From: an uncultured virus (IMG/VR IMGVR_UViG_3300037483_000303)
Lineage: Duplodnaviria; Heunggongvirae; Uroviricota; Caudoviricetes
Direction: 5' to 3' (one strand)
Length of the DNA stretch: 64,000 nt
Virus record (IMG/VR): IMGVR_UViG_3300037483_000303
Shown: piece after piece, positions 1 to 64,000 of the stretch
How the letters are laid out: each line of letters opens with the position of its first letter
Numbering within the stretch: the first letter of the stretch is position 1
The notes under the pieces: model-generated
Told to the model about the DNA's origin: nothing
Databases searched by the model: none
Seen by the model: only the letters and a program-made list of their open reading frames with translations
Translations under genes and position numbers: made by a program

Positions 1-118
1 TGTTAGCCAGAATCCAATCGTATAAGACTGGACGCCAGGCCTCCCAATATGGCGGCTTTAGCGTTGTCTCTGGTCTGGGCAGGGCGGCCATTGCCTGTCG
101 AAATTGGTTAGCATTCAT
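1..118 (-). CDS. Hypothetical protein, 5' part (runs off window)
   Basis: ATG at 118 overlapping the upstream gene's 3' end; open frame MNANQFRQAMAALPRPE... to the window edge. Confidence 0.4.
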   Translation of the reverse strand, partial: MNANQFRQAMAALPRPETTLKPPYWEAWRPVLYDWILAN

Positions 119-413
119 TAAATTTATCCACTATCAAAAGGTCGTAATCATCATTAGATACTAAATTCATGGCCTCAATATCATCTATAGTTATCTTGCC
201 ATCGCAAGTATTACACTCGATAATGTCACAGTGCAAATTACTTAATCGCCATCTCGCTAGTGATGGACTATCGCATTTTGGGCATCTCATAAAGTACTTT
301 AGACGAAATGCTTTAACAAGGCGCTGATAATTTGGAGAACTGACAACATTCTGATATTGGGCAACATCTTGTAATGAATTTATTTGTTCTTCTATAGTTT
401 GGTCAGTGCTCAT
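108..413 (-). CDS. Hypothetical zinc-ribbon protein
   Basis: CPKC...CNTC; translationally coupled to neighbours. Confidence 0.6.
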   Translation of the reverse strand: MSTDQTIEEQINSLQDVAQYQNVVSSPNYQRLVKAFRLKYFMRCPKCDSPSLARWRLSNLHCDIIECNTCDGKITIDDIEAMNLVSNDDYDLLIVDKFNEC

Positions 414-700
414 TAATGCACTTTAAGTAATGGCTTGATATGAAAAATAAAAGGTTCATCGTCTTTTTTTGGCCCACCAGGTAGATAAATAACGACTTTA
501 TCAAAGTTCAATACCGGAAAACCATAAGGCTCGGCCAACTCAAGATAACCCGTAAGGGGATGGTCAAAATACTGAGCTAATCTTTCTCCGTAACAACTAA
601 GATACAATTCATCGTATGAGCCTTCAAGGTACACATTGCCACAAAATAAAGGACCATCTTTGGTATTATGCCAAAATAAATAATGCGTATTTAGATTCAT
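413..700 (-). CDS. Hypothetical protein
   Basis: ORF with GGAGAG RBS; start/stop overlaps with neighbours. Confidence 0.6.
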   Translation of the reverse strand: MNLNTHYLFWHNTKDGPLFCGNVYLEGSYDELYLSCYGERLAQYFDHPLTGYLELAEPYGFPVLNFDKVVIYLPGGPKKDDEPFIFHIKPLLKVH

Positions 701-753
701 TTACAAAACTCTCCCAACTTCTCTAATACATAATCCAATTGGTCAGCGTTCAT
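697..753 (-). pseudogene. Relic of the aminotransferase C-terminus (18-aa mini-ORF)
   Basis: MNADQLDYVLEKLGEFCK* aligns with LTREDLDYTTSVFGDFFS at the end of 1362..2537; ATGA overlap with the next gene. Confidence 0.55.
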
Positions 754-758
754 AAGTA

Positions 759-880
759 TGGTATAATATCTCTGTCACGCAAGTTAATGTTATCCTGCTA
801 TCATTATTTGATAGATACCCTCTGAGCTATCCGCTTGCGTGACAACAAATGGATAACTAGCTTGGGGGGTATTCTTTTTG
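759..880 (+). promoter_or_regulatory. Extended -10 promoter plus structured leader with two crossing stems upstream of an HNH gene
   Basis: TGgTATAAT 759-767; stem 773-783/834-844; terminator-like stem 814-829/858-873 followed by a T run. Confidence 0.65.
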
Positions 881-888
881 GAGTTGAG

Positions 889-1407
889 ATGAAACAGTGT
901 ACCTATTGCCAAGAAATTAAGAATTTGGATGAATTTTCCCCTGGGACAGCTAAATTTGGCCGACAATCCAGATGTAAAAAATGTCTTGCGAAATTGGCTA
1001 AGATTTATGGAAGCACCGAAAAAGGAAAAGCATACCAACAACAATACTGGAAAAGTGAAGCTGGAAAAGATAATCTGAGGAAGTATAGGGAAAGCGAAAA
1101 AGGTAGACAGACAGCGCGAAAGTATATTCATAGCGAGAATGGCAGCAAGGTCCTTAGAGAGTATAACAGAAAAAGAAGAATTGCACATAGGGATATGTAC
1201 AGAGCCAGAAACGTAGTAAACAATGCAGTTGCAGACGGAATTCTGCCTAAAATATCCACACAAAAATGTGTCCATTGCAATAAAAGTGCTCAAGATTATC
1301 ACCATTATAAAGGTTATGACAAAGAGAATTGGTTAGCTGTCGAACCTGTATGCCGAAAATGTCATAGGATACTTGAAAAGAAGTCACCAAACACGCTTGT
1401 AGTGTAA
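889..1407 (+). CDS. HNH homing endonuclease with N-terminal Zn finger
   Basis: CTYC...CKKC, then CVHC...YHHYKGYDKENWLAVEPVCRKCH; likely start ATG 889 after GGAG. Confidence 0.8.
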   Translation: MKQCTYCQEIKNLDEFSPGTAKFGRQSRCKKCLAKLAKIYGSTEKGKAYQQQYWKSEAGKDNLRKYRESEKGRQTARKYIHSENGSKVLREYNRKRRIAHRDMYRARNVVNNAVADGILPKISTQKCVHCNKSAQDYHHYKGYDKENWLAVEPVCRKCHRILEKKSPNTLVV

Positions 1408-2537
1408 TCCAAATCCTCTCGTGTTAGATTTTGGTGACAGCCGATATAAAAGCCGTTATCGTCTATCCATCTTGCCACCGGGTAATCTTCCGGCTCCCAT
1501 AATCCTTTATAAACAGGTTGGCTAACCAGGGGCAACATTAGCCGCGTCTCAATGCCATTAGATTCGAGATGACGACATAACGCATCCCTCACACCCTCCT
1601 GCCGGCACACTAATGGGTACATTTGAAAAGCGTGTTCGGTATTCGGCCTGATGGCTGGCAATTGCAATCTATCCTCAAATGGCTTAAGACCCTCCGTGAG
1701 ATAGGCTGCGTTCTGTTGGCGCTTGCGGATAATGGCGGGTAAGTCATCCAATTGCGCCAGTCCTAAAGCGGCCTCTAACTCGGTCAAACGAAAGCTATGG
1801 CCTATGCGGGTAAAGCGAAACTTGCGAGCTAACCAGGTGGGGTCGTATTGTTCGCCGGTGGGGAGTTCGGCCAGGTCAATACCATGATTGACGAGACTTC
1901 TCATTATCTTAGCATAGTTTGGGTTATTGGTCGTGGCAATGCCGCCAACGCCGGTTACGAGAATATGGGCTATGTAGGTGCTAAATACCCCGATGTCACT
2001 CAGGCAACCTACAGAGGTATTGCAATGTTTAACTGCCATTGCCTCACAACTATCTTCCATAACCTTAATCGGGTATACCTCTGGATTAAGCCAATTAACA
2101 GTGTTTTGCACCTCAGGCATATCACAGGGCTGTCCAAATGTGTGAACAGGGATAATACAACGTGTCTTGTAACTAATAGTTCTTATCAACTGTTCAGTAT
2201 CTATCCCGTAAAAGTCCGGTTCAACATCCACCAACACCGGCTTTAGTCTCAACTGCAAAACCACGTTCACAGTGGCAACAAATGTAAGCGCCGGGACGAT
2301 AACCTCATCCCCGTCCTGCCACCCGTGCAATTCCTTAAGCGTCTGCAAGGCAACTAACAGACTACTTGTGCCGCTATTACTCAATACACCATACTTGCAA
2401 CCGTGCATCTCGGCAAAGCGAGCCTCGAACTGCTGAGATAGAGGACCATACGAAATTCTACCCGACCGTAATACCTGATTAACTAGCCTGAACATCTCAG
2501 GCGTTGCCTCAAATGTGCCGATGCCGATTTGTCTCAC
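1362..2537 (-). CDS. DegT/DnrJ/EryC1/StrS family PLP-dependent sugar aminotransferase
   Basis: NSGTSSL, GDEVIVPALTFVAT, EDSCEA, FSTYIAHILVTGVGG (His at the usual Lys position, as in ColD/E1-type dehydrases). Confidence 0.9.
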   Translation of the reverse strand: MRQIGIGTFEATPEMFRLVNQVLRSGRISYGPLSQQFEARFAEMHGCKYGVLSNSGTSSLLVALQTLKELHGWQDGDEVIVPALTFVATVNVVLQLRLKPVLVDVEPDFYGIDTEQLIRTISYKTRCIIPVHTFGQPCDMPEVQNTVNWLNPEVYPIKVMEDSCEAMAVKHCNTSVGCLSDIGVFSTYIAHILVTGVGGIATTNNPNYAKIMRSLVNHGIDLAELPTGEQYDPTWLARKFRFTRIGHSFRLTELEAALGLAQLDDLPAIIRKRQQNAAYLTEGLKPFEDRLQLPAIRPNTEHAFQMYPLVCRQEGVRDALCRHLESNGIETRLMLPLVSQPVYKGLWEPEDYPVARWIDDNGFYIGCHQNLTREDLDYTTSVFGDFFSSIL

Positions 2538-2815
2538 TCTATTCTATACTCCGTTACTATTTGTACCGGCCGAGGTGCTACTATTTCACCTTTGATTATC
2601 AGGTATGAACATTCTGGCCAGTAATTAGGAGACTTGTCTGGCATTTTATCCAGGAATGTCGGTTCATCCCCATAGTCACCATTGGAAATATCTTTAAGTA
2701 GCTTGCCTGGGTCTATTTCTTCGATGTAAGTATCGCCATCATCGTTGCTAATCATAAAGTAAGCCATTTTTTTAACATCCTTACCACTTCGACTAAATGC
2801 TGCGTTCTTAACCAA
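2534..2815 (-). CDS. Hypothetical protein
   Basis: ORF within the operon; start may be internal (MAYFMI...). Confidence 0.55.
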   Translation of the reverse strand: MVKNAAFSRSGKDVKKMAYFMISNDDGDTYIEEIDPGKLLKDISNGDYGDEPTFLDKMPDKSPNYWPECSYLIIKGEIVAPRPVQIVTEYRIE

Positions 2816-3441
2816 ACCTCGTCGGCATAAACCCTTTCAATACCAAGCAGGTTGGATTCGTAGGCCAGGCCATTAACTTGAATATAGTTGATATTTCTCA
2901 AAAGGATTGTACACCATTCAACGTCAATGCAGGCCGGATTTATCGCCTTTGAGTTATTCAATATCGTCGCCGCTGCATGTCTGGTTATCCCACGTGAGGC
3001 GGCCAAAACATCATACTTGCCATCCATGAATAGGCTATTTATTAGCCCCTCAGTTATCCGCTGATAGTCAGGATGCGAATCAAAGGCCGCTTTGGTTCGA
3101 CCAATGATCGTAAATTTATCACATTGGATAAGCCGGATAACCTGTTTTAGCTCTTCCGGGTAGGTCATATACCAGTAGAGAAGCCGGTCGAAGTCTACAA
3201 AGTGGAAATACTCGCAATCTGTCTCTAGCCCGCGCCTGAGACAGTTACGCCGGGATTCGCCAATGTTCCCGGCCTCTGAATAGCTTATGTATTTATCTAA
3301 ACATAAGCTATGTTTAGTCGGGTTGGTCGATTCTATGATGCACTTATCGTAATTCTGCCGGATGTATAAAAAGTATTTATTGGTCAGGTCAGCTAGCTTG
3401 CCATCTGGATCGTGCAGGGTGGTGAGTAGACAAATAGACAT
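2752..3441 (-). CDS. Putative glycosyltransferase-like (GT-A) protein
   Basis: IGESRRNCLRRG...YFHFVDFD (DxD); next to a sugar aminotransferase. Confidence 0.5.
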   Translation of the reverse strand: MSICLLTTLHDPDGKLADLTNKYFLYIRQNYDKCIIESTNPTKHSLCLDKYISYSEAGNIGESRRNCLRRGLETDCEYFHFVDFDRLLYWYMTYPEELKQVIRLIQCDKFTIIGRTKAAFDSHPDYQRITEGLINSLFMDGKYDVLAASRGITRHAAATILNNSKAINPACIDVEWCTILLRNINYIQVNGLAYESNLLGIERVYADEVWLRTQHLVEVVRMLKKWLTL

Positions 3442-4142
3442 TATGGTATCAATCCCAATTCGCGCATCTCTGCAACGTCACCGACCTTTAATTCGTCTAA
3501 CAACAACTTGCTTGTATCCTGCCCTCTGAAGGCCAGCGTGTGACGAAGTGGCCACTGTCGCGTGCCCAGACAAAGCGCCTCAGTATGGGACAGTCGCACC
3601 GTCCCGACCATCTCTATCTCATGGGGCGATTCACCAGGGATGAGCACCTTTTTGAGTAAGTCCCGATTCCACAATCCAGCCATCAACGACATATGATAAG
3701 GCGATCCCGGCATACTCTTAACCAGGTCTAAATAGGCTACCGTGCCATAATTCAGGTCAGCGCCAAAAGCGTAAAGCCGGTCGCCGCATAGGTCTATTTT
3801 GACTGTATACTTGAATTGTCTAGCATAGTCATAGAGGATTTTAATAGCCTTTGTGTCAACCTGCCGGGTGAGCCAGTAATCCTCTAGCATCAACAGAAAG
3901 ACTTCCTCGGCTACATTATCTAATACGTTAATAAGCGCGTCTGACCACTTGCTAAAAGGATAATCGGCGAATTTGCCAATTGAGTAGAATGAGAATTTCT
4001 TGGATAGTTCAAAGGTTGGCGGAGTGAAGCCGCAGATAACGTTGTTCTTGGATATGTCGGGAGTAAAGTATTTATCCCACAACCACATAAAGGGCTTGCA
4101 GGCCCAGAGATACTTGTCCGAGGTCATTACTATGGTTTGCAA
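3441..4142 (-). CDS. Putative glycosyltransferase-like protein
   Basis: TSDKY, WSDAL, FLLMLEDYWL, SLMAGLWN motifs typical of phage GT-like proteins. Confidence 0.55.
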   Translation of the reverse strand: MQTIVMTSDKYLWACKPFMWLWDKYFTPDISKNNVICGFTPPTFELSKKFSFYSIGKFADYPFSKWSDALINVLDNVAEEVFLLMLEDYWLTRQVDTKAIKILYDYARQFKYTVKIDLCGDRLYAFGADLNYGTVAYLDLVKSMPGSPYHMSLMAGLWNRDLLKKVLIPGESPHEIEMVGTVRLSHTEALCLGTRQWPLRHTLAFRGQDTSKLLLDELKVGDVAEMRELGLIP

Positions 4143-4343
4143 TTACTTGCTCCACACCCAAATGCTACAAAATACCGTCTCTGCCCCCAATAACGCAGAG
4201 ATAACCGGATGATCTCCCAGTGCCCATGTTATCAAAAGTACCAATGAAAGATTGATAACAATTATGATAATGGTCAGGATAATCTTTATGATAACTCGCA
4301 ACTTAACTCCTCTTGATTCTTTTTGTCCCACTCTACCATACAA
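4143..4343 (-). CDS. Small membrane protein
   Basis: Two hydrophobic segments. Confidence 0.4.
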   Translation of the reverse strand: MYGRVGQKESRGVKLRVIIKIILTIIIIVINLSLVLLITWALGDHPVISALLGAETVFCSIWVWSK

Positions 4344-4579
4344 TCATTAAGGATGTATTCAATAGCTTCGACAAATTCAGTATCATTGCTAAATCTTCTT
4401 TTAGGACGAAATGACGGCATAGGAGGCCAGCATAGCCAGGAGTATGGATCATTATGAAATGTCTCAATTGTTAGCTTGAATATCCTTTCTCCATTCTCTG
4501 CGTTTATCACTGGTAAATCAGCAGTTAGGATGTATCTGGTTTGATGTATGTTTTCGGCTTTGCCTACTATAACTTGCAA
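4286..4579 (-). CDS. Hypothetical protein
   Basis: ORF within the operon. Confidence 0.5.
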   Translation of the reverse strand: MQVIVGKAENIHQTRYILTADLPVINAENGERIFKLTIETFHNDPYSWLCWPPMPSFRPKRRFSNDTEFVEAIEYILNDCMVEWDKKNQEELSCELS

Positions 4580-4714
4580 TTGTCTACCCGTTGCCTGATA
4601 TTGGTCATCAAGGTACTAACCAGTGTAACAAAGCAAATAATCCATATAGAAACAATGAGCCAGCAAATATCATTACTCCCATCATGAACAAGTGTTTCAA
4701 CATATCCACATCTT

Positions 4715-4975
4715 TCATCCGTTGCATATCTCCCCGAATATGTACATCTGACAATTGCAAAATTCGCCCATTGCCGGATTGTTGCTAGAAAATAGGTGTG
4801 TACCGTTGGCACAAAGTTGAGAAGTACCTAGCCTATAACGAGGCGTGTGGCTGTCCTTTTTGGCGCGTTCTAGCAGATACTCAATGTGCTTGTTTTTGGA
4901 ACGATGGCTTTGACGGGATTGCTCCTTCAGCCAGGTATTGAGATCATCATCAATAATAAGAGTGAATCTAACCAT
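4715..4975 (-). CDS. Arc/ribbon-helix-helix transcriptional regulator (leaderless)
   Basis: MVRFTLIIDDDLNTWLKEQSRQSHRSKNKHIEYLLE; ATG 4975 lies about 8 nt downstream of the -10 box. Confidence 0.75.
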   Translation of the reverse strand: MVRFTLIIDDDLNTWLKEQSRQSHRSKNKHIEYLLERAKKDSHTPRYRLGTSQLCANGTHLFSSNNPAMGEFCNCQMYIFGEICNG

Positions 4976-4982
4976 AGTAACT

Positions 4983-5011
4983 ATTTTAATACCATTCAGG
5001 TGATATGTCAA
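4983..5011 (-). promoter_or_regulatory. Sigma70-type promoter with operator
   Basis: TTGACA-17-TAAAAT; spacer taTCACCTGAATGGTat. Confidence 0.75.
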
Positions 5012-5012
5012 C

Positions 5013-5038
5013 AAAAAAAGGCCAGGGCTATCCTGGTT
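5013..5038 (-). terminator. Intrinsic terminator closing the repeat array
   Basis: CCAGG-atagc-CCTGG followed by T7 on the minus strand. Confidence 0.6.
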
Positions 5039-5040
5039 AA

Positions 5041-5340
5041 TCCTCGCCTCGCCCCGCCTTGCCATGCCATGCCCGGCCGTGCCAAGCCTGCCAAGCCCTG
5101 CCCAGCCGCGCCCCTCCGGGCCTTGCCATACCGCACCTCGCCTGCCTTGCCATGCCTCGCCGTGCCTGCCAATCCTTGCCGCACCGGGCCTCGCCCATCC
5201 CATCCGCGCCACGCCACGTCTCGCCTAGCCTGCCTCTCCACGCCATTCCTTGCCCAGACTTGCCACGCCTCGCCTGCCTCGCCTTGCCAATCCCAGCCCC
5301 GCCTCGCCGTACCAGGCCGCGCCCCGCCGCGCCTGCCTTG
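5041..5340 (-). ncRNA. (GGY-NN)n pentamer array, putative guide RNA precursor (VIPR-like)
   Basis: About 54 constant-triplet plus variable-dinucleotide units in exact 5-nt phase, interrupted by six GGCAGGC delimiters. Confidence 0.8.
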
Positions 5341-5778
5341 TCAGGTCACTTTAGTCATTATCTCGGCCATCTGTTCAAACACGGGTGCAAGCTCTTTAAG
5401 CTGCTGGTATTTCTTTTGCCACAACTTGAAATCGTTGTAGGCTTGGGCAAGTAGCTCTTTACGTTGCTGGTCATTGCTCATCACGTCAACCAGAGCACGA
5501 TAGCCGCCGCCATTTGAGCGATCAGATTTGAGCGAGACAAACATTTGATATTCTCTCTTGCCCTCACGCGGTAGAATTGTCAATACTACTGTGATTATTT
5601 GGCGAGCTTGCCATAAACGATAGGCATGGGCCGCCTCGGTATCATTCCACTCGAAACTGCTATGTAGGGCCGTATTGGGGTCTTTAGCGTACTTGACCAC
5701 TATCTCTGGGAGCAGCAGGCCATTATTGGCCTCGGCCAGTGATTCTAGCTCTTGCTTGACTAAATCTGACTTACTCAT
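5341..5778 (-). CDS. Accessory protein of the RAMP-like/pentamer-array cassette
   Basis: Coupled to the upstream gene; LHSSFEWND..AAHAYRLWQARQII; stop codon abuts the array. Confidence 0.75.
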   Translation of the reverse strand: MSKSDLVKQELESLAEANNGLLLPEIVVKYAKDPNTALHSSFEWNDTEAAHAYRLWQARQIITVVLTILPREGKREYQMFVSLKSDRSNGGGYRALVDVMSNDQQRKELLAQAYNDFKLWQKKYQQLKELAPVFEQMAEIMTKVT

Positions 5779-6397
5779 TGATTACCTCGAACATTCCCCA
5801 TCCCATCCCGGCTGATTGCTTGCTATCGGGTCTGCCCTCTCCAATGCCCACCTGTAAACCCACCCGCATCAACAGGTTAGATACATCTGCGGGGGTAAAC
5901 TGGTCCGCATCGAAACGAATACGGAGCTTAGTTTCCCAACCCGGCTGCCATAATCCGCGGGGGTGAATATCGGGAGCGCCATTACTGACACGTACCACGC
6001 TCTCGAAGTATTCAGGCTCGCCCTTTGTGATTTTCACCAGGGGCGTTGCATCGTCTTTATCAAACCCGTCAGCCTCGATAAAGATAGATAACTTTGCCAA
6101 AGTCATCCTGAAGCCAACTGTCCGACAAGCTGAAATCATTGCCGCTCTAAAGGCAGGGGCAGGCATCCCGTACCAGCCCTCAGCAGACTGATGCAATGAT
6201 TGCTCATAAGCCTCTTGAAAGTTCTTTGATTCCCGCTTTGAGCCTTTTTTGCTAGTTGACCCCCCTTCCTGAGTCCGCTTCATCATCTCTCTGGCCTTAC
6301 TGCTGAATTTGTTTTGCACATAAGGCGCAATCCCTCTAATGAGAAATTTAGCCGTTTGAAAATTAGGTGCGCTGATTGTTACCTGTTCTATTGCCAT
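5771..6397 (-). CDS. Cas7/RAMP-like RNA-binding protein (Vipr-like)
   Basis: N-terminal strand IRGIAPY, GMPAPAFRAAMISA, and C-terminal G-rich loop GLQVGIGEGRP...GMGWGMFEV. Confidence 0.75.
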   Translation of the reverse strand: MAIEQVTISAPNFQTAKFLIRGIAPYVQNKFSSKAREMMKRTQEGGSTSKKGSKRESKNFQEAYEQSLHQSAEGWYGMPAPAFRAAMISACRTVGFRMTLAKLSIFIEADGFDKDDATPLVKITKGEPEYFESVVRVSNGAPDIHPRGLWQPGWETKLRIRFDADQFTPADVSNLLMRVGLQVGIGEGRPDSKQSAGMGWGMFEVINE

Positions 6398-6431
6398 AAT
6401 CCTCCACTCAATGTTAGGTTAATTTCTAACT

Positions 6432-6460
6432 ATCATATCACCAAACTGGTGACTTGTCAA
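6432..6460 (-). promoter_or_regulatory. Promoter of the RAMP-like operon with palindromic operator
   Basis: TTGACA-17-TATGAT; spacer contains TCACCA-gtt-TGGTGA. Confidence 0.8.
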
Positions 6461-6462
6461 AT

Positions 6463-6494
6463 AAAAAAAGAGAGTGCCGGTTATGGCACTCTCT
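6463..6494 (-). terminator. Intrinsic terminator after the capsid gene
   Basis: Perfect 10-bp stem AGAGAGTGCC/GGCACTCTCT plus T run. Confidence 0.85.
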
Positions 6495-6516
6495 AATTGG
6501 GAGGAGAAAAAGGATG

Positions 6517-8016
6517 TTAGTTCCAAACAGCGTTAAGGGTTGATGTTGCTCTAGTTGATACACCGCCGTTATAGTTGTAAGGACTATCTGCAAATGGCTC
6601 TCGTAAATGCTGCAAAGGAGCATACAAGACATTGTCGATTCTGCCCGCCAACTGTGGCGTCCGCAGCACAATCCTGCGCTCCGTCTTCGCGCTCATCTTG
6701 GTACACCATTTGATAATTGGGTCCAGCGCCCAGGAGAATGTACCGCCGTCAGTCCACCAGGTTTGTTTGCCCATCAACGTTTGAAGCTGCTGCATCCCAA
6801 CCCGATAATCGTAGTATTCCATATACGTGACAGGGAAGCCACCGTTAATGGTCATCGGGACAAAGTAGATAGACGAGGCATAAGAGCCAGCCGGGATAGC
6901 GGCATTATCACCGTCAACCTGTTCATTTATACCATCATCGGTGACAACCTGATAATCACGCCCGTTGATTACCAGAATCATCTGCCGGCGCATTGCATCA
7001 CGCTGCGCGGTCATGTCCGTAGCGTCAAGGGTCAGATGTACATTCCCGGCTGTCGTGCCAAGTATCTGTGCGCCTCTGTTCGTGTTGTAGGCAATCGGCC
7101 AAATCTGAGTGAGTTCATCCCACATCTCAGGCCGCATCACCACAACCCACTCTACCGGGTCCAGTCCCATTCGCACGGCATTATGTCTCAGGTAGTCTTC
7201 CAGCGTAGATAGATACCACGTGATGTTAGGTACGCTATTAGCATTGCTGCTGTAGATACTGGCATAGTTGAAGTTTTTAACATCGCTGTCCACCGCAGGA
7301 CAGGCCGTGTTAGTCGAGGCATCCACGTGGCCAGTAGTGATTTGAGCATCCAGTCCCGGATACTCTTTATACCCACCGCCCGCCGTGTTGTTGGCAATCG
7401 CGCCCTGCCAATTCTGGCGAGTCAATCCCATCTGCGAGGTCGTGCCACGCGCCATTAGCATCCCGACCTTGACCATCTCAGACATGAAGACCAGCTTTGT
7501 TACCTGGTCTTCAGTCAAGCCACGTGGGAAGTCAGCCTCACTCACGCCTAGCAAGCGCCCGCGCAGGCGCAAGTCGGTATTGACGCCGCTGTTTAGTTGG
7601 GTAAAGATTTTGTCAAACTCGATGGTAGCGGTATCGAATTGCAACCGGCCTGATTGAAAGAACAGGTTACAGGCTTTGAGATAACCTGTCGGCGCGTCCG
7701 AGCAGGGATTGGCGGCTGCTGCTGCGCCATCATCCTGGATACCCGTAATGAGGCCTAAAACAGGCTGCTCAATCGTAGTGGCAAAGATATTGCCACGCCG
7801 AGCCAATTCACCACTAAGGCCATCGGGCCGAACATAAGCGGTGATGATGTCGCTTTCAAGTCCAAAAACCGTAAACAGGCCGGTATCACCAAACAGGAGT
7901 TGGGCCGAGTTGGATGTGCCCGCTGTTTTGAGGTGCATCCCTTTTTGTTGCATATGGCTAAATGCCTGATATGCCTGGTAAAATTGTGCGAAATCCTGCA
8001 ATTCTTTCTCGTTCAT
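6517..8016 (-). CDS. Major capsid protein
   Basis: 499 aa, directly after the prohead protease and before a strong terminator; YPGLDAQITTG motif. Confidence 0.75.
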   Translation of the reverse strand: MNEKELQDFAQFYQAYQAFSHMQQKGMHLKTAGTSNSAQLLFGDTGLFTVFGLESDIITAYVRPDGLSGELARRGNIFATTIEQPVLGLITGIQDDGAAAAANPCSDAPTGYLKACNLFFQSGRLQFDTATIEFDKIFTQLNSGVNTDLRLRGRLLGVSEADFPRGLTEDQVTKLVFMSEMVKVGMLMARGTTSQMGLTRQNWQGAIANNTAGGGYKEYPGLDAQITTGHVDASTNTACPAVDSDVKNFNYASIYSSNANSVPNITWYLSTLEDYLRHNAVRMGLDPVEWVVVMRPEMWDELTQIWPIAYNTNRGAQILGTTAGNVHLTLDATDMTAQRDAMRRQMILVINGRDYQVVTDDGINEQVDGDNAAIPAGSYASSIYFVPMTINGGFPVTYMEYYDYRVGMQQLQTLMGKQTWWTDGGTFSWALDPIIKWCTKMSAKTERRIVLRTPQLAGRIDNVLYAPLQHLREPFADSPYNYNGGVSTRATSTLNAVWN

Positions 8017-9533
8017 TTCTTATCTCCGTTGTACCAGGCTTCATTTGCACCGATCATCTGATCGACCAGGCTCAGGCGCATACCAACGGCCTGCTGAGTA
8101 TACGATTCTTGCTCAGCTTCTTTCGGCGCATCTTTGGCAAGTGAAGAGCGCCCATCAACTCGCGCCGATTCTTTCCCGATGATAGATTTACTCTTGAGAA
8201 TTTCGACAATATCAAATTTGTCTTTCTCTTCGACCTGTGCTTCCTCAATGGCTTTGAGGCGGGTGTCCAGATTGCCAAGCACCGTCTTAATGCCGTCACT
8301 GACAAACTCAAGCGCCTTGAGCAAGTCGGCTTGAGTGAGAGGCTTGTCCTCTGTAACGATCACCTGGGCTTCCTTCTGTTCAGTACCAGCAGCATCGGCT
8401 TCTTTTGCCTTACCATTCAATGCCGCTTCCATCTTCTCGACTCGCTCTTCCCCAAACGCTTTGATAAATTCAGGGCGCTTATGGGCGGGCAAGCCTTTCT
8501 CTTGATTGTCTGCTTCCATAGTTGACTCCTTACTGATAATATTAAAAGCTAATTTATTCGCCGCCGCCCATTGGGGCAGGAACGTTATTTCCTTCGTGCG
8601 ATGTCGCACGATAATCGACTTGTCTTTTTCGTCTCTTTGAATCCATTCTCTAGGCATGCCGTGCGAGACACCATCCCATTCAGCTTGAATAACTCCCTCC
8701 GCAGCCCAATCACAATCCTTGTAAAAAATACCTGCCGCCACTGGAAAGCCGGTTGACGAATCATAAGCGTGGTATTGGGTAATACCGACTGGGTACTCAA
8801 CATGCCATAGCCACAACTCCGGCATCGGCCATTCGCCCTTTTGAAGCGACTCGTCAAATTCTTTATGAGATTGTGAACTGATAATCTCAGGGGGATTATC
8901 TTCATCACGTCGGTTATTGGAGTAGGCCGCCAGCCAACGGTAGGTATCAGCCTCTTTCCAAATAAAGATAGATTTGGTTTCGGGTACTTCTTCGGCCGGC
9001 TGCTCTTTGACTGGCTGATTGTCACCGGCTATCTGCTTGGCGATAGCGGTGGCTTTATCTTCCATCGCCATGCACTCTTTCATCATATTGGAGTATTCGG
9101 TAGCCAGGTCCGAAAGCGCCGCTGCTTTATCCTCTACATCGGAGGTCATAATATTGGCGGCGAGACGCTGGAATTTATAGGTCAAATCGTGCATGTGCTC
9201 TGCTTGCTCTTGAGCTTCCTCCTCGGCCATCAGGTCGGCAAAGGTTAGCGGACCGGAAACAGTCATTACCGGCATCATTTCATCGTCATAGTAATCTTTG
9301 GTTTCGGTGTCGCCGGTGACAGTTACATTTATTGGGGCGCCGGAAGTAGCGGTATAGGTAACAGGATCAACTTCCTTTTTGGGCTTCTTCTCATTAGCGT
9401 ACAATGCCGCCACCTGGCGCTTTGCATCCGCCGCGTTGGGGTGAGTCCCTAAAGGCTTGCCAACTGGCTTCCCATCATCGTCAACCTTGAATACAGCATG
9501 CTTACTACCAGACATCATTACCTTATAAGGCAT
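8013..9533 (-). CDS. Prohead protease/scaffold fusion
   Basis: NRRDE..EII, LWLWH, GVSHG, EITFLP..AAN protease pattern plus acidic coiled regions. Confidence 0.75.
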   Translation of the reverse strand: MPYKVMMSGSKHAVFKVDDDGKPVGKPLGTHPNAADAKRQVAALYANEKKPKKEVDPVTYTATSGAPINVTVTGDTETKDYYDDEMMPVMTVSGPLTFADLMAEEEAQEQAEHMHDLTYKFQRLAANIMTSDVEDKAAALSDLATEYSNMMKECMAMEDKATAIAKQIAGDNQPVKEQPAEEVPETKSIFIWKEADTYRWLAAYSNNRRDEDNPPEIISSQSHKEFDESLQKGEWPMPELWLWHVEYPVGITQYHAYDSSTGFPVAAGIFYKDCDWAAEGVIQAEWDGVSHGMPREWIQRDEKDKSIIVRHRTKEITFLPQWAAANKLAFNIISKESTMEADNQEKGLPAHKRPEFIKAFGEERVEKMEAALNGKAKEADAAGTEQKEAQVIVTEDKPLTQADLLKALEFVSDGIKTVLGNLDTRLKAIEEAQVEEKDKFDIVEILKSKSIIGKESARVDGRSSLAKDAPKEAEQESYTQQAVGMRLSLVDQMIGANEAWYNGDKK

Positions 9534-9555
9534 TACTCACCTTTTGGAGAGAAAT

Positions 9556-9585
9556 AAAAAAAAGCGACACTAAGCAGTGTCGCTT
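9556..9585 (-). terminator. Intrinsic terminator/attenuator upstream of the head genes
   Basis: AAGCGACACT-gctt-AGTGTCGCTT plus T run. Confidence 0.8.
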
Positions 9586-9790
9586 GTGATAAATAATATT
9601 AGATTTTAATAGCCCGCTCCTGCCGCCCGCTGTTCTTTTTGGGGTTGCCTTTCGGCGCACCTTGCCGGAGCTAGTCAGCTATTTTATAGCTATGTCTGCC
9701 TTTCGGGTTGATACTGACCCAGGCAACCCCCCACTTGTATCATTGCGGCTACGCCGTGTGGTTATGGGTACGGTTTCCCGTAAGCTATTG
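9586..9790 (-). ncRNA. Structured non-coding RNA or leader
   Basis: Lies between promoter and terminator; GNRA-capped hairpins and a 10-bp GGGGTTGCCT/AGGCAACCCC pairing. Confidence 0.6.
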
Positions 9791-9795
9791 AAAAT

Positions 9796-9824
9796 ATTCT
9801 AGCACGATTTATGTTTACTGTCAA
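9796..9824 (-). promoter_or_regulatory. Sigma70-type promoter
   Basis: TTGACA-17-TAGAAT with TG extension. Confidence 0.8.
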
Positions 9825-9829
9825 TACAA

Positions 9830-10042
9830 CTATCCAAGAAAAGCCTTTAGCAACTCCATCGCCTGGCTGCGTGGTTCAATTTGCTTGCCTTCTATGTACC
9901 AGAATTGAGGTATACCGTCATCATTGACTATCATTACAATATTCAGGACGATAGCATTACTCTGGGTATGATTATGTGACCGGCTACCTAACCGGAATGA
10001 TACCTCTTGGTTGGCGCGTTCGATTACTCTATTCCAGGTCAT
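9830..10042 (-). CDS. Hypothetical protein
   Basis: Coupled ORF. Confidence 0.55.
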   Translation of the reverse strand: MTWNRVIERANQEVSFRLGSRSHNHTQSNAIVLNIVMIVNDDGIPQFWYIEGKQIEPRSQAMELLKAFLG

Positions 10043-10617
10043 GGTAAGTTTGGAAAACGTCCTTTAGTCGCTGGTTGATCCGTCTCTACCCACCTGCATA
10101 AACACCTATACCCGCCACATTTGAGGCGGCTTGTCACCATACGAGGTGCTATATTGTGCGCTGCCCATACGCTGGCACGATGCACACGTCCGTTAAGCTT
10201 GATACACGTCCTGCACGATTCTTTAGGTGAATCTAACTGCCATCGTAGTTTTTTATCCTGACAGGCCAGTGATTGCGCTATAGCCCTAACTTCTTCATAC
10301 CTATTTATCCACAATTCGGCGCGTGGCAATATATCGCTAAACTTATACCCTTCACTTTGCCGGTGTTCATATAGCCAGCTTACCAGGCTGGCGACATATG
10401 CGTTATTGTCGCCAATAAGCAGGTTGAGCCTGTCCTGCTCCTCTTTGGTACGCTCATTTGGCAAAACACCACAGGTCTTGCTACCCTCGGCAAATGCCTG
10501 CTCGAAGCCGCGCCGGATAGCTGAGTACATCTGATCAGCCACGTCTAACGGACTCGCGCCCTTCCATCCGTTGCGAAAGGCAGCACGGATAGAGGCGCGA
10601 TAGGTACTAAGGCTCAT
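10039..10617 (-). CDS. Head morphogenesis (MuF/SPP1 gp7-like) protein
   Basis: W...ESCRTCIKLNG...CGGYRCLCRW; located in the head module. Confidence 0.7.
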   Translation of the reverse strand: MSLSTYRASIRAAFRNGWKGASPLDVADQMYSAIRRGFEQAFAEGSKTCGVLPNERTKEEQDRLNLLIGDNNAYVASLVSWLYEHRQSEGYKFSDILPRAELWINRYEEVRAIAQSLACQDKKLRWQLDSPKESCRTCIKLNGRVHRASVWAAHNIAPRMVTSRLKCGGYRCLCRWVETDQPATKGRFPNLP

Positions 10618-10808
10618 TACCCGCCAACTTTAATTGCATTTAGGTCTGGTAAAATGCCAAAAATTTGCAACAACCAAAAGCAGATTGCAATTATTACGAC
10701 AATATTGATTATCTTTTTAATGTTAGCCTCAATTGGTAGTTGAGTGTTCACCAAATAGAGTAAAACACCAACGATAATCAGGACTACTACTAAAGATATA
10801 AGTGACAT
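10617..10808 (-). CDS. Small two-TM membrane protein
   Basis: LIIVGVLLYLVN...IKKIINIVVIIAICFWLL. Confidence 0.65.
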   Translation of the reverse strand: MSLISLVVVLIIVGVLLYLVNTQLPIEANIKKIINIVVIIAICFWLLQIFGILPDLNAIKVGG

Positions 10809-11030
10809 TCAATCCTCCAAAATAAATAATATATCCTCATCGTCTATCAATGTCCGATGAGGCAACAGTATAGAGAGTGACCTTTGCGGCCAGGGGCGAC
10901 CAGCGCCGCTACTTCCCCCGCTTATATCAGGTGTTGGTGGTACGGACACACCACCCCACCAACCCCGCGTAAAAATAGCCAACGAGTCGCCCATCCATCC
11001 ACCCGTAAAGATTTGAGCCGTTCTATCCAC
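10809..11030 (-). CDS. Hypothetical protein
   Basis: ORF within the structural operon. Confidence 0.5.
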   Translation of the reverse strand: MDRTAQIFTGGWMGDSLAIFTRGWWGGVSVPPTPDISGGSSGAGRPWPQRSLSILLPHRTLIDDEDILFILED

Positions 11031-11031
11031 A

Positions 11032-13758
11032 TCAAACCCTAGTCCGTGTAGTAGGTGTACGAGTATGTGTCAATTCGACTGTACCATCTGGCCCGTCATA
11101 CTCTAAAAGCGTTGGATTTGTCGCATCATTGGCTACGGCATCACCTGCCACCTGCGCCCATACTTCCTTGATGATTTCCTCAAATGTCAGGCCCTCCATT
11201 GTGGCTGCATAAACGGCGGTCACAATCTCATTAACTGCATCAGTCGCCAACGCAGAAGCAGTTAGCGTATTTGCCGCCATTGTACCTACGCTGGAATCCA
11301 TTCGGCCACCGACCAGCGCCGCAGGGATGCGAGTTTGAAGGTCATCCGTATCAGCTTGAAGTGAATTAAGATATTGGACAACCTTGTAACCAATCGTCCC
11401 GACCGTTGTTAATGTCGATTCAAGGATTGCCCACACACTAGCCGGATCGCCTAGCAGGTCGGTGAATACCGGAGATGGCTTGCCCTTATGCCACGCCTGA
11501 AGCCCAGTTAACACATTTGTGCCGTTATAGAAATCAGTAAAATAAACGTAGGCCGCCGCTGTTGCTGTTTTGGTCGTGATACGGATAGTGGCAAAGCCAG
11601 CCACTAGGCCGGTATAACTGGCCGCCAGGTTGAATACCTGCCACGCGCCGGTCGTGTTGTCAAGTGTGGCGGTTGCATCGGCTACGATTGAACCAGGCAG
11701 GAATAGCTCAATCGTACAAACGTCTGTACCAAAAGCAACGTTCTTTTGAGCGAAGCCAAATATAGATGCAGCGGTACTGGCCTTGATGCCGACCAGGAAC
11801 TCCCATACAAAACCGGCAGTGAGATTTTCGGAAGCAAGGCGTACAGTTAAATTGCCAGCCGTTTTGTTGGTCGTATCCGCAAGGCCCACGCCAGTTGAAC
11901 GAGCAACACCGGTATCTGTATACCAGACGTGATTATTGGCCGTCCCGTTCAGAGTGTGAAAATTAACCGACGAGCCTCCCGTCATGCCTGTATAACCCTG
12001 GACAAATATAGCAGACCCAAACGTGCTATTCACAAATGTAATTTGATTGTACGAAGAACCCAAAATGTTTACATCGATAGCATTTGTACCCTTTGTTCCG
12101 CACAAAAGTAAGTTAAACGTTGTGTCTACGGCTCCATTCAGCGTTAAACCCTTTGTCCTGTTGCAGTGTGACTCGCAATTATTAAATGAATGAGTCGCTC
12201 CCGATATATAAATCGGGGCATTAGCGTTGTTGACTGCCGATCCAATGGTATTATTTGATATTGCCACACATCTATTCAGCACAGATGATGATTGAGCAAC
12301 AAAAAATCCTGTTAATCTGTTCTTTACAGCAAAGCAATCATTAAATATTTTCCCCCGACAGGCAATATGGAAGGCATTTACCCCAGTTGCAGTGCTGCTG
12401 TTGCATGCAATCAGCCCTGTAAATGAGTCCGTGCTATAAGAATCACCCAAAAAATAAAAGCCATAAAATGTAAACCCATACACCACAGAATAATCGAAAG
12501 TTATGCGGGTCGTAAGCAAAATTCCAGACTTATTTGAGGCGCTAGACCCTGCCACCTCAAAACGTGCCCAGTCAACGTCAACGTCGCCTACTGTATCATT
12601 GATGTTATAGTAATAAAATCCTTCAGTGGTTGTGGAGGACTTAATAATCACATTGCGCTGGATATTGAGGACATAAGCCCCTGCCGTGTGAGTATAGGTT
12701 AGGGCGGCTTCTACCCCACCTGCTGTGTTAGACAGGACATAACTCGTCGGGCTATTTTTAGTGATGATAAATTTATTTTCAGTCTCTTGGTAGTTCGTAG
12801 CATTTGCGCTATAGGCACAAACTAGAATTTCATCACCTACAGCCCAATCTACCGCATCGGCTACGATCAACGGGTCGGCGGCTGTACCAGCACCGCTAAC
12901 ATAGGTTGTTTTCCATAGGCTGGTAGTAGTTTTTGGCTCACCTTGCAGAGTCAGCTTGCCAGCAACGTATGTCTCCAGTCCATAACGGCCCCCCACCCCA
13001 TTCTCATTAAAGGCCAGCACCGCCGTCTGGCCGGTGGGATAGGGAGTTGCCACCGTTCCCATTCGCAACTCACCGCCGCCGCCCGCCGTGACATTGCCCT
13101 TGCTGGTAAGCTGCGCTGATGTTGCAGTGTCCCAGGTTAGCAAACCACCCTGAGAAATTGTTACTGCGTTTCCAATTGTGCGCTGGCTAATGCCGGTGGT
13201 ATTCGTGCCGCTGCCAATAGTCTGTGTCCCGTCCATTGTGACAGTGATCGTGCCTGTCCCATTGGCCGTGACAATCCATACGTCATCCGTCGCACCTGGT
13301 ACGCCTGTTTGGTCGGTCGTGGCCCAAAATAACGGATTAGCACCACCCGAATCGGCGGCCACAATAGCGTTTGTTGTGGCGCTGGCACGGGTTATTTTGA
13401 AGCGGTACGCGCTGGCCGTTAAGGTAGTAAAAACATAAGGTGTGGCAAATCTAAAATAAATTAGATTGTTAGCAATAGGAAACGCGCTAGCCAACACGCT
13501 CACCGTTGCCGCTGTATCAACGGTGCTTTCCTGCAATGTAACAACGTAGGTAGCTGTTACTGGCACCGTGGTGACAAACAGCAGAACACCCGTACAGGCG
13601 CTTACGAGGTCGGGCGCTGTGAAACCAGCCGTAAAAATGCCGGTGGTCGAGTTGAGCGTGATATTGGTCGAGGCGTGAATCGTCGGCGCATTGGTGACGC
13701 TATTCCACGTCGCTGCGGTTGACCATGCGCCGGTTGCGGCTGCTACTTTTTGAGCCAT
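11032..13758 (-). CDS. Large virion-associated protein, G8-like plus beta-helix regions
   Basis: 908 aa, rich in T/A/G; GGELRMGT...DWAVGDEILV; N/G-rich beta-helix-like repeats. Confidence 0.55.
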   Translation of the reverse strand: MAQKVAAATGAWSTAATWNSVTNAPTIHASTNITLNSTTGIFTAGFTAPDLVSACTGVLLFVTTVPVTATYVVTLQESTVDTAATVSVLASAFPIANNLIYFRFATPYVFTTLTASAYRFKITRASATTNAIVAADSGGANPLFWATTDQTGVPGATDDVWIVTANGTGTITVTMDGTQTIGSGTNTTGISQRTIGNAVTISQGGLLTWDTATSAQLTSKGNVTAGGGGELRMGTVATPYPTGQTAVLAFNENGVGGRYGLETYVAGKLTLQGEPKTTTSLWKTTYVSGAGTAADPLIVADAVDWAVGDEILVCAYSANATNYQETENKFIITKNSPTSYVLSNTAGGVEAALTYTHTAGAYVLNIQRNVIIKSSTTTEGFYYYNINDTVGDVDVDWARFEVAGSSASNKSGILLTTRITFDYSVVYGFTFYGFYFLGDSYSTDSFTGLIACNSSTATGVNAFHIACRGKIFNDCFAVKNRLTGFFVAQSSSVLNRCVAISNNTIGSAVNNANAPIYISGATHSFNNCESHCNRTKGLTLNGAVDTTFNLLLCGTKGTNAIDVNILGSSYNQITFVNSTFGSAIFVQGYTGMTGGSSVNFHTLNGTANNHVWYTDTGVARSTGVGLADTTNKTAGNLTVRLASENLTAGFVWEFLVGIKASTAASIFGFAQKNVAFGTDVCTIELFLPGSIVADATATLDNTTGAWQVFNLAASYTGLVAGFATIRITTKTATAAAYVYFTDFYNGTNVLTGLQAWHKGKPSPVFTDLLGDPASVWAILESTLTTVGTIGYKVVQYLNSLQADTDDLQTRIPAALVGGRMDSSVGTMAANTLTASALATDAVNEIVTAVYAATMEGLTFEEIIKEVWAQVAGDAVANDATNPTLLEYDGPDGTVELTHTRTPTTRTRV

Positions 13759-14007
13759 TTATAACTCGAATGAAATCTCTTGACCGACTACCAGGGCAGT
13801 AGCAATCAATTCCCGAATGTAATCGGTTGCCACCGTGACAATGCGCGCCTGAATGTTGGTCGGGTTACCGGTTGCGCTCAAAACAATCGGTACACTGTCA
13901 ATTACCGCTATCGTGCCATTGGGCCGGATAATGTTAAATTTTGCTTCTAGCTTCGCTCCCGCATCCAATGCTGACACTTCAGTTACTTTTGCTTTCCAGG
14001 TTGCCAT
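13759..14007 (-). CDS. Hypothetical structural protein
   Basis: Coupled ORF after the portal gene. Confidence 0.55.
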   Translation of the reverse strand: MATWKAKVTEVSALDAGAKLEAKFNIIRPNGTIAVIDSVPIVLSATGNPTNIQARIVTVATDYIRELIATALVVGQEISFEL

Positions 14008-14009
14008 TG

Positions 14010-16184
14010 CTAATCTTTCCTGTATACTCGAAACTTACGGGCCAATTTAATAAAGCCAGATTCATCTCTGACAACTTCTGTTGTCTCTTCTTCAATCTCA
14101 GGAGTATAGATGTTAATCTCCGGGGTGACGTTTACCACCGGCGCAGTCTGTTCGGGTACGTTAATCTGTGGGCTAAAATTGATAACTGGGGGCGCTTCCT
14201 TTTCGTGTTTGGGTAGATTGATTTGGGACGGCTTGACATTCACGATAGGCGCGGCCTGTCTAGGCACATTGATATTGTTTTCAACATGAACAGGATCAGG
14301 TTTGGGCATATTGATAATCGCATTAACCTCTGCGGCCTGTTGTTCGGGCATCGTGATATTGAATGTGTGCTCTGGCGTAGTGACGTGGACAGCGGGCATC
14401 GTGACATTAACCACCGGCGCTTGTTCTTTTTGTGGCATAAGCATTCTAAGCTGGATAAACCTGGACCAGCTTAGGCTCTTGTCATCCTCTGCCGGAGGAG
14501 GATTCTGAGGAGGTGGTACTTCGTCAACCGGCTTGTCCTCTACGGGTAATGCCTCATCACTAGGTACTTCAGCCATGCCTTCTTCTATCTGCGCTTGTAT
14601 CTGCTCGCCTTCGTAAAGCTCCTTAAGTGCAATCAAGGCACCGAATGCCTGTTTAGCCAGGTCGAATACTTTGGGCCGAATAGGATTAACCAGGATAGCC
14701 CTAACTTCGAGTAATTTATCCTCAATAGCCGCCAGGACCGTCTCGGCATCGTTCTCCTTGACATTTAACACGTCACCTACACTGATGCTGAGCATCTCCT
14801 GTAAAGCCGGTTCAGTGGTCAGGAATAGGTTAAGAACGTCCGTGCCATCCGGCAATCGCCCATCGGCTAACTCCATATCGTCAAATTGCTGTTCGGTAAT
14901 ATCGCCACTGTCTAGCATCTGCTCGCGGGCCGTGTGAATATCAATTACCTCACTGGCTAAATCTTCCTTGCGTATCTTGCTCCGTACTTCTCTAATCTCG
15001 GCCTGCTGCCGATCCTGTTCGTCGTCCTGGTTGTCAAAGACAACCTCAAGATGACTGGGCACTGGCTTGCCCAATGTATCGGCCAGCTTCGATCCACCTA
15101 ACATATTGATGAAGACTTGCAATAGATGGCCGATGCCGCCGCCCATACCGGCAATATGCTGGTACATCGCGTCTGCCTTAGTTGCGCCGGTGCTGGTGGC
15201 GGGCCAAATCCAACGTGGGGGGATGTTAAGTGCAAGGGCAATGAGAAACATACCAAGAGTAACACTTCTCTCTTTGTCCTCGCCCTTGAGTACACTGGCA
15301 AGGTCTATCGTTTCCAGTTCAATCTCATTGTTAGCAGTGGGCTTGGTAGTGGATGCGATAACCACACTCTTGGAGTAGCGACTTAATCCCTGCGAGTCCA
15401 TTTGCATATCGGCTTGCTGAAAGGCACTGACTATCTCGTTTAAGGTTATGCCTTTTTTGCCGATAATCAGACGGCGCTTGGGTCGGCTGCCTAGCTCCTC
15501 TTGTTCAGTGGTAGCCATGTCTAGCAGATGTTGGGCGGTGTGAATCATTCGGCTTAACGCGCAAAAGCCGACTCCATTCAAGCTGGCATTAGGACTTGGC
15601 ATAGAAGTCGCCGTCATCACGCGAGTATGATGCATTTTGTAGCGATTGCCGCTGCCACCAGGAGCATTGTCTGAATAGATAATAGGGTAGATAGGGTTAG
15701 AGGTACGTTGTACTCTGGATGGGTCAAGAAAGGCCAGCCCATAGAATCCGCGCCGTTCCTTGTCGGGTTTACCGTCGCCTAATACTTCGACAGTCACGCC
15801 GTTGTCCTGAGTGATGAAGGACAGTATCATCTTTGGCGCGAGCGATGGAGCCCAGCCGCCGCCCCAGTCGGACAATTCATTGATGTTAGCCGTTAAATCA
15901 TCAGCCTGCTTGACGTGGGCTTTTATAGACATATCACGAGGAATAACCTTGAGGGGTATTGAGGCTGTCTTGGATATGAACATACTAAACGCGCTGGATA
16001 CATGATCGATCTTCAGATAGTAGCGAGATAATTCAGCATCGCGAGCGCGTGACCAGTAGGTCGGTAATAGTTCACCGGCGCGTGCCAGAATCGGCATAAT
16101 GCCAAGCGCATTGTCTACCAGTAAATCGCTGTTTACCTGCGATTGAATAGTGTGGGTTAATGTACCGTTAATGTCTTGTGCCAT
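14010..16184 (-). CDS. Portal protein with P/V/N-rich C-terminal extension
   Basis: Follows TerL; LAFLDPSRV, NGVGFCALSR, IALALNIPP; repeated PVVNV motifs. Confidence 0.75.
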   Translation of the reverse strand: MAQDINGTLTHTIQSQVNSDLLVDNALGIMPILARAGELLPTYWSRARDAELSRYYLKIDHVSSAFSMFISKTASIPLKVIPRDMSIKAHVKQADDLTANINELSDWGGGWAPSLAPKMILSFITQDNGVTVEVLGDGKPDKERRGFYGLAFLDPSRVQRTSNPIYPIIYSDNAPGGSGNRYKMHHTRVMTATSMPSPNASLNGVGFCALSRMIHTAQHLLDMATTEQEELGSRPKRRLIIGKKGITLNEIVSAFQQADMQMDSQGLSRYSKSVVIASTTKPTANNEIELETIDLASVLKGEDKERSVTLGMFLIALALNIPPRWIWPATSTGATKADAMYQHIAGMGGGIGHLLQVFINMLGGSKLADTLGKPVPSHLEVVFDNQDDEQDRQQAEIREVRSKIRKEDLASEVIDIHTAREQMLDSGDITEQQFDDMELADGRLPDGTDVLNLFLTTEPALQEMLSISVGDVLNVKENDAETVLAAIEDKLLEVRAILVNPIRPKVFDLAKQAFGALIALKELYEGEQIQAQIEEGMAEVPSDEALPVEDKPVDEVPPPQNPPPAEDDKSLSWSRFIQLRMLMPQKEQAPVVNVTMPAVHVTTPEHTFNITMPEQQAAEVNAIINMPKPDPVHVENNINVPRQAAPIVNVKPSQINLPKHEKEAPPVINFSPQINVPEQTAPVVNVTPEINIYTPEIEEETTEVVRDESGFIKLARKFRVYRKD

Positions 16185-16393
16185 TATTCATCATCCCAGA
16201 TGGGCCGCTTGAAGTAGGCTCTAATTGATTCACTATCAACTATAACAGTAACTAATTCCCATCCAAGTTGACCCAACTCATTCATATCTTTATCATCAGA
16301 AGAATAACTTAGCCAGGTAGCAAGATACTCCCACTTCTGCGGCTTTATCTCGCCTATTTCAATCTGTACTTCAGCATCCGGCATTTGTGCCAT
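16184..16393 (-). CDS. DUF4177-like small protein
   Basis: KWEY...MNELGQLGWELV...YFKRP. Confidence 0.6.
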   Translation of the reverse strand: MAQMPDAEVQIEIGEIKPQKWEYLATWLSYSSDDKDMNELGQLGWELVTVIVDSESIRAYFKRPIWDDE

Positions 16394-17688
16394 TACCAGT
16401 TCCCCAGAGGCATACTGACTACCTCGCCAAGCGGTTGGTTGATATAGGTTGCCGCATAGCGCAGGGCATCGAGTCTATGATATTTGCGCTTGTCCATTAT
16501 TTCCTCAGTCGGCTCACCGCGCTCGTCCAGCTTGCGTCGATAGCTGCCCAATTCATCCCTGAGTCCTGACAGCGTTCTAAATACTCTCAGCTTATCAGTC
16601 TTTATTAATTCGGTCACTTTGTCTATGCCGTTCTCGACTTCTTTAATCGGTGGTTCAAGAACGGGTAAGCCAGCCGCTTCCCAATCCATTCGGTACTGTG
16701 TCTCACTGCCTGCACCGCCTACAAAGGTATGGTCCGCCTTGCGCTCTGTCGATTCCACGTGCTCGGCTGATGACTTGTCACCTTCCAATGTCTCTTTATA
16801 GACATACCATTTTTCACTATCTGGGTCTTGAGCCAGGTAAAGTGTCGCCGTATTAGCACCGCCAAAGTCAACCCCTGTAACCCGTTCCCAGTCATCTGGG
16901 ATAGCAAATGGGTCAACCAGCATATTGTCGGCGAAGGCCGAATAGATAAGACCAGCCGGTTTAGCGAATTGGCCCAGGTAGAACATTGCAAAGCGCCAGT
17001 CTTGCATCTTGGAACGGACGCGCTCAAACTCCTGGAGGGGGAAGGCCGGGTTTTGGATACTGGCAAATTGAATAACGTCAATGTCGGGATCACCATTCTT
17101 CCAGACGTCGTATATTTCCGACTTAATCCATCCAAGATTGTAGAGAGTAGTTGCGGCATAGACCCGGCCTTGATGAAGTGATAAGCGCCTAAGAATAGCT
17201 TCCCAGGTCTCAAGAGTATATTCATCTTGTCCGGCTTCATCCAAAATGGCGGCTTTAGCTGTAGCCGATTCAAGGCCGGAAGGGGAAGAGGCCGAACGCA
17301 GGATGATGCGTCCATACATCGGGTCATCAACTCTTTTGGCCCAAAAGCCTTTATTCGGGTCTTTAAGTTCAATGACTCGCTCGCCAGACCAGTACCGACC
17401 AATTCCAAGCAGGTGCTCAAAGACGTTTCGCATCTCAGGTAGGAATTTGAGCTTAAATAGATCATAGCTGGCGGTCGTGGCGATATAGTCATTGTCCCCA
17501 TCAGGTGTAACAGTCTGGTTAATGAGCTTATGTAAAACCCAGGGGAGCCAACTAGTTTTTCCAGATTGCGTGCCCGCCAGGATGAAAACAAAGCGCCGGG
17601 TTGATTGCCATGCCCTTGCCTGTCCTTTGTGAAATGGGAGTCTGAGTTTACCATCATCAATTTTCCATAGTGTCATCTGGTAGCTCAA
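16393..17688 (-). CDS. terL: Terminase large subunit
   Basis: Walker A AGTQSGKT, Walker B ILDEAGQ, nuclease GVDFG...HRLDALRY. Confidence 0.92.
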   Translation of the reverse strand: MSYQMTLWKIDDGKLRLPFHKGQARAWQSTRRFVFILAGTQSGKTSWLPWVLHKLINQTVTPDGDNDYIATTASYDLFKLKFLPEMRNVFEHLLGIGRYWSGERVIELKDPNKGFWAKRVDDPMYGRIILRSASSPSGLESATAKAAILDEAGQDEYTLETWEAILRRLSLHQGRVYAATTLYNLGWIKSEIYDVWKNGDPDIDVIQFASIQNPAFPLQEFERVRSKMQDWRFAMFYLGQFAKPAGLIYSAFADNMLVDPFAIPDDWERVTGVDFGGANTATLYLAQDPDSEKWYVYKETLEGDKSSAEHVESTERKADHTFVGGAGSETQYRMDWEAAGLPVLEPPIKEVENGIDKVTELIKTDKLRVFRTLSGLRDELGSYRRKLDERGEPTEEIMDKRKYHRLDALRYAATYINQPLGEVVSMPLGNW

Positions 17689-18154
17689 CTATGATTTCAG
17701 TAAATGGGATAGGGCCACCACCCGGCCCGCTATGCTCAACCCGGTCGGCAAATAGTCCATGCGCCTTGCCGATGTGAACCAACGCGGCCTGTGCATCATA
17801 AAGCTCAAACCGTAGCTTATGATGAATCTTGCCCTTACTATCCTCATAGACATCAGATATAACTGTCTTAACCAGGTGCGCCTTTGGATGGTCTTTTAGG
17901 TCCTCGCGTAAATTAACCTCGGTAAAGTCGGCATGACTTCCCCGCGCTTGATCGGCCAGCCTGACAAGTACCTCATCAGTTGACATTTTAAGCTCAGCTA
18001 TACGAGCGTCAATTTCAGCTTTAATATCAACATTTGTCAACAGCCGTGATCCGATTTGATTAGAGCGTCCATTGTAACCGGCGCGTCTTGCTGCCTCTGA
18101 TGAGTTCCAACACTTTAGGTATTCTTCGACAAATACGGTTTGTTTGGTATTCAC
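17657..18154 (-). CDS. terS: Terminase small subunit
   Basis: KQTVFVEEYL..NSSEAARRAGY, LYDAQAAL, VEHSGPGGGPI. Confidence 0.9.
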   Translation of the reverse strand: MNTKQTVFVEEYLKCWNSSEAARRAGYNGRSNQIGSRLLTNVDIKAEIDARIAELKMSTDEVLVRLADQARGSHADFTEVNLREDLKDHPKAHLVKTVISDVYEDSKGKIHHKLRFELYDAQAALVHIGKAHGLFADRVEHSGPGGGPIPFTEIIVELPDDTMEN

Positions 18155-18181
18155 TACGCTTCGTGTCCCCTCGGGGGATAA

Positions 18182-19420
18182 CTACCCGCTCACCCGGCGC
18201 GGGGTTTGGCCGGTCAAGTCGGCATAACGTTGCAATGTTACGCTACAGTACGACGGGTCTATTTCTACGCCTCGACAACGGCGGCCTAGTTGCTCACAGG
18301 CGATTAGGGTTGTGCCGGAGCCGAGGAAGGGGTCAATGATTAAATCGCCTTCCTTGCTACTATTCTCCATTGGTCTAGTCATACATTCCATTGGCTTTTG
18401 GGTTGGGTGAAATTCATTTATGTTCGGCTGCTTAATATCCCACACCGTAACCTCATTGGTTGGCCCGTACCAGTTAGTTCCATCCCTTACACAGTAAAGG
18501 CAAGGCTCGTGTTTTTGCATATATTGGGCCATAAAATTCCCATAGTGGGGGTCAATCTTATTCCAGATAATTAAGGCTCTAATCTCAAAGCCATTATTCT
18601 CAACAGCTTCATATACTGGTTTGCCTCCTCTGTCGGCAAACCAGATATATAGCACTCCCTTATCGGCTCTATGGTCTTTCCATACCGATAAAAAAGCACC
18701 GTATAAAGCAGACGAGGAATCGCCACTTAATTTTTCTCTTGGGACATTTGAAATCGGGTTACGCCCTCCCTCATAATTAACTCCATAGGGTGGGTCAGTC
18801 ACAAGAACGTTAAATAGCTCTCCCCTCATCACCGCCTCTACCGTTGCCCTATCCGTGCAATCGCCACAGGCTAGCCGGTGTTGCTCCAATTCCCACACGT
18901 CGCCAGCCTTGACACCCCAAACCTTTTGGAGTTCTGCGGCCTTATCTATTTGTGGCCCGGAGTCCTCTTTCTGCTGATGCCCATTGATCCCCGCCCTCGC
19001 CTTCAGCGCCGCCAGCATCCCCGCCAGTCCCGGCCTATCTATCGTCATCGCCTGCGTTCTTTCGAGTAGCGCGGCCAGCTTGTCGGCTATCGGTTCAGCC
19101 TGTTCGGTAATGGCGTCAAGGGTTGCCAGGGCCAGGGCCTCTTCGTCATCGGTCAACTCAACATAGTTGACGGGTATGAGTGGCTGGCCCTTGAGAATAG
19201 CAAGTTCGATTCTAAGATGACCATCAATAACTCGCCCACTAGATTTATTAAATAGAACCGGCTGCAAGACGCCAATAGAATCAAGCGCATCTTCCAGGGC
19301 ATCCCGTTGAATTTGCGGATGGTGCCGCCAGTTCAAAATGTTGTACCCTTTGGCAAGTTCCTGCGGGTCGGCTACACCACTTTCCGTGATTCTATTTCGC
19401 CAGAATAGATCATCACTCAT
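18182..19420 (-). CDS. ParB-like N-terminus fused to an N4/N6 DNA methyltransferase
   Basis: IDGHLR; TDPPYG; HPTQKP; DPFLGSGT. Confidence 0.9.
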   Translation of the reverse strand: MSDDLFWRNRITESGVADPQELAKGYNILNWRHHPQIQRDALEDALDSIGVLQPVLFNKSSGRVIDGHLRIELAILKGQPLIPVNYVELTDDEEALALATLDAITEQAEPIADKLAALLERTQAMTIDRPGLAGMLAALKARAGINGHQQKEDSGPQIDKAAELQKVWGVKAGDVWELEQHRLACGDCTDRATVEAVMRGELFNVLVTDPPYGVNYEGGRNPISNVPREKLSGDSSSALYGAFLSVWKDHRADKGVLYIWFADRGGKPVYEAVENNGFEIRALIIWNKIDPHYGNFMAQYMQKHEPCLYCVRDGTNWYGPTNEVTVWDIKQPNINEFHPTQKPMECMTRPMENSSKEGDLIIDPFLGSGTTLIACEQLGRRCRGVEIDPSYCSVTLQRYADLTGQTPRRVSG

Positions 19421-19576
19421 CTATCTCTTCATCCTCAGCAGCCCGCGTCTCCCGTGCTTCTTCCTCCGCCTCCCGCCACAACTGCTCTAACTGGTCGGAC
19501 AATTCGATACCCGGCTCATCAGTGCCGGAGAGTAGCAGACCGCGTTCATCACAGCAAAGGTGTGATAGGCAGGTGC

Positions 19577-20128
19577 TCATTTCTCTAACACCTTTAGCCG
19601 CTGATCGAACGTAGTAATCCACTCTTCGACAGCGGATAGTCGGTCAAGCAGTGGTACAACCCCAACACGCTGAAGCTGAAAGGTCAACGACACGCCAGTA
19701 TGGTTAAACCGGCCCAGTGGCGGGATTTTCCATGTGCAATTGCGGACGATTGGAGACGGATATAACAGATCGCCGTCTCCATTTCTGTACCATACCCAAA
19801 TGTTCTCCCCGCCCTCGCCAACTGTATGCTGAGCGTAGCCCATTGCGTTGGTTCGCTGAGCATTGCCTTTGAGAACGTTTGGAGCGTTGCGCCAGTGGTT
19901 AGCGCGAGGGGGTAGGTTGATGGGGTTTCCAGTGTCGTAGCCAAATATCACGTCTACCCCACGCATGGGGCGACCATCCTCGTCTATTACCGTTACCTGG
20001 TGATGCTGCTCAATGTCAGCCTGCTCACAGCCGACTAACACAAACTCGCCGAGCAGAGAGGCATCGGGGGTAACGAGTTGCATGCCCCATTCGTTCATTT
20101 CGGGAGGGATGAAAATTAAGGGTGTCAT
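19577..20128 (-). CDS. Hypothetical protein
   Basis: 183-aa ORF; VTVIDEDGRPMRGVDV resembles a carboxypeptidase-regulatory-like strand. Confidence 0.55.
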   Translation of the reverse strand: MTPLIFIPPEMNEWGMQLVTPDASLLGEFVLVGCEQADIEQHHQVTVIDEDGRPMRGVDVIFGYDTGNPINLPPRANHWRNAPNVLKGNAQRTNAMGYAQHTVGEGGENIWVWYRNGDGDLLYPSPIVRNCTWKIPPLGRFNHTGVSLTFQLQRVGVVPLLDRLSAVEEWITTFDQRLKVLEK

Positions 20129-20137
20129 AGGTTGATC

Positions 20138-20446
20138 CTATCTAATGATACACTGTGGTCCAGCGGGTAATTCCATGCCCCCGACCTCCCGGTATTCGCC
20201 GTCTATTACTAACGAATCGGCAGGCAAGGCATAGTCTGATACATATTCAGTACGCCAGGTAAAGTCAGGCGATGCTTCCGTTTCGGGTGCTACATCTGCA
20301 TAAGTTCCCATCGATTCACACGGCTTGAAACTGATCCATTCATCAGGTGACGTACGAACATTACCTGAGAAAAGATCGAGCACCAATCGATCAAAACTTC
20401 GCCCCACTACCTCAGCCATTATTTTACGGATAGCTTCATCGTTCAT
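20138..20446 (-). CDS. Hypothetical protein
   Basis: Coupled ORF. Confidence 0.5.
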   Translation of the reverse strand: MNDEAIRKIMAEVVGRSFDRLVLDLFSGNVRTSPDEWISFKPCESMGTYADVAPETEASPDFTWRTEYVSDYALPADSLVIDGEYREVGGMELPAGPQCIIR

Positions 20447-20690
20447 TCAAGCCTCACCACATCAGCGGGCAGGCCGCCAACATAGGGGAAGCTGGACCCA
20501 TACCGTTTTGCCTCGGCATCCCAATAATGTACCCGTATCTCGGTATCATATTCACAATATAGCCGCTTGCCATCGGCGCTTAAATGGGTGGCATCCTGTA
20601 TCAATTTGGCCGCCTTATGGTTAGCCAGGGGGATGGAGTTGGGGGGCAGTGGTTGCGCGTGGGGATTGTATGTCGTCGGCAGTCCGTACA

Positions 20691-20927
20691 TTATTCGTTC
20701 TGCTCCCATACCTGATCCTGTGCCTGCGTAGGTTGATCTGCGCCTCGTGTGTCGAGTGGCACAAGATAGGTAGTCAGGTAAGCAATGCACTTTTCGACAT
20801 CGGTAATGAGTATGGCAAAGCGCCGGTCGAGTTCGCTGCGGTCATTGGGCTTGCTGGCTTTGAGGTCATCCAGGAATGAAACTAACTCGCCTAACAGAAG
20901 TTTGCTATGGGTCATTTTAATGTCCAT
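20691..20927 (-). CDS. Small helical protein
   Basis: KPNDRSELDRRFAILITDVEK. Confidence 0.55.
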   Translation of the reverse strand: MDIKMTHSKLLLGELVSFLDDLKASKPNDRSELDRRFAILITDVEKCIAYLTTYLVPLDTRGADQPTQAQDQVWEQNE

Positions 20928-21109
20928 ATAGGCCGAGGCCGTCTAAGCTCCCATCCATTCAAACGCTTATACGATCCACAGTACAAACACCATTGAATCG
21001 ATTCATCCTCGATGTCACCTTCAAGAATGTCGAACCTAACGATATAATCAGGATGCGTACAACGTGAAAGCAGCCAATCCAGTAATTTTGCTAAAAGAAA
21101 TTCAATCAT
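20912..21109 (-). CDS. Small Cys-containing protein (leaderless)
   Basis: ATG 21109 about 7 nt after TGgTATAAT; CxH...WCLYCG. Confidence 0.5.
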   Translation of the reverse strand: MIEFLLAKLLDWLLSRCTHPDYIVRFDILEGDIEDESIQWCLYCGSYKRLNGWELRRPRPIWTLK

Positions 21110-21188
21110 ACGAGCATTATACCACACGCTTACCTCTTATGACAAGAGGGATATATATATTGTCTATTGTAGTAGGCCATAATGCCTA

Positions 21189-21217
21189 TTGCAATTGTAA
21201 CAGTATAGTGATATAAT
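21189..21217 (+). promoter_or_regulatory. Early promoter
   Basis: TTGCAA-17-TATAAT with TG; related copies at about 21696-21724 and 43146-43174 share a downstream AAGAT(T)AGAAATTCA-like motif. Confidence 0.75.
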
Positions 21218-21253
21218 TATATCAAGATTAAATCACTTTTAGGAGATACAAAA

Positions 21254-21454
21254 ATGACAACCATTATCACCATTAGCAATAAAGATTATGAAGTTATCCA
21301 GGAGCAAGATGCTAAAAAGAACTTGGCAGTTATGGGAATCAAAACAAGCCTGATCTTAAAGCAAGTCAAAAGCAATTGTTTCTGGACAGCTTACCGGCGC
21401 ACAAATGGTAACTTTACCAAGCCTGCTAGATGTCTAGCACCAAAGGGTAAATAA
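21254..21454 (+). CDS. Hypothetical early protein
   Basis: AAGGAG RBS. Confidence 0.6.
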   Translation: MTTIITISNKDYEVIQEQDAKKNLAVMGIKTSLILKQVKSNCFWTAYRRTNGNFTKPARCLAPKGK

Positions 21455-21682
21455 ATGACCATTAAAAAAGTAACATCATATTTCGATGACGGCATTAAGA
21501 TGCTAACCGCCGCCGAAGCCGCCGAGAAACTTAGCGTCAAGGCTGGCATAGTCCGGCGCTATTGCCGCGAGGGTAGACTGGGCCAGCTAGAGGGCAAGGT
21601 GTGGCTGATCGCACCCGCCGAGTTGGAGCGATTCAAGGCGATTCCGCGCCGCCGAGGTAATCCTAATTTTGGTAAAAGATAG
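21455..21682 (+). CDS. Excisionase-like/HTH_17 DNA-binding protein
   Basis: MLTAAEAAEKLSV...VRRYCREGRL...WLI. Confidence 0.75.
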   Translation: MTIKKVTSYFDDGIKMLTAAEAAEKLSVKAGIVRRYCREGRLGQLEGKVWLIAPAELERFKAIPRRRGNPNFGKR

Positions 21683-21765
21683 GCTAAAGGTACTATATCA
21701 ATTGTGACGTTCGTATGTTATAATAGTACCAAGATTAGAAATTCACTCACAAAGGAGAATAGACA

Positions 21766-23250
21766 ATGTTAATCGCAGAAACCGCAATGTGTATCAAATC
21801 TGAGTTAATTGACATTACTGTCAAAGTTGAACAAGTATCATCCCAAGAATTTGTTGTCACCATCGAAGGTACTGATCTACGAATGGCTAACCGCTTTGAT
21901 AATTTAGATGACGCAATGGACACATACAAAAGTGCTGACATTGCTTATGTTTTAGCTTTATGCGGAGAATAGAAATGGACTACATAATGAGCTTCATCTT
22001 CGACACCCTACTAGACGACCTGTGGCTACCGGTCCCGACTGGCTACAAAAAAGAGGCCACCCGCGTCGCCTTTACCCTGGCCTTCATAACAGTACTCAGC
22101 ACGGATGACCAATGTACGCTTGCAAGTAAACGGAGAGTAAGATGCATCAGCAAATAATCGCCTCAGAACTATCTCAGCTTGGATTTACTACCCAGACCAC
22201 CGAAACCGGTGTACTGGTCAGCCTCAATCGGCCGATCAGCCGAATGGAAGTCGAGACGGCACTAGAGCAGACAATCGAAGGTGTCACGTTTACCACCTAT
22301 CAAGTTCACAGAAACACAATTCACGTTATAACGGAGGAATAATGACTGACCAATGGAATCCCATCTCGAAAGAGGAACAACAATATCAAATGGCTAACGA
22401 AGTAGACAAAGGTTACATGGAAGAATCTGCATACCAAGATGGTATGGTAGCTAGAGCAATGGATTTGCCTAGAGCGCGGAATCCCTATTTCAAAAACTTC
22501 TATGAGCTATATAGCGCCTGGGATGATGGATGGTTCGAGGCTGTAGCTTACACGGAGACAAAATGACACATTCACCCTGCACAGTGAAGCTCTATCTGCC
22601 AGAAGTTAAAGTCCTGGTCAATGGCGAGATCGTAACCGGGCAGGTCACCGGGACAATGGAGGACTGGTCCACCGTGATCGTAAACGGCGTTAATTATGAG
22701 TTTAGATGGCAGACAATAGCCAATTCGCTGAATAGCGGAAAGCCGCTGAGGATAGAATGAAAACCATCGAATTTCGCCCGCTTAGAGGTGAAACATTAAA
22801 CGCCGTTATTGATGATCTTCCCTGGCGATTCAGTTACTCGCCCTGCGACGGGCTACACTTCTCAGTACCTCATAACAGCAATGGCATGTCAAGAAAGTGC
22901 TCATGGGAGAACTGGTTAGCGTTTAGCGGCTACCTTATACCATACCTGCTATTCAACAGTAGCGAATGTAAGTTATTGTTATCATCTGAAAGAGAGGTAA
23001 AATGATAACCATAGTTAAATTCGACTTTCCAGATCAGCCGGGGCCATCGGACGAGTATGTGCCACTGGCAGAGTTTGAGGTGCTCGAAACTCACACCAAT
23101 CTATTGGCGAGAGAAACCTACGAGTTAAAGGTCCTGCTACGGCGAGTAATCGAGATATCACTTCTATTTGACGATTGCTATGATTACGATACCGAGGCGT
23201 ATCGCAAACTCAACCAACTTATACTGGATTGTGAGGCGGCGCTAAAATGA
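21766..23250 (+). other. Array of small coupled early ORFs (21766, 21960, 22142, 22342, 22530, 22757, 23002)
   Basis: Consecutive short ORFs with RBS and start/stop overlaps. Confidence 0.6.
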
Positions 23251-23480
23251 ATATCTCATTATTTGGATACACGATAGAAGTTTACAAGAGCAAGTATGGC
23301 CGCAAGTTGGCCCGTAAGATACTTGCACAGTCACACTCGTATACCTCAAATCAAGCGGGGTATAAGATAGCACTCATTAAGGCGCTTAGAATCGACCAGG
23401 ACATCAGCCTGAAAGATGCAAAAGATGCGGTTGAATCTATGTTTGATTTTGACGATAACGGGAGGCCAAGAATCAAATGA
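23247..23480 (+). CDS. Ribosomal protein bL12 C-terminal-like domain protein
   Basis: KIALIKALR...SLKDAKDAVE matches the bL12 CTD helix motif. Confidence 0.6.
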   Translation: MNISLFGYTIEVYKSKYGRKLARKILAQSHSYTSNQAGYKIALIKALRIDQDISLKDAKDAVESMFDFDDNGRPRIK

Positions 23481-23739
23481 ACTACGGCCCGGCCTCTATC
23501 CTCTACCTGCCCCCCACGCCACAAAGTGACATCACCTCAGCCGAGCACGCGCTGCGGGCTGCGCTGGCCGGTACTGAGGCGGTGTGGCTGACGACGCAGG
23601 GGAAGCCGTTGTTTGAAATTGATTTGACGGGGGTAGTGGATGACGGAAGGCAGAAACCCCGATACCTCAAAATGAAAGAGGCCCAACCCGACCAGGATTG
23701 AACCTCTTTCGACAAGGAGAGAAAACCGGGAACGCCAGA

Positions 23740-23768
23740 AGTATATCATACCTCGTTTAACTTTTCAA
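23740..23768 (-). promoter_or_regulatory. Promoter for a putative small RNA
   Basis: TTGAAA-17-TATACT with TG; no convincing ORF downstream. Confidence 0.6.
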
Positions 23769-23958
23769 CTCTTTGAGGGCTTTACCAGAAAATCGCCCAC
23801 GCGCAGGCTGCCAGCCCAAGCCCTGCCAGCATCCCCGATACAAACCAGCCCGCTTTCTCGCTAACCTGTTGCCAGGGTGTTTTTGTGACCAGTAGCGGTT
23901 TTGAAATGGGATTCCCGCTGGCGTCTATGGGCCAGATAAAGGTGCGCTTAGTTGGCAT

Positions 23959-24414
23959 CTACTCTTCAAACCAACGGGCAATGAGTAGGATCAGGTAAAT
24001 CTCATTCGGTTGCAAATCGAACCGTTGTACCTGCTTCTGTAAAGCATCCTCAAATGTACCTGTGCCATACGTGGCAGTAGCGGCCAACCAATCAATCACC
24101 ATCTCAATAAAGTCAATCAGATTCATATCTCTGATGCCGTTTGAGTGATATTCGGGGTGATGCCTGTTACGTGAAAAGTGAAGCTCAACCGTATTATTAC
24201 CTAGAATCGAGGCATTATACTCAGGTGAGCCAAAAGGGTACTTTCTGGCTACCTGGTTAATTTCAACAAAACCTTCAAACTCATCAGGCTTGAATTTTGA
24301 CAGGTCGTGTAAATCGGCCCGCTTTTCAAGCTCGTGCGCCAACGTTCCGAGTCGCGCTTTAACCTGTCCCTGATGATTGAGCATTGTTACGAGCGTTTTG
24401 GTTTCTTCATTCAT
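23959..24414 (-). CDS. DUF5662-like HD-related protein
   Basis: HDLSKF, NRHHPEY, MNLIDFIEMVIDW. Confidence 0.7.
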   Translation of the reverse strand: MNEETKTLVTMLNHQGQVKARLGTLAHELEKRADLHDLSKFKPDEFEGFVEINQVARKYPFGSPEYNASILGNNTVELHFSRNRHHPEYHSNGIRDMNLIDFIEMVIDWLAATATYGTGTFEDALQKQVQRFDLQPNEIYLILLIARWFEE

Positions 24415-24750
24415 ATAGTATAATATCCCTGTCGGGTGGCTAGTGCGCCTTGCGGTAATCAGTCCGCAAGTGACTCGCTGGCATCAGGATTCGCAGTAAT
24501 CCCCCCGACATTGTAGATTCCTATTTGCTGCTCCTTAGTATATGACCTATGGCCGCAATGAGGACAAATCCACTCGTGCTTATCTGGCGGATCACCTATA
24601 GCCCACCAACCGCCACACTCACCACAGCAAAAATGATATAGAGTTTCAATCACGTAGGTTATCATGGTCCCCACTTCCCCGACCTGAAAATTATCACCAG
24701 CATAATGATGAGTAGTGCCGCTAAAACGGCCAGGATGACAAGTACGGTTA

Positions 24751-25377
24751 TCATTTTAGCGGCGTTCTTCCTGACCGCCTGATCTCTTCTCCGATAGCCA
24801 ATTTATTGTCTAGCACGACCTCCCGTATCTTGTAAAGGGCCATCCATCCGCTAACTGCCTGTTCTAAATTGCCCAGTGTATGAACAGTCTGCCCCAGTTG
24901 CGCTTTAGCATTAGGCGGCAGATTCACAACTTCGAGCACATTGAGTATATCCAGCCGGGACTGGTGGACCTTGTTCAGATTCCCATTAAGGTCAATCAGT
25001 ACTTTGGCCGCATCTTCGTTTTGCCTGGCCAGTACCCAGACGGCCATTAGGCGTTCATTTTGATGTACCTGATACTTACGATAACCGCCAACCAGCAGAC
25101 CAACAGCTACCGTCAAGAAGCTGACCTGAATCGCCCGACTGACATCTAATGGGATAGCCAGTAGACTATAAGCCGAAATGAGAATAGATAATGTAATACT
25201 GTAGCGTAGACCTGCGACCAAGCCGCCTATGAGCAGAAATAGCCATAGCCAGCTAAGTGTCACAGAGAAACCAAATATCATGCTGGCAGTATGGTAAGCT
25301 ATGCTAAAGAGAATAGCACCGGTAAAGCCAATCCACCTGGGGATAGAGAATAGCCAGTCGAATAACCTATTTACCAA
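24751..25377 (-). CDS. Multi-TM membrane protein with a C-terminal coiled region
   Basis: About four hydrophobic helices followed by a soluble helical tail. Confidence 0.65.
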   Translation of the reverse strand: MVNRLFDWLFSIPRWIGFTGAILFSIAYHTASMIFGFSVTLSWLWLFLLIGGLVAGLRYSITLSILISAYSLLAIPLDVSRAIQVSFLTVAVGLLVGGYRKYQVHQNERLMAVWVLARQNEDAAKVLIDLNGNLNKVHQSRLDILNVLEVVNLPPNAKAQLGQTVHTLGNLEQAVSGWMALYKIREVVLDNKLAIGEEIRRSGRTPLK

Positions 25378-25891
25378 GATTATCCTTTATCTGTTTTGTC
25401 GCTCGTTCTAATGCCCGGATAATCTTAAATGCACTACCTATCATAGCAGCCTCGATTACCGCCTGAAATAGATTGTCCTCACTGGCGCTGGCAATCAAAT
25501 GTGTCAACTGGCCCGCGTTCTGTTCTAGCAACAAATCCACCCGGTCAAGTAACTCTTGTGGTGTAAATGGCTTGGACAGAAAACTGGTGATGTACGGATT
25601 GATGCCACTCACGTCTTTGGTACTGGCATAGCCACTGATTGCCAAGATTGGCATACCGGCCAGCATCGGCGCACCGGCCAGGATAGGAGCCAGGTCCGCG
25701 CCGGTCGGGACAGAGTGCTCAAGCATAATATCCAGGATCGTGAGCTCCGGCTTGAATAGGCTAATTAACTTGAGTGCATCCTGCCCGGTTGACGCCTCGA
25801 CCACATAATGCTTTTTGTCGAATGTAGCTTTTATAAAGTCCCGAACTGTCTTGTCGTCGTCTATTAACAGAATGATTGCCATTAGTTCCAC
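25367..25891 (-). CDS. Response regulator receiver (REC) domain protein
   Basis: ILLIDDD, LTILDIML, LAISG, FLSKPF. Confidence 0.88.
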   Translation of the reverse strand: MELMAIILLIDDDKTVRDFIKATFDKKHYVVEASTGQDALKLISLFKPELTILDIMLEHSVPTGADLAPILAGAPMLAGMPILAISGYASTKDVSGINPYITSFLSKPFTPQELLDRVDLLLEQNAGQLTHLIASASEDNLFQAVIEAAMIGSAFKIIRALERATKQIKDNLGK

Positions 25892-26394
25892 GTCTCCAAT
25901 AACACGCCATCTAATTTCTGTAAGTAATTAACCGCTACACGCAAGCCAGAAAATAACTTGCGTTGGCGGGATTCTGATTGTTTGGCAAAAGCCAGGGTGA
26001 AGGCGGGTATCATTACATTTTCCAGCATCCAGGCGATTGTCACATCATCCTTCAGTAGCCACTCTCGCAGGTTGGTAATGATAGTTTCGGCGTCCAGACT
26101 CTTGTAATATTGGACATCAATTATGTCACCTGTGATTGCCTGCTGATCGAGCAGCAACTCAGACGCCTCGATAGCGGTGGATTGCTCCTTTAGAGTGACC
26201 TTGACCAACTCGCCAATCTCTTTTACCAGGGCATCAACAGCCAGCATAGCGGTGTGAGCGACTTCTGCCACGCGCTGATCTACTCCGTGACTATCCCGGA
26301 TTAAGCCGACGGGCGGGATCAGGTCTTCCAGCCGTTCCATAATAGATTTCGACTTTGGTTTTCTGGTCCATAACTTTCTTAATCGCTGTAACAT
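25882..26394 (-). CDS. Hypothetical protein
   Basis: Coupled ORF. Confidence 0.55.
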   Translation of the reverse strand: MLQRLRKLWTRKPKSKSIMERLEDLIPPVGLIRDSHGVDQRVAEVAHTAMLAVDALVKEIGELVKVTLKEQSTAIEASELLLDQQAITGDIIDVQYYKSLDAETIITNLREWLLKDDVTIAWMLENVMIPAFTLAFAKQSESRQRKLFSGLRVAVNYLQKLDGVLLETWN

Positions 26395-26395
26395 T

Positions 26396-26908
26396 TTATT
26401 CTAGTTGCTCCCTGATTCTGGTCATCGATTCTTGTGCCTTTTTAATCTTGTTTTGATATTCTGCTAATTCGTTCATAAGTGGAACCGTCTCGCCATATTT
26501 GGCTATCTGCCCTGCTACGTGGTTAGAGTTTTTTTGGTACTGGATTATCAAATCCTGCTGGTTGACAAGCTCTTCCGCAAGCGTATCTTCAATCTGCTGT
26601 CTGGAGAATTTGGCTTCAACCTCCCGCGTCTCCTGGTTACCGCCACCAGTCATTTTTACCATGATGATATATCGCTGCAATTCACGGAGGCTTTTGTCCA
26701 GCTTGTCAGACCAACGGGTATTTTCTTGAAAATGGTCCCGCAGGTGCTCACGTTGTTCTTCCTGCGCCAGCCTGAGAGAGTCAAGCTCGTCCATGCTCCT
26801 GACGTACCTTTCAAGCACCGAAGAGGTCACAACTACCAGGTTGCGAACCTGGCGCGTAAGGTCATTGATAGCGGCAATGAGTTTGTCAAGGTCGGCTTTG
26901 GTCGGCAC
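26396..26908 (-). CDS. Coiled-coil hypothetical protein
   Basis: First gene after a TAGACA...TGaTATAAT promoter at about 26918-26946. Confidence 0.6.
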   Translation of the reverse strand: MPTKADLDKLIAAINDLTRQVRNLVVVTSSVLERYVRSMDELDSLRLAQEEQREHLRDHFQENTRWSDKLDKSLRELQRYIIMVKMTGGGNQETREVEAKFSRQQIEDTLAEELVNQQDLIIQYQKNSNHVAGQIAKYGETVPLMNELAEYQNKIKKAQESMTRIREQLE

Positions 26909-26943
26909 ATTGGAGTCATTATATCAAAAAATGTGACTTGTGT

Positions 26944-27273
26944 CTATGAGGGGGGATTTACGCAGGGCTTGAGTTCCCGTATAACTCTAAGCATCTCAGG
27001 CCAGAGGTAACGGTCATCTGCCTTGCCTCGCTGCTTCCCGGCTTGACTGAAAGGTTGGCATGGGAATCCCCCGCAAATAAGGTCAACTGGTTCGAGTTGT
27101 TCTTTTGTGACATTTTTTATATCTCCAAACCTGGATACATTGGGCCAGTGTTTAGTAAGCACCTTTTGGCAAAATTCATTATTTTCTACCTGCCACTTGC
27201 AAACCATGCCAGCCCTTTCAAGACCAAGATCAAACCCCCCAATACCGGAGAATAGAGAACCAAAGGTTATCAC
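26944..27273 (-). pseudogene. Truncated C5-cytosine DNA methyltransferase
   Basis: LFSGIGG and GGFPCQ present; stops just before the ENV motif. Confidence 0.8.
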
Positions 27274-27471
27274 TCTCTCCTCACTTCCACTTGCTCACCA
27301 TTGTCAAATTCAAACGTTACCGACTCCTGTTTGCGGTCGGCAAAGAATGCTTTGAGCCGACTTATGACATCCTCACTACAGAATGCAAAACAGCCGAGTA
27401 GCACATTGGTGGTAGCATACTCGACCGCCTTGCGATTCGGATTGGTTGGATTATTACGGATAAAGGTAAAT

Positions 27472-27705
27472 TTATCCATCTATCGCCTCGCTTCCCTTAA
27501 CCGTCAACCACACTGAGCCATTATATCCCGATCCCATATTTATCAGTCCCGCCCGTCTTAGCTCCCTGATATGTTGCCAAAAGGCAGCATCGGTTAAATT
27601 CAGCCGTTGCTTTATTTCGTGCCTGAGTTTGCCCTTGCTAACAGGCTGAAATAATGAGATTATGAGCAAAATAGATATGTCAATCACATTGATCTTGCCA
27701 CTCAC
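27472..27705 (-). CDS. Winged-helix DNA-binding protein
   Basis: HIRELRRAGLI...VWLTVKG. Confidence 0.6.
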   Translation of the reverse strand: MSGKINVIDISILLIISLFQPVSKGKLRHEIKQRLNLTDAAFWQHIRELRRAGLINMGSGYNGSVWLTVKGSEAIDG

Positions 27706-28561
27706 TAAAAAACTTCAACCAATTCGCTTCTGACATGCGCGTGTTGACTACGCTGCCAAGCCACGCCTTGAACGCCTGGCGATCGGTCCGACTCATCATC
27801 TGGCCGGTACACCATTTGTCAAAGCTCATCAGCATAACCACACTACCAGCGCATATTCTGCCCGATGGGTCAGCGTGACGCACTGGCGTATTGTCATCAT
27901 TGGCAAGTACAATGCGCTTGCAGGTAGAACAAGTAACAGTTTTCACTTTTTTAACAACCTTGCCGCTTTCTCTTTATCCTTCGGGCTAATGAGGACCAGA
28001 CCGCCCAGTGTGGCAGTGGCCTTGATCCCATTTTGCTCTAATGCCGTTTTTGTGAGTATCGCATTTTCAAAACTCGCTTCTGAGCTAAATAACTCACTTC
28101 GGCCTTTCAGGGCGACATCCAGAATATCAAACGTTATCCAATCAAATAATCCCATCGGTTAATTCTCCCAGTGCATTTCATTCCTCCGGCTTAACAGCCA
28201 TATCCAGCAAGATTGTAGCCAGATTGTCGTCACTCATTTCAATTCACCAACGGTAGTACATCATCAATCCAGCCATCCACTTGGTCTAGCTCAGCTTGTG
28301 CCCGTTGCATCTGGATATAAAACTCCGACTCAAATCCTACCGGCTCGCCATTCCCGCCTAGCATTTCGATAAACTCACCTTCAGGTCGGCGGGTATCCAA
28401 TTCGGCCTCAATTGCGGATAGTTCAAGGTTGAGCCAGTCCAGACCTCGCTGATTGAGTAGCCGATTTGAAACGCAGCCACTTTCTTTAGTAACGTTCAAA
28501 ACTTCAACGTGCCTGAGTAATCGATCAGTAGTCATTACTTGGTAGTTCATTTTTTATCTCC

Positions 28562-29395
28562 TTAAAGTAAATATGATAATTCTTTGATTGATTGTCTTGC
28601 GTCACACTCATTAAGACGTGAGTAGAAATCTAAAACATCCAAGCTTGGCCGCCCAATACATCCCGCAAAGCAGCCACAAATATTTAGCTGAGTATCTATC
28701 CAAAAATTACTCTTGTGTCCATGAAACGGGCAATCAGCGCGGTAGAAACGCTCATCTATCTTTTGCGCGGCAGGGAAGAACGAGAGAAGCGAAACACGCT
28801 CTTTTATCACCTCAATCGGGCTTTCGGTTTCTGGTATGTTTTGCGGCGCATACTTGGAACGCTGGCGCAAGGGAAAGACAAACGGTTCAAAAACGACGGG
28901 GGAGTAATTAAGAATCTGTTCGGGGGTCACGGTTCGGATATTCTCAGGATTATCAAGGTCAGTATAGGCGCGCCCTGATTCGTGAACGCTTGGAGGAGTT
29001 GTCACGAGGCGGCCAGCGCATTTCACCTCGAACAAGGCACCCTGCAAAGTATCCAGCTTGGTATGCTCAGATAGGTAGTAATAAACGTGTACGCCCCTGC
29101 TGCTGAGTACCCGGTAGGTATTAAGAATCGCTGGATTGTGTATCAAGTTCTGGACGTACCATGCGCTATAGGATTCGGGGTTGTCAAAGTCAAGTACACA
29201 GATTCCACACCACCCAGTCACAAGCGCAAGATTATGAGGTAAGCCATCCTCGTACCAGAGTTTGATTTGCTCAATTGAGGGAAGGCGGGTCCGATAAGGC
29301 GTCCAGGGGACAAGTGGCTTTTTACTACGATACACGAGGGGAACTGTACTGATGCCCTGATCAAGCCAAAAGAGAGATGCGTCAAGAGGGGTCAT
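28562..29395 (-). CDS. Bifunctional primase/polymerase (Prim-Pol) with C-terminal CHC2-like Zn finger
   Basis: NLALVTG, VLDFD, SRGVHVYY, PPSVHESG; CPFH...CFAGC. Confidence 0.88.
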   Translation of the reverse strand: MTPLDASLFWLDQGISTVPLVYRSKKPLVPWTPYRTRLPSIEQIKLWYEDGLPHNLALVTGWCGICVLDFDNPESYSAWYVQNLIHNPAILNTYRVLSSRGVHVYYYLSEHTKLDTLQGALFEVKCAGRLVTTPPSVHESGRAYTDLDNPENIRTVTPEQILNYSPVVFEPFVFPLRQRSKYAPQNIPETESPIEVIKERVSLLSFFPAAQKIDERFYRADCPFHGHKSNFWIDTQLNICGCFAGCIGRPSLDVLDFYSRLNECDARQSIKELSYLL

Positions 29396-29527
29396 AACTT
29401 TCTCCTTTTATGGATATACCGATACTTGCAATTCTCATAATCGGGATAGTAACTAATTGACCATTCCAATTTATCCCATGTTATAAGAATTTTCCATACC
29501 CAACAATAACCATACTCGGGCGCAAAT

Positions 29528-29716
29528 TCAATTATCCCCATTGACTTGCCCTATCAACTGGCGCGGGTCAACTTCGATTTTGCCCAGTAGCCACAGCTTT
29601 AACAAATGACTAACCACATAAGACAGGCTTCTATCTGTGCGCGGTCCACCTGCCTTTTGCTTGGCTTGCTCCCATAGATCACCGTCAATGTAAACACTTT
29701 TCGCTTCTTTTGCCAT
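29528..29716 (-). CDS. Ribbon-helix-helix regulator
   Basis: KSVYIDGDLWEQAK...RSLSYVVSHLL. Confidence 0.7.
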   Translation of the reverse strand: MAKEAKSVYIDGDLWEQAKQKAGGPRTDRSLSYVVSHLLKLWLLGKIEVDPRQLIGQVNGDN

Positions 29717-29744
29717 TTAATACCTCCAAAATTAAGATATAGTT

Positions 29745-29833
29745 ATCTTATCACATCTCAAATAGAAATGCAATAGGGCATACCTTAAAATATTGAAAAC
29801 CTATTGCATTTCTATTTAGACTGTGTTATAATT
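29745..29833. promoter_or_regulatory. Mirror-image divergent promoters
   Basis: 18-bp perfect inverted repeat 29760-29777/29800-29817, each copy containing TTGCAT followed by a -10 box. Confidence 0.75.
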
Positions 29834-29878
29834 CTCTTACAAATTCAATTTTATTCATAGCAGATAAGGAGAAACAAA

Positions 29879-30727
29879 ATGTCGAAATTTGCGCCCGCTA
29901 ACGGAGACAGTACCCCCATGACAAAATTTGGAGAAATGGACTGCCTCGCCGATGGCCCGTTCACAGCCAAAAATGGTGTTGTGTATTACAAGGCAACAGT
30001 GAACATCACCCCCTTCGTTGACCCTGATAATATCCCCACTGACCCCAAAGAGATGCAAGTGAAAACCTGGAAGCTGGTCACGGCCAAATGGAATCAGGAG
30101 TTTTCGCAGGTATTCTTTCCCTCCCTCGAATCGCAGATCGTCGGCGGCGTTATCAAGTCGGTTGACGATGTGTTCTCAGAAATGGGAGAACCGACAAAGC
30201 GTTTTTACGTGTCATACCAGACCCCGCTGTTACTCGTGCCGGCTAATGCTGATGACATTCAGTACGCAAAGGACCATGACCGGCTGGAGTCGCTGGTGCT
30301 CAACTCGCTAGGGCAAGCGCAGAAGAAACGCTATCCACCCAAGATCGTGAACATTTATGGTGACCGTACGGTGTGGGAAGCAGACGCGCTGAAATCCCCC
30401 CATCCGCAAAGCAACGGCGTCGCACCGCAGCCCGTCAAGGCACAGAGCAATCCCGAATATGCCGCCGCATTATCTGCGCTTCCCATCTTTGTGGCAAGTA
30501 GCGGGCTAAACCTGGCAAAGTTAGAGGCGAGCTTACAAGCACCGCCGTTAAACATTTACTTTAATATCAAGTCACCGGAAGTGCGTCTTGAGGTCGCTCG
30601 CGCCGTGATTGCCAAAACCGGCCCGACTGATGATAATGCCATTAAGGGCGCGTTGCTGGATTTTAACGGCTATCTGGACATCGAATCACCAGAAATCATA
30701 GCAGCGCGTGAAAGCATCCCGTTCTGA
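29879..30727 (+). CDS. Hypothetical protein, possible ssDNA-binding protein
   Basis: Heads the recombination operon; ends in ESIPF like SSB tails. Confidence 0.45.
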   Translation: MSKFAPANGDSTPMTKFGEMDCLADGPFTAKNGVVYYKATVNITPFVDPDNIPTDPKEMQVKTWKLVTAKWNQEFSQVFFPSLESQIVGGVIKSVDDVFSEMGEPTKRFYVSYQTPLLLVPANADDIQYAKDHDRLESLVLNSLGQAQKKRYPPKIVNIYGDRTVWEADALKSPHPQSNGVAPQPVKAQSNPEYAAALSALPIFVASSGLNLAKLEASLQAPPLNIYFNIKSPEVRLEVARAVIAKTGPTDDNAIKGALLDFNGYLDIESPEIIAARESIPF

Positions 30728-31404
30728 TGATCATCAAGGTTGACTCTAACGAACTCGTCACCGCCCCCTGGGTTGTAACTCAAATCAGGGAGCACCCACT
30801 CCTGGGCGCTCCCGAAATAACATCATTGCCCGCAGGTGACGTGTGGATTGAGGATAAAGAACTATTTATCTTTGAGCGCAAAAACCCCCACGACTTGATA
30901 GAGAGCATCAAAGATAAACGACTCTTTAATCAGTGTTGCGAGATGCGGCTAGAGTCAAGCCAGTGTCACGTTGTCATAATCGGGCAAATGGGATGGGGCA
31001 TGGACGGTAAAATCGTCGGTACAGGATTCAATTTTCGGGCAATCGAGGGAGCCATTCTAAGATGTCTAGATTATGGCGTGTATGTTTCTCATTGCCAGAA
31101 TCAAGCCGACTTTGCGACTCACCTGATATGGCTACTCAAAAGAGACAGAACAGAGCACGTATTTTTACCTCAGCGCACCGGCCTGGCCATGCCAGATGAC
31201 CAACGAATACTGGCAAGCTTGCCTGGTATCGGCCCAGAGCGAGCCGGAGAGCTTTTGAAGGAGCGCAACTTGCGCGATGCACTTTTGTGCCTCATTGATC
31301 CAGAGTGCAAGGTGAAGGGCATCGGGCCCGCCATTAAAAAAAATATCCGTGAATTACTAAACTTAAATCAAGGTGAAAAATTGGAGGTAACAAAAAATGA
31401 GTGA
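30727..31404 (+). CDS. ERCC4/XPF-like nuclease with HhH motifs
   Basis: VDSNE, GDV, FERK..DL, LPGIGP, VKGIGP. Confidence 0.85.
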   Translation: MIIKVDSNELVTAPWVVTQIREHPLLGAPEITSLPAGDVWIEDKELFIFERKNPHDLIESIKDKRLFNQCCEMRLESSQCHVVIIGQMGWGMDGKIVGTGFNFRAIEGAILRCLDYGVYVSHCQNQADFATHLIWLLKRDRTEHVFLPQRTGLAMPDDQRILASLPGIGPERAGELLKERNLRDALLCLIDPECKVKGIGPAIKKNIRELLNLNQGEKLEVTKNE

Positions 31405-31667
31405 GCCAATTACATTGGAAGATGGTAAATACACCTTTCAAGAAAATGATTACATTTTGACCTGTAAACGGCATGGAGAAAACTGGCGAGATTTAACAGG
31501 GGACAAGGCAGTAATGGCGCTATACAATTACACCCTGGCATTGCAAGGTATAGTGGTTGATAGTTTTTGCAATTGTGGCTATATTGTACCTAGCAAAAAC
31601 GCCAATAATCTCCAGGCCCATAAATTGGATTGTGAATTTTTACGTAAGCTAAAAGGAGTAATATCAA

Positions 31668-32465
31668 ATGACAAATGAATTAACTATCCGCCAGCAATTG
31701 ACCCCGGATACCTGGAAAATGATCGCTGAAATTGCGCCAACGATGGCGCAAAGTCGTTTATTTGGGGTAGCCAGCCCAGAGCAAGCCGCCGCCGTCATGC
31801 TCAAAGGTTTTGAGCTTGGCTTATCCCTTACTGCCTCGTTTGAGTTTATTCACCTGATAGATGGCAAGCCCGGCCTATCCCCCCGCGGCGCTTTGGCGCT
31901 TATCCAGCAAGATGCTAACTTTGGCGGTCTGGAAGTGAAAGATATTACTGACGCCAACGGACAGCCCTATGCTTGCCGGGTAACTATGACCCGCAAAAAT
32001 GGCTTTAGCTACACGGTAGAATTTAACATGGAAGATGCCAAACGCGCCGACCTGGTTAAAAAGGCAGGGGGATGGGAAAAGTACCCTGCGAACATGCTGC
32101 GCTGGCGAGCTATCGGCTATGCCGCCGATGTCGTTTTTCCCGATGTCCTGGGGGGAATGAAACGAGTTGACGAGCTTGGCGGAGCAATTACAGGCAAGGG
32201 TGATTTTGTAGTTGAAGTAACGCCTGAGCCAACTTACGATAAAGAACGAGATGGTTTTTTCAAAGAAGTCGAAGTACCTACTGAGATGATTCCCGCTTAC
32301 GGATTTGACGTGGGCCGCCTGGTCGAAGTCGCCAGCCAAGATGAAATCTTGGCGGCCAATGGCGGGCAATTCCCCTTGACGCCGGAGCAGGTAAACGCAA
32401 CTGTTCACAATCTTGTTATGTCTGGAAAGTTGGTACTGGAAAATGAGACAGAACCAGCCAGCTAG
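31668..32465 (+). CDS. RecT/Sak-like single-strand annealing protein
   Basis: GFELGL..IHLIDGKP, DAKRADL, WEKYPANMLRWRA, VFPDVLGG. Confidence 0.75.
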   Translation: MTNELTIRQQLTPDTWKMIAEIAPTMAQSRLFGVASPEQAAAVMLKGFELGLSLTASFEFIHLIDGKPGLSPRGALALIQQDANFGGLEVKDITDANGQPYACRVTMTRKNGFSYTVEFNMEDAKRADLVKKAGGWEKYPANMLRWRAIGYAADVVFPDVLGGMKRVDELGGAITGKGDFVVEVTPEPTYDKERDGFFKEVEVPTEMIPAYGFDVGRLVEVASQDEILAANGGQFPLTPEQVNATVHNLVMSGKLVLENETEPAS

Positions 32466-33282
32466 TCTGACACTTGACAGAGGTGACCTGATCCTCACTA
32501 GCCCGTTTAATCGCGGGCTAGTCGAGGGGATCAAGGCGCTGCCCTATCATGGCCGCCAATGGGACGCCAGCCGTAAAGTGTGGCGCATAAAGTACATGTG
32601 GGGCAGTGATGTGGCGACGCTGGTAAAAAAGCACCTGGGGCAGGATATACACGTACCCGCCCAAATTACATTCCGGGACCCCGGCCCGGTGACGCGCATG
32701 TTCAAAATTCGGTATGTAGGTTCAGCTAAAGAGAGGGATGACGGAACTCAAACAGCTATGGGTTTTGCTAATGAGGAATGGTCAGTAATTTTCCCCTTAA
32801 AGGTTTTGCAATCCTGGTTTGGACAAGATAACAAACCTGATGAGGCATTATCCTTATATGCAATACTAGGAATAAAATACAACGTCACCCAAGAGGAAAT
32901 AAAGAAAGCTCACAGGCTTGCTGCAAAAACATGGCATCCAGACCGAAATCGAGATGAGAATGCAACAGAGCAATTTAGGCTTATTCAACATGCCTATGAG
33001 ATTTTGTCAGATGACCAAATGAAAAGAAAATATGATGCTGGCCTAAAGTTCGAGAAAGATGCAAGAAAACATGATAAACGTCATCAAGAGCAAATCACCA
33101 ATAAATATGGCTATCACCCCCCTGTCAGATGTGGTTATGTAGTATGCGAAGGAACAGAATCATTAGGCAAGTTTATGGTAAACAGCATTATTGCCTGGAA
33201 TCCTATAACAAACCAAGATGGATTATCTCAGGTAAGCTATTGGCCCAAAGGAGCAGACTCCTTTAAGGAAGAATTTGTTTGA
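32413..33282 (+). CDS. J-domain (DnaJ-like) protein
   Basis: LYAILG..EIKKAHR..WHPDRN..AYEILSD..KYD. Confidence 0.85.
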   Translation: MLCLESWYWKMRQNQPASLTLDRGDLILTSPFNRGLVEGIKALPYHGRQWDASRKVWRIKYMWGSDVATLVKKHLGQDIHVPAQITFRDPGPVTRMFKIRYVGSAKERDDGTQTAMGFANEEWSVIFPLKVLQSWFGQDNKPDEALSLYAILGIKYNVTQEEIKKAHRLAAKTWHPDRNRDENATEQFRLIQHAYEILSDDQMKRKYDAGLKFEKDARKHDKRHQEQITNKYGYHPPVRCGYVVCEGTESLGKFMVNSIIAWNPITNQDGLSQVSYWPKGADSFKEEFV

Positions 33283-33435
33283 TTAAAAATCCACCTCATG
33301 ATATAATGTAATTGCTTAGACAGTTAGTCCAAATGGGGTAAAAATAATAGATTGTAAAAATCCCCTTTGAATGTGGCATTCGTGCCCCATGCTGACTGTC
33401 TAAGCAACATCAGCGACATTCAAGGGGGTTTTTAA
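33279..33435 (+). promoter_or_regulatory. Promoter plus structured leader with crossing stems upstream of the HNH-AP2 gene
   Basis: TTGATT-17-TATAAT; stems 33312-33327/33392-33407 and 33356-33374/33416-33433. Confidence 0.7.
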
Positions 33436-33439
33436 TTCC

Positions 33440-33895
33440 ATGACAAAAGTCATTCCACTAAACAAAGGCAAATCCACTCTGGTAGATGATGAAGATTATG
33501 AAATGCTAGTTTCGTATTGTTATGGCTGGTACTGCTCAAAAAATGGGTATGCTGTAATGGCAAGAGGTAAGTACATGCACCGCCTGATAATGAGCGACCC
33601 CCAAGATGGAGAAATCGACCATATTGACGGGGATAAACTGAATAATCAAAAATCTAATTTAAGGATAGTAAACCGTAGTCAAAATAACTATAACGCGAAA
33701 CCAAGAAAAAATGCTAGCTCAAAATTCAAAGGAGTGGTCTGGATTAAGACAAGAAGTAGATGGCAAGCTAATATACAAATAGATGGAAGGGTCAAATATT
33801 TAGGCATGTTTACTGATGAAATTGAAGCGGCTAAAGCCTATAACGAAGCTGCAATTCAACATCATAGTGAATACGCCAAACTAAATGAAGTCTAA
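33440..33895 (+). CDS. HNH-AP2 homing endonuclease
   Basis: MHRLIM, IDHIDGDKLNNQKSNLR, SKFKGV, YLGMF..EAAKAYN. Confidence 0.92.
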   Translation: MTKVIPLNKGKSTLVDDEDYEMLVSYCYGWYCSKNGYAVMARGKYMHRLIMSDPQDGEIDHIDGDKLNNQKSNLRIVNRSQNNYNAKPRKNASSKFKGVVWIKTRSRWQANIQIDGRVKYLGMFTDEIEAAKAYNEAAIQHHSEYAKLNEV

Positions 33896-33906
33896 AAGGA
33901 GAAATA

Positions 33907-34473
33907 ATGAATACCCAAATAGTTCCCGGCTCACTTTCGGCCATTGCTCAGCGTGATAACGTTGGGCTGGCCGAGTCGTTTTTGAACTGTGACGTTTTGA
34001 TCCTACTCGACATGTCAGGTAGCATGGACACCCACGACGCACCAGGCAACCGGACCCGCGCTGATGTCGCACGAGAAGACGTTATCCGCTTGCAAGCAAC
34101 TCACAAAGGTAAAATTGCACTTTTCTGTTTTGCCGATTACTGTATCTTTGCACCGGGTGGCATGCCCCTGAGTTGTGGCGGTAGTACGAACATGGCCGCC
34201 GCACTTCACTACGTGCAGCCGGCCGATGACTGCGGTAGCAAGATCATCTTAGTCAGCGATGGCATGCCGAATGACGCCACCAAGACGCTGGAGATTGCGC
34301 GCGAATTTAAGAATCGCATTGATACCATCTTCTGTGGCCCGGAGAATGACGTGGACGGCGGCCGGGCATTTCTTGAGAAGCTGGCACGGGCCACTGGCGG
34401 CCAGGCAGTAACAAGCGCCGCGCCGGGCGCGTTGGGGGAGGAGATGCTTTTGCTGATAGACAAAAGCGGGTAA
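33907..34473 (+). CDS. von Willebrand factor A domain protein
   Basis: MIDAS motif DMSGSM, GSTNM, VSDG, LARATGG. Confidence 0.85.
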   Translation: MNTQIVPGSLSAIAQRDNVGLAESFLNCDVLILLDMSGSMDTHDAPGNRTRADVAREDVIRLQATHKGKIALFCFADYCIFAPGGMPLSCGGSTNMAAALHYVQPADDCGSKIILVSDGMPNDATKTLEIAREFKNRIDTIFCGPENDVDGGRAFLEKLARATGGQAVTSAAPGALGEEMLLLIDKSG

Positions 34474-34632
34474 AAGTGGTAAGATAGAGAGGCAAGAAAA
34501 AAAGCCAGTAACTTTGCCGGGTCGCTGGCTTTCTTCTTCTAAAAGGAAATTATCGGATGACTGACTACATAAATATTTTAACACGATCTAAGTAATATGT
34601 CAAGGTAGGCGCTATAGCGTGCTACCTTTTTT
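34457..34632. promoter_or_regulatory. Replication leader: sense promoter, antisense RNA promoter and terminator, leader peptide, attenuator hairpin
   Basis: Plus TAGACA-17-TAAGAT; minus TTGACA-17-TAAAAT at 34575-34603; hairpins 34501-34532 and 34602-34632. Confidence 0.65.
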
Positions 34633-34655
34633 GTTTCTCCAAAAGGATTCTACGA

Positions 34656-35876
34656 ATGGCAACTACTCAGCAAGCAAAGCCAAACTCACAACAGGCAACT
34701 AATAGGCCAAATACCCCTCGTATCAATTCAAGAGTTTACATGCTTGAATTGATGAGCCTGGGCTATCAATTCCGCATCAATGAATGTGACGATAGTTTGG
34801 AGGTAAACGGTATACCCATAACTGACCCCCTACGCTCTAGAATCAGACGAGATATGCGGGACAAGGGCTACAGTCGCCACTTACAAGCAATGGAGGATGC
34901 TTATTTGGCCCATGCAATGGAAAACGGTTATCACCCGATAAAGGCATATCTTGATGGTCTAAAATGGGATGGCTACGGACACATTGATGACTTGGCAACC
35001 TATTTCACGGATATTCACGCCAAGCAACCAACACCATGCGGTGATGAGCCGGTTTTCAAGATATTCTTCAAACGCTGGATTGTCGGAGCGGTCGCTAAAG
35101 TTCTGGCCGCTAAACAAAACGCTATGCTCGTATTAGACGGAGCGCAGGGAATCGGGAAGAGTCATTTTGTGCGCTGGCTTGCTTCAGGCGTGCCTAGTAG
35201 GTACTTTATCGAAAAAGCAATAAATCCAGAGGATAAAGACGATGATGTAAGACTTATCAATAAGTGGATATGGGAAGTACCAGAATTGGGAGCGACTACC
35301 AAGAGAGCCGACCACGAAGCGATAAAGCACTTCATTTCAAAAATGGAAGTTACGGTCAGGAAGCCTTACGGCCATTATGATGTTCACAAAGCAGCAATGG
35401 CGAGCATGATAGGTACGATCAATAACGAAGTTGGATTTCTTAATGATGCAACTGGCAACCGGCGCTTTTTGGTTTGTACACTGGAAGATATAAACAAAGA
35501 GTACTCACTAAAAATAGACGTGAATCAAGTATGGGCCGAGGCGGTTGCTCTTTATAAATCAGGGGGAGAAACGGAGTTTCTTACCCAAGATGAAACGGAA
35601 CTGCAAACCTGCCTAAACGATACCTATATGGTTGACGATCCGATGCTAACCGGATTAGTCGAGAAACTTCAGGCTAATTCTAATGACCTTGACCCAGATC
35701 ATTGGGCGTCCTCTGTGACAATCTTAAGTGCACTAGGGTATACTCAGCCTCGTAAGGCTGATACGATGATACTAGCCGCTGCTGCTAAAAAGCTTAGCTT
35801 GACCAAATACAAAAAAAATGGCGTGTGGGGATATTATGGGGTAATTATCCCCCATAATTCCAAATATGCGCCATAG
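34656..35876 (+). CDS. VapE/VirE-family P-loop helicase (replication)
   Basis: YHPIKAYL, GAQGIGKS, WIWEVPEL, RKPYG, GTIN..FLNDATGNRRF. Confidence 0.88.
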   Translation: MATTQQAKPNSQQATNRPNTPRINSRVYMLELMSLGYQFRINECDDSLEVNGIPITDPLRSRIRRDMRDKGYSRHLQAMEDAYLAHAMENGYHPIKAYLDGLKWDGYGHIDDLATYFTDIHAKQPTPCGDEPVFKIFFKRWIVGAVAKVLAAKQNAMLVLDGAQGIGKSHFVRWLASGVPSRYFIEKAINPEDKDDDVRLINKWIWEVPELGATTKRADHEAIKHFISKMEVTVRKPYGHYDVHKAAMASMIGTINNEVGFLNDATGNRRFLVCTLEDINKEYSLKIDVNQVWAEAVALYKSGGETEFLTQDETELQTCLNDTYMVDDPMLTGLVEKLQANSNDLDPDHWASSVTILSALGYTQPRKADTMILAAAAKKLSLTKYKKNGVWGYYGVIIPHNSKYAP

Positions 35877-35889
35877 GAATTATGCGAAC

Positions 35890-36021
35890 CAAAATCCAAC
35901 CTACCCCCCAAAATCCAACCTATCCAACCTTTTGCATAAAAGTAGGTTTATTTTCATGATATACCCCCATAATTAAACCTATCTTTCCATTAAAAGGTTG
36001 GATAGGTTGGATAGGTTGGAC
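35890..36021. repeat. Putative replication origin (inverted iteron clusters)
   Basis: ATCCAACCT x3 (35894, 35913, 35922) facing AGGTTGGAY x3 (35995, 36004, 36013) across an AT-rich core. Confidence 0.7.
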
Positions 36022-36045
36022 AGTAACAGAAAGGAATAGACTACT

Positions 36046-36387
36046 TTGAATCACACCCCTGAATACCGCGCCTATCTTCGCTCCCCCAAGTGGCGGCTAA
36101 TTCGCTGGCTAAAATTGTGCATGGCCGGCTTCAAGTGCCAGCAATGCGGCGCTACCCGCAAATTGCAGGTGCATCACCTTACCTATGAGCATCTTTACAA
36201 CGAGCACCTGGGAGACTTGCAGGTATTGTGTAAAAGCTGTCACCCGCTGGCCGATGAAGAGCGACGCAGGGCTAAAGCGATTGACACGTTCATGTGTAAA
36301 ACGGTAGGTGATGACTGGCGTACCTGGATCACGGATAGCCAGGCCGCCGCGCAATTTGACGGGTGGCTGAAAGGGAAACAACAATGA
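36046..36387 (+). CDS. HNH endonuclease
   Basis: CQQCG..LQVHHLTY..DLQVLCKSCH. Confidence 0.8.
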   Translation: MNHTPEYRAYLRSPKWRLIRWLKLCMAGFKCQQCGATRKLQVHHLTYEHLYNEHLGDLQVLCKSCHPLADEERRRAKAIDTFMCKTVGDDWRTWITDSQAAAQFDGWLKGKQQ

Positions 36388-36687
36388 GACGTTTATACCT
36401 ATTCTTTTACTATTGCTATGCTCTGCAATGGCCGGTACAGGACGTGTATATATTCAGTCCCGGTTTAGCGTGGTGGCTGGCGGGCATAGCCGAGGAATCA
36501 AAAAGGGGTGCTAGTTAGCACCCCTTTAATAATTACTTCTTCTCCCGGCCTTCCCGTCGTTTCACCAAATCCTCTTTTGGCACTGGATTCCTATCCCGTA
36601 TTTTACCACGGCTGTAATGCCTTGCACAGAGAAGGCGGTCGTCCTCGGTTGGTTTGCCACAAACTGAACATCTCATAAATTCTCTCC

Positions 36688-36906
36688 TTAATTTACCCGC
36701 CCCATTCTCTTTGCAGCGTTAGTCTTTGACCACTCGCCATAAAAGAACGGAAGTGCTTTACCATTGCTGCAATCATTAAAGCCAGATGTCCACCATCGGC
36801 GGCAATCCTCCCGATGATATGGGTTTTCGTTAAGCATCTTACCTATCAAGGTAGCATCCCAACCAGTCATGTAGATAGTTCTAAATCTAGCAGTGCTAAA
36901 AGACAT
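36688..36906 (-). CDS. Small Rmf-like motif protein
   Basis: YMTGWDA...NPY...WWTSGF; AAGGAGAG RBS. Confidence 0.45.
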   Translation of the reverse strand: MSFSTARFRTIYMTGWDATLIGKMLNENPYHREDCRRWWTSGFNDCSNGKALPFFYGEWSKTNAAKRMGRVN

Positions 36907-36909
36907 AAT

Positions 36910-37440
36910 ATCTCTCCTTACCTAAATCCATTCTGGGCCGGGCCAAGTTTTACCCTGGCAGGTTAGTTAGTCTTTCCCAACCGTCAACCAGTACAGGCGA
37001 GTGATCTACCAACGTTTACAGCCGCATTATTATCGGCATCTGTAGTGACTTGCTACAAGTTTTTGGCGCGTTCCTCGTTTCCACCTGGCTTGTGCATGAC
37101 ACCCGGCCCAGAATGGATTTAATTTAACCCACCTCACAGATAGCCAGCCTGCAAGGCGGGCCAGTTGAATTTGCACGAATTGGATTCTCATTTGGACGGC
37201 TGGCCAGACCTCCGTAATCCTCAAGTAACAAGCGGGGTAAGCACTGTAACCCTTACTTTGTGACCTTACTCCTCTTATCTCAGGGTTGACTTGTTACTAT
37301 GTTGGCATTTTAGCGGGTTAAGGTTGCGCCCCCCCCGCTGTATTTAGTCCCTTGTATCAGATATGTCAGGGCGGGACGGCACGCCAAGCCTCTTTTGCCT
37401 TCTCACCTCTAAGCGCGTCCTGTCAGGTAAAAAGTAGCGC
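36910..37440 (-). ncRNA. Large structured non-coding RNA or leader
   Basis: Promoter TTGACA-17-TATAGT at 37447-37475; 20-bp perfect inverted repeat 36923-36942/37102-37121; further stems. Confidence 0.55.
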
Positions 37441-37541
37441 ATAATCACTATAAGCTTTTTCGCGCAAAATGTCAAGATGTAATTTAATTTTTTAAGGTAA
37501 CTACTATTGCAATTTGTTATTTAATATGATATTATCTCAGT

Positions 37542-37772
37542 ATGGACAACAAACAAGCAGTTAGGCGATATTTTAGAGAGAAGATGCACGAGCGCCGGGG
37601 TGCAGGTCGGCGCAGTTACGTGACCGAGTTGGAGAATACGCAGGTAATGGTTGCCTGGTTCGCAGGTAACATAACTACTGACCAGGCGACGGAGTTCATC
37701 GGCTGCACAGAGACGCAATTAGTTGAACTTCGGGAGCAGACTATTGAATCCGGAATGGAGTTGGCACGATGA
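37542..37772 (+). CDS. Small leaderless protein
   Basis: TTGCAA-17-TATTAT with ATG 7 nt downstream. Confidence 0.6.
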   Translation: MDNKQAVRRYFREKMHERRGAGRRSYVTELENTQVMVAWFAGNITTDQATEFIGCTETQLVELREQTIESGMELAR

Positions 37773-38035
37773 AAACTCAGCGAAGAGGAAAATCAATCAC
37801 AATTAAATTCGACAACCGGCGCGAGTCGATTAGATTTTTCCGTACTGTTGGAATGAATAACATCGTAAAGGCGCTTGAAGCCGCTGAAGCTAGTGCAGTG
37901 TGTAAAACCTGCTCCGGCGATGGCTTATGTCGTACCTGTCTCGGCACCGGGCAATTTGGCGGTAAGTCTTGCCGGGTATGTGGCGGAAGTGGTAACTGTT
38001 CAAAATGTTACGGCATGGGAGAGACGAATGACTGA
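37769..38035 (+). CDS. DnaJ-type cysteine-rich zinc finger protein
   Basis: Four CxxCxGxG repeats. Confidence 0.7.
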   Translation: MKTQRRGKSITIKFDNRRESIRFFRTVGMNNIVKALEAAEASAVCKTCSGDGLCRTCLGTGQFGGKSCRVCGGSGNCSKCYGMGETND

Positions 38036-38198
38036 CCAACCTTTATTATTACCCTGCCCGTTTTGCGGCTGTAAGAGCATTCACATCTACAAAGGTGAAT
38101 TTGGGTATTCAGCAGTGTGCGGTAAGTGCCTGGCCAGTATCGGGCGAATGAGTGTTTACTTCTTGTGCCGGGCGTGGAATAAGAGAGTATTCAAATGA
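38028..38198 (+). CDS. Lar-family restriction alleviation-like protein
   Basis: LLPCPFCG...CGKC...AWNKR. Confidence 0.7.
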   Translation: MTDQPLLLPCPFCGCKSIHIYKGEFGYSAVCGKCLASIGRMSVYFLCRAWNKRVFK

Positions 38199-38737
38199 CT
38201 AAAATCATAGCATGGCTAACTGCCATCCCCCTTCTTTTAGTCACCTATCTTGCTCTTCAACAATTAGCAGTCCAGGGCGGTTATGAGTTTTGGCAATCTC
38301 ATGCTTGGGCATGTGGTGTCAGTGCTACATTAGTACTGGTTATCATTAGAGCATCTCAGGATATTGGGCAAAGGATCGCATTAGAAAATATGCCCATCGC
38401 ACGACCTTCGCCTGAATCTACGAAATCCCCCAGGCAATACGGAATCGTTTATATCCTGCGTCGTAATGATGGTATATTAAAGCTTGGCAAAACATTAGAC
38501 TTGCGAACCAGAGTCGCACTACATCGAAGTGACTATAAAACTAATTTTGATGTACTCGCATCCTGGGTTGTACCATCATTAGATGACTATGAACGACTTG
38601 CATTAAGGATGACGCAAGATTATCAGTTCTCCGAGGGTAAACGGAGAGAGTTACGCAGCATGTCCGATAAAGAGTTGAGTGAGTTTATATTGAGTTTTAC
38701 AACCAGGGTACAAAATGGCTTCAAGAAAGCATCGTAA
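38195..38737 (+). CDS. Membrane-anchored GIY-YIG/T5orf172-like protein
   Basis: Two TM segments then GIVYIL...LKLGKT..LRTRV. Confidence 0.55.
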   Translation: MTKIIAWLTAIPLLLVTYLALQQLAVQGGYEFWQSHAWACGVSATLVLVIIRASQDIGQRIALENMPIARPSPESTKSPRQYGIVYILRRNDGILKLGKTLDLRTRVALHRSDYKTNFDVLASWVVPSLDDYERLALRMTQDYQFSEGKRRELRSMSDKELSEFILSFTTRVQNGFKKAS

Positions 38738-39353
38738 AATCAAATGGGAATCGGTTGGGTTAAATAGCCTTGTCCTGCTTTTTGTTCTATTCTTACTCTC
38801 CTATACATTTATCCATACCGGCGCTGTCCTGGCTAGATTCATCAATCCCCCTGCTTTAGGATATATCGCAGCTTTGGGTATTGAGGGATTAGTAGCTACG
38901 ATGTCCTGGCGCAGAGCATTTAAGGCGGGTGCGACAATCAGTATCAATGTGACGCTTGGGATCGTATTAGCTATTTCGGCGGTCGCAAACCTCTACGAAG
39001 GATACGCAGTGAAGAACGGACACGAATTAACACTATCCGACATCCCTCACATGGATGCGTTGCAGGCTTTCGTAGGAGTGCTAGTTACTGCGATTGTACC
39101 ATTCCTGGTATTTATGGCTGGTGAGGTCATGGGGCGAGGACTAGAGGAGTTAGGCAAATTCATATCGGAGGGAGTCGCAGGCGATGCGATAAAAATCGAA
39201 GTGCCTGCGACTATATCCGAAGCGGCTCCGACTCTGATGTGTGAGTTTTGCGATGAGCCATTGAAGGATGCCAGCCGATTCACCCGTTCTGCCCACCTGA
39301 GATATTGCAAGGTGTATAAAACTGAGAAGGTAAAGACGAATGGCAATGTTTAG
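38715..39353 (+). CDS. Four-TM DUF2637/SpdA-like membrane protein with C-terminal Zn finger
   Basis: SYTFIH..ALGIEG..ISAVANL..AIVP; CEFC..HLRYC. Confidence 0.5.
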   Translation: MASRKHRKIKWESVGLNSLVLLFVLFLLSYTFIHTGAVLARFINPPALGYIAALGIEGLVATMSWRRAFKAGATISINVTLGIVLAISAVANLYEGYAVKNGHELTLSDIPHMDALQAFVGVLVTAIVPFLVFMAGEVMGRGLEELGKFISEGVAGDAIKIEVPATISEAAPTLMCEFCDEPLKDASRFTRSAHLRYCKVYKTEKVKTNGNV

Positions 39354-39890
39354 TATCATATAGGAGGCATTAAATGGAGAATAAAGAATTACTCGAAATA
39401 GGTAGACTGGAAATCGAAGCCGTCAAAGCCAATGACGCATTTAGAGAGGCGATGCGTCTGTGCTATGAAGGCAAAAAGGAAAGCTACGAATCGGAGCACC
39501 TCGCGTCTCTGGCCGCCGAACGTAAATTGATAGAGGCTGTCAATGTGTATTTAGAAAAGCCTCAAATGAGGTTTGATGTTTAGCCTTATTACCATCCTAA
39601 CCGCGATCATAATGATTGCGGTGACGATAATCTTGGATAATATTAAAAATCCGTTTAAGTAAGTGGGAGCTTATTAACTGGGGTAGAAAGAAAGGACAAG
39701 TGAATGACGAAGTAGGACAGGCAATATTGAAAGAACGGGCTGACAACGCGCATCTGGTAGAGGATCGGGCCGCCGAATACCGTAAAATGGCCCTGACCGC
39801 CAGGAGAGAACGGGCATCAGTATTCAAAGAGATAGCCGAGGCGCTGGACAGGACAGCGCGGTTTATACGCGAGCAGGAGACGGTAGTAGT

Positions 39891-40607
39891 ATGACAATTC
39901 TAAAAAAATGTTACAAGTGCAAAGAACTTAAAGACAAAAGTGAGTTTGGCAATAACAAGGGAAGTACCGATGGATTAAATGGTGTCTGCAAGCGATGTAG
40001 ACTTGTGAATCCTGAACGAAGTGACGAATGGCATGCAAATGTTGTCAGAGGACTCTATCATTGTAGCGATTGTAAGGAATGGCTTGCTATTACTGAGTTC
40101 TACTCTAATCCAGCAAACAAGAATGGTATTCACAGCCAATGCAAGAAGTGCAGCTATAAGCGGTCAAGGAATGCTTACCTTACTAATAAGAATGGGACAA
40201 GAGATAAATCACATGAAGCGAAACGTAAGCAACGTCAAGCAAGCCTGGAAAAGTATCGGGAAATAGATCGAAGGTATGCAGCAAGCCATAGAGAGGAAAA
40301 GTCCAAATATGACTATGAATATTATCGCAGTAATCCAAAGAGAGCACAAAGTCAAAAGGCAGCGGAGCGACGTAGGCGCGTGGCAATGTTTAACGCCACT
40401 GGCAATCATACTGAAGAAGAATGGCAAGCCCTAAAGTCATATTATATGGACCAATGCCTGTGCTGTGGCGATGTACCAGAAAAGCTAAGTAAAGACCATG
40501 TGATTCCGATTTCGCGTGGTGGTTCGGATGACATCAGCAATATTCAACCATTGTGCTTGTCTTGCAATAAAAGTAAGCAAACAAAAACTACTGATTACAG
40601 ATTATGA
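39891..40607 (+). CDS. HNH endonuclease
   Basis: Zn fingers plus KDHVIPISRGGSDDISNIQPLCLSCN. Confidence 0.9.
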   Translation: MTILKKCYKCKELKDKSEFGNNKGSTDGLNGVCKRCRLVNPERSDEWHANVVRGLYHCSDCKEWLAITEFYSNPANKNGIHSQCKKCSYKRSRNAYLTNKNGTRDKSHEAKRKQRQASLEKYREIDRRYAASHREEKSKYDYEYYRSNPKRAQSQKAAERRRRVAMFNATGNHTEEEWQALKSYYMDQCLCCGDVPEKLSKDHVIPISRGGSDDISNIQPLCLSCNKSKQTKTTDYRL

Positions 40608-41469
40608 CTATTCTAGAGTCTATTTACGCATTTTATCGTGTGGTCTGTGCTATTTGTGATAGCTACTTTGAGTTATCAGCCACTAACTATACCAAATTTG
40701 AGGCGGCGCGAATGTTGACTGAGTTGGGTTGGACTGTAGCTAATGATGTGGTGATGTGTCCGACCTGTACAAAGGAGATAGCGCCAGATGATGACGCTAA
40801 GTAACTCAACCAGATTCATTTTTACCACCACCTTCGCCAGCAATAACGGTGAGATAGCGTACCTAATCAAGTCTGTGACGCTACTCGTTATGCGGCTGAA
40901 TCTCCTGGCCGAGCGAGTATCGGTATTGGTCGAGCTGCTAATCCAGGCACTAACCGGCTGGCTGTGGTTCGTCAATATCCCGGCACACGTTTACGGGTGG
41001 TGCGTGAGCGAGGCCGAGGTGTGGCGGTTTGTCAGTGTGGTGATGGGGATACGGGTTAGCTCGCTGGCCTGGGGGTTGGGGATAACTAATTGACAACTAA
41101 AACAATGGGAGGAAACGATGTTGAAAATCGCCTGGGAAGCGATCAATCGAGTAGAGGTCTGGCAGTTAGCGGGGCTGCTATTCGTTCTGTCAGTCATTAT
41201 GCAACGGATCATAAACAAGTTCCCGCTAGTTTGCCAATCAGTTTACGTTGTGCCAGTACCCTGGGGGATTCTTTGGGTCAATGTGCTGGCTTATCTGTGG
41301 GGATTGCTAACCTATCCCCAAATGATACAACTGGCGGCCCTATTTTTGTGCACCTACCCGTTCATGTGGTGGGCTAACTATAAATTCACTCAGGCAATAG
41401 TTAAGATATTCAAGGAACATCGAATCAGTAAACAAACAACCGGCATCAGAATTTGGGCACGGGAATGGA

Positions 41470-42699
41470 ATGAACTGGTCAACGAGGATTTACCTGTCGA
41501 TAACGTTAATAGTACTGGCGGTTGTTTCGCTCCTCATTTACAGGCTACCCGGCGAGTATCTGGGCGCTATCGGCGTCGTTATAGTCGCTGGCCTGAGTAG
41601 CATAGTTATCGGCGTGTTGGGTCTGGTTCTCTATGGCGGGCTGGTTGGGTGGCAATGGTTTAAGCGAGAACGGGCCATAACTGCCAAGGCAGAGCGTGAG
41701 GCTAATGTAATGGTTGTCATCGCCAAACAAGATGAACAAGTGCATGTGTACGAAGGCGGACATTGGCGGCCGGCGCACCTGGAAGTGCGCCAATATGCTA
41801 ATGGCGAACGGTCGGAGCCGGAATCCTGGGAGATTGACCGCTGGCGCGAATGGGTTAGCAAGCCAAGAGCTTTACCAGAATCGACCGGCGATATGGTCAT
41901 AGAGCAACAAACGGACTTGCTTAACCTCATAGATCAATACCCGCATTGTCTTATTTGGGGTGGTACAGGTGGCGGTAAAACATCATTACTCAGGCTTATA
42001 GCTCACCGACGCAAACTGCAAGGGCATCAGGTTTTGGTGTTGGACAGCCGAGAACACCCGGTCAAATGGGTTGGTCTGGATCGAATGGAAACAGAAGGAA
42101 AAATCAATAAGGCTATTCTCGGCCTATTTAATATCCTTCGTCAAAATGTCGAGGCGCTTAGAACTGGACGGGCTATAGAGGATGACTTTACCAAAATAAC
42201 GGTCATCACGGATGAATGGACCGAGATTGTAACCGATAATGATATAGCCAGACAATTCATTTCTGAGATGGTTAGACAGTCACGGAAGTATGGTATCTCT
42301 CTTGCCTTTGCCACTCAAACGAATTTAGCTAGTGACCTGGGTTTAGATGGCCGGTATAAGACCATAAGCGGCTTTCTACAGTTGCACTTACAGAAGCGGC
42401 CCGATAATGTTTACGTGGCGCTGGCATCAACCGGAAATCAAAAACTTGGCGAGTTTGTTGTCCCGGAGCCGCCGATTGTACCCCACTTGTTACCCACCGG
42501 CTACGTGGCTCCGTCACTCGAATCGGTCAAGGTAGAGCCAACTGATGAAGAGCAAAAGGTGTTGGACATGCTCGCCGGTGGTGAAAGTTACCGCTTTATC
42601 TCATATGAGATGTGGAAACAAACGGGCCGATTCTACAATCAGCGGATCGAAGCGATAGCTAAAAAGTGGCCTGATCGGGTGGGAAGTGGGAATAGATAG
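41470..42699 (+). CDS. Membrane-anchored FtsK/TraD-like P-loop ATPase
   Basis: N-terminal TM segments; GGTGGGKT; VITDEW; RQSRKYGI..ATQ. Confidence 0.75.
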   Translation: MNWSTRIYLSITLIVLAVVSLLIYRLPGEYLGAIGVVIVAGLSSIVIGVLGLVLYGGLVGWQWFKRERAITAKAEREANVMVVIAKQDEQVHVYEGGHWRPAHLEVRQYANGERSEPESWEIDRWREWVSKPRALPESTGDMVIEQQTDLLNLIDQYPHCLIWGGTGGGKTSLLRLIAHRRKLQGHQVLVLDSREHPVKWVGLDRMETEGKINKAILGLFNILRQNVEALRTGRAIEDDFTKITVITDEWTEIVTDNDIARQFISEMVRQSRKYGISLAFATQTNLASDLGLDGRYKTISGFLQLHLQKRPDNVYVALASTGNQKLGEFVVPEPPIVPHLLPTGYVAPSLESVKVEPTDEEQKVLDMLAGGESYRFISYEMWKQTGRFYNQRIEAIAKKWPDRVGSGNR

Positions 42700-42960
42700 G
42701 CGGGAAGTGCCTAATTATTCCCACTTTTTGCCTTTCACTAAACATTTATAGGAGATTCCCATGCTATTCATCAATCGCAAACGACCACCACACCCAGATT
42801 ATACCAATGTCGAGCGATCCGGGCGGGGCTGGTATCATTATCGCAATGGTAAATGGCGCAGGTACGACTGGACAACCTTTGATCCGGATGCTAAATACCT
42901 GACCGATAGCAAGTTGTTTGACCTCGCGGTTGATGCGGTGGTTGTGGCACGAGGTAAAAA

Positions 42961-43137
42961 ATGAGAACAAAAACGAAACGCACTATCAAGCCACATAAAG
43001 GCGGGCGGTCCGAGCGTGTCTACCTTCGCTGTACGCCAGAGATTAAGGCCATGCTGAGACAAGCTATCGAATCTACCGGCCTGACAGCCGCCGACCTGTT
43101 TGAACAGTGGTTGAGAAACTCAACCTTAAAATCTTAG
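42961..43137 (+). CDS. Small RHH-like regulator (not in the ORF track)
   Basis: MRTKTKRTIKPHKGGRSERVYLRCTPEIKAMLRQ...; 58 aa, directly before a promoter. Confidence 0.55.
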   Translation: MRTKTKRTIKPHKGGRSERVYLRCTPEIKAMLRQAIESTGLTAADLFEQWLRNSTLKS

Positions 43138-43145
43138 AATACCTA

Positions 43146-43174
43146 TTGACGATGTACGCACAATGTAGTATAAT
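43146..43174 (+). promoter_or_regulatory. Early promoter
   Basis: TTGACG-17-TATAAT. Confidence 0.75.
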
Positions 43175-43233
43175 GTATCTAAGATAGAAATTCAGGTTTT
43201 GCGGTTCTATAGCCATAGGATTAAATAATCACA

Positions 43234-46200
43234 TTGGAGGATGACATTATGAGACTTAATTTAGCGATCAATTTCCCCTCTCGCGGGCGCGGCCTCGGCG
43301 TGACCCGCAGCCCTTACCTGGGACGGCCCCGCCTGGGCTCCCACACCAGCCATAACTTCTCAATGAATCGGATGCAGAGCAGCTACGATCTGTATACCTT
43401 CGGCTTGCATTTCTGGCTAGTCTGGTAACTCAAATAAATGGAGGACGCTAATGACTGACACACTCAATATCCTACGCGCCAAAATAGAAGTGCTCACTTG
43501 TCAGGGTCACCAGCACATCGTTACCCGCTCCGGCACGATCATCAGCGTGAGCACCAAGCCGATGACCTACTGTACCATCGGCCAACACACCCGCTACATG
43601 CCTAATGGTCGCAATGTGATCTACCCACCAGCCACTAACTGCGAAGCCCTAAATATGGACACCAATCACGACCGAGGCTATCTGACCCTGGAAGAGGTGG
43701 CAGCCTGGGTAGATGAACTGGGCGGAGTGGAATCCATCGAGGATTTAGTGATGGCCGAGTATGATGATAGTGATGATCCATTCGGTGATTACCTGGCCTA
43801 CGGCGATGATGAACTCAGTCCCTATGGACGAATAAGCTGATCATGAATCTCGATTGCGAGATACTTCGTAATTACGACAGCGACCCCGTCAAAGCCGGGG
43901 CAAGGAGAGAAAAATGACACACGAAGTTAGACCATTAACCCAAGAAGAAGTTGACGCTTTTGCAGACTATCCTAATTTTGCTAATGTTGCAATGCTAAGT
44001 AGCGATGGCATTTGGTACTACGCCGAGAGCGACTTCCGGTATGGCGATGCTGGCGAGTATGAGGATATGACGATGTTTGTTACCGATGAAGACGGTGACT
44101 ACATCCCGGTAAAAACTAAATAGGCCGAAACACCCGAAAGGGTGTCTACCGAACTGAATCGGTACTGACGAGGCAAAACAAGGAGACGAAAATGCAAACA
44201 AAAAAGCTAGTCATCATCCGAGGCAAAGGCACAAAAGCCGAAACCCGCATCGAAACCGACATCATGCTTTACTGGTCGGCGGCAATGCAGCGTTGGGTTA
44301 GTATACCGGAATAGGAGCACATTATGACCACCCTCATCAACTTAATAAACCTCATTCGTGACATAGCTCGTGACGCCAAAATGTTAGAGAGCAATGAACT
44401 GGCCCGTAAATACGGGCGATAAATAAGATAGCCAGCACCCGTTTAAGCCGGGACAAGGAGAGAAATGATGGAAGCAGTTAAAATAACATACTTGAATGAT
44501 ATAGTTTATGTATATGAAGATGGTGGCGAGCCGATAGCCACCGTCCATTCAGATACAATGGCGATAATCTGGGAAAACAGCCAGGAAGAGCCATACCTGG
44601 GGGCTACCGTAGATGTACTAACGGCGGTAGCAAAAATCATGACGGAGGAAGAATGACTCCCACTGAACAAGCCGCCCTCCGCCAAGCCCGGCGCGTATGG
44701 CTCCAAAAAACTGAGGTTGTCCCCGCGAGAGGCTTTGATGCCGGTTTTGTGGCAGGACTGAGGTACAATCAGGCCAAAATTGGCAAGCTGGTCAGCTTCA
44801 TCAAAGGCGAAATACCACGAAGCGAAATCGAGGAGTTTTTACAATGAACACAAGAAAGTTAGACCCTGATTTAGTAAAAGACATCGCCAGTAACCTGGGA
44901 TGGGAAAAAGGTGAGGACATTGAGCCTTACCTGGAAGAGATAACCCGGATGACTCCAGAGCAAGCCCTTAAATGCTTTGCTGAGTGGACATTGGGTGATC
45001 GAGGATGGGCCACAATTTTTATCAGGCATATAGACCAGTTACGCGAGGCAAGTAAATGAGAGTCCTGTTCAATACCGCCGAGGGAATCCGCAAAGGTTTC
45101 GCGGTTAGATTCTACTCTTGCGGGCATCGCTTTTGGGTCCGCTGTCTTGACGGGTCTACCTACATTGTGGACCTGGCCGACTTAATCGGCACACGCGAAT
45201 TGAGGTTAAAATCGTGATCAGTACAATCGACTATACCAAAATGAGACGCAATTCAAGGATAGCTGGCCACTATATTGCAGTTTGCCCCAAGTGTGGCAAA
45301 AAAGGATTGTGCTTCATCTATCATAAAAAACGGGTAAATGTATACATGCACGAAGGCAAACGAACGCTTGAAGGTGTAGAGGTGACAAAATCCTGCCAGG
45401 TGACGATAGATGACTAGACAAATCACATCCGCTGAATCCGAGGCAATTACAGCCGCCCGACTGGACGCGTTTCAACAGGCCGACAAGTTTCTGGCAGGCT
45501 GGCTCGCCGGTATCAATCACGTTCGCCAGCAACGGGCCGCCGAGCTTGAAGTGGCCGACCTACTGTTAGCCGACCGGCAAGCTACGCTTGATAGGGAGAG
45601 GGCTGATCGGCTGGCCTATGACGAGACGATAGCTAAGCGGTTACAAGCGATAGTGGAGGCATTATGACCACACTCGAAGCCGGCATCCTTGAATCCGTTA
45701 CCCGCTACGAGCGCGAGTCGGGTCGCAAGTTGCCCGATAACAGCTTTTATAAAAGTATCGTTTTGGACATAATGAGAAAATATAAGGAGAGTAAAAAATG
45801 GCAGCCTGGGAATACAAAGTAAACATTAAACAGTATCTCAACCGTGAAGGTGAAGATGATATTGTTACCATTGCAGAGAACATTGCAAAGGAACTTGGCA
45901 ATGTTCCACCCTGGATTTTTCGCAACCTGCCCGCTAAACTTGTCGACGAGACAAGGACCGCAGTTGAGAAAATGCCAGATGACAAGGATTATCACGAACT
46001 GAAATTCAATAAAGTGCTGGATAGAATTTACGATGCGGCTGATGATTACCGGGTATGGCTAGGGTTGATGTGACATACAAAGGCTGGACTATCCACGCTG
46101 AACCAGACTCCATCACCGCCACGAAAGACGGCGAGGAGCTAACTATCCGCAAATTCGGCGCGGTCGAGAACGGGCTGCGACTGATGAGAAACGCGATAGA

Positions 46201-46892
46201 CAGGAGAGAACAAGATGCAGCCACTAGCTAAATTTATCGAACAACTAGAGAATGACATCATCAAGCAGAATTACCTGCTAGATAATTATATCGGCCAAAA
46301 GGACTGGCGTAAAGCTGGTCAACAGCAGGAGTATATCAATGGCCTAAATTTTGCACTACATCTCGCACGGACTAACTATACTGTTACTGATAGGGTTAAA
46401 AATGCAGAACGCCGTAATCCGTCATGGTGGTAAAATAACTATCGTCCAGGCTGGTCCTGATGCACCACGCTATGCTCAATGTGTGTGGTGTGGGATGCCG
46501 GTTGAGTTGAATACCTACAGGTATCTGGACTTTGGCGAGACAGATACCACTTATCACTATGAACATACCTCCGACCTATCCGCCAACGAGTGTCAGAGGT
46601 TGCGAGATGCGGCGCAGGCGGAGTTAGATAAGGTGCTGAATCTCAATCGAAAGGACTCATAATGGAAAAAATATGTCTATTCTGCAAATATTTTAGATTC
46701 CTGCCTGCCACACCTGGCTATTCTGATGTCACACCTGGCAATGATGCCTGGATAGGCTGCGGCCTTAATTACTGGCAACTCGACCACTGGGAAGATAACG
46801 AGGAATCGTATCGAGCCAAGCAGCTTACGGCGCAAACGTGCAAAGAGTTTGAGCAGGTTGATTTAGTTGCATTGGGTGTTAAGGTTAGCTGA
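43234..46892 (+). other. Second array of small early ORFs
   Basis: Many short coupled ORFs with AAGGAG RBS. Confidence 0.6.
44124..44174 (+). ncRNA. Type II hammerhead ribozyme
   Basis: GCC-GAAA-CACCC-gaaa-GGGTG-TC^-TACCGA-loop-TCGGTA-CTGACGA-GGC: all core nucleotides and three stems present. Confidence 0.88.
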
Positions 46893-48751
46893 TGAGTGAT
46901 AAACCCGTTATCGAATTTCACGGACTCTATAAAGAGCGTTGGGGTGACCTAATTTCTCCCTCTGCAATTTCTCACCCTGCTAAGTTTTCTCATGGCCTTA
47001 TCCGTCGCATTTACGAATATGCACTGGAGCAAGGATACGTCAAGCCAAATAACAAAATTCTGGACCCCTTTGGTGGCGTGGGCCTCGGCAGTTTCTATTG
47101 TGCTATGAACGGAATGGCATGGGATGGCTGCGAATTGGAGCCGAGTTTCGTTACACTTGGATATAAAAACTTCTTACTATGGGCAGAAAGGTTTTGGTGT
47201 ACCTGTGAAAGTGAATCTTACTTGTATCTATTGCGGGATTATATTCGAGAGAGAGAAAAGCGAAGCGAACCGGAAACGAAAGAGCAAGACCGGTCCATTT
47301 TGCAGCCGGAAGTGCAAAAACAGTTATCACTTTTTGGGGAAGAAGTTATCACCAGAACGAATCCAATTGATGAAGGAACCGGCCAGGACAACACTCAGGA
47401 AGTGCAATCAGGAATTTCTGGGCAACCGTACGATGAATCTTTGCAGCGACTTGTGCAAGAAACAAAGGCGCAGAGAATACGGGCGCAGGCGAAGAGAGAG
47501 GATGAAGGCACTTTTTGTAAACAATGTGGTAAAGTAATAGTTCAGTTTCCAATACTTTATCAAGGCGATTCGCGTCACCTGGCTAGTATCCTGGCTCAGC
47601 AGGTAGAGTCGTTAGTAAGCTCGCCGCCATATGTTGAAAGTTTACATCTCAATGAATCACGTGAAAAAGAATTAGAGCGAATGAAACAGCGGGGCCTTGA
47701 GTCGACTATAGCTAAGGCGTCTCGCGATGGTTCTTTTAGAGGCGATGCGAATAAAGGTTATAGCTCAACCCTCGCCCAACTTGGCAATATGCCAGTCGGT
47801 GACCTGGCCGACGCGCTTCTGGCCTCACCACCGTATATTGACAGCATTGACCATGCACCCGGCAACAAAAATTGGACAGGAGCTATACCTGGTAACATCA
47901 AACAAAGCGAGTATGGACAAGCTGATAATCAACTAGGCTCACTCCCATCTGGCAATCTGGACGCGCTAATTAGCTCCTCCCCATTTGCCGACTCCATCGG
48001 CTCCGATGACCCCGATAAACGCGGGGGACTCTATCGGGACGAGCGTCGCCGCAATGACAAGAATCTAACGGGCAGTTATAGGACCAGTCGAGGGCAATTG
48101 GGGACGATGAAGGATGAGGGGTTTGACGATGCACTGCAAGCCGATGGACTGATAGGGTCGCCGCCGTATTCTAACGCGCCTGTTACATCATACGATAGCA
48201 ACCAAATGGGAGAGGACTTTAGATTGACTGGCAAAACACCCCGACAAAGGACAGGAGGCAAATTACCATCTGAACAGTATAATATAGATAACCCCAACCA
48301 GCTTGCCAACCTACCCGATAAGGGATTCGATATGTCGGTATCTAGCCCCTCCTTCGCCGGTAACACTGGCGGTCGTGGCGAAGCCTCGCGCAACGGCATT
48401 GACCCGGCGCTATTTGACCGGTCATCAGGTGGGATGAAAAAAGGGACGGGGGATAGTAGCGAGAATCTGGATCATTTGAGTATGACAGGGTTTGAGGCAT
48501 CAGTAAGTAGCCCAGGGTTTGGTGGTTCTGAGATAAGCGATAATCGAAAAACGATAAATGAGACTATAAAAGCACGTGGAACGGCCGTGGTAAATGGTTG
48601 GGGCACTTACTCCAAAGATAACGTATCAGCACAATCCGGGCAAACATTTTGGGCTGCGAGTAAAGAGATATTATTGCAATGCTGGCAGTTGCTCAAAAGC
48701 GGAGGCGAATCCGTACCAGATAATGAGGATATAGATTTTTGCGACTGTTGA
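46892..48751 (+). CDS. N4C/N6A-type DNA methyltransferase, N-terminal part with repeated SPPY modules
   Basis: HPAKF, ILDPFGGVG, ELE, GDSR, six SPPY-like repeats; ends LKSGG...FCDC*. Confidence 0.75.
   Translation: MSDKPVIEFHGLYKERWGDLISPSAISHPAKFSHGLIRRIYEYALEQGYVKPNNKILDPFGGVGLGSFYCAMNGMAWDGCELEPSFVTLGYKNFLLWAERFWCTCESESYLYLLRDYIREREKRSEPETKEQDRSILQPEVQKQLSLFGEEVITRTNPIDEGTGQDNTQEVQSGISGQPYDESLQRLVQETKAQRIRAQAKREDEGTFCKQCGKVIVQFPILYQGDSRHLASILAQQVESLVSSPPYVESLHLNESREKELERMKQRGLESTIAKASRDGSFRGDANKGYSSTLAQLGNMPVGDLADALLASPPYIDSIDHAPGNKNWTGAIPGNIKQSEYGQADNQLGSLPSGNLDALISSSPFADSIGSDDPDKRGGLYRDERRRNDKNLTGSYRTSRGQLGTMKDEGFDDALQADGLIGSPPYSNAPVTSYDSNQMGEDFRLTGKTPRQRTGGKLPSEQYNIDNPNQLANLPDKGFDMSVSSPSFAGNTGGRGEASRNGIDPALFDRSSGGMKKGTGDSSENLDHLSMTGFEASVSSPGFGGSEISDNRKTINETIKARGTAVVNGWGTYSKDNVSAQSGQTFWAASKEILLQCWQLLKSGGESVPDNEDIDFCDC
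47205..47537 (+). CDS. Nested alternative-frame zinc-finger ORF inside the MTase gene
   Basis: CIYCG..F...FCSRKC...CSDLC; start uncertain (47124 ATG or 47205 GTG). Confidence 0.55.
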   Translation: MKVNLTCIYCGIIFEREKSEANRKRKSKTGPFCSRKCKNSYHFLGKKLSPERIQLMKEPARTTLRKCNQEFLGNRTMNLCSDLCKKQRRREYGRRRRERMKALFVNNVVK

Positions 48752-48806
48752 ATTTTGTTTTTAGGTAACAGTCTGGTATAATACCTAGATACAAAAGGAG
48801 GCAGTT

Positions 48807-49718
48807 ATGAATATCAATTGGGACTATGTAGCGGGCTTTACTGATGGTGAAGGATACTTAGGAGTTATTGGGAAAGGCCCTAGAATTGTTTGGGGACAGA
48901 AAGACAAGCATCAACTTGAAGTTATAAGAGATTTCTTTATAGCTGAGGGTCTACATCCCAACTTGACTGTTAGAAGAACTAGAAATAAACAACCGAATCC
49001 AATTTGGCTACTAAGTCTAACGAGACGTGCTGAGGTTCTATATTCTGTCGAGATACTAGAAAATAAGCTAGTCCTAAAAATACCTCAGTGTGAAACTATC
49101 AAAAAATGGGCAAGCGAACACCCTACAAGAAATGCCAATATGCTACCTGTAGACCCAATTAGATTCAATGAATTGTATCAAGAGGGATATACTCAGGTCA
49201 GTATTGGAAAAATAATGGGTCACTCTCCAAGTGTCATATACAAGTTTGTTAAAGAGAATGATTTTAACTTCAAGGTCGGTGGAGGATCAAGAATAGTTGA
49301 TGGTAAGAGATTACCAGCTATGACAGATCGAGAACGCATACTACATCGAAGAAGGAAAGAGAAGGTTGGCATTTGCCCTAAATGTGGCAACCTTATGTAC
49401 AAAGCAAGCAAACAGTGTAGAGCCTGTTCAAATAAGAATCGTATCAAGCGCGGGAAAAAAGATAGAATAAATGTCAACTGTGGTACTTGTGGGAAACCTC
49501 TACAAAAATTAGAAAGTCAATTAAAGCATTATCCACTGTCATTTTGTGATAAAAATTGTCGGGCAAAATACCGAATCAACGATTGGTCAAAGAGATTTGA
49601 CTGTTGCATAGATTGCGGAACAACCTCAGTTAAACACATAGCAAAAGGGAGATGTAAAGCATGTCACAACAAATGGTATTGGCACACACTCAGAAAAAAG
49701 TCATTATCAAAAACGTAG
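48807..49718 (+). CDS. LAGLIDADG homing endonuclease with HTH and Zn-finger tail
   Basis: WDYVAGFTDGEG; own TGgTATAAT (48774-48782) and AAGGAGG RBS. Confidence 0.88.
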   Translation: MNINWDYVAGFTDGEGYLGVIGKGPRIVWGQKDKHQLEVIRDFFIAEGLHPNLTVRRTRNKQPNPIWLLSLTRRAEVLYSVEILENKLVLKIPQCETIKKWASEHPTRNANMLPVDPIRFNELYQEGYTQVSIGKIMGHSPSVIYKFVKENDFNFKVGGGSRIVDGKRLPAMTDRERILHRRRKEKVGICPKCGNLMYKASKQCRACSNKNRIKRGKKDRINVNCGTCGKPLQKLESQLKHYPLSFCDKNCRAKYRINDWSKRFDCCIDCGTTSVKHIAKGRCKACHNKWYWHTLRKKSLSKT

Positions 49719-50053
49719 AGTATGAGGTCTGTGAGTGCTGCAACAAACCTAAGCGCGGGACCGGCAAAAGTTTAGGCGCTGTATCTATGTGGGTGGTGAA
49801 AAATTATGTCAAGTCTGGCCGCATCGTGGATTTTGTGGATCAATGGCGTATGTTGTGCGAGGCTTGCGGATTCGAGCACATAGAGACAATCATAGCCTGG
49901 CAGGTAGAACACAAGCCGGGTCAATACGATACCGATGGTGAGCTAAAAAGTAAGATTATCCGTCGTCAGTCGTTCTTTAGAATCCTTGCGATTAAGAACA
50001 ATCCAGAGACAGCCATTGACTATGAGTGTGTCCTGGTAATGCGTAAAAAGTAG
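49661..50053 (+). CDS. C-terminal part of the split DNA methyltransferase
   Basis: CECC then AVSMWVVKNYVKSGRIVDF...CEACGF, the expected continuation after LKxGG. Confidence 0.65.
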   Translation: MSQQMVLAHTQKKVIIKNVEYEVCECCNKPKRGTGKSLGAVSMWVVKNYVKSGRIVDFVDQWRMLCEACGFEHIETIIAWQVEHKPGQYDTDGELKSKIIRRQSFFRILAIKNNPETAIDYECVLVMRKK

Positions 50054-50083
50054 CATCCAACCCGGTAGAATTAGCCAAGAAAG

Positions 50084-50181
50084 GAAACTCCCCAAGAGTC
50101 GGCCTGCCGGTTTAGATGAGGGGGTGGCGGTGCTCAGGAGTCGTGGGGCAAACGATGATAGGCCGCTACCCCTTTTTTAAT
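50084..50181 (+). ncRNA. Structured cis-regulatory element, copy 1
   Basis: GAAACTCCCC..GCCGGTT..ATGAGGGG..GCGGTGCTCAGGAGTCGTGGG..CAAACGA..GCCGC..CCCCTTTTTT. Confidence 0.6.
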
Positions 50182-50185
50182 AAAA

Positions 50186-50422
50186 ATGAAATGTAAAATT
50201 TGCTTAAGTAATACTGCGGTAATAGATAGCAGGTCAAAAAATGATACGGTAGTCCGATGGAGAAAGTGTTTGAGTTGTGGATTTAAATTCCAAACATATG
50301 AAAGCTCCATTCTCACCATACCAGAGGATGATATAGCTCATAAGGTCAAGCTACTAAAAAGGCGGATGAATAGAGAGTTTGATAAAATTATGGATGATAT
50401 ACTAAAAGGAAATTTGAGCTAA
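50186..50422 (+). CDS. NrdR-like N-terminal zinc ribbon protein
   Basis: MKCKIC..TAVIDSR..RWRKCLSCGFKFQTYE. Confidence 0.7.
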   Translation: MKCKICLSNTAVIDSRSKNDTVVRWRKCLSCGFKFQTYESSILTIPEDDIAHKVKLLKRRMNREFDKIMDDILKGNLS

Positions 50423-50430
50423 TGAAATGA

Positions 50431-50523
50431 GAAACTCCCCTGGTGGCAATGCCGGTTGAATGAGGGGTAGCGGTGCTCAGGAGTCGTGGGCAAACGACTA
50501 AAAGCCGCCGCCCCTTTTTTAAT
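50431..50523 (+). ncRNA. Structured cis-regulatory element, copy 2
   Basis: Diverged direct repeat of 50084-50181. Confidence 0.6.
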
Positions 50524-51097
50524 GGAGATAAAAGCGGAAAGGAATTATATAATGTCAGAAAAGTACATCGAACTAAATTCAGATGGCCGAATCCATTGCT
50601 TTATCGAAGTCAACGACAATAACTATGCAGATTACTATGATGTTGACTGGAGTCTTCGTGATGGTTGTTATTACTGCCATCTGTCTGGTGGTGGCCCGTT
50701 TGAGATGAAAAAGGAGTTTGTCATGGTGGGGAATGAGTTCGACATTTGGACCATCGCTGGAGATGCGAATGTTGAATATTGCGGCAAATGCAAAAGCAAT
50801 ATTTCAACAGATAATCTCTGTAAACATATTTGGTGGAGCAATAAGATAGAATGGTGGTCAACGCCAGATGATAGAAAGCGAAAGGTGTTGGCAATATGAG
50901 AATCCTAACACCCGCTGAAAGCGCGAGATTGAGAAAAGACGGAAAGACATTATCAATATAGGCAATTACACGGGGAATAATGCCATAAAGATGGCCATAA
51001 CAATCACGCCAAAAAATAGCCAGTTCTGGCTAAACATCCTTGATTTAGCTTTGGGGCAAAACGAGGATATGCAATTGCCCTTTTTAAGTGAGGTGTA

Positions 51098-51907
51098 ATG
51101 TACAAATTGATACATGGCGATTGCCTGGAAGAAATGGATAGAATCGAGTCGGGGTCGGTTGATATGATTTTAGCCGATTTGCCGTATCAGACTACGGCCT
51201 GCGAGTGGGATTTATCAATCCCACTCATATCGCTATGGAGTCAATACAAACGGGTAATTAAAGCTAGTGGAGTGATTGCCTTAACGTCTGATGAGCCATT
51301 TACTAGCATCTTGATTATGAACGATTTGCAGCTATTCAAATACAAGTGGATTTGGAAAAAAACACGTCCCACCGGATTCTTAGATGCAAACGAGAAGCCA
51401 CTTGACGATTATGAGGAAGTGATTATATTTTACTCTATTCAGCCGACGTACAACCCCCAACGATGGAAAGGGAATCCTAACCATGTTAAACATGGCAAGG
51501 GAGTCTTGATTAACCGGTCAAAGATTTACAATGGCAAAAATAGAGAAATTGTTATGTACCAGACTGAGGACAAGTATCCACGAAAGGTTATTGAGATTCC
51601 TTCACTGAATCCCGCTCAAAAATCGTTACACCCAACCCAAAAGCCCGTTGCCCTTCTCTCCTATCTTATTAAAACCTACACCAACGAAGGCGAGACAGTT
51701 TTAGATAATACAATGGGCAGCGGCTCAACCGGCGAGGCTTGTCTAGTAACCAACCGTCAATTCATTGGTATAGAATTAGATAAGAGTTACTTTGACATTG
51801 CAACCCAACGCCTTGCCCGTGTAGCCGCCGAATTGCGCGGTGAGTATATGCCAAAAGTAGCAACCAAGATGCTTGACGATTTACCTATGTTTAAGGGGTT
51901 AAAATGA
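51098..51907 (+). CDS. N4/N6 DNA methyltransferase (beta class)
   Basis: GDCLE, ADLPY, HPTQKP, LDNTMGSGST. Confidence 0.92.
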   Translation: MYKLIHGDCLEEMDRIESGSVDMILADLPYQTTACEWDLSIPLISLWSQYKRVIKASGVIALTSDEPFTSILIMNDLQLFKYKWIWKKTRPTGFLDANEKPLDDYEEVIIFYSIQPTYNPQRWKGNPNHVKHGKGVLINRSKIYNGKNREIVMYQTEDKYPRKVIEIPSLNPAQKSLHPTQKPVALLSYLIKTYTNEGETVLDNTMGSGSTGEACLVTNRQFIGIELDKSYFDIATQRLARVAAELRGEYMPKVATKMLDDLPMFKGLK

Positions 51908-52124
51908 CAACCCTTGACAGTGAAGAAAACACTGCTGCATCCATAGCCCGTCTACTTGCCCTGTCACCCGATGCCGACCATCTCAAGGCGTTGCTTGACG
52001 AGGTTTACTGCGCGGAGCGATACAAGATCAAGCAGACTGGTAAAATGCAGCGGGGGGTAATGTCGGTGACGGAGTTGATTAAAAAGGTTAATCAAGTAAC
52101 TCACGTTTGATTAACCGGTGGCAA

Positions 52125-52511
52125 TCAAAGGTACTTTTGCTTGATGTCGGCTATTACTGCCTCGACAATGTAAACCATAACAATCCTTAATTGAGTCAGC
52201 GTCATGGCCGATATTTGTGCCTCGCGTTGGGCTGGTGTCAAGTCACGGATGAAGGCAGTGACGGCGGGATGGCTGGCATAAAACGTTTTTGCAATGGGCT
52301 GCGCCTCGGCTATTTCTAATGCTCGTGCATCCCGTGCTGGTTGGCCTGCTTCCCACACTGCCCAGGCCGCATCAATCTCCGCTGGCGTTGGCTGTGGGTC
52401 GGGTAGGTTCCACTGTGCAATAAATTGGCCCGCGCCGTCATCCTGGATAATGTAATCCTTAAGCGGGTTGGCATCCAGGAACAATTCACGAATTGCAATT
52501 GACAAAATCAT
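52125..52511 (-). CDS. XkdW-like tail fibre-associated protein
   Basis: DYIIQDDGAGQFIAQWNL..PQPT; follows the fibre gene. Confidence 0.7.
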   Translation of the reverse strand: MILSIAIRELFLDANPLKDYIIQDDGAGQFIAQWNLPDPQPTPAEIDAAWAVWEAGQPARDARALEIAEAQPIAKTFYASHPAVTAFIRDLTPAQREAQISAMTLTQLRIVMVYIVEAVIADIKQKYL

Positions 52512-52516
52512 TTTAC

Positions 52517-53677
52517 CTACCTCCCCAGGAAAAACCCTGTCCAGCTTGTCACTGCGGGGTTACCGGATATCGTCTGATCTGATCCAGCAAAGTGATAGGT
52601 ATAAATTTCAAAATAATCAGATGAACCGTTAGCTTCCATAATGATATTCCCCCGAATTTGAATCGCCCCCGTACCGCTGGTTTGGGTCGGCAACTCTGCC
52701 ACATTAGCCCCATTTTTGTAAACGAACGCATAGACCAACGATTGATCTATAGCGGCATTATAATAAAGTTTGATGTCAAAAAAATACTTGCCAGCCAAAA
52801 GGGGGGTATACTTGTCAGAGGCAAACCAGCCATGCGTGTCATAAGCCTCGGCTGACCACGTTACTTTCGTAAATGTAACGGTTACAATGCCGGTCTGATC
52901 AGTAGAGTTTTTATTAACGCTAAATGAAGGAGGGGTCCAGAGTAATTGGCTCAGTCCTACGGCAATAAACTGTCCGCTAGTGCCGTAATACCACCCCTGC
53001 ACTGCCCCGGCGTTTATCTCGATTCCACCACCTAACAACTTGACCCCGCGCAACTCGACCACTGTTGAGGCGTGACCTGTATAAATATCTTTCGTGTCGC
53101 CAGTGATTTCCCCGCCTTCAACTGCCAGCGTGATTGCAGCCAGTGAGTTTTGCATACCGTATTTAGTCGTGCCACTGGTACATGTGATCTTGGTCCCGTT
53201 GATAAACCGATGGCCTGTACCCGCATATGCCCACACACCATAGCCCGTTGTCGGTGCGCCGCTGGTCTTTTCGACTATACAGTTGTCTAGCGTGAAATTA
53301 TTGGCGTTTACCTGAAAAACGCCTGACGCTGTACCTGCTCCGGTATGCCTGATCGTGCAATTGCGAAAAGTGATATTAGCGGCATTTATAAAAAATGCTG
53401 TACTATTGGTGATGTTGCTCGTGATAACTGTCCCGGGCCCCCGACCTTCAATGGTCAACCCGATGTCGGCTAGAGTCTCCATAGCTGTCAGAGAGTATGT
53501 TTCGGCATCAAGTAATATGACATCACCCGCTGCGGCGGCGGCATTAGCTAAAGGCAATGTAGTATAATCAGCATCGGGGTCGGTGCTAGAAACGGTTAAT
53601 ATGTGGGCAAAGGGCCAACCACCTGCCGCTTTATTATCAATTGCGCCGGTTATCCTGAGTCCTAATAAATCAGCCAT
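52517..53677 (-). CDS. Tail fibre/receptor-binding protein (beta-helix plus C1q-like C-terminus)
   Basis: AGDVILL..G.G..TVI beta-helix; FSV...YTP..AGKYFF...DYFEIY. Confidence 0.7.
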   Translation of the reverse strand: MADLLGLRITGAIDNKAAGGWPFAHILTVSSTDPDADYTTLPLANAAAAAGDVILLDAETYSLTAMETLADIGLTIEGRGPGTVITSNITNSTAFFINAANITFRNCTIRHTGAGTASGVFQVNANNFTLDNCIVEKTSGAPTTGYGVWAYAGTGHRFINGTKITCTSGTTKYGMQNSLAAITLAVEGGEITGDTKDIYTGHASTVVELRGVKLLGGGIEINAGAVQGWYYGTSGQFIAVGLSQLLWTPPSFSVNKNSTDQTGIVTVTFTKVTWSAEAYDTHGWFASDKYTPLLAGKYFFDIKLYYNAAIDQSLVYAFVYKNGANVAELPTQTSGTGAIQIRGNIIMEANGSSDYFEIYTYHFAGSDQTISGNPAVTSWTGFFLGR

Positions 53678-53679
53678 AG

Positions 53680-54045
53680 TTATGCCGTGATTTGGTGAAT
53701 ATAGCCATTGACTTCAATAACATTCGCTGCACTGCCAAAGCCGCGCACGACCAGCCCGTTTTGTAATAACCAGCCGGGTATGACCAGATACGCACCCTTT
53801 AGAGCTTCTAAATCAATCTCAATCAGGTCATCAGGCGAGGCCACGCCGCCGTATTCTATGGTCAGAGTGCGAGTGACGGTATCGGTATTAGTAGCGAATA
53901 TGTAAATCTCATCCCAGTTAGTTGTACCGGATACAGCGGTGTGTAAAAGTGTTCCGGCTGTCGCCGTAGCCACGATTTTTATGTTCTTACCATTAGTGGA
54001 CCCGCTTAACTTGGTTTTGGTAAATGTTGTCATAGCGCCTCGCAT
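53680..54045 (-). CDS. Small structural protein
   Basis: Located in the tail operon; beta-rich. Confidence 0.6.
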   Translation of the reverse strand: MRGAMTTFTKTKLSGSTNGKNIKIVATATAGTLLHTAVSGTTNWDEIYIFATNTDTVTRTLTIEYGGVASPDDLIEIDLEALKGAYLVIPGWLLQNGLVVRGFGSAANVIEVNGYIHQITA

Positions 54046-54057
54046 CCCCCTGGGGGA

Positions 54058-54855
54058 TTAGTTGAATACCCTGATCCTGATAATATCCTCATTCCCCGCC
54101 CCTGATTGCTCATCGCCCCATAACATGCGCCGGTCAAGAATGTCATTATCCGCATCCTCATCTCTGCTGAAAATAATAGAGGTCTGGGGGTTGGCGATAC
54201 GGACTACTGATAACCGAAACGCGCCAGCCGGCCATGTCGGTTCAGGCGGAGTGGTAGCCAGAATAACGGCTGTACCGCTAACAGTCAAAAGCGTATTTGT
54301 TGCATCGATATACAGACCGACATAACGGTGCTCGCCGCTGGCTGGCTGAGCACTGGATAGATCAATATTAAATTGATTGAGCAGTGTTTTACGAGTACCA
54401 GCATAGGGATAATCGCCGCCGACCACGTTGACTACCAGGCCGGTAGTATTGGGGAATGTTGCCAGAGGTAGCAAGGCTTTGGAGTAGAGCCACATCATCA
54501 GGCGGCCACCGGGCTGCAAGTCGTGGGCTGCAACGGCCTGATAATTGCGATTATCCGTCGCCGTTTGCCTGAGTAGCGGGTCATCCTCTAGCACCTGCCA
54601 TTCTAGATTATCGTCAGTTTTGCCAATATAAACACCAAGTCCAAGTTCCGGCACTACCTTCTCACATCGCGCTCGACCTACTCCGCCGGAGCCAAAGAAT
54701 TGAAAATACACCCGCTTGTTATTTTCATCGGCCCACACATCGCCGGTAGTACGCGAGCCATCCGAGGCGCACAGGACAGCCCGGTAACGTGGCCGGGCAT
54801 CCTGTTTGGTGGCCTGTTGTTGCTGGCGCTTTAGTAAAACGTCTCGCTCTATCAT
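54058..54855 (-). CDS. Minor tail protein
   Basis: Position in the tail operon. Confidence 0.6.
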   Translation of the reverse strand: MIERDVLLKRQQQQATKQDARPRYRAVLCASDGSRTTGDVWADENNKRVYFQFFGSGGVGRARCEKVVPELGLGVYIGKTDDNLEWQVLEDDPLLRQTATDNRNYQAVAAHDLQPGGRLMMWLYSKALLPLATFPNTTGLVVNVVGGDYPYAGTRKTLLNQFNIDLSSAQPASGEHRYVGLYIDATNTLLTVSGTAVILATTPPEPTWPAGAFRLSVVRIANPQTSIIFSRDEDADNDILDRRMLWGDEQSGAGNEDIIRIRVFN

Positions 54856-57800
54856 GCTTCTAGTGTCGTGCTGGTAAATTCATATTCTTGATTGTATGAA
54901 TCGCTCATAAATTCCACATCGTTATTATCTGCTACTGGGTCAGTACTGCCGGTAAATGTGAATGACCGCGCATGCGCACCTACTGTCCCCAAACCGCTTT
55001 CATCATAAACCACCAGGGCGCGGGTATTACTGATCAGCGCACAGGTAGCATGCTGATCATAGGACTCTTCAAAAGTGCCCACTTCGACCGGGTTGCTAGG
55101 TGTAAATGTTGTGCCTGATATGGCTAAACCTACTGCGTAAATATGGCCCAGATTTGGCGTGTCCCCCTGGTACGCCAAAACCGCTTGCGTGGCCGATGGC
55201 GCGCGAAGCCACTTATTAGCTGAGATTGCATCAAAGGCGGAATCGTCTATGACTACCTCTGTGTTAGAAGTGAACGCGCTGGCGGTGATTCCGCTAATAA
55301 CCCTGCCTTGTAATTGAGCATTACTGTTATTCTGATAAACCAAAATAGCCGTGCTACTATCCAGCTTGACGGCATCCTGCCCAAAGTTGTTATCCACCCC
55401 CTCAATAGCGGCTGGACTCCCAGGCGTAACGGTTACACCTGACATACCGATGGAGCAGCCAACTAGGGAATCGCTTACACTTTCAATAAAGAACGCAATG
55501 GCTACCGTGCTGCTGAGTACCACGCTGCTAACCTGTGCGCTGGCCGTAGCGGTTAGATTCCCGGCCGTATTGGTAGTTATCGTCGTGCCACTCATACCAC
55601 TTAGCACAACCGCGTTGACCGTACTTGACGCATTGCGATATACAAGTAATGCTGAAGTAGATGATATACGATCAAGGTCTAGTTCACCGTCACTCACACC
55701 TGCATCAGTTGAGATGCTAGATAAAGCCGCTGGCGAGCCGGGTGTTATAGTCGTGCCGCTTACGTCCAATACGCAGCCATAAATTGAAGTACTGCGGGTA
55801 TAGCAGACAACCGCCTTGGTAGTGGACAGAGATACAACCGTTGGAACTCTGCCGCCCGACGCATCGACTACCACCTCATTTCCAATTGATAGGCTGCCTG
55901 AATAGCTGATTATCCTTGCTTTAATTTGCCCGTCGCTGGCATCCACGTAGGCGATCAGGCTAGGTCCCCTGGACGATGCGGATATAGGCGCAGGCGTGGT
56001 GATTGCCGGGTAACTCGTTGGGTAGTTACCCGGTATACCATCCGGCCCTACCGCTTCCGGCTGCAAGACAACACCCGTTGTTTGAATCACGCCATTAAAC
56101 CTGTCACCTTCATAGCCAAACCGATGGGAGACAGCCCGACAAACGGTTAAAATGCCGTTCAATGGCAACTCCCTTTTTAGCGTATTATCGGCCACTGTCC
56201 AGCCATACCAGCCCTCAGCGGGTACGATGTCAAACGCGCCGAGGTAATTGCCCCGCATATCAATGCGAATCTCTTTAGGTGTGACATTTTCAAGCGCCAG
56301 CGTTCTCCCTACCCGCTCATTGCAATCAGTCTGTCCGTCTGCCACGTTGAGTACCTGCTGTTTGTCACCCGCCACACCCGTACCACGCAATTCGGGCAGG
56401 TTGTAACTTACCGTTGATTCAATGTAACCCGGTATCATACTAATATACGGAGCTCTGGTGGGATGCGAGTAGGTAAAGCCGTCCGTATCTGCAAAAGCTC
56501 TTACATCCGTGTTGTTTCTCGTAACGTTTACCCCGCCGCTTATGTCGTTAGTCGTGAGTGAGAATACGGTATCCAACGCTGCCCGCCCTGCTGTATTCAG
56601 CATTTGACTATCCGTAGACAGGTAAAGCTGCCCGATACGGTTGCAGAGCAACTTGGCGTGAATCCCGCGCTGGTAGGCAATACCTTGAATCCGCTGCAAA
56701 ACGGTATCCTCGGTAAATTCCAGGACCTTCACGCCATAGGTATTAGTTGTTAGCCCGCGCACGTCGCACACTTCGAGCAGGGTAGTATCCCATTTTAAGA
56801 CGTGGTGAATCCCCCGGCCAACCGATAGCCATGTGGCATAATCCGACCAGATAAGCGGGCTACTTGACGCCTCAAGGCTAACTGTGCCATAGTCGGTAAT
56901 GGAGTCCAGGTATTGCAGTGGCGAGATAACTTCAAATGATGCCTTGCCCGTTCCACCTTGCCAGTTATCCGAATCGTTATCCGACCACAGATAGCCGGAA
57001 TAAACGATGTTATTCCCGAACGGACTCCACATATTAACGTAACCCTCTACGTTATTAAAGTAGTTTTGATACCAGATAACGGCCAGGCTACCATCGGGGA
57101 TGTTAGCTAGTGTTAATGCGCCGGTTAAGGTCAGATTACAGCGCCATTGACCGGAGTCCCAGTCGGCGGATAGATTATCAATGGTGAATGACTGGTAAGG
57201 GAGATTATCGGAATCGTAGACGAACACCGCCCGGTGCGTGGTCTGTGATTTCCCATTGCTATCTACCGTCTGACATGCCAGCCAATATGTACCAGCCTGA
57301 GTAATTGTTAGTGTAGGATTCGCCGCTGTGGTAGAGCTAAAGCTAATACCCGTAGTCCCTCCGCCATTACGAGCACAGGACCACGTACGGCTGCTGATAG
57401 TTGCGCCATTGGCTATAGCATAAGAGGAGGAGGAATTGAGACTAAAGACGATAGAACCAGCGGAGAGGAATCCGGCGAGGTGTGAACCGATGATGGTAAC
57501 GGGATTCGGCTGTGTAGCGTAGGCACTGGTAAAAGCGCGGTCAAAATCCTTGTAAAAAACACCTGAACGGATAGCGGGCGGAATAGCTACCGGTTGAAAA
57601 AAATGCCTGATGCGGATAACCTGGTTGTCGGCAAAGGAGATACCATTTTCTCCGACCGTGATGCTTCCACTCGATTCGCTACCCGTTATGCTCTTGACGC
57701 GAACTAACTCAGTTCCTGTTGTTGTGTCCACTTCAAGCAGGAGCGATGTACCAATATCATCAGCCGCGCCAGCCGCTACAATACCGGCTACAACGCCATA

Positions 57801-57971
57801 GCCAGCAGCGGAGCCGGAGCCGGTATCATATACCACCGTTCGCATGCCACGACTCGCACTTATGTTATTTACTTGGGCCAAAAGCAAATTCTCCGGGACA
57901 AGCACGCTAAAATAGAGATTGGCATGGTGTTGAACATTGGGCCGGAGGTTCGTGGGAGTTATCGTTGCCAA
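54852..57971 (-). CDS. Large tail/baseplate protein with C-terminal propeller-like repeats
   Basis: 1039 aa; repeated (L/I)SSTxAxxxY...SGTTIT units. Confidence 0.65.
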   Translation of the reverse strand: MATITPTNLRPNVQHHANLYFSVLVPENLLLAQVNNISASRGMRTVVYDTGSGSAAGYGVVAGIVAAGAADDIGTSLLLEVDTTTGTELVRVKSITGSESSGSITVGENGISFADNQVIRIRHFFQPVAIPPAIRSGVFYKDFDRAFTSAYATQPNPVTIIGSHLAGFLSAGSIVFSLNSSSSYAIANGATISSRTWSCARNGGGTTGISFSSTTAANPTLTITQAGTYWLACQTVDSNGKSQTTHRAVFVYDSDNLPYQSFTIDNLSADWDSGQWRCNLTLTGALTLANIPDGSLAVIWYQNYFNNVEGYVNMWSPFGNNIVYSGYLWSDNDSDNWQGGTGKASFEVISPLQYLDSITDYGTVSLEASSSPLIWSDYATWLSVGRGIHHVLKWDTTLLEVCDVRGLTTNTYGVKVLEFTEDTVLQRIQGIAYQRGIHAKLLCNRIGQLYLSTDSQMLNTAGRAALDTVFSLTTNDISGGVNVTRNNTDVRAFADTDGFTYSHPTRAPYISMIPGYIESTVSYNLPELRGTGVAGDKQQVLNVADGQTDCNERVGRTLALENVTPKEIRIDMRGNYLGAFDIVPAEGWYGWTVADNTLKRELPLNGILTVCRAVSHRFGYEGDRFNGVIQTTGVVLQPEAVGPDGIPGNYPTSYPAITTPAPISASSRGPSLIAYVDASDGQIKARIISYSGSLSIGNEVVVDASGGRVPTVVSLSTTKAVVCYTRSTSIYGCVLDVSGTTITPGSPAALSSISTDAGVSDGELDLDRISSTSALLVYRNASSTVNAVVLSGMSGTTITTNTAGNLTATASAQVSSVVLSSTVAIAFFIESVSDSLVGCSIGMSGVTVTPGSPAAIEGVDNNFGQDAVKLDSSTAILVYQNNSNAQLQGRVISGITASAFTSNTEVVIDDSAFDAISANKWLRAPSATQAVLAYQGDTPNLGHIYAVGLAISGTTFTPSNPVEVGTFEESYDQHATCALISNTRALVVYDESGLGTVGAHARSFTFTGSTDPVADNNDVEFMSDSYNQEYEFTSTTLEA

Positions 57972-58589
57972 CTAATTACCCCGCATTTCGACTATCTTCC
58001 TGAATGTGCTATGGGTATACATCGGGACAGGATCAGTAAAGGGATTGCTTATTAGTGGGAACCCAAGTAACTGAGGTTGTTTGTAAAAAAACTCAACCGT
58101 TAAAAACCCATCAGGGCGGATGATAAGATTGGCCGCCTGCTGAGCACAACTATGCTTAATCTGTTCTTGCAGGGCCACACTAGCCAACTCGGTATAATTT
58201 AGGTTGGTAGTCTGCGGGCTGGTTAGTGGCATCTTCCAGGTATAGGTTGGCACGCCCAAAGGAGTAGTAACGGTAAATGTACCCGTGCAGGTTGCCTCTA
58301 CCTCAATGTAGCTGATAATCATTGTGTCCTTACCGGCGAAGTCTACAGGTAACTGATCCGCTAGTGTCTTGTAAGTATGGCTCAGTACCTTCTCATAACC
58401 CACCTGCTCGGCCCGGAAGTCCAGGTAATTCTGCCTCACGGCAAAGCGAGCCGCTTCACGATTGGCACCAGCAAGAACCAGATAGCCTCGTAATGCCCAT
58501 CCAACCTCGAATACACCAATAAGCAAAAAAATCAGGATAGGTGTAATAATTGCCATTTCGACAAGTGCCTGCCCGCGCTGAGTTATCAT
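57972..58589 (-). CDS. TadE/TadG-like pseudopilin
   Basis: QRG^QALVE prepilin motif, hydrophobic helix, ANREAARFA. Confidence 0.85.
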   Translation of the reverse strand: MITQRGQALVEMAIITPILIFLLIGVFEVGWALRGYLVLAGANREAARFAVRQNYLDFRAEQVGYEKVLSHTYKTLADQLPVDFAGKDTMIISYIEVEATCTGTFTVTTPLGVPTYTWKMPLTSPQTTNLNYTELASVALQEQIKHSCAQQAANLIIRPDGFLTVEFFYKQPQLLGFPLISNPFTDPVPMYTHSTFRKIVEMRGN

Positions 58590-58631
58590 AGATTACAAAA
58601 CTGTGTTATAATCATCTCAAAGGAGATAGTC

Positions 58632-59039
58632 ATGCAACAAATAAGTCTTGACGACAAGCACGATTTAGCCATAGACGGTAACGAAGTCTGGATCATTGAT
58701 TATTCCGGTGACCTTCATAACCCTACACACGGACCCAGTCAATGCTTTAACTTTGGTAAATTCTCAAACGTTATCAAACTTGAGGCTATTGGTCCAACTC
58801 AGGTTGTGATAAAATTTATGACAAATGACAATCAAATTAGAACTATCCATGCCTATATTAACGATGACTTTATAGCCTTTGCAGACCTTGATGCTCCTCT
58901 TGGTCGCCATATAGATGGTACACCCGCTACTAAAGATGACCTTCTTCGTATCGAACAGGAGTATATAAATAAATTAGAAGACCTAAAACTATCCAAACGT
59001 CGCAAGATAGAAGCCCTCATGTCGCCGGATCAGCCGTAA
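58632..59039 (+). CDS. Moron-like hypothetical protein, opposite to the tail operon
   Basis: Own TGtTATAAT (58604-58612) and AAGGAG RBS. Confidence 0.65.
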   Translation: MQQISLDDKHDLAIDGNEVWIIDYSGDLHNPTHGPSQCFNFGKFSNVIKLEAIGPTQVVIKFMTNDNQIRTIHAYINDDFIAFADLDAPLGRHIDGTPATKDDLLRIEQEYINKLEDLKLSKRRKIEALMSPDQP

Positions 59040-59448
59040 CCGTCACATTGTTAATTTTCAATGTAACATTTTGAAAAACAACACCCCGCGCATCACTAAC
59101 AGGCTGAAATTCAAGCGGTAATGGTATGCCTGAAATATTTATAAACGAGTTGATAAACCCAGTTCCATCCGCTTTATCAATCGTGCCATAGATAGTACCC
59201 GCCGTGATTGCAGCTTCGACAATCCCGGTAAGCGTCTTGAGTTGGGGCGCTGTTAGTTCATTCCATAATAAACTCACATTGATATATCCCTGCCGAGCCT
59301 GCCCGCCCTGACTTTGCGACACCAGTTCAGTATAGGTTCTGTAATCGCCCAGGTTCACCGGTGGTAGCCCAAGCGCAAATAGGTTTTGACGGGTTAGCGT
59401 ACTGGTGGCAGATAAGCGCCAAAAGAGAATCCATTTTCCATTATCCAC
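59017..59448 (-). CDS. Putative distal tail protein
   Basis: Immediately downstream of the tape measure gene. Confidence 0.5.
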   Translation of the reverse strand: MDNGKWILFWRLSATSTLTRQNLFALGLPPVNLGDYRTYTELVSQSQGGQARQGYINVSLLWNELTAPQLKTLTGIVEAAITAGTIYGTIDKADGTGFINSFINISGIPLPLEFQPVSDARGVVFQNVTLKINNVTVTADPAT

Positions 59449-62225
59449 TAGCTTACTCCATCTATAGCGGTCAGGATGACATTTCTCAACTTGGCTACAA
59501 AAATAGGATCATTGAATAAACTGGCATCACCTACCGGGAAATTAACAGCAGGTGCGTTGGTACGGCTGATATTATTGACTACACTTTTAGGCGTCATAGA
59601 TGGCATCAATAAGGCATTATTGGGGATAATCCGTCCGTTAGCGTTAGGCGTAAATAATTCTGGCCCCCGCTCGCCCACAGGGTATGATTGCCCGGCATTG
59701 ACTAGCCCACCAAAAGCCCGGCCAATTGTGCCTGGGTTACTTCCGAAGCCTGCCGATGCCCCTCCTGTGTAGGATGGGGCTGGCCCTTCATGCCCGGTGA
59801 TTGTGCCAGGGTTAGGCCCAAAACCTGCTGGCCTGCCTGCTGTTTGTGATGGTCCCGAAGATTCTCCGGCTATTGCTGCCTCCTGATCCGCTATCTCCTG
59901 AAGTAGTGCTAATTTCTGCGCTCCAAACTCCTCGATCAAAGCCAGTTCAGCCGCTAATGATTCCTCCAAATCGGCCAGCTTCCGGTCATAGGCAAGTTTC
60001 GCATCTTCAATATCCCGTTCACGTGCCCGCGCCGCCTCCTCGTTCTTGCGCGTCTCCCCAATCGCCAAATCTTCAAGCTGCTGAGCATAGGCTATATTTT
60101 GCGCTTCAATTTGGCGCTCAAGGTTAAGGCGTAAATCTTCCAGCTTCCGTTCATTGGCGATATGCGCTTCTTCAATCTCGCGCTGTTGCTGGATTCTGAG
60201 TTCTTCTTTTTTGCGTTCGCCCTGAACCTGCAACTCATCAATTTCGCGCTGCCGGTCGGTCTGAGCCTTGCTAACCTGCTGCTGTTGCTGGCGGATGATA
60301 CGAAGGAAGGCAACGGCATCCCGTGTTCGTTCGGCCTCGTCAAGGTCAAAGGCGCTCTCTTTTTGAATATCCTCCAGCTTCTCTCTAAAGCTGGTTTCAA
60401 TATCAAGCCGACTTTGGCGCTGCTCTCGCTCTAGGTCAATGCGCTCCTCGGCAAACTTACGGGCTATATCCTCCTCTTTACGCTCCAGGTCGGTAGCCGC
60501 GTCTGCGATGTCCTGCTGGTTTTTGCGCCGGATGTCGGCCAGTTTTTGCAGGTTGTTACGAGCCGCATCCTCGCGCTTCTGGGCGAACTCGATTTGTATA
60601 TCAAGCCGCTTGCGCTCAGCGGCTATGTCAATATCTTCGAGTTTGCGGTCATTATCTTTTTCAAGGTCTGCCATTGCCTCGTTAATTTTGATCTGAGCTT
60701 CTTCTGCATCTCCCGTCAATGTAGCAAGGTCAGCCTCGGCCTTGTTAAGTGCTATTTGAGCATTGGTTAGACCTATTGCTGCTCCTGTGCCTTCCTTTTG
60801 TGCCTTGGCCAGATCGTCGGTTTTCTTACGATTCTCCTCTTTTACCTTATTGGAGTCCTCAATAGCTTTCTTGCCATCAGACAAAACCTTATCATAAGCC
60901 TCCTGACCAGCGGCCAGGGATGCCGTAGCTAATGCCGCGTCCTCCGCATCACCTGAATATTGAGCTAGTGCATTTTTAGCCTGAATTGCGCCGGGAATCC
61001 CGATGAGTTGCTTCATCCCCTCAGCGGCGAGCGTTCCCTTACCATATAGCCGATCCATCTCATCGGACCATACCTGAAATTCCGCTGCGGCTTTTGATGC
61101 CCCGGCCTGAGACTGTAAGTTTAGATCGATGACTTTATTTAGAGCTTTGTCTAATCCATCAGCAAAGGATTCCACTCCATCAATGAAACTCTGAGGGAAA
61201 TTAGCGCCGGTCATTGTCTCAATCAACAACCTGGCATCTTCAGAGATGTCAAAAAACTTCTCTGCTATCTGGGTTACCTGCTCGGTATCCAGGTTAGCTA
61301 AAAAGTCATTCAACCCCGTACCAAGAATCTCGGCCACGTTAGCCGCCACCCGGCCAAAGGTATCGGCTATCAGAGTATAGTCGTCAAAATTCTCGGCGAC
61401 GGTCTTATTCAGATCATCAAATTGGCTCTTCAGTTCGTCAAGAAGGGGAATAGCGAAGGCGGTCTGTAATTGCTTGCCGCTTTCAGCCGCACGGCCAAAT
61501 GAGAATTGAAACGTATCGGTTAGATTCTCGACATTGCGTCCGAGCCGTTTCATGATACCTTCAAAGACATCAAGAAACTCGACAACCCCGCCTTCATCCA
61601 GGGCGCGGGCCAGCTCCTTACCCAGTTGTTTGGGTATCTCAAATCGTCTGACAAGAGACTGAACGTTACCCGATAGCGCCTCCTGTAGCGCGATTCTTGC
61701 GCCTAGCTGCCCCTGTTCTGGTTGCGAAATAGCCAGCGCCGCGCTAATGCGGTTGACTCTATCTAGCTCCTCCAAACTGGCGACAAATGGTAAAAATGCC
61801 CGGCTAGTCTCGGTCAGGTCAATGCCGAGTTTGCGCGATTCCTCTCTAATATGTTGCAGGGCTGCGACGGCTGCCGGTTCATTGCCTTGCAAGATGCCGG
61901 TAAAAATAGCCTCGGTAGTTTCAAGTTCACTGGCAAGGCCAATGCTCTCTTTAATACCTTGACTGAGTGCGGCGACCATCCGCTGGCCCAACTCGATAAA
62001 CTTGGTGGTCAGGGATGATACAATCCCGGCAACCGCGCCGATTTGGATGCCGGATGCGGAGGCGCTTTTGCTAATTTGGTCAAAACCAGCAGAGGCACTT
62101 TTGTTGATTTGATTAAAGTCTTTTGTGCCCTCTTTGGCAACCTTCTCTATTTTCTTGCCTATTAAATCCAGATTGATTAGTGCGCCTTTGGCATCAACAG
62201 TAGCGCTATAGATTATATCAGTCAT
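59448..62225 (-). CDS. Tail tape measure protein
   Basis: 925 aa, long coiled coil; RAFGGLV...YPVGERGPELFTP. Confidence 0.85.
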   Translation of the reverse strand: MTDIIYSATVDAKGALINLDLIGKKIEKVAKEGTKDFNQINKSASAGFDQISKSASASGIQIGAVAGIVSSLTTKFIELGQRMVAALSQGIKESIGLASELETTEAIFTGILQGNEPAAVAALQHIREESRKLGIDLTETSRAFLPFVASLEELDRVNRISAALAISQPEQGQLGARIALQEALSGNVQSLVRRFEIPKQLGKELARALDEGGVVEFLDVFEGIMKRLGRNVENLTDTFQFSFGRAAESGKQLQTAFAIPLLDELKSQFDDLNKTVAENFDDYTLIADTFGRVAANVAEILGTGLNDFLANLDTEQVTQIAEKFFDISEDARLLIETMTGANFPQSFIDGVESFADGLDKALNKVIDLNLQSQAGASKAAAEFQVWSDEMDRLYGKGTLAAEGMKQLIGIPGAIQAKNALAQYSGDAEDAALATASLAAGQEAYDKVLSDGKKAIEDSNKVKEENRKKTDDLAKAQKEGTGAAIGLTNAQIALNKAEADLATLTGDAEEAQIKINEAMADLEKDNDRKLEDIDIAAERKRLDIQIEFAQKREDAARNNLQKLADIRRKNQQDIADAATDLERKEEDIARKFAEERIDLEREQRQSRLDIETSFREKLEDIQKESAFDLDEAERTRDAVAFLRIIRQQQQQVSKAQTDRQREIDELQVQGERKKEELRIQQQREIEEAHIANERKLEDLRLNLERQIEAQNIAYAQQLEDLAIGETRKNEEAARARERDIEDAKLAYDRKLADLEESLAAELALIEEFGAQKLALLQEIADQEAAIAGESSGPSQTAGRPAGFGPNPGTITGHEGPAPSYTGGASAGFGSNPGTIGRAFGGLVNAGQSYPVGERGPELFTPNANGRIIPNNALLMPSMTPKSVVNNISRTNAPAVNFPVGDASLFNDPIFVAKLRNVILTAIDGVS

Positions 62226-62547
62226 TGAGCAGTTTCAGTTCCTTACTTGCCTTCTTAACATTAACTTCTAGCCGCTTAACCTGTTTCAATATCTCAACTG
62301 CCTTCTCTGGATTCTCGTGTGCCTTACCCACAAGCCTTCTGGTTTCAATTGTGCCTGCCTGGATAATACTATTGTAAAATCCCGCCTGTATAAACTTCGT
62401 GAATAGTTCGCGCTGTTTAATGTTGTAATACCAAATCAACCCGCGTTGTTTTGTTGTGACGTGCGTCAAACCCAATACCGAATCACGTCGCTGCTGATGC
62501 AGGGCAAGGCAAGCTATGAAATTCAAGTTATCTCCGTTTTCTAGCAC
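62218..62547 (-). CDS. Hypothetical protein
   Basis: Coupled ORF. Confidence 0.5.
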   Translation of the reverse strand: MLENGDNLNFIACLALHQQRRDSVLGLTHVTTKQRGLIWYYNIKQRELFTKFIQAGFYNSIIQAGTIETRRLVGKAHENPEKAVEILKQVKRLEVNVKKASKELKLLND

Positions 62548-63070
62548 CTAGCCGGACTCCTCGATCAATTGCCTGCTCAAATTGTCGCCTCAATCGTTTG
62601 TTAATTACCTGGCTAAACTTACGAGGCGCAAAACCAGGATGTTGTACCTGTCTAGCAAAAACCTGTGGCCCTGTAGCCCGGCCAGGTCCACCGCTGCGAC
62701 CTATAGGCCGGGTATGCGGCTGGTAATTGGTTTGAAAAGCTAATCTTCCGCCTTGCTGCTTGGGGACTATGACGTGTGGTCTTACGCCAGTTTTATCTAA
62801 AGCGGTCCAAAGTTGACTAACCGTAAAACCCTCGCTTACTTCACTGCTGGCATTTGTTACCAGAATACTTAAGGTGACTTGCTTCTGACTAACCTTGATT
62901 TCATAGCCAAATTCAATGTTAGTTTCAAAGTCGCTAACAACCTTTTCGCGTTCGTCTACGTGGTGACGGCCAACGGGTATAAGCTGTTTGGCGATTTCAC
63001 GCTGAATATCAGCAAGGATTATTTGAGGTCTGGGTAATCTCTTAATTAGCTTAATGCCGCTACTTGCCAC
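62528..63070 (-). CDS. HK97 gp10-like tail completion protein
   Basis: TGVRPHVIVPK...LAF...VFARQVQHPG. Confidence 0.65.
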   Translation of the reverse strand: MASSGIKLIKRLPRPQIILADIQREIAKQLIPVGRHHVDEREKVVSDFETNIEFGYEIKVSQKQVTLSILVTNASSEVSEGFTVSQLWTALDKTGVRPHVIVPKQQGGRLAFQTNYQPHTRPIGRSGGPGRATGPQVFARQVQHPGFAPRKFSQVINKRLRRQFEQAIDRGVRLGARKRR

Positions 63071-63771
63071 TTTTAGCCTTTATGCGCTTTATCTCTTCTT
63101 CCGTCTCCAATGCCTGTAACCACCCCGGCAACTTGTAAGCGCACACCTTTCTATATCGCTCCGCCACACTCAGCCGAATCCAACCCGCTTCAGTCCAGCC
63201 GAGTGAGTTAATCGTCTCCAACTCCCATTGTCGAATCCCCCAGGATTGAGCCTTCCCCTTCGCCGATAGCATCAGCGCGTCCAACACTTCCATACTCCCA
63301 AATGAGGCCCGGAAATGTATACTTGAGCGTATTCGCTACCCCCTCCATAGTCAACTGCGGTACAGTGGCCGCTATGTAAATCAGGTCCCAGTCCTCCGGC
63401 TCGACAATGCGATTTCTGTCATCTGGACTTAGGCAATTGTTAGTTATGTAAGTTGCAACGTCACTTGCGTAACCCTCGTATGATTCAATCCTTAACTTTT
63501 CGTGGGCCAGGGCTGCCGTGTAGGTGTCAAACTCCTGAAGCTGGAACCACTCCGCCGACCCTTGCTCAATCTCATTAGCTGGCTTATCAGGAGCGGTTGG
63601 TGTGTAGGTTAAGGCGCGAATGTCGTAAGAATCTTCGACGATTTGACCCGTCGCTAAGAGGAGGGAGTACCGATAAACTCCTAGCACTTCCCTCCCCACG
63701 TTATCAAGTTCAAATAATCCAAGTCGCCTGACTTTACAGGCTTGTCCGTCCGATAGTATTACAGTAGGCAT
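63060..63771 (-). CDS. Tail assembly chaperone pair joined by a putative programmed frameshift
   Basis: Overlapping ORFs 63208..63771 and 63060..63293; TTT-CCG site at 63310-63315. Confidence 0.55.
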
Positions 63772-63779
63772 CTACGCCT

Positions 63780-64000
63780 CTAGCTAGTCTTGGTAGCAAG
63801 CTGATGCAACACGCCGCCATCCCCGCCTAAAAATGCCAGGTTGTCGTCGATTCCAGACCAGTAGGCCGTATTGTAGCCCGTGTTGGTAAGCGCGGTTACC
63901 TGTACCCAACTATTTCCACCATCAGCACTCTCCCACACTGCGCCAACCCCGCCAGTCGTATCATCTACCACAACTCGCAATAGTTGGCTATCGCCACCCT
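63780..64000 (-). CDS. 3' end of a tail-region protein with a BNR/Asp-box repeat
   Basis: ESADGGNSW; truncated by the window edge. Confidence 0.5.
   Translation of the reverse strand, partial: GGDSQLLRVVVDDTTGGVGAVWESADGGNSWVQVTALTNTGYNTAYWSGIDDNLAFLGGDGGVLHQLATKTS

Follow-up and report, generated by a model that had tools for sequence, protein, structure and literature searches.

The locus described here raises the question of whether a phage cassette composed of a gene for a small Cas7-like protein, a partner gene and a non-coding array of GGY-NN pentamers represents a working RNA-guided system, and if so, to which class it belongs and what it does. It lies in a window of 64 kb (by which we mean the whole stretch of DNA that was analysed) from an uncultured virus, in which matches to terminase subunits, a tape measure protein and a primase/helicase indicate a tailed phage, and these structural and replication genes provide the viral context of a VIPR locus. 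VIPR, published for the first time in 2026 (bioRxiv 10.64898/2026.04.26.720920), is related to CRISPR and silences DNA under the guidance of RNA; the sequence-only reading of this DNA, which had allowed that the class might not be new, was right in this respect. We find that the locus is real and intact and that it is a member of this published class, the locus itself and its guides being uncharacterised before; it is very probably a phage-borne VIPR silencing system with a staggered array.

All parts of the cassette are encoded on the minus strand. It is insulated from the upstream structural operon by a strong intrinsic terminator (6469..6494) with a 10-pair stem and a T run, and begins with a promoter-like sequence, P1 (6432..6460), which agrees with the consensus at 11 of 12 positions and carries a TG extension. 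There follow the gene for the 208-aa stand-alone RAMP (Cas7-like) protein, vipr (5771..6397), and that for the 145-aa accessory protein, vap (5341..5778); the two ORFs overlap by 8 nt, by which vap is predicted to be translationally coupled to vipr. The GGY-NN array, delimited by analysis of the pentamer register (5337-5039; 299 nt, 73% G+C), starts 3 nt past the vap stop codon and is followed by a terminator (5013..5036) with a 5-pair stem (5036-5022) and a T run. The scans for ORFs, promoters and terminators thereby reproduced the coordinates of the discrete unit of promoter, two genes, array and terminator that had been proposed earlier, both ORFs being intact. The lower boundary at 4715, on the other hand, derived from a shadow frame: the real gene there is a 47-aa ORF (4832..4975, minus strand), encoding a ribbon-helix-helix protein (Arc/TraY-like; PHROG Arc-like match, E 6e-4), with its own promoter P2 (4983..5011, minus strand; 11/12 consensus). 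P2 lies behind the array terminator and ends 7 nt before the 47-aa gene, the transcript of which is probably leaderless. P1 (from 6460) and P2 (from 5011) each follow directly on the T run of the terminator before them, so that two terminator-promoter modules are stacked. Positions 5035-5265 of the window recur without a single difference in a contig of a second study, which argues that the array is not an assembly artefact. In another contig 3905 is linked to 6634, which would fit a genome without the cassette, with 35 letters on the short side of the junction. The upstream 499-aa gene had been called a capsid gene; gene order agrees with this, but searches of families and structures returned no match, and the profile of the protein was found neither in 401 genomes nor in GenBank phages. 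A diverged copy of this gene is present in a related 65-kb phage contig of the source assembly (run X1, contig record 3), a candidate competitor.

The assignment of the 208-aa protein to the RAMP superfamily, suggested earlier from short motifs, is upheld by structure prediction for 5771..6397 followed by a Foldseek search. An AlphaFold2 model built from 107 homologs (pLDDT 89.5) predicts an RRM core, a thumb and a G-loop within a stand-alone RAMP protein. Foldseek gave 39 PDB matches at E≤0.001 (best E 4e-5), all of them, among the matches listed, from Class 1 RAMP complexes, and the best VIA-align superposition had Z 11.4 and rmsd 3.7 over 151 aligned residues; with both programs the top matches were Csm3, Cmr proteins and the type VII Cas7. 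Membership of the VIPR class, which the sequence-only reading had suggested, is corroborated by a common family: Vipr of Escherichia phage SUSP1 (KT454805), which carries a type II VIPR system, belongs to phrog_4652 (E 8e-96), and the 208-aa protein matches the same family over residues 17-205 (E 2e-13). The identity between these two proteins is about 21%, and their hhalign comparison (77%, E 2e-5) covers only 57 columns; the profile of our Vipr alignment has the SUSP1 Vipr gene as its sole match in the SUSP1 genome, and the residues of that gene agree with the numbering in the Vipr structure preprint. The counterparts of SUSP1 R138, D177 and R179 in the alignment are R147, E187 and R189, none of which varies across the 107 homologs, so the thumb arginine and the acid and arginine of the G-loop are kept; according to that preprint, replacement of R138 or D177 of SUSP1 Vipr with alanine abolishes silencing. 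The two proteins differ in the G-loop, which is longer here, in the position of the invariant tryptophan (W200, with glycine at SUSP1 W178) and in the replacement of SUSP1 H17 by asparagine.

Vipr relatives numbered 4669 among 4751 candidates, and the predicted co-occurrence of homologs with pentamer arrays was examined in 89 viral loci (9, the best 80 of 486, one in common, and one GenBank phage; not dereplicated) and 58 genome loci. The expectation held: an array, defined as a chain of at least eight GGY units, was found on the vipr strand in 83/89 viral and 51/58 genome loci, versus 0/89 and 1/58 on the other strand. A vap homolog adjoins vipr in 86 of the viral and 50 of the genome loci (of 89 and 58, respectively). 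Among individual phages, Cyanophage Cy-LDV1 (BK059895) encodes an unannotated Vipr homolog (55% identity) together with a partner gene and two staggered arrays, and Gordonia phages Pipp, ODay, Ecliptus and UmaThurman also carry unannotated homologs (31-35% identity).

The array itself had been read as a run of GGY-NN pentamers in one register. The pentamers are real: GG pairs recur at lag 5 in 53 cases, whereas 2000 dinucleotide shuffles gave 17.9 on average (sd 3.4) and never more than 29, and all six runs of at least four GGY-NN units in the 64-kb window fall inside the array. The single register is not, as the array consists of six in-register tracts (11, 8, 12, 4, 10 and 10 pentamers). In front of each tract stands a GGCA of 4 nt, which displaces the register by one base, and the five internal slips have the fixed word GGCAGGC. 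Counted with their leading junctions, and in the order of transcription, the tracts are g1 (5279..5337; 11 units, 5333-5279), g2 (5235..5278; 8 units), g3 (5171..5234; 12 units), the short g4 (5147..5170; 4 units), g5 (5093..5146; 10 units) and g6 (5039..5092; 10 units), the last running into the terminator, all on the minus strand. Of the 55 in-register pentamers 53 start with GG and 45 with GGY, while eight have GGA. The tracts abut directly, without a structured tail of the SUSP1 type between them, and the array folds no better than its shuffles (z 0.54), as expected of a guide coated with protein. The same architecture is found in the relatives, where 359 minus-one and 20 plus-one register slips were counted, 322 of the 359 minus-one junctions carry the word xGCA, and 196 of the 214 tracts between two junctions (in whose definition the junction word itself was used) have 7-13 units. 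These statistics show the GGCAGGC slips to be the predicted guide boundaries. Tracts of 4 or 5 units account for only 9 of the 214, and g4 is probably a deletion remnant. The closest relative (L001, 84% Vipr identity; array at 4089-4372) and L015 (4066-4398) have far more degenerate scaffolds (GAC, AGC, GTG) and keep the junction word despite this.

Comparison with known systems places the locus most closely beside the staggered arrays reported in the original description (10.64898/2026.04.26.720920, Results and fig. S18 legend), whose guides overlap by 1 nt: phage-borne vipr and vap genes, GGY/NN tracts, the 1-nt overlap and the lack of a CRISPR array are common to both, and the tract length here and in the relatives (mostly 7-13) is in line with the 9-16 repeats published for VIPR. 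The resemblance to the SUSP1 type II system extends to a vap gene directly downstream of vipr, an array behind the genes and a silencing-type architecture without a nuclease. However, the two Vap proteins are unrelated (phrog_15946 here, phrog_5926 for SUSP1 Vap1), a search for homology between them gave no match, the pseudoknot tail or spacer of about 40 nt that separates SUSP1 guides is absent here, and the scaffold is dominated by GGC and tolerates GGA, in contrast to GGT in SUSP1. As neither a Vap1 homolog nor a structured 3' tail after each guide, the two marks of type II, is present, and the text that reports staggered arrays does not name the VIPR type carrying them, we classify the locus, by its sequence features, as a VIPR of the staggered-array class and attach no type I-VII number to it. 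The Class 1 CRISPR RAMPs (Csm3, Cmr, type VII Cas7) have the RRM core, thumb and glycine-rich loop in common with Vipr, at 7-18% identity, but pair contiguously with every sixth base flipped, whereas the code here would be discontinuous with a 5-nt period. No CRISPR repeat (Rfam) was found in the window, nor a repeat-spacer array with a multi-gene cas operon, and no Cas family was matched (33 ORFs versus PHROGs and 13 versus NCBIfam, of 65 ORFs of at least 95 aa).

The Vap partner is less readily placed. Its structure model is confident (pLDDT 89.9), but no fold was recognised (best Foldseek E 2.6, best VIA-align Z 4.3), no consistent Pfam family emerged over 62 family members, and its matches in the Atlas are only to unnamed viral clusters. 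Family and structure searches likewise recognised no nuclease signature in the vipr-vap unit, so the outcome would be binding and silencing.

As to the mechanism, P1 would give rise to a single vipr-vap-array transcript ending at the 5036 hairpin, and cutting or parsing of the array at the GGCAGGC slips may then yield about five guides, with 8-12 units each, and the 4-unit remnant. The cryo-EM and genetics preprints on the SUSP1 and P. fulva systems describe one protomer per pentamer with GGY buried, pairing of NN with double-stranded DNA in which every third base is skipped and no PAM is needed, and transcriptional repression as the outcome, with Vap required against a satellite. If this is transferred by homology, Vipr would polymerise here with one protomer per pentamer, holding GGY and presenting NN for PAM-independent pairing with double-stranded DNA, in which one target base in three would be left unread; such a mechanism, with silencing rather than cutting, had been proposed from the repeat pattern and accords with what those preprints show for the two characterised systems. 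The DNA of a competing element, be it a phage, a prophage or a satellite, would be bound and its transcription silenced, possibly with help from Vap.

It is also conceivable, though unlikely, that the whole array stays one long, unprocessed RNA, in which each slip does no more than separate one Vipr filament from the following one. The absence of a tail, hairpin or ribozyme between the tracts and of a recognised nuclease in the vipr-vap unit would agree with this, and a one-base slip by itself would be enough to interrupt a filament that advances in steps of 5 nt. Mere disruption of the frame, however, would not need a sequence-specific word such as xGCA in 322 of 359 junctions, and the fig. 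S18 legend of 10.64898/2026.04.26.720920 names individual processed vrRNAs in staggered arrays; the reading in which separate guides are released is therefore preferred.

Searches for the targets of these guides established none, which leaves the 1-nt skip rule for this clade resting on homology. Under skips of 0-3 over the 64-kb window, the best self matches with the 1-nt skip were 16/22, 13/16, 17/24, 15/20 and 15/20, and the four tracts of at least 10 units gave nothing above 77% with that skip. Cross-targeting among relatives (209 guides versus 1.19 Mb) gave 4 matches at 85% or better, versus 3 for shuffled guides. In viral contigs, exact 9-unit cores of g1 and g5 had no matches, and exact 8-unit cores had 4 (g3), 13 (g6), 12 (g1) and 8 (g5), all extending at chance level; the 10-unit core of g3 had no match in GTDB. 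In three related phages, the gene for a family A DNA polymerase is matched by guide g6 at 18-19 of 20 positions, with the skip on the wobble base. We set this match aside as unproven, since about three such matches are expected by chance, the remaining guides reach no more than 16/22, 13/16, 16/24 and 15/20 on those genomes, and the matched stretch is a variable insert, with 17/20 the best among 120 homologs. An anti-vipr reading of the guides was also discarded (best 15/20 over 120 Vipr proteins). The match of g3 to metagenome contig L255 (JAABUL010066508.1) is a lead only: it comprises 23/24 positions with the 1-nt skip, or 25/26 including the AG of the junction, with a nominal P of 0.04, or 0.003 counting the AG (from at least 110 core matches and before correction for several scans), and it places the skip on codon position 2; searches of the contig for phage, Pfam, Rfam and Atlas matches found none. 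Of seven models, sense codon positions 1-2 gave the best fit to NN usage across the clade (r 0.55), but this fit disappeared once single-base composition was corrected for (residual r 0.84 versus 0.84 for a generic model and 0.86 for another phase).

That no viral target survived the statistics might suggest that the system is aimed at genes of the host or at the phage's own regulation instead of rival elements, the more so as the self searches spanned 64 kb, with 11.8 kb of the 75.9-kb contig lying outside. We consider this improbable. There is no self match in those 64 kb, and the phylum of a Dehalococcoidia bin, picked on a hunch about the phage host, gave nothing above chance in 391 of its genomes, where g3 and g1 had no matches and g6 and g5 had 5 and 2 at 18/20, versus 4.4 expected, in unrelated genes; moreover, for the published VIPR clades no self targets are reported, and the reported targets are mostly mobile elements. 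From the 4-unit tract and from the 10 of 55 units that depart from GGY it might be argued that the cassette has decayed or does not function, or that it is an orphan cas7-like gene next to a low-complexity repeat. This is very improbable given the intact ORFs with promoter and terminator, the identical second-study copy of 5035-5265, the recurrence of the layout in most of the 147 related loci and the regular occurrence of GGA (222) and GAC (80) among 3040 scaffold units of the clade.

How a phage-borne silencing system of this kind is controlled is a separate matter, on which the neighbouring 47-aa gene may bear. A candidate operator lies in the P1 spacer as an inverted repeat of 6 bp (6438-6452), with TCACC-N4-TGGT on both strands, and the P2 spacer contains TCACC-N4-TGGT at 4991-5003; exact copies of this motif occur in the 64 kb only in these two spacers, at the same offset. 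The 47-aa protein could accordingly be pictured as a candidate repressor of both promoters through a common operator. We hold this to be possible and somewhat doubtful, because the motif was defined after the fact, promoter pairs equally alike are found elsewhere in the window (4 of 105 have at least 10 of 17 spacer bases in common, the best being P2 with the promoter at 34603), and no more than 3 of the 147 related loci have a profile match of the 47-aa protein at E<1e-5 close to vipr. Among relatives the motif had 4 matches versus 6 expected. Of 28 relatives of the protein, two pass the TraY cut-off and one the Arc cut-off, and the 47-aa gene is not a conserved part of the VIPR system. Aca-type autoregulators are small DNA-binding proteins encoded at the end of phage anti-CRISPR operons. 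The arrangement here resembles theirs in that the last gene of a counter-competition cassette encodes a small DNA-binding protein and the promoter contains a palindrome that is a candidate operator; it differs in the ribbon-helix-helix fold, the gene's own promoter and the rarity of the gene near vipr.

Since the VIPR class is already published, the locus itself changes little; it does provide a compact and intact test case for the cutting of staggered arrays, the role of this Vap family and the control of VIPR expression. For staggered arrays, the text of 10.64898/2026.04.26.720920 does not state a junction consensus, how they are processed or what regulates them, all of which its figures or supplements may show; nor do the available parts of 10.64898/2026.04.26.720927, 10.64898/2026.10.15.759431 and 10.64898/2026.10.21.760802. 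A bolder scheme, which as a whole we think unlikely, is that in this tail-less clade the GCAG junction is the maturation signal (recognised by Vipr, through a Cas6-like cut, or by Vap), that GGA and GAC units widen the code, and that the Arc-like repressor gates the cassette here. If it were true, one short junction word would do the work of the CRISPR repeat, and the repressor would be the first regulator dedicated to VIPR. If Vipr processes its own array at GCAG, guide maturation and target binding would be united in a single ancestral RAMP, and a multiplexed silencer would fit in less than 1.5 kb.

Elsewhere in the window, a type II hammerhead ribozyme (44123-44182, plus strand; Rfam RF02276, 39.8 bits, cut-off 37) is located between small genes, with no GGY-NN tract beside it. 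The region 1362-4142 (minus strand), which encodes a sugar aminotransferase (PseC/RfbH-like, below cut-offs) and two genes without assignment, is possibly a sugar or DNA modification cluster adjoining the cassette. The protein at 57975-58589 (minus strand) has no family match, and by eye we take it to resemble TadE pilins. Finally, a response-regulator receiver protein, identified by a family match, is encoded in this phage genome at 25370-25891 (minus strand).

Follow-up and report, generated by a model that had tools for sequence, protein, structure and literature searches.

What becomes of a methyltransferase whose gene has been broken in two by a homing endonuclease gene? The window, a 64,000-nucleotide stretch of DNA from an uncultured virus of the Caudoviricetes (IMG/VR record IMGVR_UViG_3300037483_000303), contains such a case. 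Its open reading frames (ORFs) and an alignment of homologues reveal a methyltransferase gene interrupted by an intervening LAGLIDADG homing endonuclease gene (Table 1). The N-part ORF (46892..48751, 619 residues) ends ...LLQCWQLLKSGG and then ESVPDNEDIDFCDC, with its TGA at 48749-48751. The original prediction had this ORF reach LKSGG and run on for about 15 residues to a stop after FCDC, which is correct, the extra residues after the L-K-S-G-G turn numbering 14. Between this stop and the endonuclease ATG lie exactly 55 nt (48752-48806), and the next ORF (49661..50053) shares 58 nt with the endonuclease ORF, both features having been read correctly from the start. This third ORF reads ...VCECCNKPKRGTGKSLG and thereafter AVSMWVVKNYVKSG..., picking up the methyltransferase exactly at the point where the homologues continue. 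The N-half and the C-half share one reading frame.

In 12 of 12 close full-length homologues (P0002-P0013), L-[KR]-x-[GH]-[AG] is joined directly to [YV]-[ST]-F-W-V-V-K, confirming that 49661..50053 encodes a methyltransferase C terminus. All 38 loci retrieved with the C-half profile are likewise uninterrupted at the break site. Thus, the break and both extensions are real. The insert is flanked by an imperfect 14-nt direct repeat, the two copies lying 1,071 nt apart. Both junctions are spanned with 0 differences by contigs of one DNA run holding the stretch, and no deleted form was seen in the contigs of that single run, which may be the source sample, so that its support for the junctions is not independent.

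Table 1 Features of the split methyltransferase locus (positions in the window)
Feature	Position	Strand	Basis or remark
Methyltransferase N-half body, residues 1-605	46892..48706	+	Homologues, motif reading
Direct repeat, left copy CAAAAGnnnAGGCG	48694..48707	.	Encodes K-S-G-G
N-half tail ESVPDNEDIDFCDC and TGA	48707..48751	+	Absent from every unsplit homologue; net charge -6
Spacer hairpin pairing the endonuclease Shine-Dalgarno AAGGAGG (48795-48801)	48743..48806	+	RNA folding
Free-standing homing endonuclease gene, 303 aa	48807..49718	+	Motif, fold, relatives, GC
C-half leader, residues 1-39	49661..49777	+	Residues 1-19 overlap the endonuclease 3' end
Direct repeat, right copy	49765..49778	.	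Encodes K-S-L-G
Methyltransferase C-half body, AVSMWVVKNYVKSG...VLVMRKK and stop	49778..50053	+	Homologue alignment

The intervening gene encodes one LAGLIDADG domain (YVAGFTDGEGY) together with a helix-turn-helix and three Cys4 ribbons. Residues D13-G14-E15-G16 of the motif do not vary in any of the 14 aligned relatives. Against the Pfam family LAGLIDADG_3 the window protein scores 14.2 bits, under the cutoff of 22.5, which all four relatives scanned (P0126, P0129, P0130 and P0133) pass with 22.9-30.3 bits. Its AF2 model (pLDDT 87.5) has an alpha-beta-beta-alpha-beta-beta-alpha core fold, for which Foldseek gave 48 matches at E<=1e-3; the top matches in the PDB are I-CvuI, I-Vdi141I, I-MsoI, I-CreI and I-TnaI, each with a probability of 1.00 (E 3.4e-5 to 1e-3, target-normalised TM ~0.5). 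As modelled, the insert encodes a LAGLIDADG endonuclease of the I-CreI-like fold class. GC content is 0.355-0.41 over the insert, compared with 0.43-0.56 in the flanking methyltransferase windows. The prediction of a free-standing LAGLIDADG gene is borne out. The protein shares its single motif and its fold with the homodimeric I-CreI, I-MsoI, I-CvuI and I-Vdi141I; unlike those intron-encoded enzymes, it is free-standing and has the helix-turn-helix and the three ribbons added.

The endonuclease gene has its own ribosome-binding site, as originally proposed. The proposal of its own promoter is an extrapolation: the candidate TGGTATAAT (48774-48782), upstream of the ORF and within the spacer hairpin, has no -35 hexamer and for that reason was not among the sites listed by a general promoter scan. 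The RNA from 48704 to 48806 folds at -26 kcal/mol (z -2.72), a value equalled by 3 of 200 shuffles. The hairpin may have a regulatory role, by analogy with the hairpin described for mobE (PMC3045599) and those described in PMC2677866.

Motifs X and I (HPAKF...DPFGGVG) are found in the N-half body, along with six modules of the SSPP[YF] type, the helix FWAASKEILLQCWQLLKSGG and an internal module of Cys residues (C103, C105 and C-x-x-C-G-K). Motif I (DPFGGVG) and motif IV (several SSPPY) are both present, and D58, F60, G62 and S244-P245-P246 are invariant in the alignment. There are 201 homologues at E<=1e-3, and most relatives among the matches listed carry PF01555, on which the window N-part alone scores 17.1 bits, under the 26.7 cutoff. 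A distant N-half, P0079, ends with a similar tail, KKVPDVDGVEYCDGE, and its BLAST alignment runs through the window tail. Common to these two known tails are V-P-D and [FY]-C-D. The window tail ends F-C-D-C and that of P0079 ends Y-C-D-G-E, with one Cys, so that a single tail Cys recurs; P0079 may end where its contig does and not at a genuine stop codon.

The C-half begins with a leader whose core reads KVIIKNVEYEV-C-E-C-C-NKPKRGTGKSLG, with Cys24 at 49730-49732 and Cys27 at 49739-49741. The sequence AAGGGAG (49645-49651) stands 9 nt ahead of its ATG. At least 13 other C-halves with diverse bodies carry this leader among the best 120 of 192 matches, and together with the window C-half they form the set of 14 analysed here. 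Y21, C24, C27, K29, P30 and G35 are invariant in all 14. The invariant Cys pair is thus the first and fourth residue of CECC, giving C-x-x-C-[GN]-K-P and not the C-x-C-C originally read, since the middle Cys is found in only 9 of 14. Mean pairwise identity across the set is 62.9% in the leader core and 73.7% in the knuckle, compared with 51.7% in the proximal body, 47.9% in the distal body and 26.9% in the stretch just upstream of the leader core that overlaps the endonuclease end. Substitutions in the leader are conservative (K/R, S/T, I/V, E/D), most of the 14 leaders retain the [KR]-[ST]-x-G-[GA] turn, and 13 of 14 have a start codon and an open frame, the last (P0365) being cut at its start. 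RNA folding gave no structure signal across the leader (z +1.24 and 0.03). Conservation above that of the enzyme body suggests that the leader is under selection as protein. Net charge is +2 to +6 in 14 of 14 leaders and -6 and -3 in the two tails. AF2 modelling of the C-half by itself places strands 13-16 and 19-23 ahead of the C-x-x-C (block pLDDT 79-87); the predicted beta hairpin followed by C-x-x-C resembles the first knuckle of a zinc ribbon.

We modelled the complex of the two halves with zinc included. The ipSAE values, which take no account of zinc, are 0.84, 0.84 and 0.81, against 0.00 for the best control, although a high score is expected for halves of one domain because of the likeness to solved methyltransferases. 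Among solved complexes, 116 of 157 attain the ipSAE mark, as do 2 of 215 mismatched pairs. The model runs share at least 63% of contacts, with a partner pLDDT of at least 67 and an N-half pLDDT of 48-51. The confident interface includes residues 606-608, 610-611 and 614-619 on the tail side and residues 16-19, 21, 24, 26-27, 29-33 and 35-43 on the leader side; no tail-leader residue pair is found among the 25 contact pairs listed.

We propose that a mobile cassette has split the methyltransferase and that a conserved tail and leader reassemble the halves, probably through one zinc ion, a reading to which we assign a probability of about 0.6. The cassette would comprise the tail-coding DNA, the free-standing LAGLIDADG gene and the leader-coding DNA, and would sit in a phage N6/N4-type DNA methyltransferase gene, at the surface turn that links the end of the L-K-x-G-G helix to the beta strand after it. 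Neither RNA nor protein splicing would repair the gene. Instead, two polypeptides would be made, translation of the C-half beginning within the 3' end of the endonuclease gene, and they would reassemble non-covalently into one methyltransferase domain. In this way the cassette would bring its own remedy: an acidic N-half tail (V-P-D...[FY]-C-D) and a basic C-half leader (beta hairpin and C-x-x-C-[GN]-K-P knuckle) that may dock on one another next to the break, probably sharing one zinc ion as the two knuckles of a zinc ribbon would, in trans. Intermolecular zinc sites at which two chains each supply Cys ligands to one zinc exist in the CD4/Lck zinc clasp and the Rad50 zinc hook. The original prediction that the new ends rejoin the halves has gained support from the conservation of the leader, the opposite charges and a modelled interface that includes both ends. 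The clasp of two plus two Cys that it envisaged is not established, because one tail Cys recurs and only 9 of the 14 leaders have the middle Cys.

The two ends could, however, be read-through or hitch-hiking cassette sequence with no role, any reassembly being left to the native domain interface alone. The 25 most confident model contacts do join helix 587-602 or N-terminal helices to the C-half body rather than involving the tails, the second tail Cys is not conserved, and the tails of the split Aeh1 enzyme are dispensable for heterodimer formation (PMC3045599). Yet the leader core is conserved above the enzyme body and far above adjacent cassette sequence, its six invariant positions persist even though the bodies are 38-77% identical to the window C-half, and the charges are complementary in every known case, which leaves ends without a role unlikely, if still worth weighing.

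Less probable still, the leader knuckle may be functional without forming a clasp, binding DNA or the endonuclease, or stabilizing the C-half with other ligands. C66 is invariant, 6 of 14 C-halves have a second C-x-x-C (C66 and C69), and the endonuclease bears similar knuckles: its middle ribbon, C-x2-C-G-K-P...F-C-x3-C, is echoed by the leader C-x-x-C-N-K-P and the tail F-C-D-C. This is a resemblance only, the hhalign profile match of leader to ribbon having a probability of 5.8% and matches to FCS-type (C2-C2) families staying under cutoff (zf-FLZ, 13.6 against 23.4 bits; zf-FCS, 15.4 against 22.4 in P0130). Moreover, C69 is missing from 8 of 14 C-halves, C66 is kept in unsplit relatives too, within a modelled helix interface, and among the matches listed and the 38 loci the leader is found on split forms only.

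It is very unlikely that the split inactivated the methyltransferase and left decaying pseudogenes, tolerated thanks to a second methyltransferase. An intact N6_N4 methyltransferase does lie about 1 kb downstream (51098..51907; Pfam 4.3e-27), so the split enzyme need not be essential, and the public gene call for the C-part begins at Met43 (P0123, 88 aa), omitting the leader, so that annotators saw no full gene. However, both ORFs are intact, and the 14 C-halves keep F58, W62, G70, F71 and S104-R107 of the unsplit enzymes across deep divergence.

The chances are slimmer again for an insert that splices itself out as a group I or II intron with an endonuclease ORF, the tails being translated intron ends. 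Endonuclease ORFs may overlap intron cores, the halves lie in one frame 1,071 nt apart, and the 5' 103 nt fold well, as noted above. Against this, only 55 nt on the 5' side and about 60 nt on the 3' side are not part of the ORF, folding gave no signal for the 3' segment, and no U is close to the 5' junction. The leader, with its start codon and open frame in 13 of 14, is conserved in the manner of a protein. Rfam, which may miss ORF-bearing group I introns, returned six chance-level matches over 48300-50300 at E up to 10, none of them to an intron family, consistent with the earlier claim that there is no room for a group I core. Finally, protein trans-splicing by a minimal split intein made of tail and leader is scarcely credible, as 14 + 39 residues (53 aa) are too few for a Hint fold, the N-part stops after its tail, whose first residue is Glu and not Cys/Ser, the endonuclease is read in a different frame, the leader runs to ...S-L-G with Ala next and so offers neither His-Asn nor a nucleophile, and a Pfam scan gave no intein/Hint match, all in keeping with the original view.

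The C-half bodies bear on how the split form is distributed. For 10 of the 14 the nearest relative is an unsplit protein; 3 are closest to another split form, and 1 is a tie. On a FastTree tree of 208 bodies of about 90 residues, 13 changes between the split and unsplit states are needed; 200 label shuffles gave 14 changes 146 times, 13 changes 47 times, 12 changes 6 times and 11 once. The window C-half matches the split P0121 at 37 of 40 proximal and 26 of 48 distal positions, and the unsplit P0005 at 28 of 40 and 42 of 48, respectively. Similarly, P0124 matches the unsplit P0012 at 48 of 48 distal and 34 of 40 proximal positions. Judged by these comparisons, the split forms are scattered among unsplit relatives and show mosaics that look like co-conversion tracts, although the scatter could in part be noise or recombination between methyltransferase genes. 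We assume that an endonuclease lies between the halves at the other split loci too. Mosaics, scattered distribution and low GC are indirect signs of an endonuclease that would cleave its sites and home: it would cut unsplit alleles, and repair would copy the entire cassette with some flanking sequence, spreading the tails across diverged methyltransferase genes.

Endonuclease-borne tails that reassemble a split enzyme are already known from Aeh1 NrdA (PMC3045599). As the original prediction stated, a homing endonuclease splits Aeh1 nrdA into two functional polypeptides; the tails that arose with the mobE insertion are essential to the split enzyme and their part in assembly has been published (PMC3045599). 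The present locus resembles nrdA-a/mobE/nrdA-b in several respects. A free-standing endonuclease breaks an enzyme gene between secondary-structure elements, its ORF extends into the downstream half, its start is marked by an RNA hairpin, and short, oppositely charged C- and N-terminal tails, absent from unsplit homologues, arrived with the insertion (PMC3045599). In contrast to Aeh1, the broken gene encodes a DNA methyltransferase, the endonuclease belongs to the LAGLIDADG and not the HNH family, the polarity of charge is reversed (acidic tail, basic leader) and the tails carry Cys motifs (PMC3045599). The order and strand of N-part, spacer, endonuclease and overlapping C-part are also those of the 'fractured genes', which bring together a split intein and a free-standing endonuclease, come mostly from phage and metagenomic DNA and have spacers of 27-51 nt with a possible hairpin, compared with 55 nt here (PMC2677866). 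Unlike them, this locus has no intein halves, its endonuclease is LAGLIDADG and not GIY-YIG or Vsr-like, and any rejoining would be non-covalent (PMC2677866). The ShiLan-type insertion in actinophage methylases is likewise a homing endonuclease element that is neither intron nor intein, but it remains in frame as a loop within a single polypeptide and conceals an HNH ORF in another frame, whereas here there are two ORFs (PMC11855218).

The Aeh1 authors suggested that endonuclease-brought tails might be a general means of neutralizing gene fragmentation, and expected such tails to be idiosyncratic and undetectable by similarity search (PMC3045599). Aeh1 is a single case, whereas here one leader, known from sequence and model, is found on 14 diverged split alleles (PMC3045599). 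Its presence on all of them and its conservation above the enzyme suggest a module that has evolved and can be transferred, not a single chance event. If one zinc is shared by tail and leader, they would provide a natural and very small heterodimerization tag (14 aa + ~25 aa) for split-protein engineering, a bridge between split-intein fractured genes and plain split genes, and a caution for annotators, as the public C-half call (P0123) begins at an internal Met and loses the leader. It is possible, although we would not quite bet on it, that there is a third route beside introns and inteins, in which a portable two-part zinc module travels with the endonuclease and clips the broken proteins together. 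In that event, a homing element would make itself harmless by metal-dependent reassembly across diverged phage methyltransferases.

The methyltransferase gene is read as two ORFs, an N-half and a C-half, which share one reading frame and are separated by an insert carrying an endonuclease gene (see table). A protein search with the N-part gave 201 matches at E ≤ 1e-3 (8000 candidates scored; 120 listed). In the 12 best full-length matches (P0002–P0013, 631–786 aa), L-[KR]-x-[GH]-[AG] passes uninterrupted into [YV]-[ST]-F-W-V-V-K, and the C termini of these proteins past the junction match the C-half. At the DNA level, the methyltransferase family profile A2 found six loci in metagenome contigs: five cover the junction and all five are unsplit (for example, L004, ...LLRPNAVSMWVVKNYVKSGRIVNF...), and the sequence of the sixth (L006) ends short of it. 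The junction is also uninterrupted in all 38 further loci (5 genomes and 33 viral contigs). Because homologues and loci read straight through the junction, the 14 aa that end the N-half (the tail) and the first 39 aa of the C-half (the leader) are extra sequence. The insert, 1071 nt long, is bounded by an imperfect 14-nt direct repeat, and each half retains one copy of a K-S-x-G turn. Judged by these sequence comparisons, this is one methyltransferase gene, truly split. The original prediction had described such a split by a LAGLIDADG gene, with Cys residues at each new end; its sequence statements all agree with the ORF listing and the raw sequence, and the observation is confirmed.

Features of the split methyltransferase locus and its surroundings
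Feature	Position	Strand	Description
HNH/endonuclease VII ORF	39891-40607	+	Strong HNH / endonuclease VII match (phrog_1035, 5.9e-35); Lar-like zinc N terminus
Methyltransferase N-half	46892..48751	+	619 aa; ends ...FWAASKEILLQCWQLLKSGG, then ESVPDNEDIDFCDC + TGA (ORF listing, raw sequence)
W-C-x-C of N-half	47195-47215		C103/C105
C-x-x-C-G-K of N-half	about 47507-47530		F-C-K-Q-C-G-K
Tandem modules of N-half	47590-48560		Residues ~235-555; six modules Y-G-x-x-x-x-Q-L-G-x-[ML]-P-x-G-x-x-D-x-x-[IV]-S-S-P-P-[YF]
Direct repeat, first copy	48694-48707		
Endonuclease ORF	48807..49718	+	303 aa; 55 nt past N-half stop; AAGGAGG and TGGTATAAT precede
Methyltransferase C-half	49661..50053	+	130 aa; 58-nt overlap with endonuclease ORF; MSQQMVLAHTQKKVIIKNVEYEVCECCNKPKRGTGKSLG then AVSMWVVKNYVKSGRIVDF...
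Direct repeat, second copy	49765-49778		
P0123, public call of C-half	49787-50053		88 aa; starts at Met43
Hairpin	50116-50192	+	GC-rich, long loop, then T-run; directly past C-half stop
Second methyltransferase	51098-51907	+	Ordinary N6_N4 DNA methyltransferase; Pfam 4.3e-27, full-length match; 1 kb downstream of split one

The inserted endonuclease matches Pfam LAGLIDADG_3 weakly (14.2 bits; cutoff 22.5); Pfam assigns it a helix-turn-helix and zinc ribbons as well. It has 380 relatives at E ≤ 1e-3 by exhaustive search, and 17 reach E ≤ 1e-30. All four relatives scanned pass the Pfam cutoff, and 14 aligned relatives all carry the motif A-G-F-x-D-G-E-G. The AF2 model (pLDDT 87.5) resembles I-CvuI, I-Vdi141I, I-MsoI, I-CreI and I-TnaI, homodimeric LAGLIDADG enzymes matched at probability 1.00. 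GC content is 0.355–0.41 over the insert versus 0.43–0.56 in the flanking methyltransferase gene. A 103-nt stretch reaching from the tail as far as the endonuclease ATG forms a stable fold (z −2.72), with a hairpin that pairs the Shine–Dalgarno sequence and encloses the −10 box. Like layouts are described for the start of mobE (PMC3045599, Figure 5 legend) and for ‘fractured genes’ (PMC2677866, Figure 1 legend); by analogy, the hairpin may regulate endonuclease expression.

We take the insert to be no intein and most probably no intron. An Rfam search of 48300-50300 (E-value mode to 10) returned six chance-level matches and no intron family, and RNA folding gave no signal for 75-nt and 146-nt stretches over the leader (z +1.24 and 0.03). 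In the one DNA run, possibly the source sample, contigs span both junctions with 0 differences, and no deleted or joined form was seen in them. As for an intein, the tail is closed by a stop codon and the endonuclease lies in a different frame; the tail begins with Glu, and the leader ends in S-L-G, followed by Ala. Tail and leader together amount to 53 aa, below the size of a Hint fold. Ribosomal bypassing, entertained because the halves share a frame, was discarded because of the 1071-nt gap.

The leader recurs. A search of proteins of 71–228 aa gave three more C-halves (P0121, P0122 and P0124; 60–78% identical), with leaders identical or nearly so to that of the window. Profile A4, in which C-terminal segments from 11 diverse full-length relatives were added, matched 192 short proteins (120 listed). 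At least 13 among the matches listed carry [IV]-x-Y-[EDQN]-[IVL]-C-x-x-C-[GN]-K-P-x-[RS]-[GR]-[TS]-G-[KR]-[ST]-x-x-G ahead of the methyltransferase body, giving at least 14 leader-bearing C-halves including the window; the others include P0121, P0122, P0124, P0284, P0293, P0313, P0354, P0356, P0359, P0369, P0370 and P0376. The remaining matches are mostly fragments starting within the N-part; some start exactly where the body does, and these may be additional split forms whose starts were mis-called. The public call of the window's own C-half lacks the whole leader, and because such mis-calls could conceal others, 14 is a lower bound. Short calls of this kind occur among the A4 matches (for example, P0292, P0337, P0339 and P0340), and more split forms may be hidden there. 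At the DNA level, the C-half protein and profiles A1 and A5 found no second split locus in viral, genome or metagenome contigs; some of these searches gave nothing but the 38 unsplit loci mentioned above. A degenerate leader DNA pattern had 0 matches in viral contigs and three in genome contigs, which are out of frame and due to chance; the endonuclease profile A3 gave five weak loci in viral contigs and 0 in genome contigs. INPHARED phage GenBank records held no match to 46000-52000 (megablast) or, with all three proteins as queries, by tblastn.

Residues Y21, C24, C27, K29, P30 and G35 are invariant in the 14-sequence alignment. The conserved pair, C24 and C27, is therefore C-x-x-C; in 9 of 14 leaders a middle Cys is present as well, as in C-E-C-C of the window. 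Mean pairwise identity among these sequences is 73.7% in the C-x-x-C stretch (the knuckle), 62.9% in the leader core, 51.7% in the proximal body, 47.9% in the distal body and 26.9% in the 13 residues upstream, which overlap the endonuclease 3′ end. Because leader substitutions are conservative and the adjoining sequence of the cassette (tail-coding DNA, endonuclease gene and leader-coding DNA) has diverged freely, we read this pattern as probable selection on the peptide, rather than recent spread or an RNA element.

Evidence for the tail is thin, since there are just two examples. Among the 120 N-part matches listed, only P0079 (27% identical) ends, like the window's protein, just past the L-K-x-G-G turn. 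Its record ends ...IKPGG KKVPDVDGVEYCDGE, and its BLAST alignment extends through the window's tail. The two tails have V-P-D and [FY]-C-D in common; the last Cys is not shared. MAFFT paired both tails with the V-K-x-G-x-x-V-D-F hairpin of unsplit proteins, which was taken as an alignment artefact.

Net charge is −6 and −3 in the two tails and +2 to +6 in all 14 leaders. The tails of phage Aeh1 are likewise charge-complementary, with the polarity reversed here. Modelled alone with AF2, the C-half forms a β hairpin (residues 13–16 and 19–23) that runs into the C-x-x-C (block pLDDT 79–87). A complex was modelled from the N-half (alignment A7, three rows, C-terminal regions left out to avoid tail misalignment), two zinc ions and the C-half (14-row alignment). 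The ipSAE was 0.84, 0.84 and 0.81, against 0.00 for the best control; of 157 solved complexes, 116 attain the ipSAE mark, as do 2 of 215 mismatched pairs, a calibration that is only rough here because custom alignments were used. Contact agreement across runs was at least 63% and partner pLDDT at least 67, with N-half pLDDT just 48–51. The confident interface comprises tail-side residues 606–608, 610–611 and 614–619, and leader-side residues 16–19, 21, 24, 26–27, 29–33 and 35–43. Body contacts make up all of the 25 best pairs, the score takes no account of zinc, and halves of one domain score well because they resemble solved methyltransferases. The model is compatible with tail–leader docking, short of showing it. 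We put the probability of a functional tail–leader interaction of some kind at roughly 0.6.

The original prediction held that both Cys-bearing ends jointly bind zinc and rejoin the halves. This was supported in part and refined, the conserved leader pair being C-x-x-C. The leader combines an invariant hairpin with a C-x-x-C-G-K-P knuckle, and the tail terminates in [FY]-C-D(-C). That the two share zinc is a tentative proposal, to which we give slightly under even odds on a circumstantial case. The N-half has a Cys module of its own, W-C-x-C and C-x-x-C-G-K about 100 residues apart, with C103 and C105 invariant in 13 of 13 homologues and the second part present in 10 of 13 (alignment as read); a native zinc site is the probable reading. 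Its motif pair is the same as that of tail and leader. In P0009 and P0011, the second part is exchanged for another C-x-x-C insert. The middle ribbon of the endonuclease, C-x2-C-G-K-P...F-C-x3-C, is also echoed by leader and tail. Homology of the leader to the endonuclease ribbons (hhalign probability 5.8%) and identity with an FCS-type finger (Pfam matches below cutoff) were dropped on those scores and are not claimed.

The window is phage-like, with weak terminase and tape-measure matches and a strong HNH/endonuclease VII match, and the methyltransferase family is common in viral contigs. The HNH ORF is possibly another homing endonuclease of the same phage. A second methylase similar to the one downstream of the split gene follows the unsplit gene at locus L002. 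The tandem modules of the N-half look like repeats of strand 4 and catalytic motif IV, and their number varies among homologues (indels in alignment A2). We are aware of no other methyltransferase in which motif IV is repeated. Unsplit P0002 has ~135 aa inserted in frame between motifs X and I (residues ~55–190), and unsplit P0007 a long low-complexity in-frame stretch in the repeat region (residues ~420–560); both may be further insertion elements of this gene family. The hairpin past the C-half stop is probably the operon's intrinsic terminator; Rfam gave it only a chance-level match (Termite-leu, E 0.12), and it is absent from the terminator scan.

In phage Aeh1, split NrdA requires tails that arose with the mobE insertion, and the authors of that study suggest that such tails might be general (PMC3045599). 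This class of mechanism is thus already published. The gene layout here is that of ‘fractured genes’, minus the intein (PMC2677866). Endonuclease elements other than introns and inteins are also known to have invaded phage methylases, there as in-frame loops (PMC11855218) rather than as a break into two ORFs. A literature search, with most subscription journals outside its coverage, found no LAGLIDADG-split methyltransferase and no zinc-mediated tail pair. What appears to be new is a methyltransferase split with a LAGLIDADG cassette, the conserved, recurring and apparently portable tail pair, and its putative zinc-knuckle character.

Finally, for 10 of the 14 split C-half bodies the closest relative is an unsplit protein; for three it is another split form, and one case is a tie. 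The comparison set comprised 194 unsplit bodies, selected by a motif rule on stored matches; to be kept, a row needed 20 residues upstream and 80 downstream. A FastTree tree of 208 bodies (first 100 residues) has 13 changes between split and unsplit states, and label shuffles give 11–14. Split forms are scattered as chance would scatter them, on a short and noisy alignment. In the proximal part of the body, the window agrees with split P0121 at 37 of 40 positions and with unsplit P0005 at 28 of 40; in the distal part, the counts are 26 of 48 and 42 of 48, respectively. P0124 and unsplit P0012 agree at all 48 distal positions; among the 40 proximal ones, six differ, some of them leaning towards the split type. 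Such mosaics are compatible with co-conversion. Homing would carry the whole cassette, tails included, from allele to allele.
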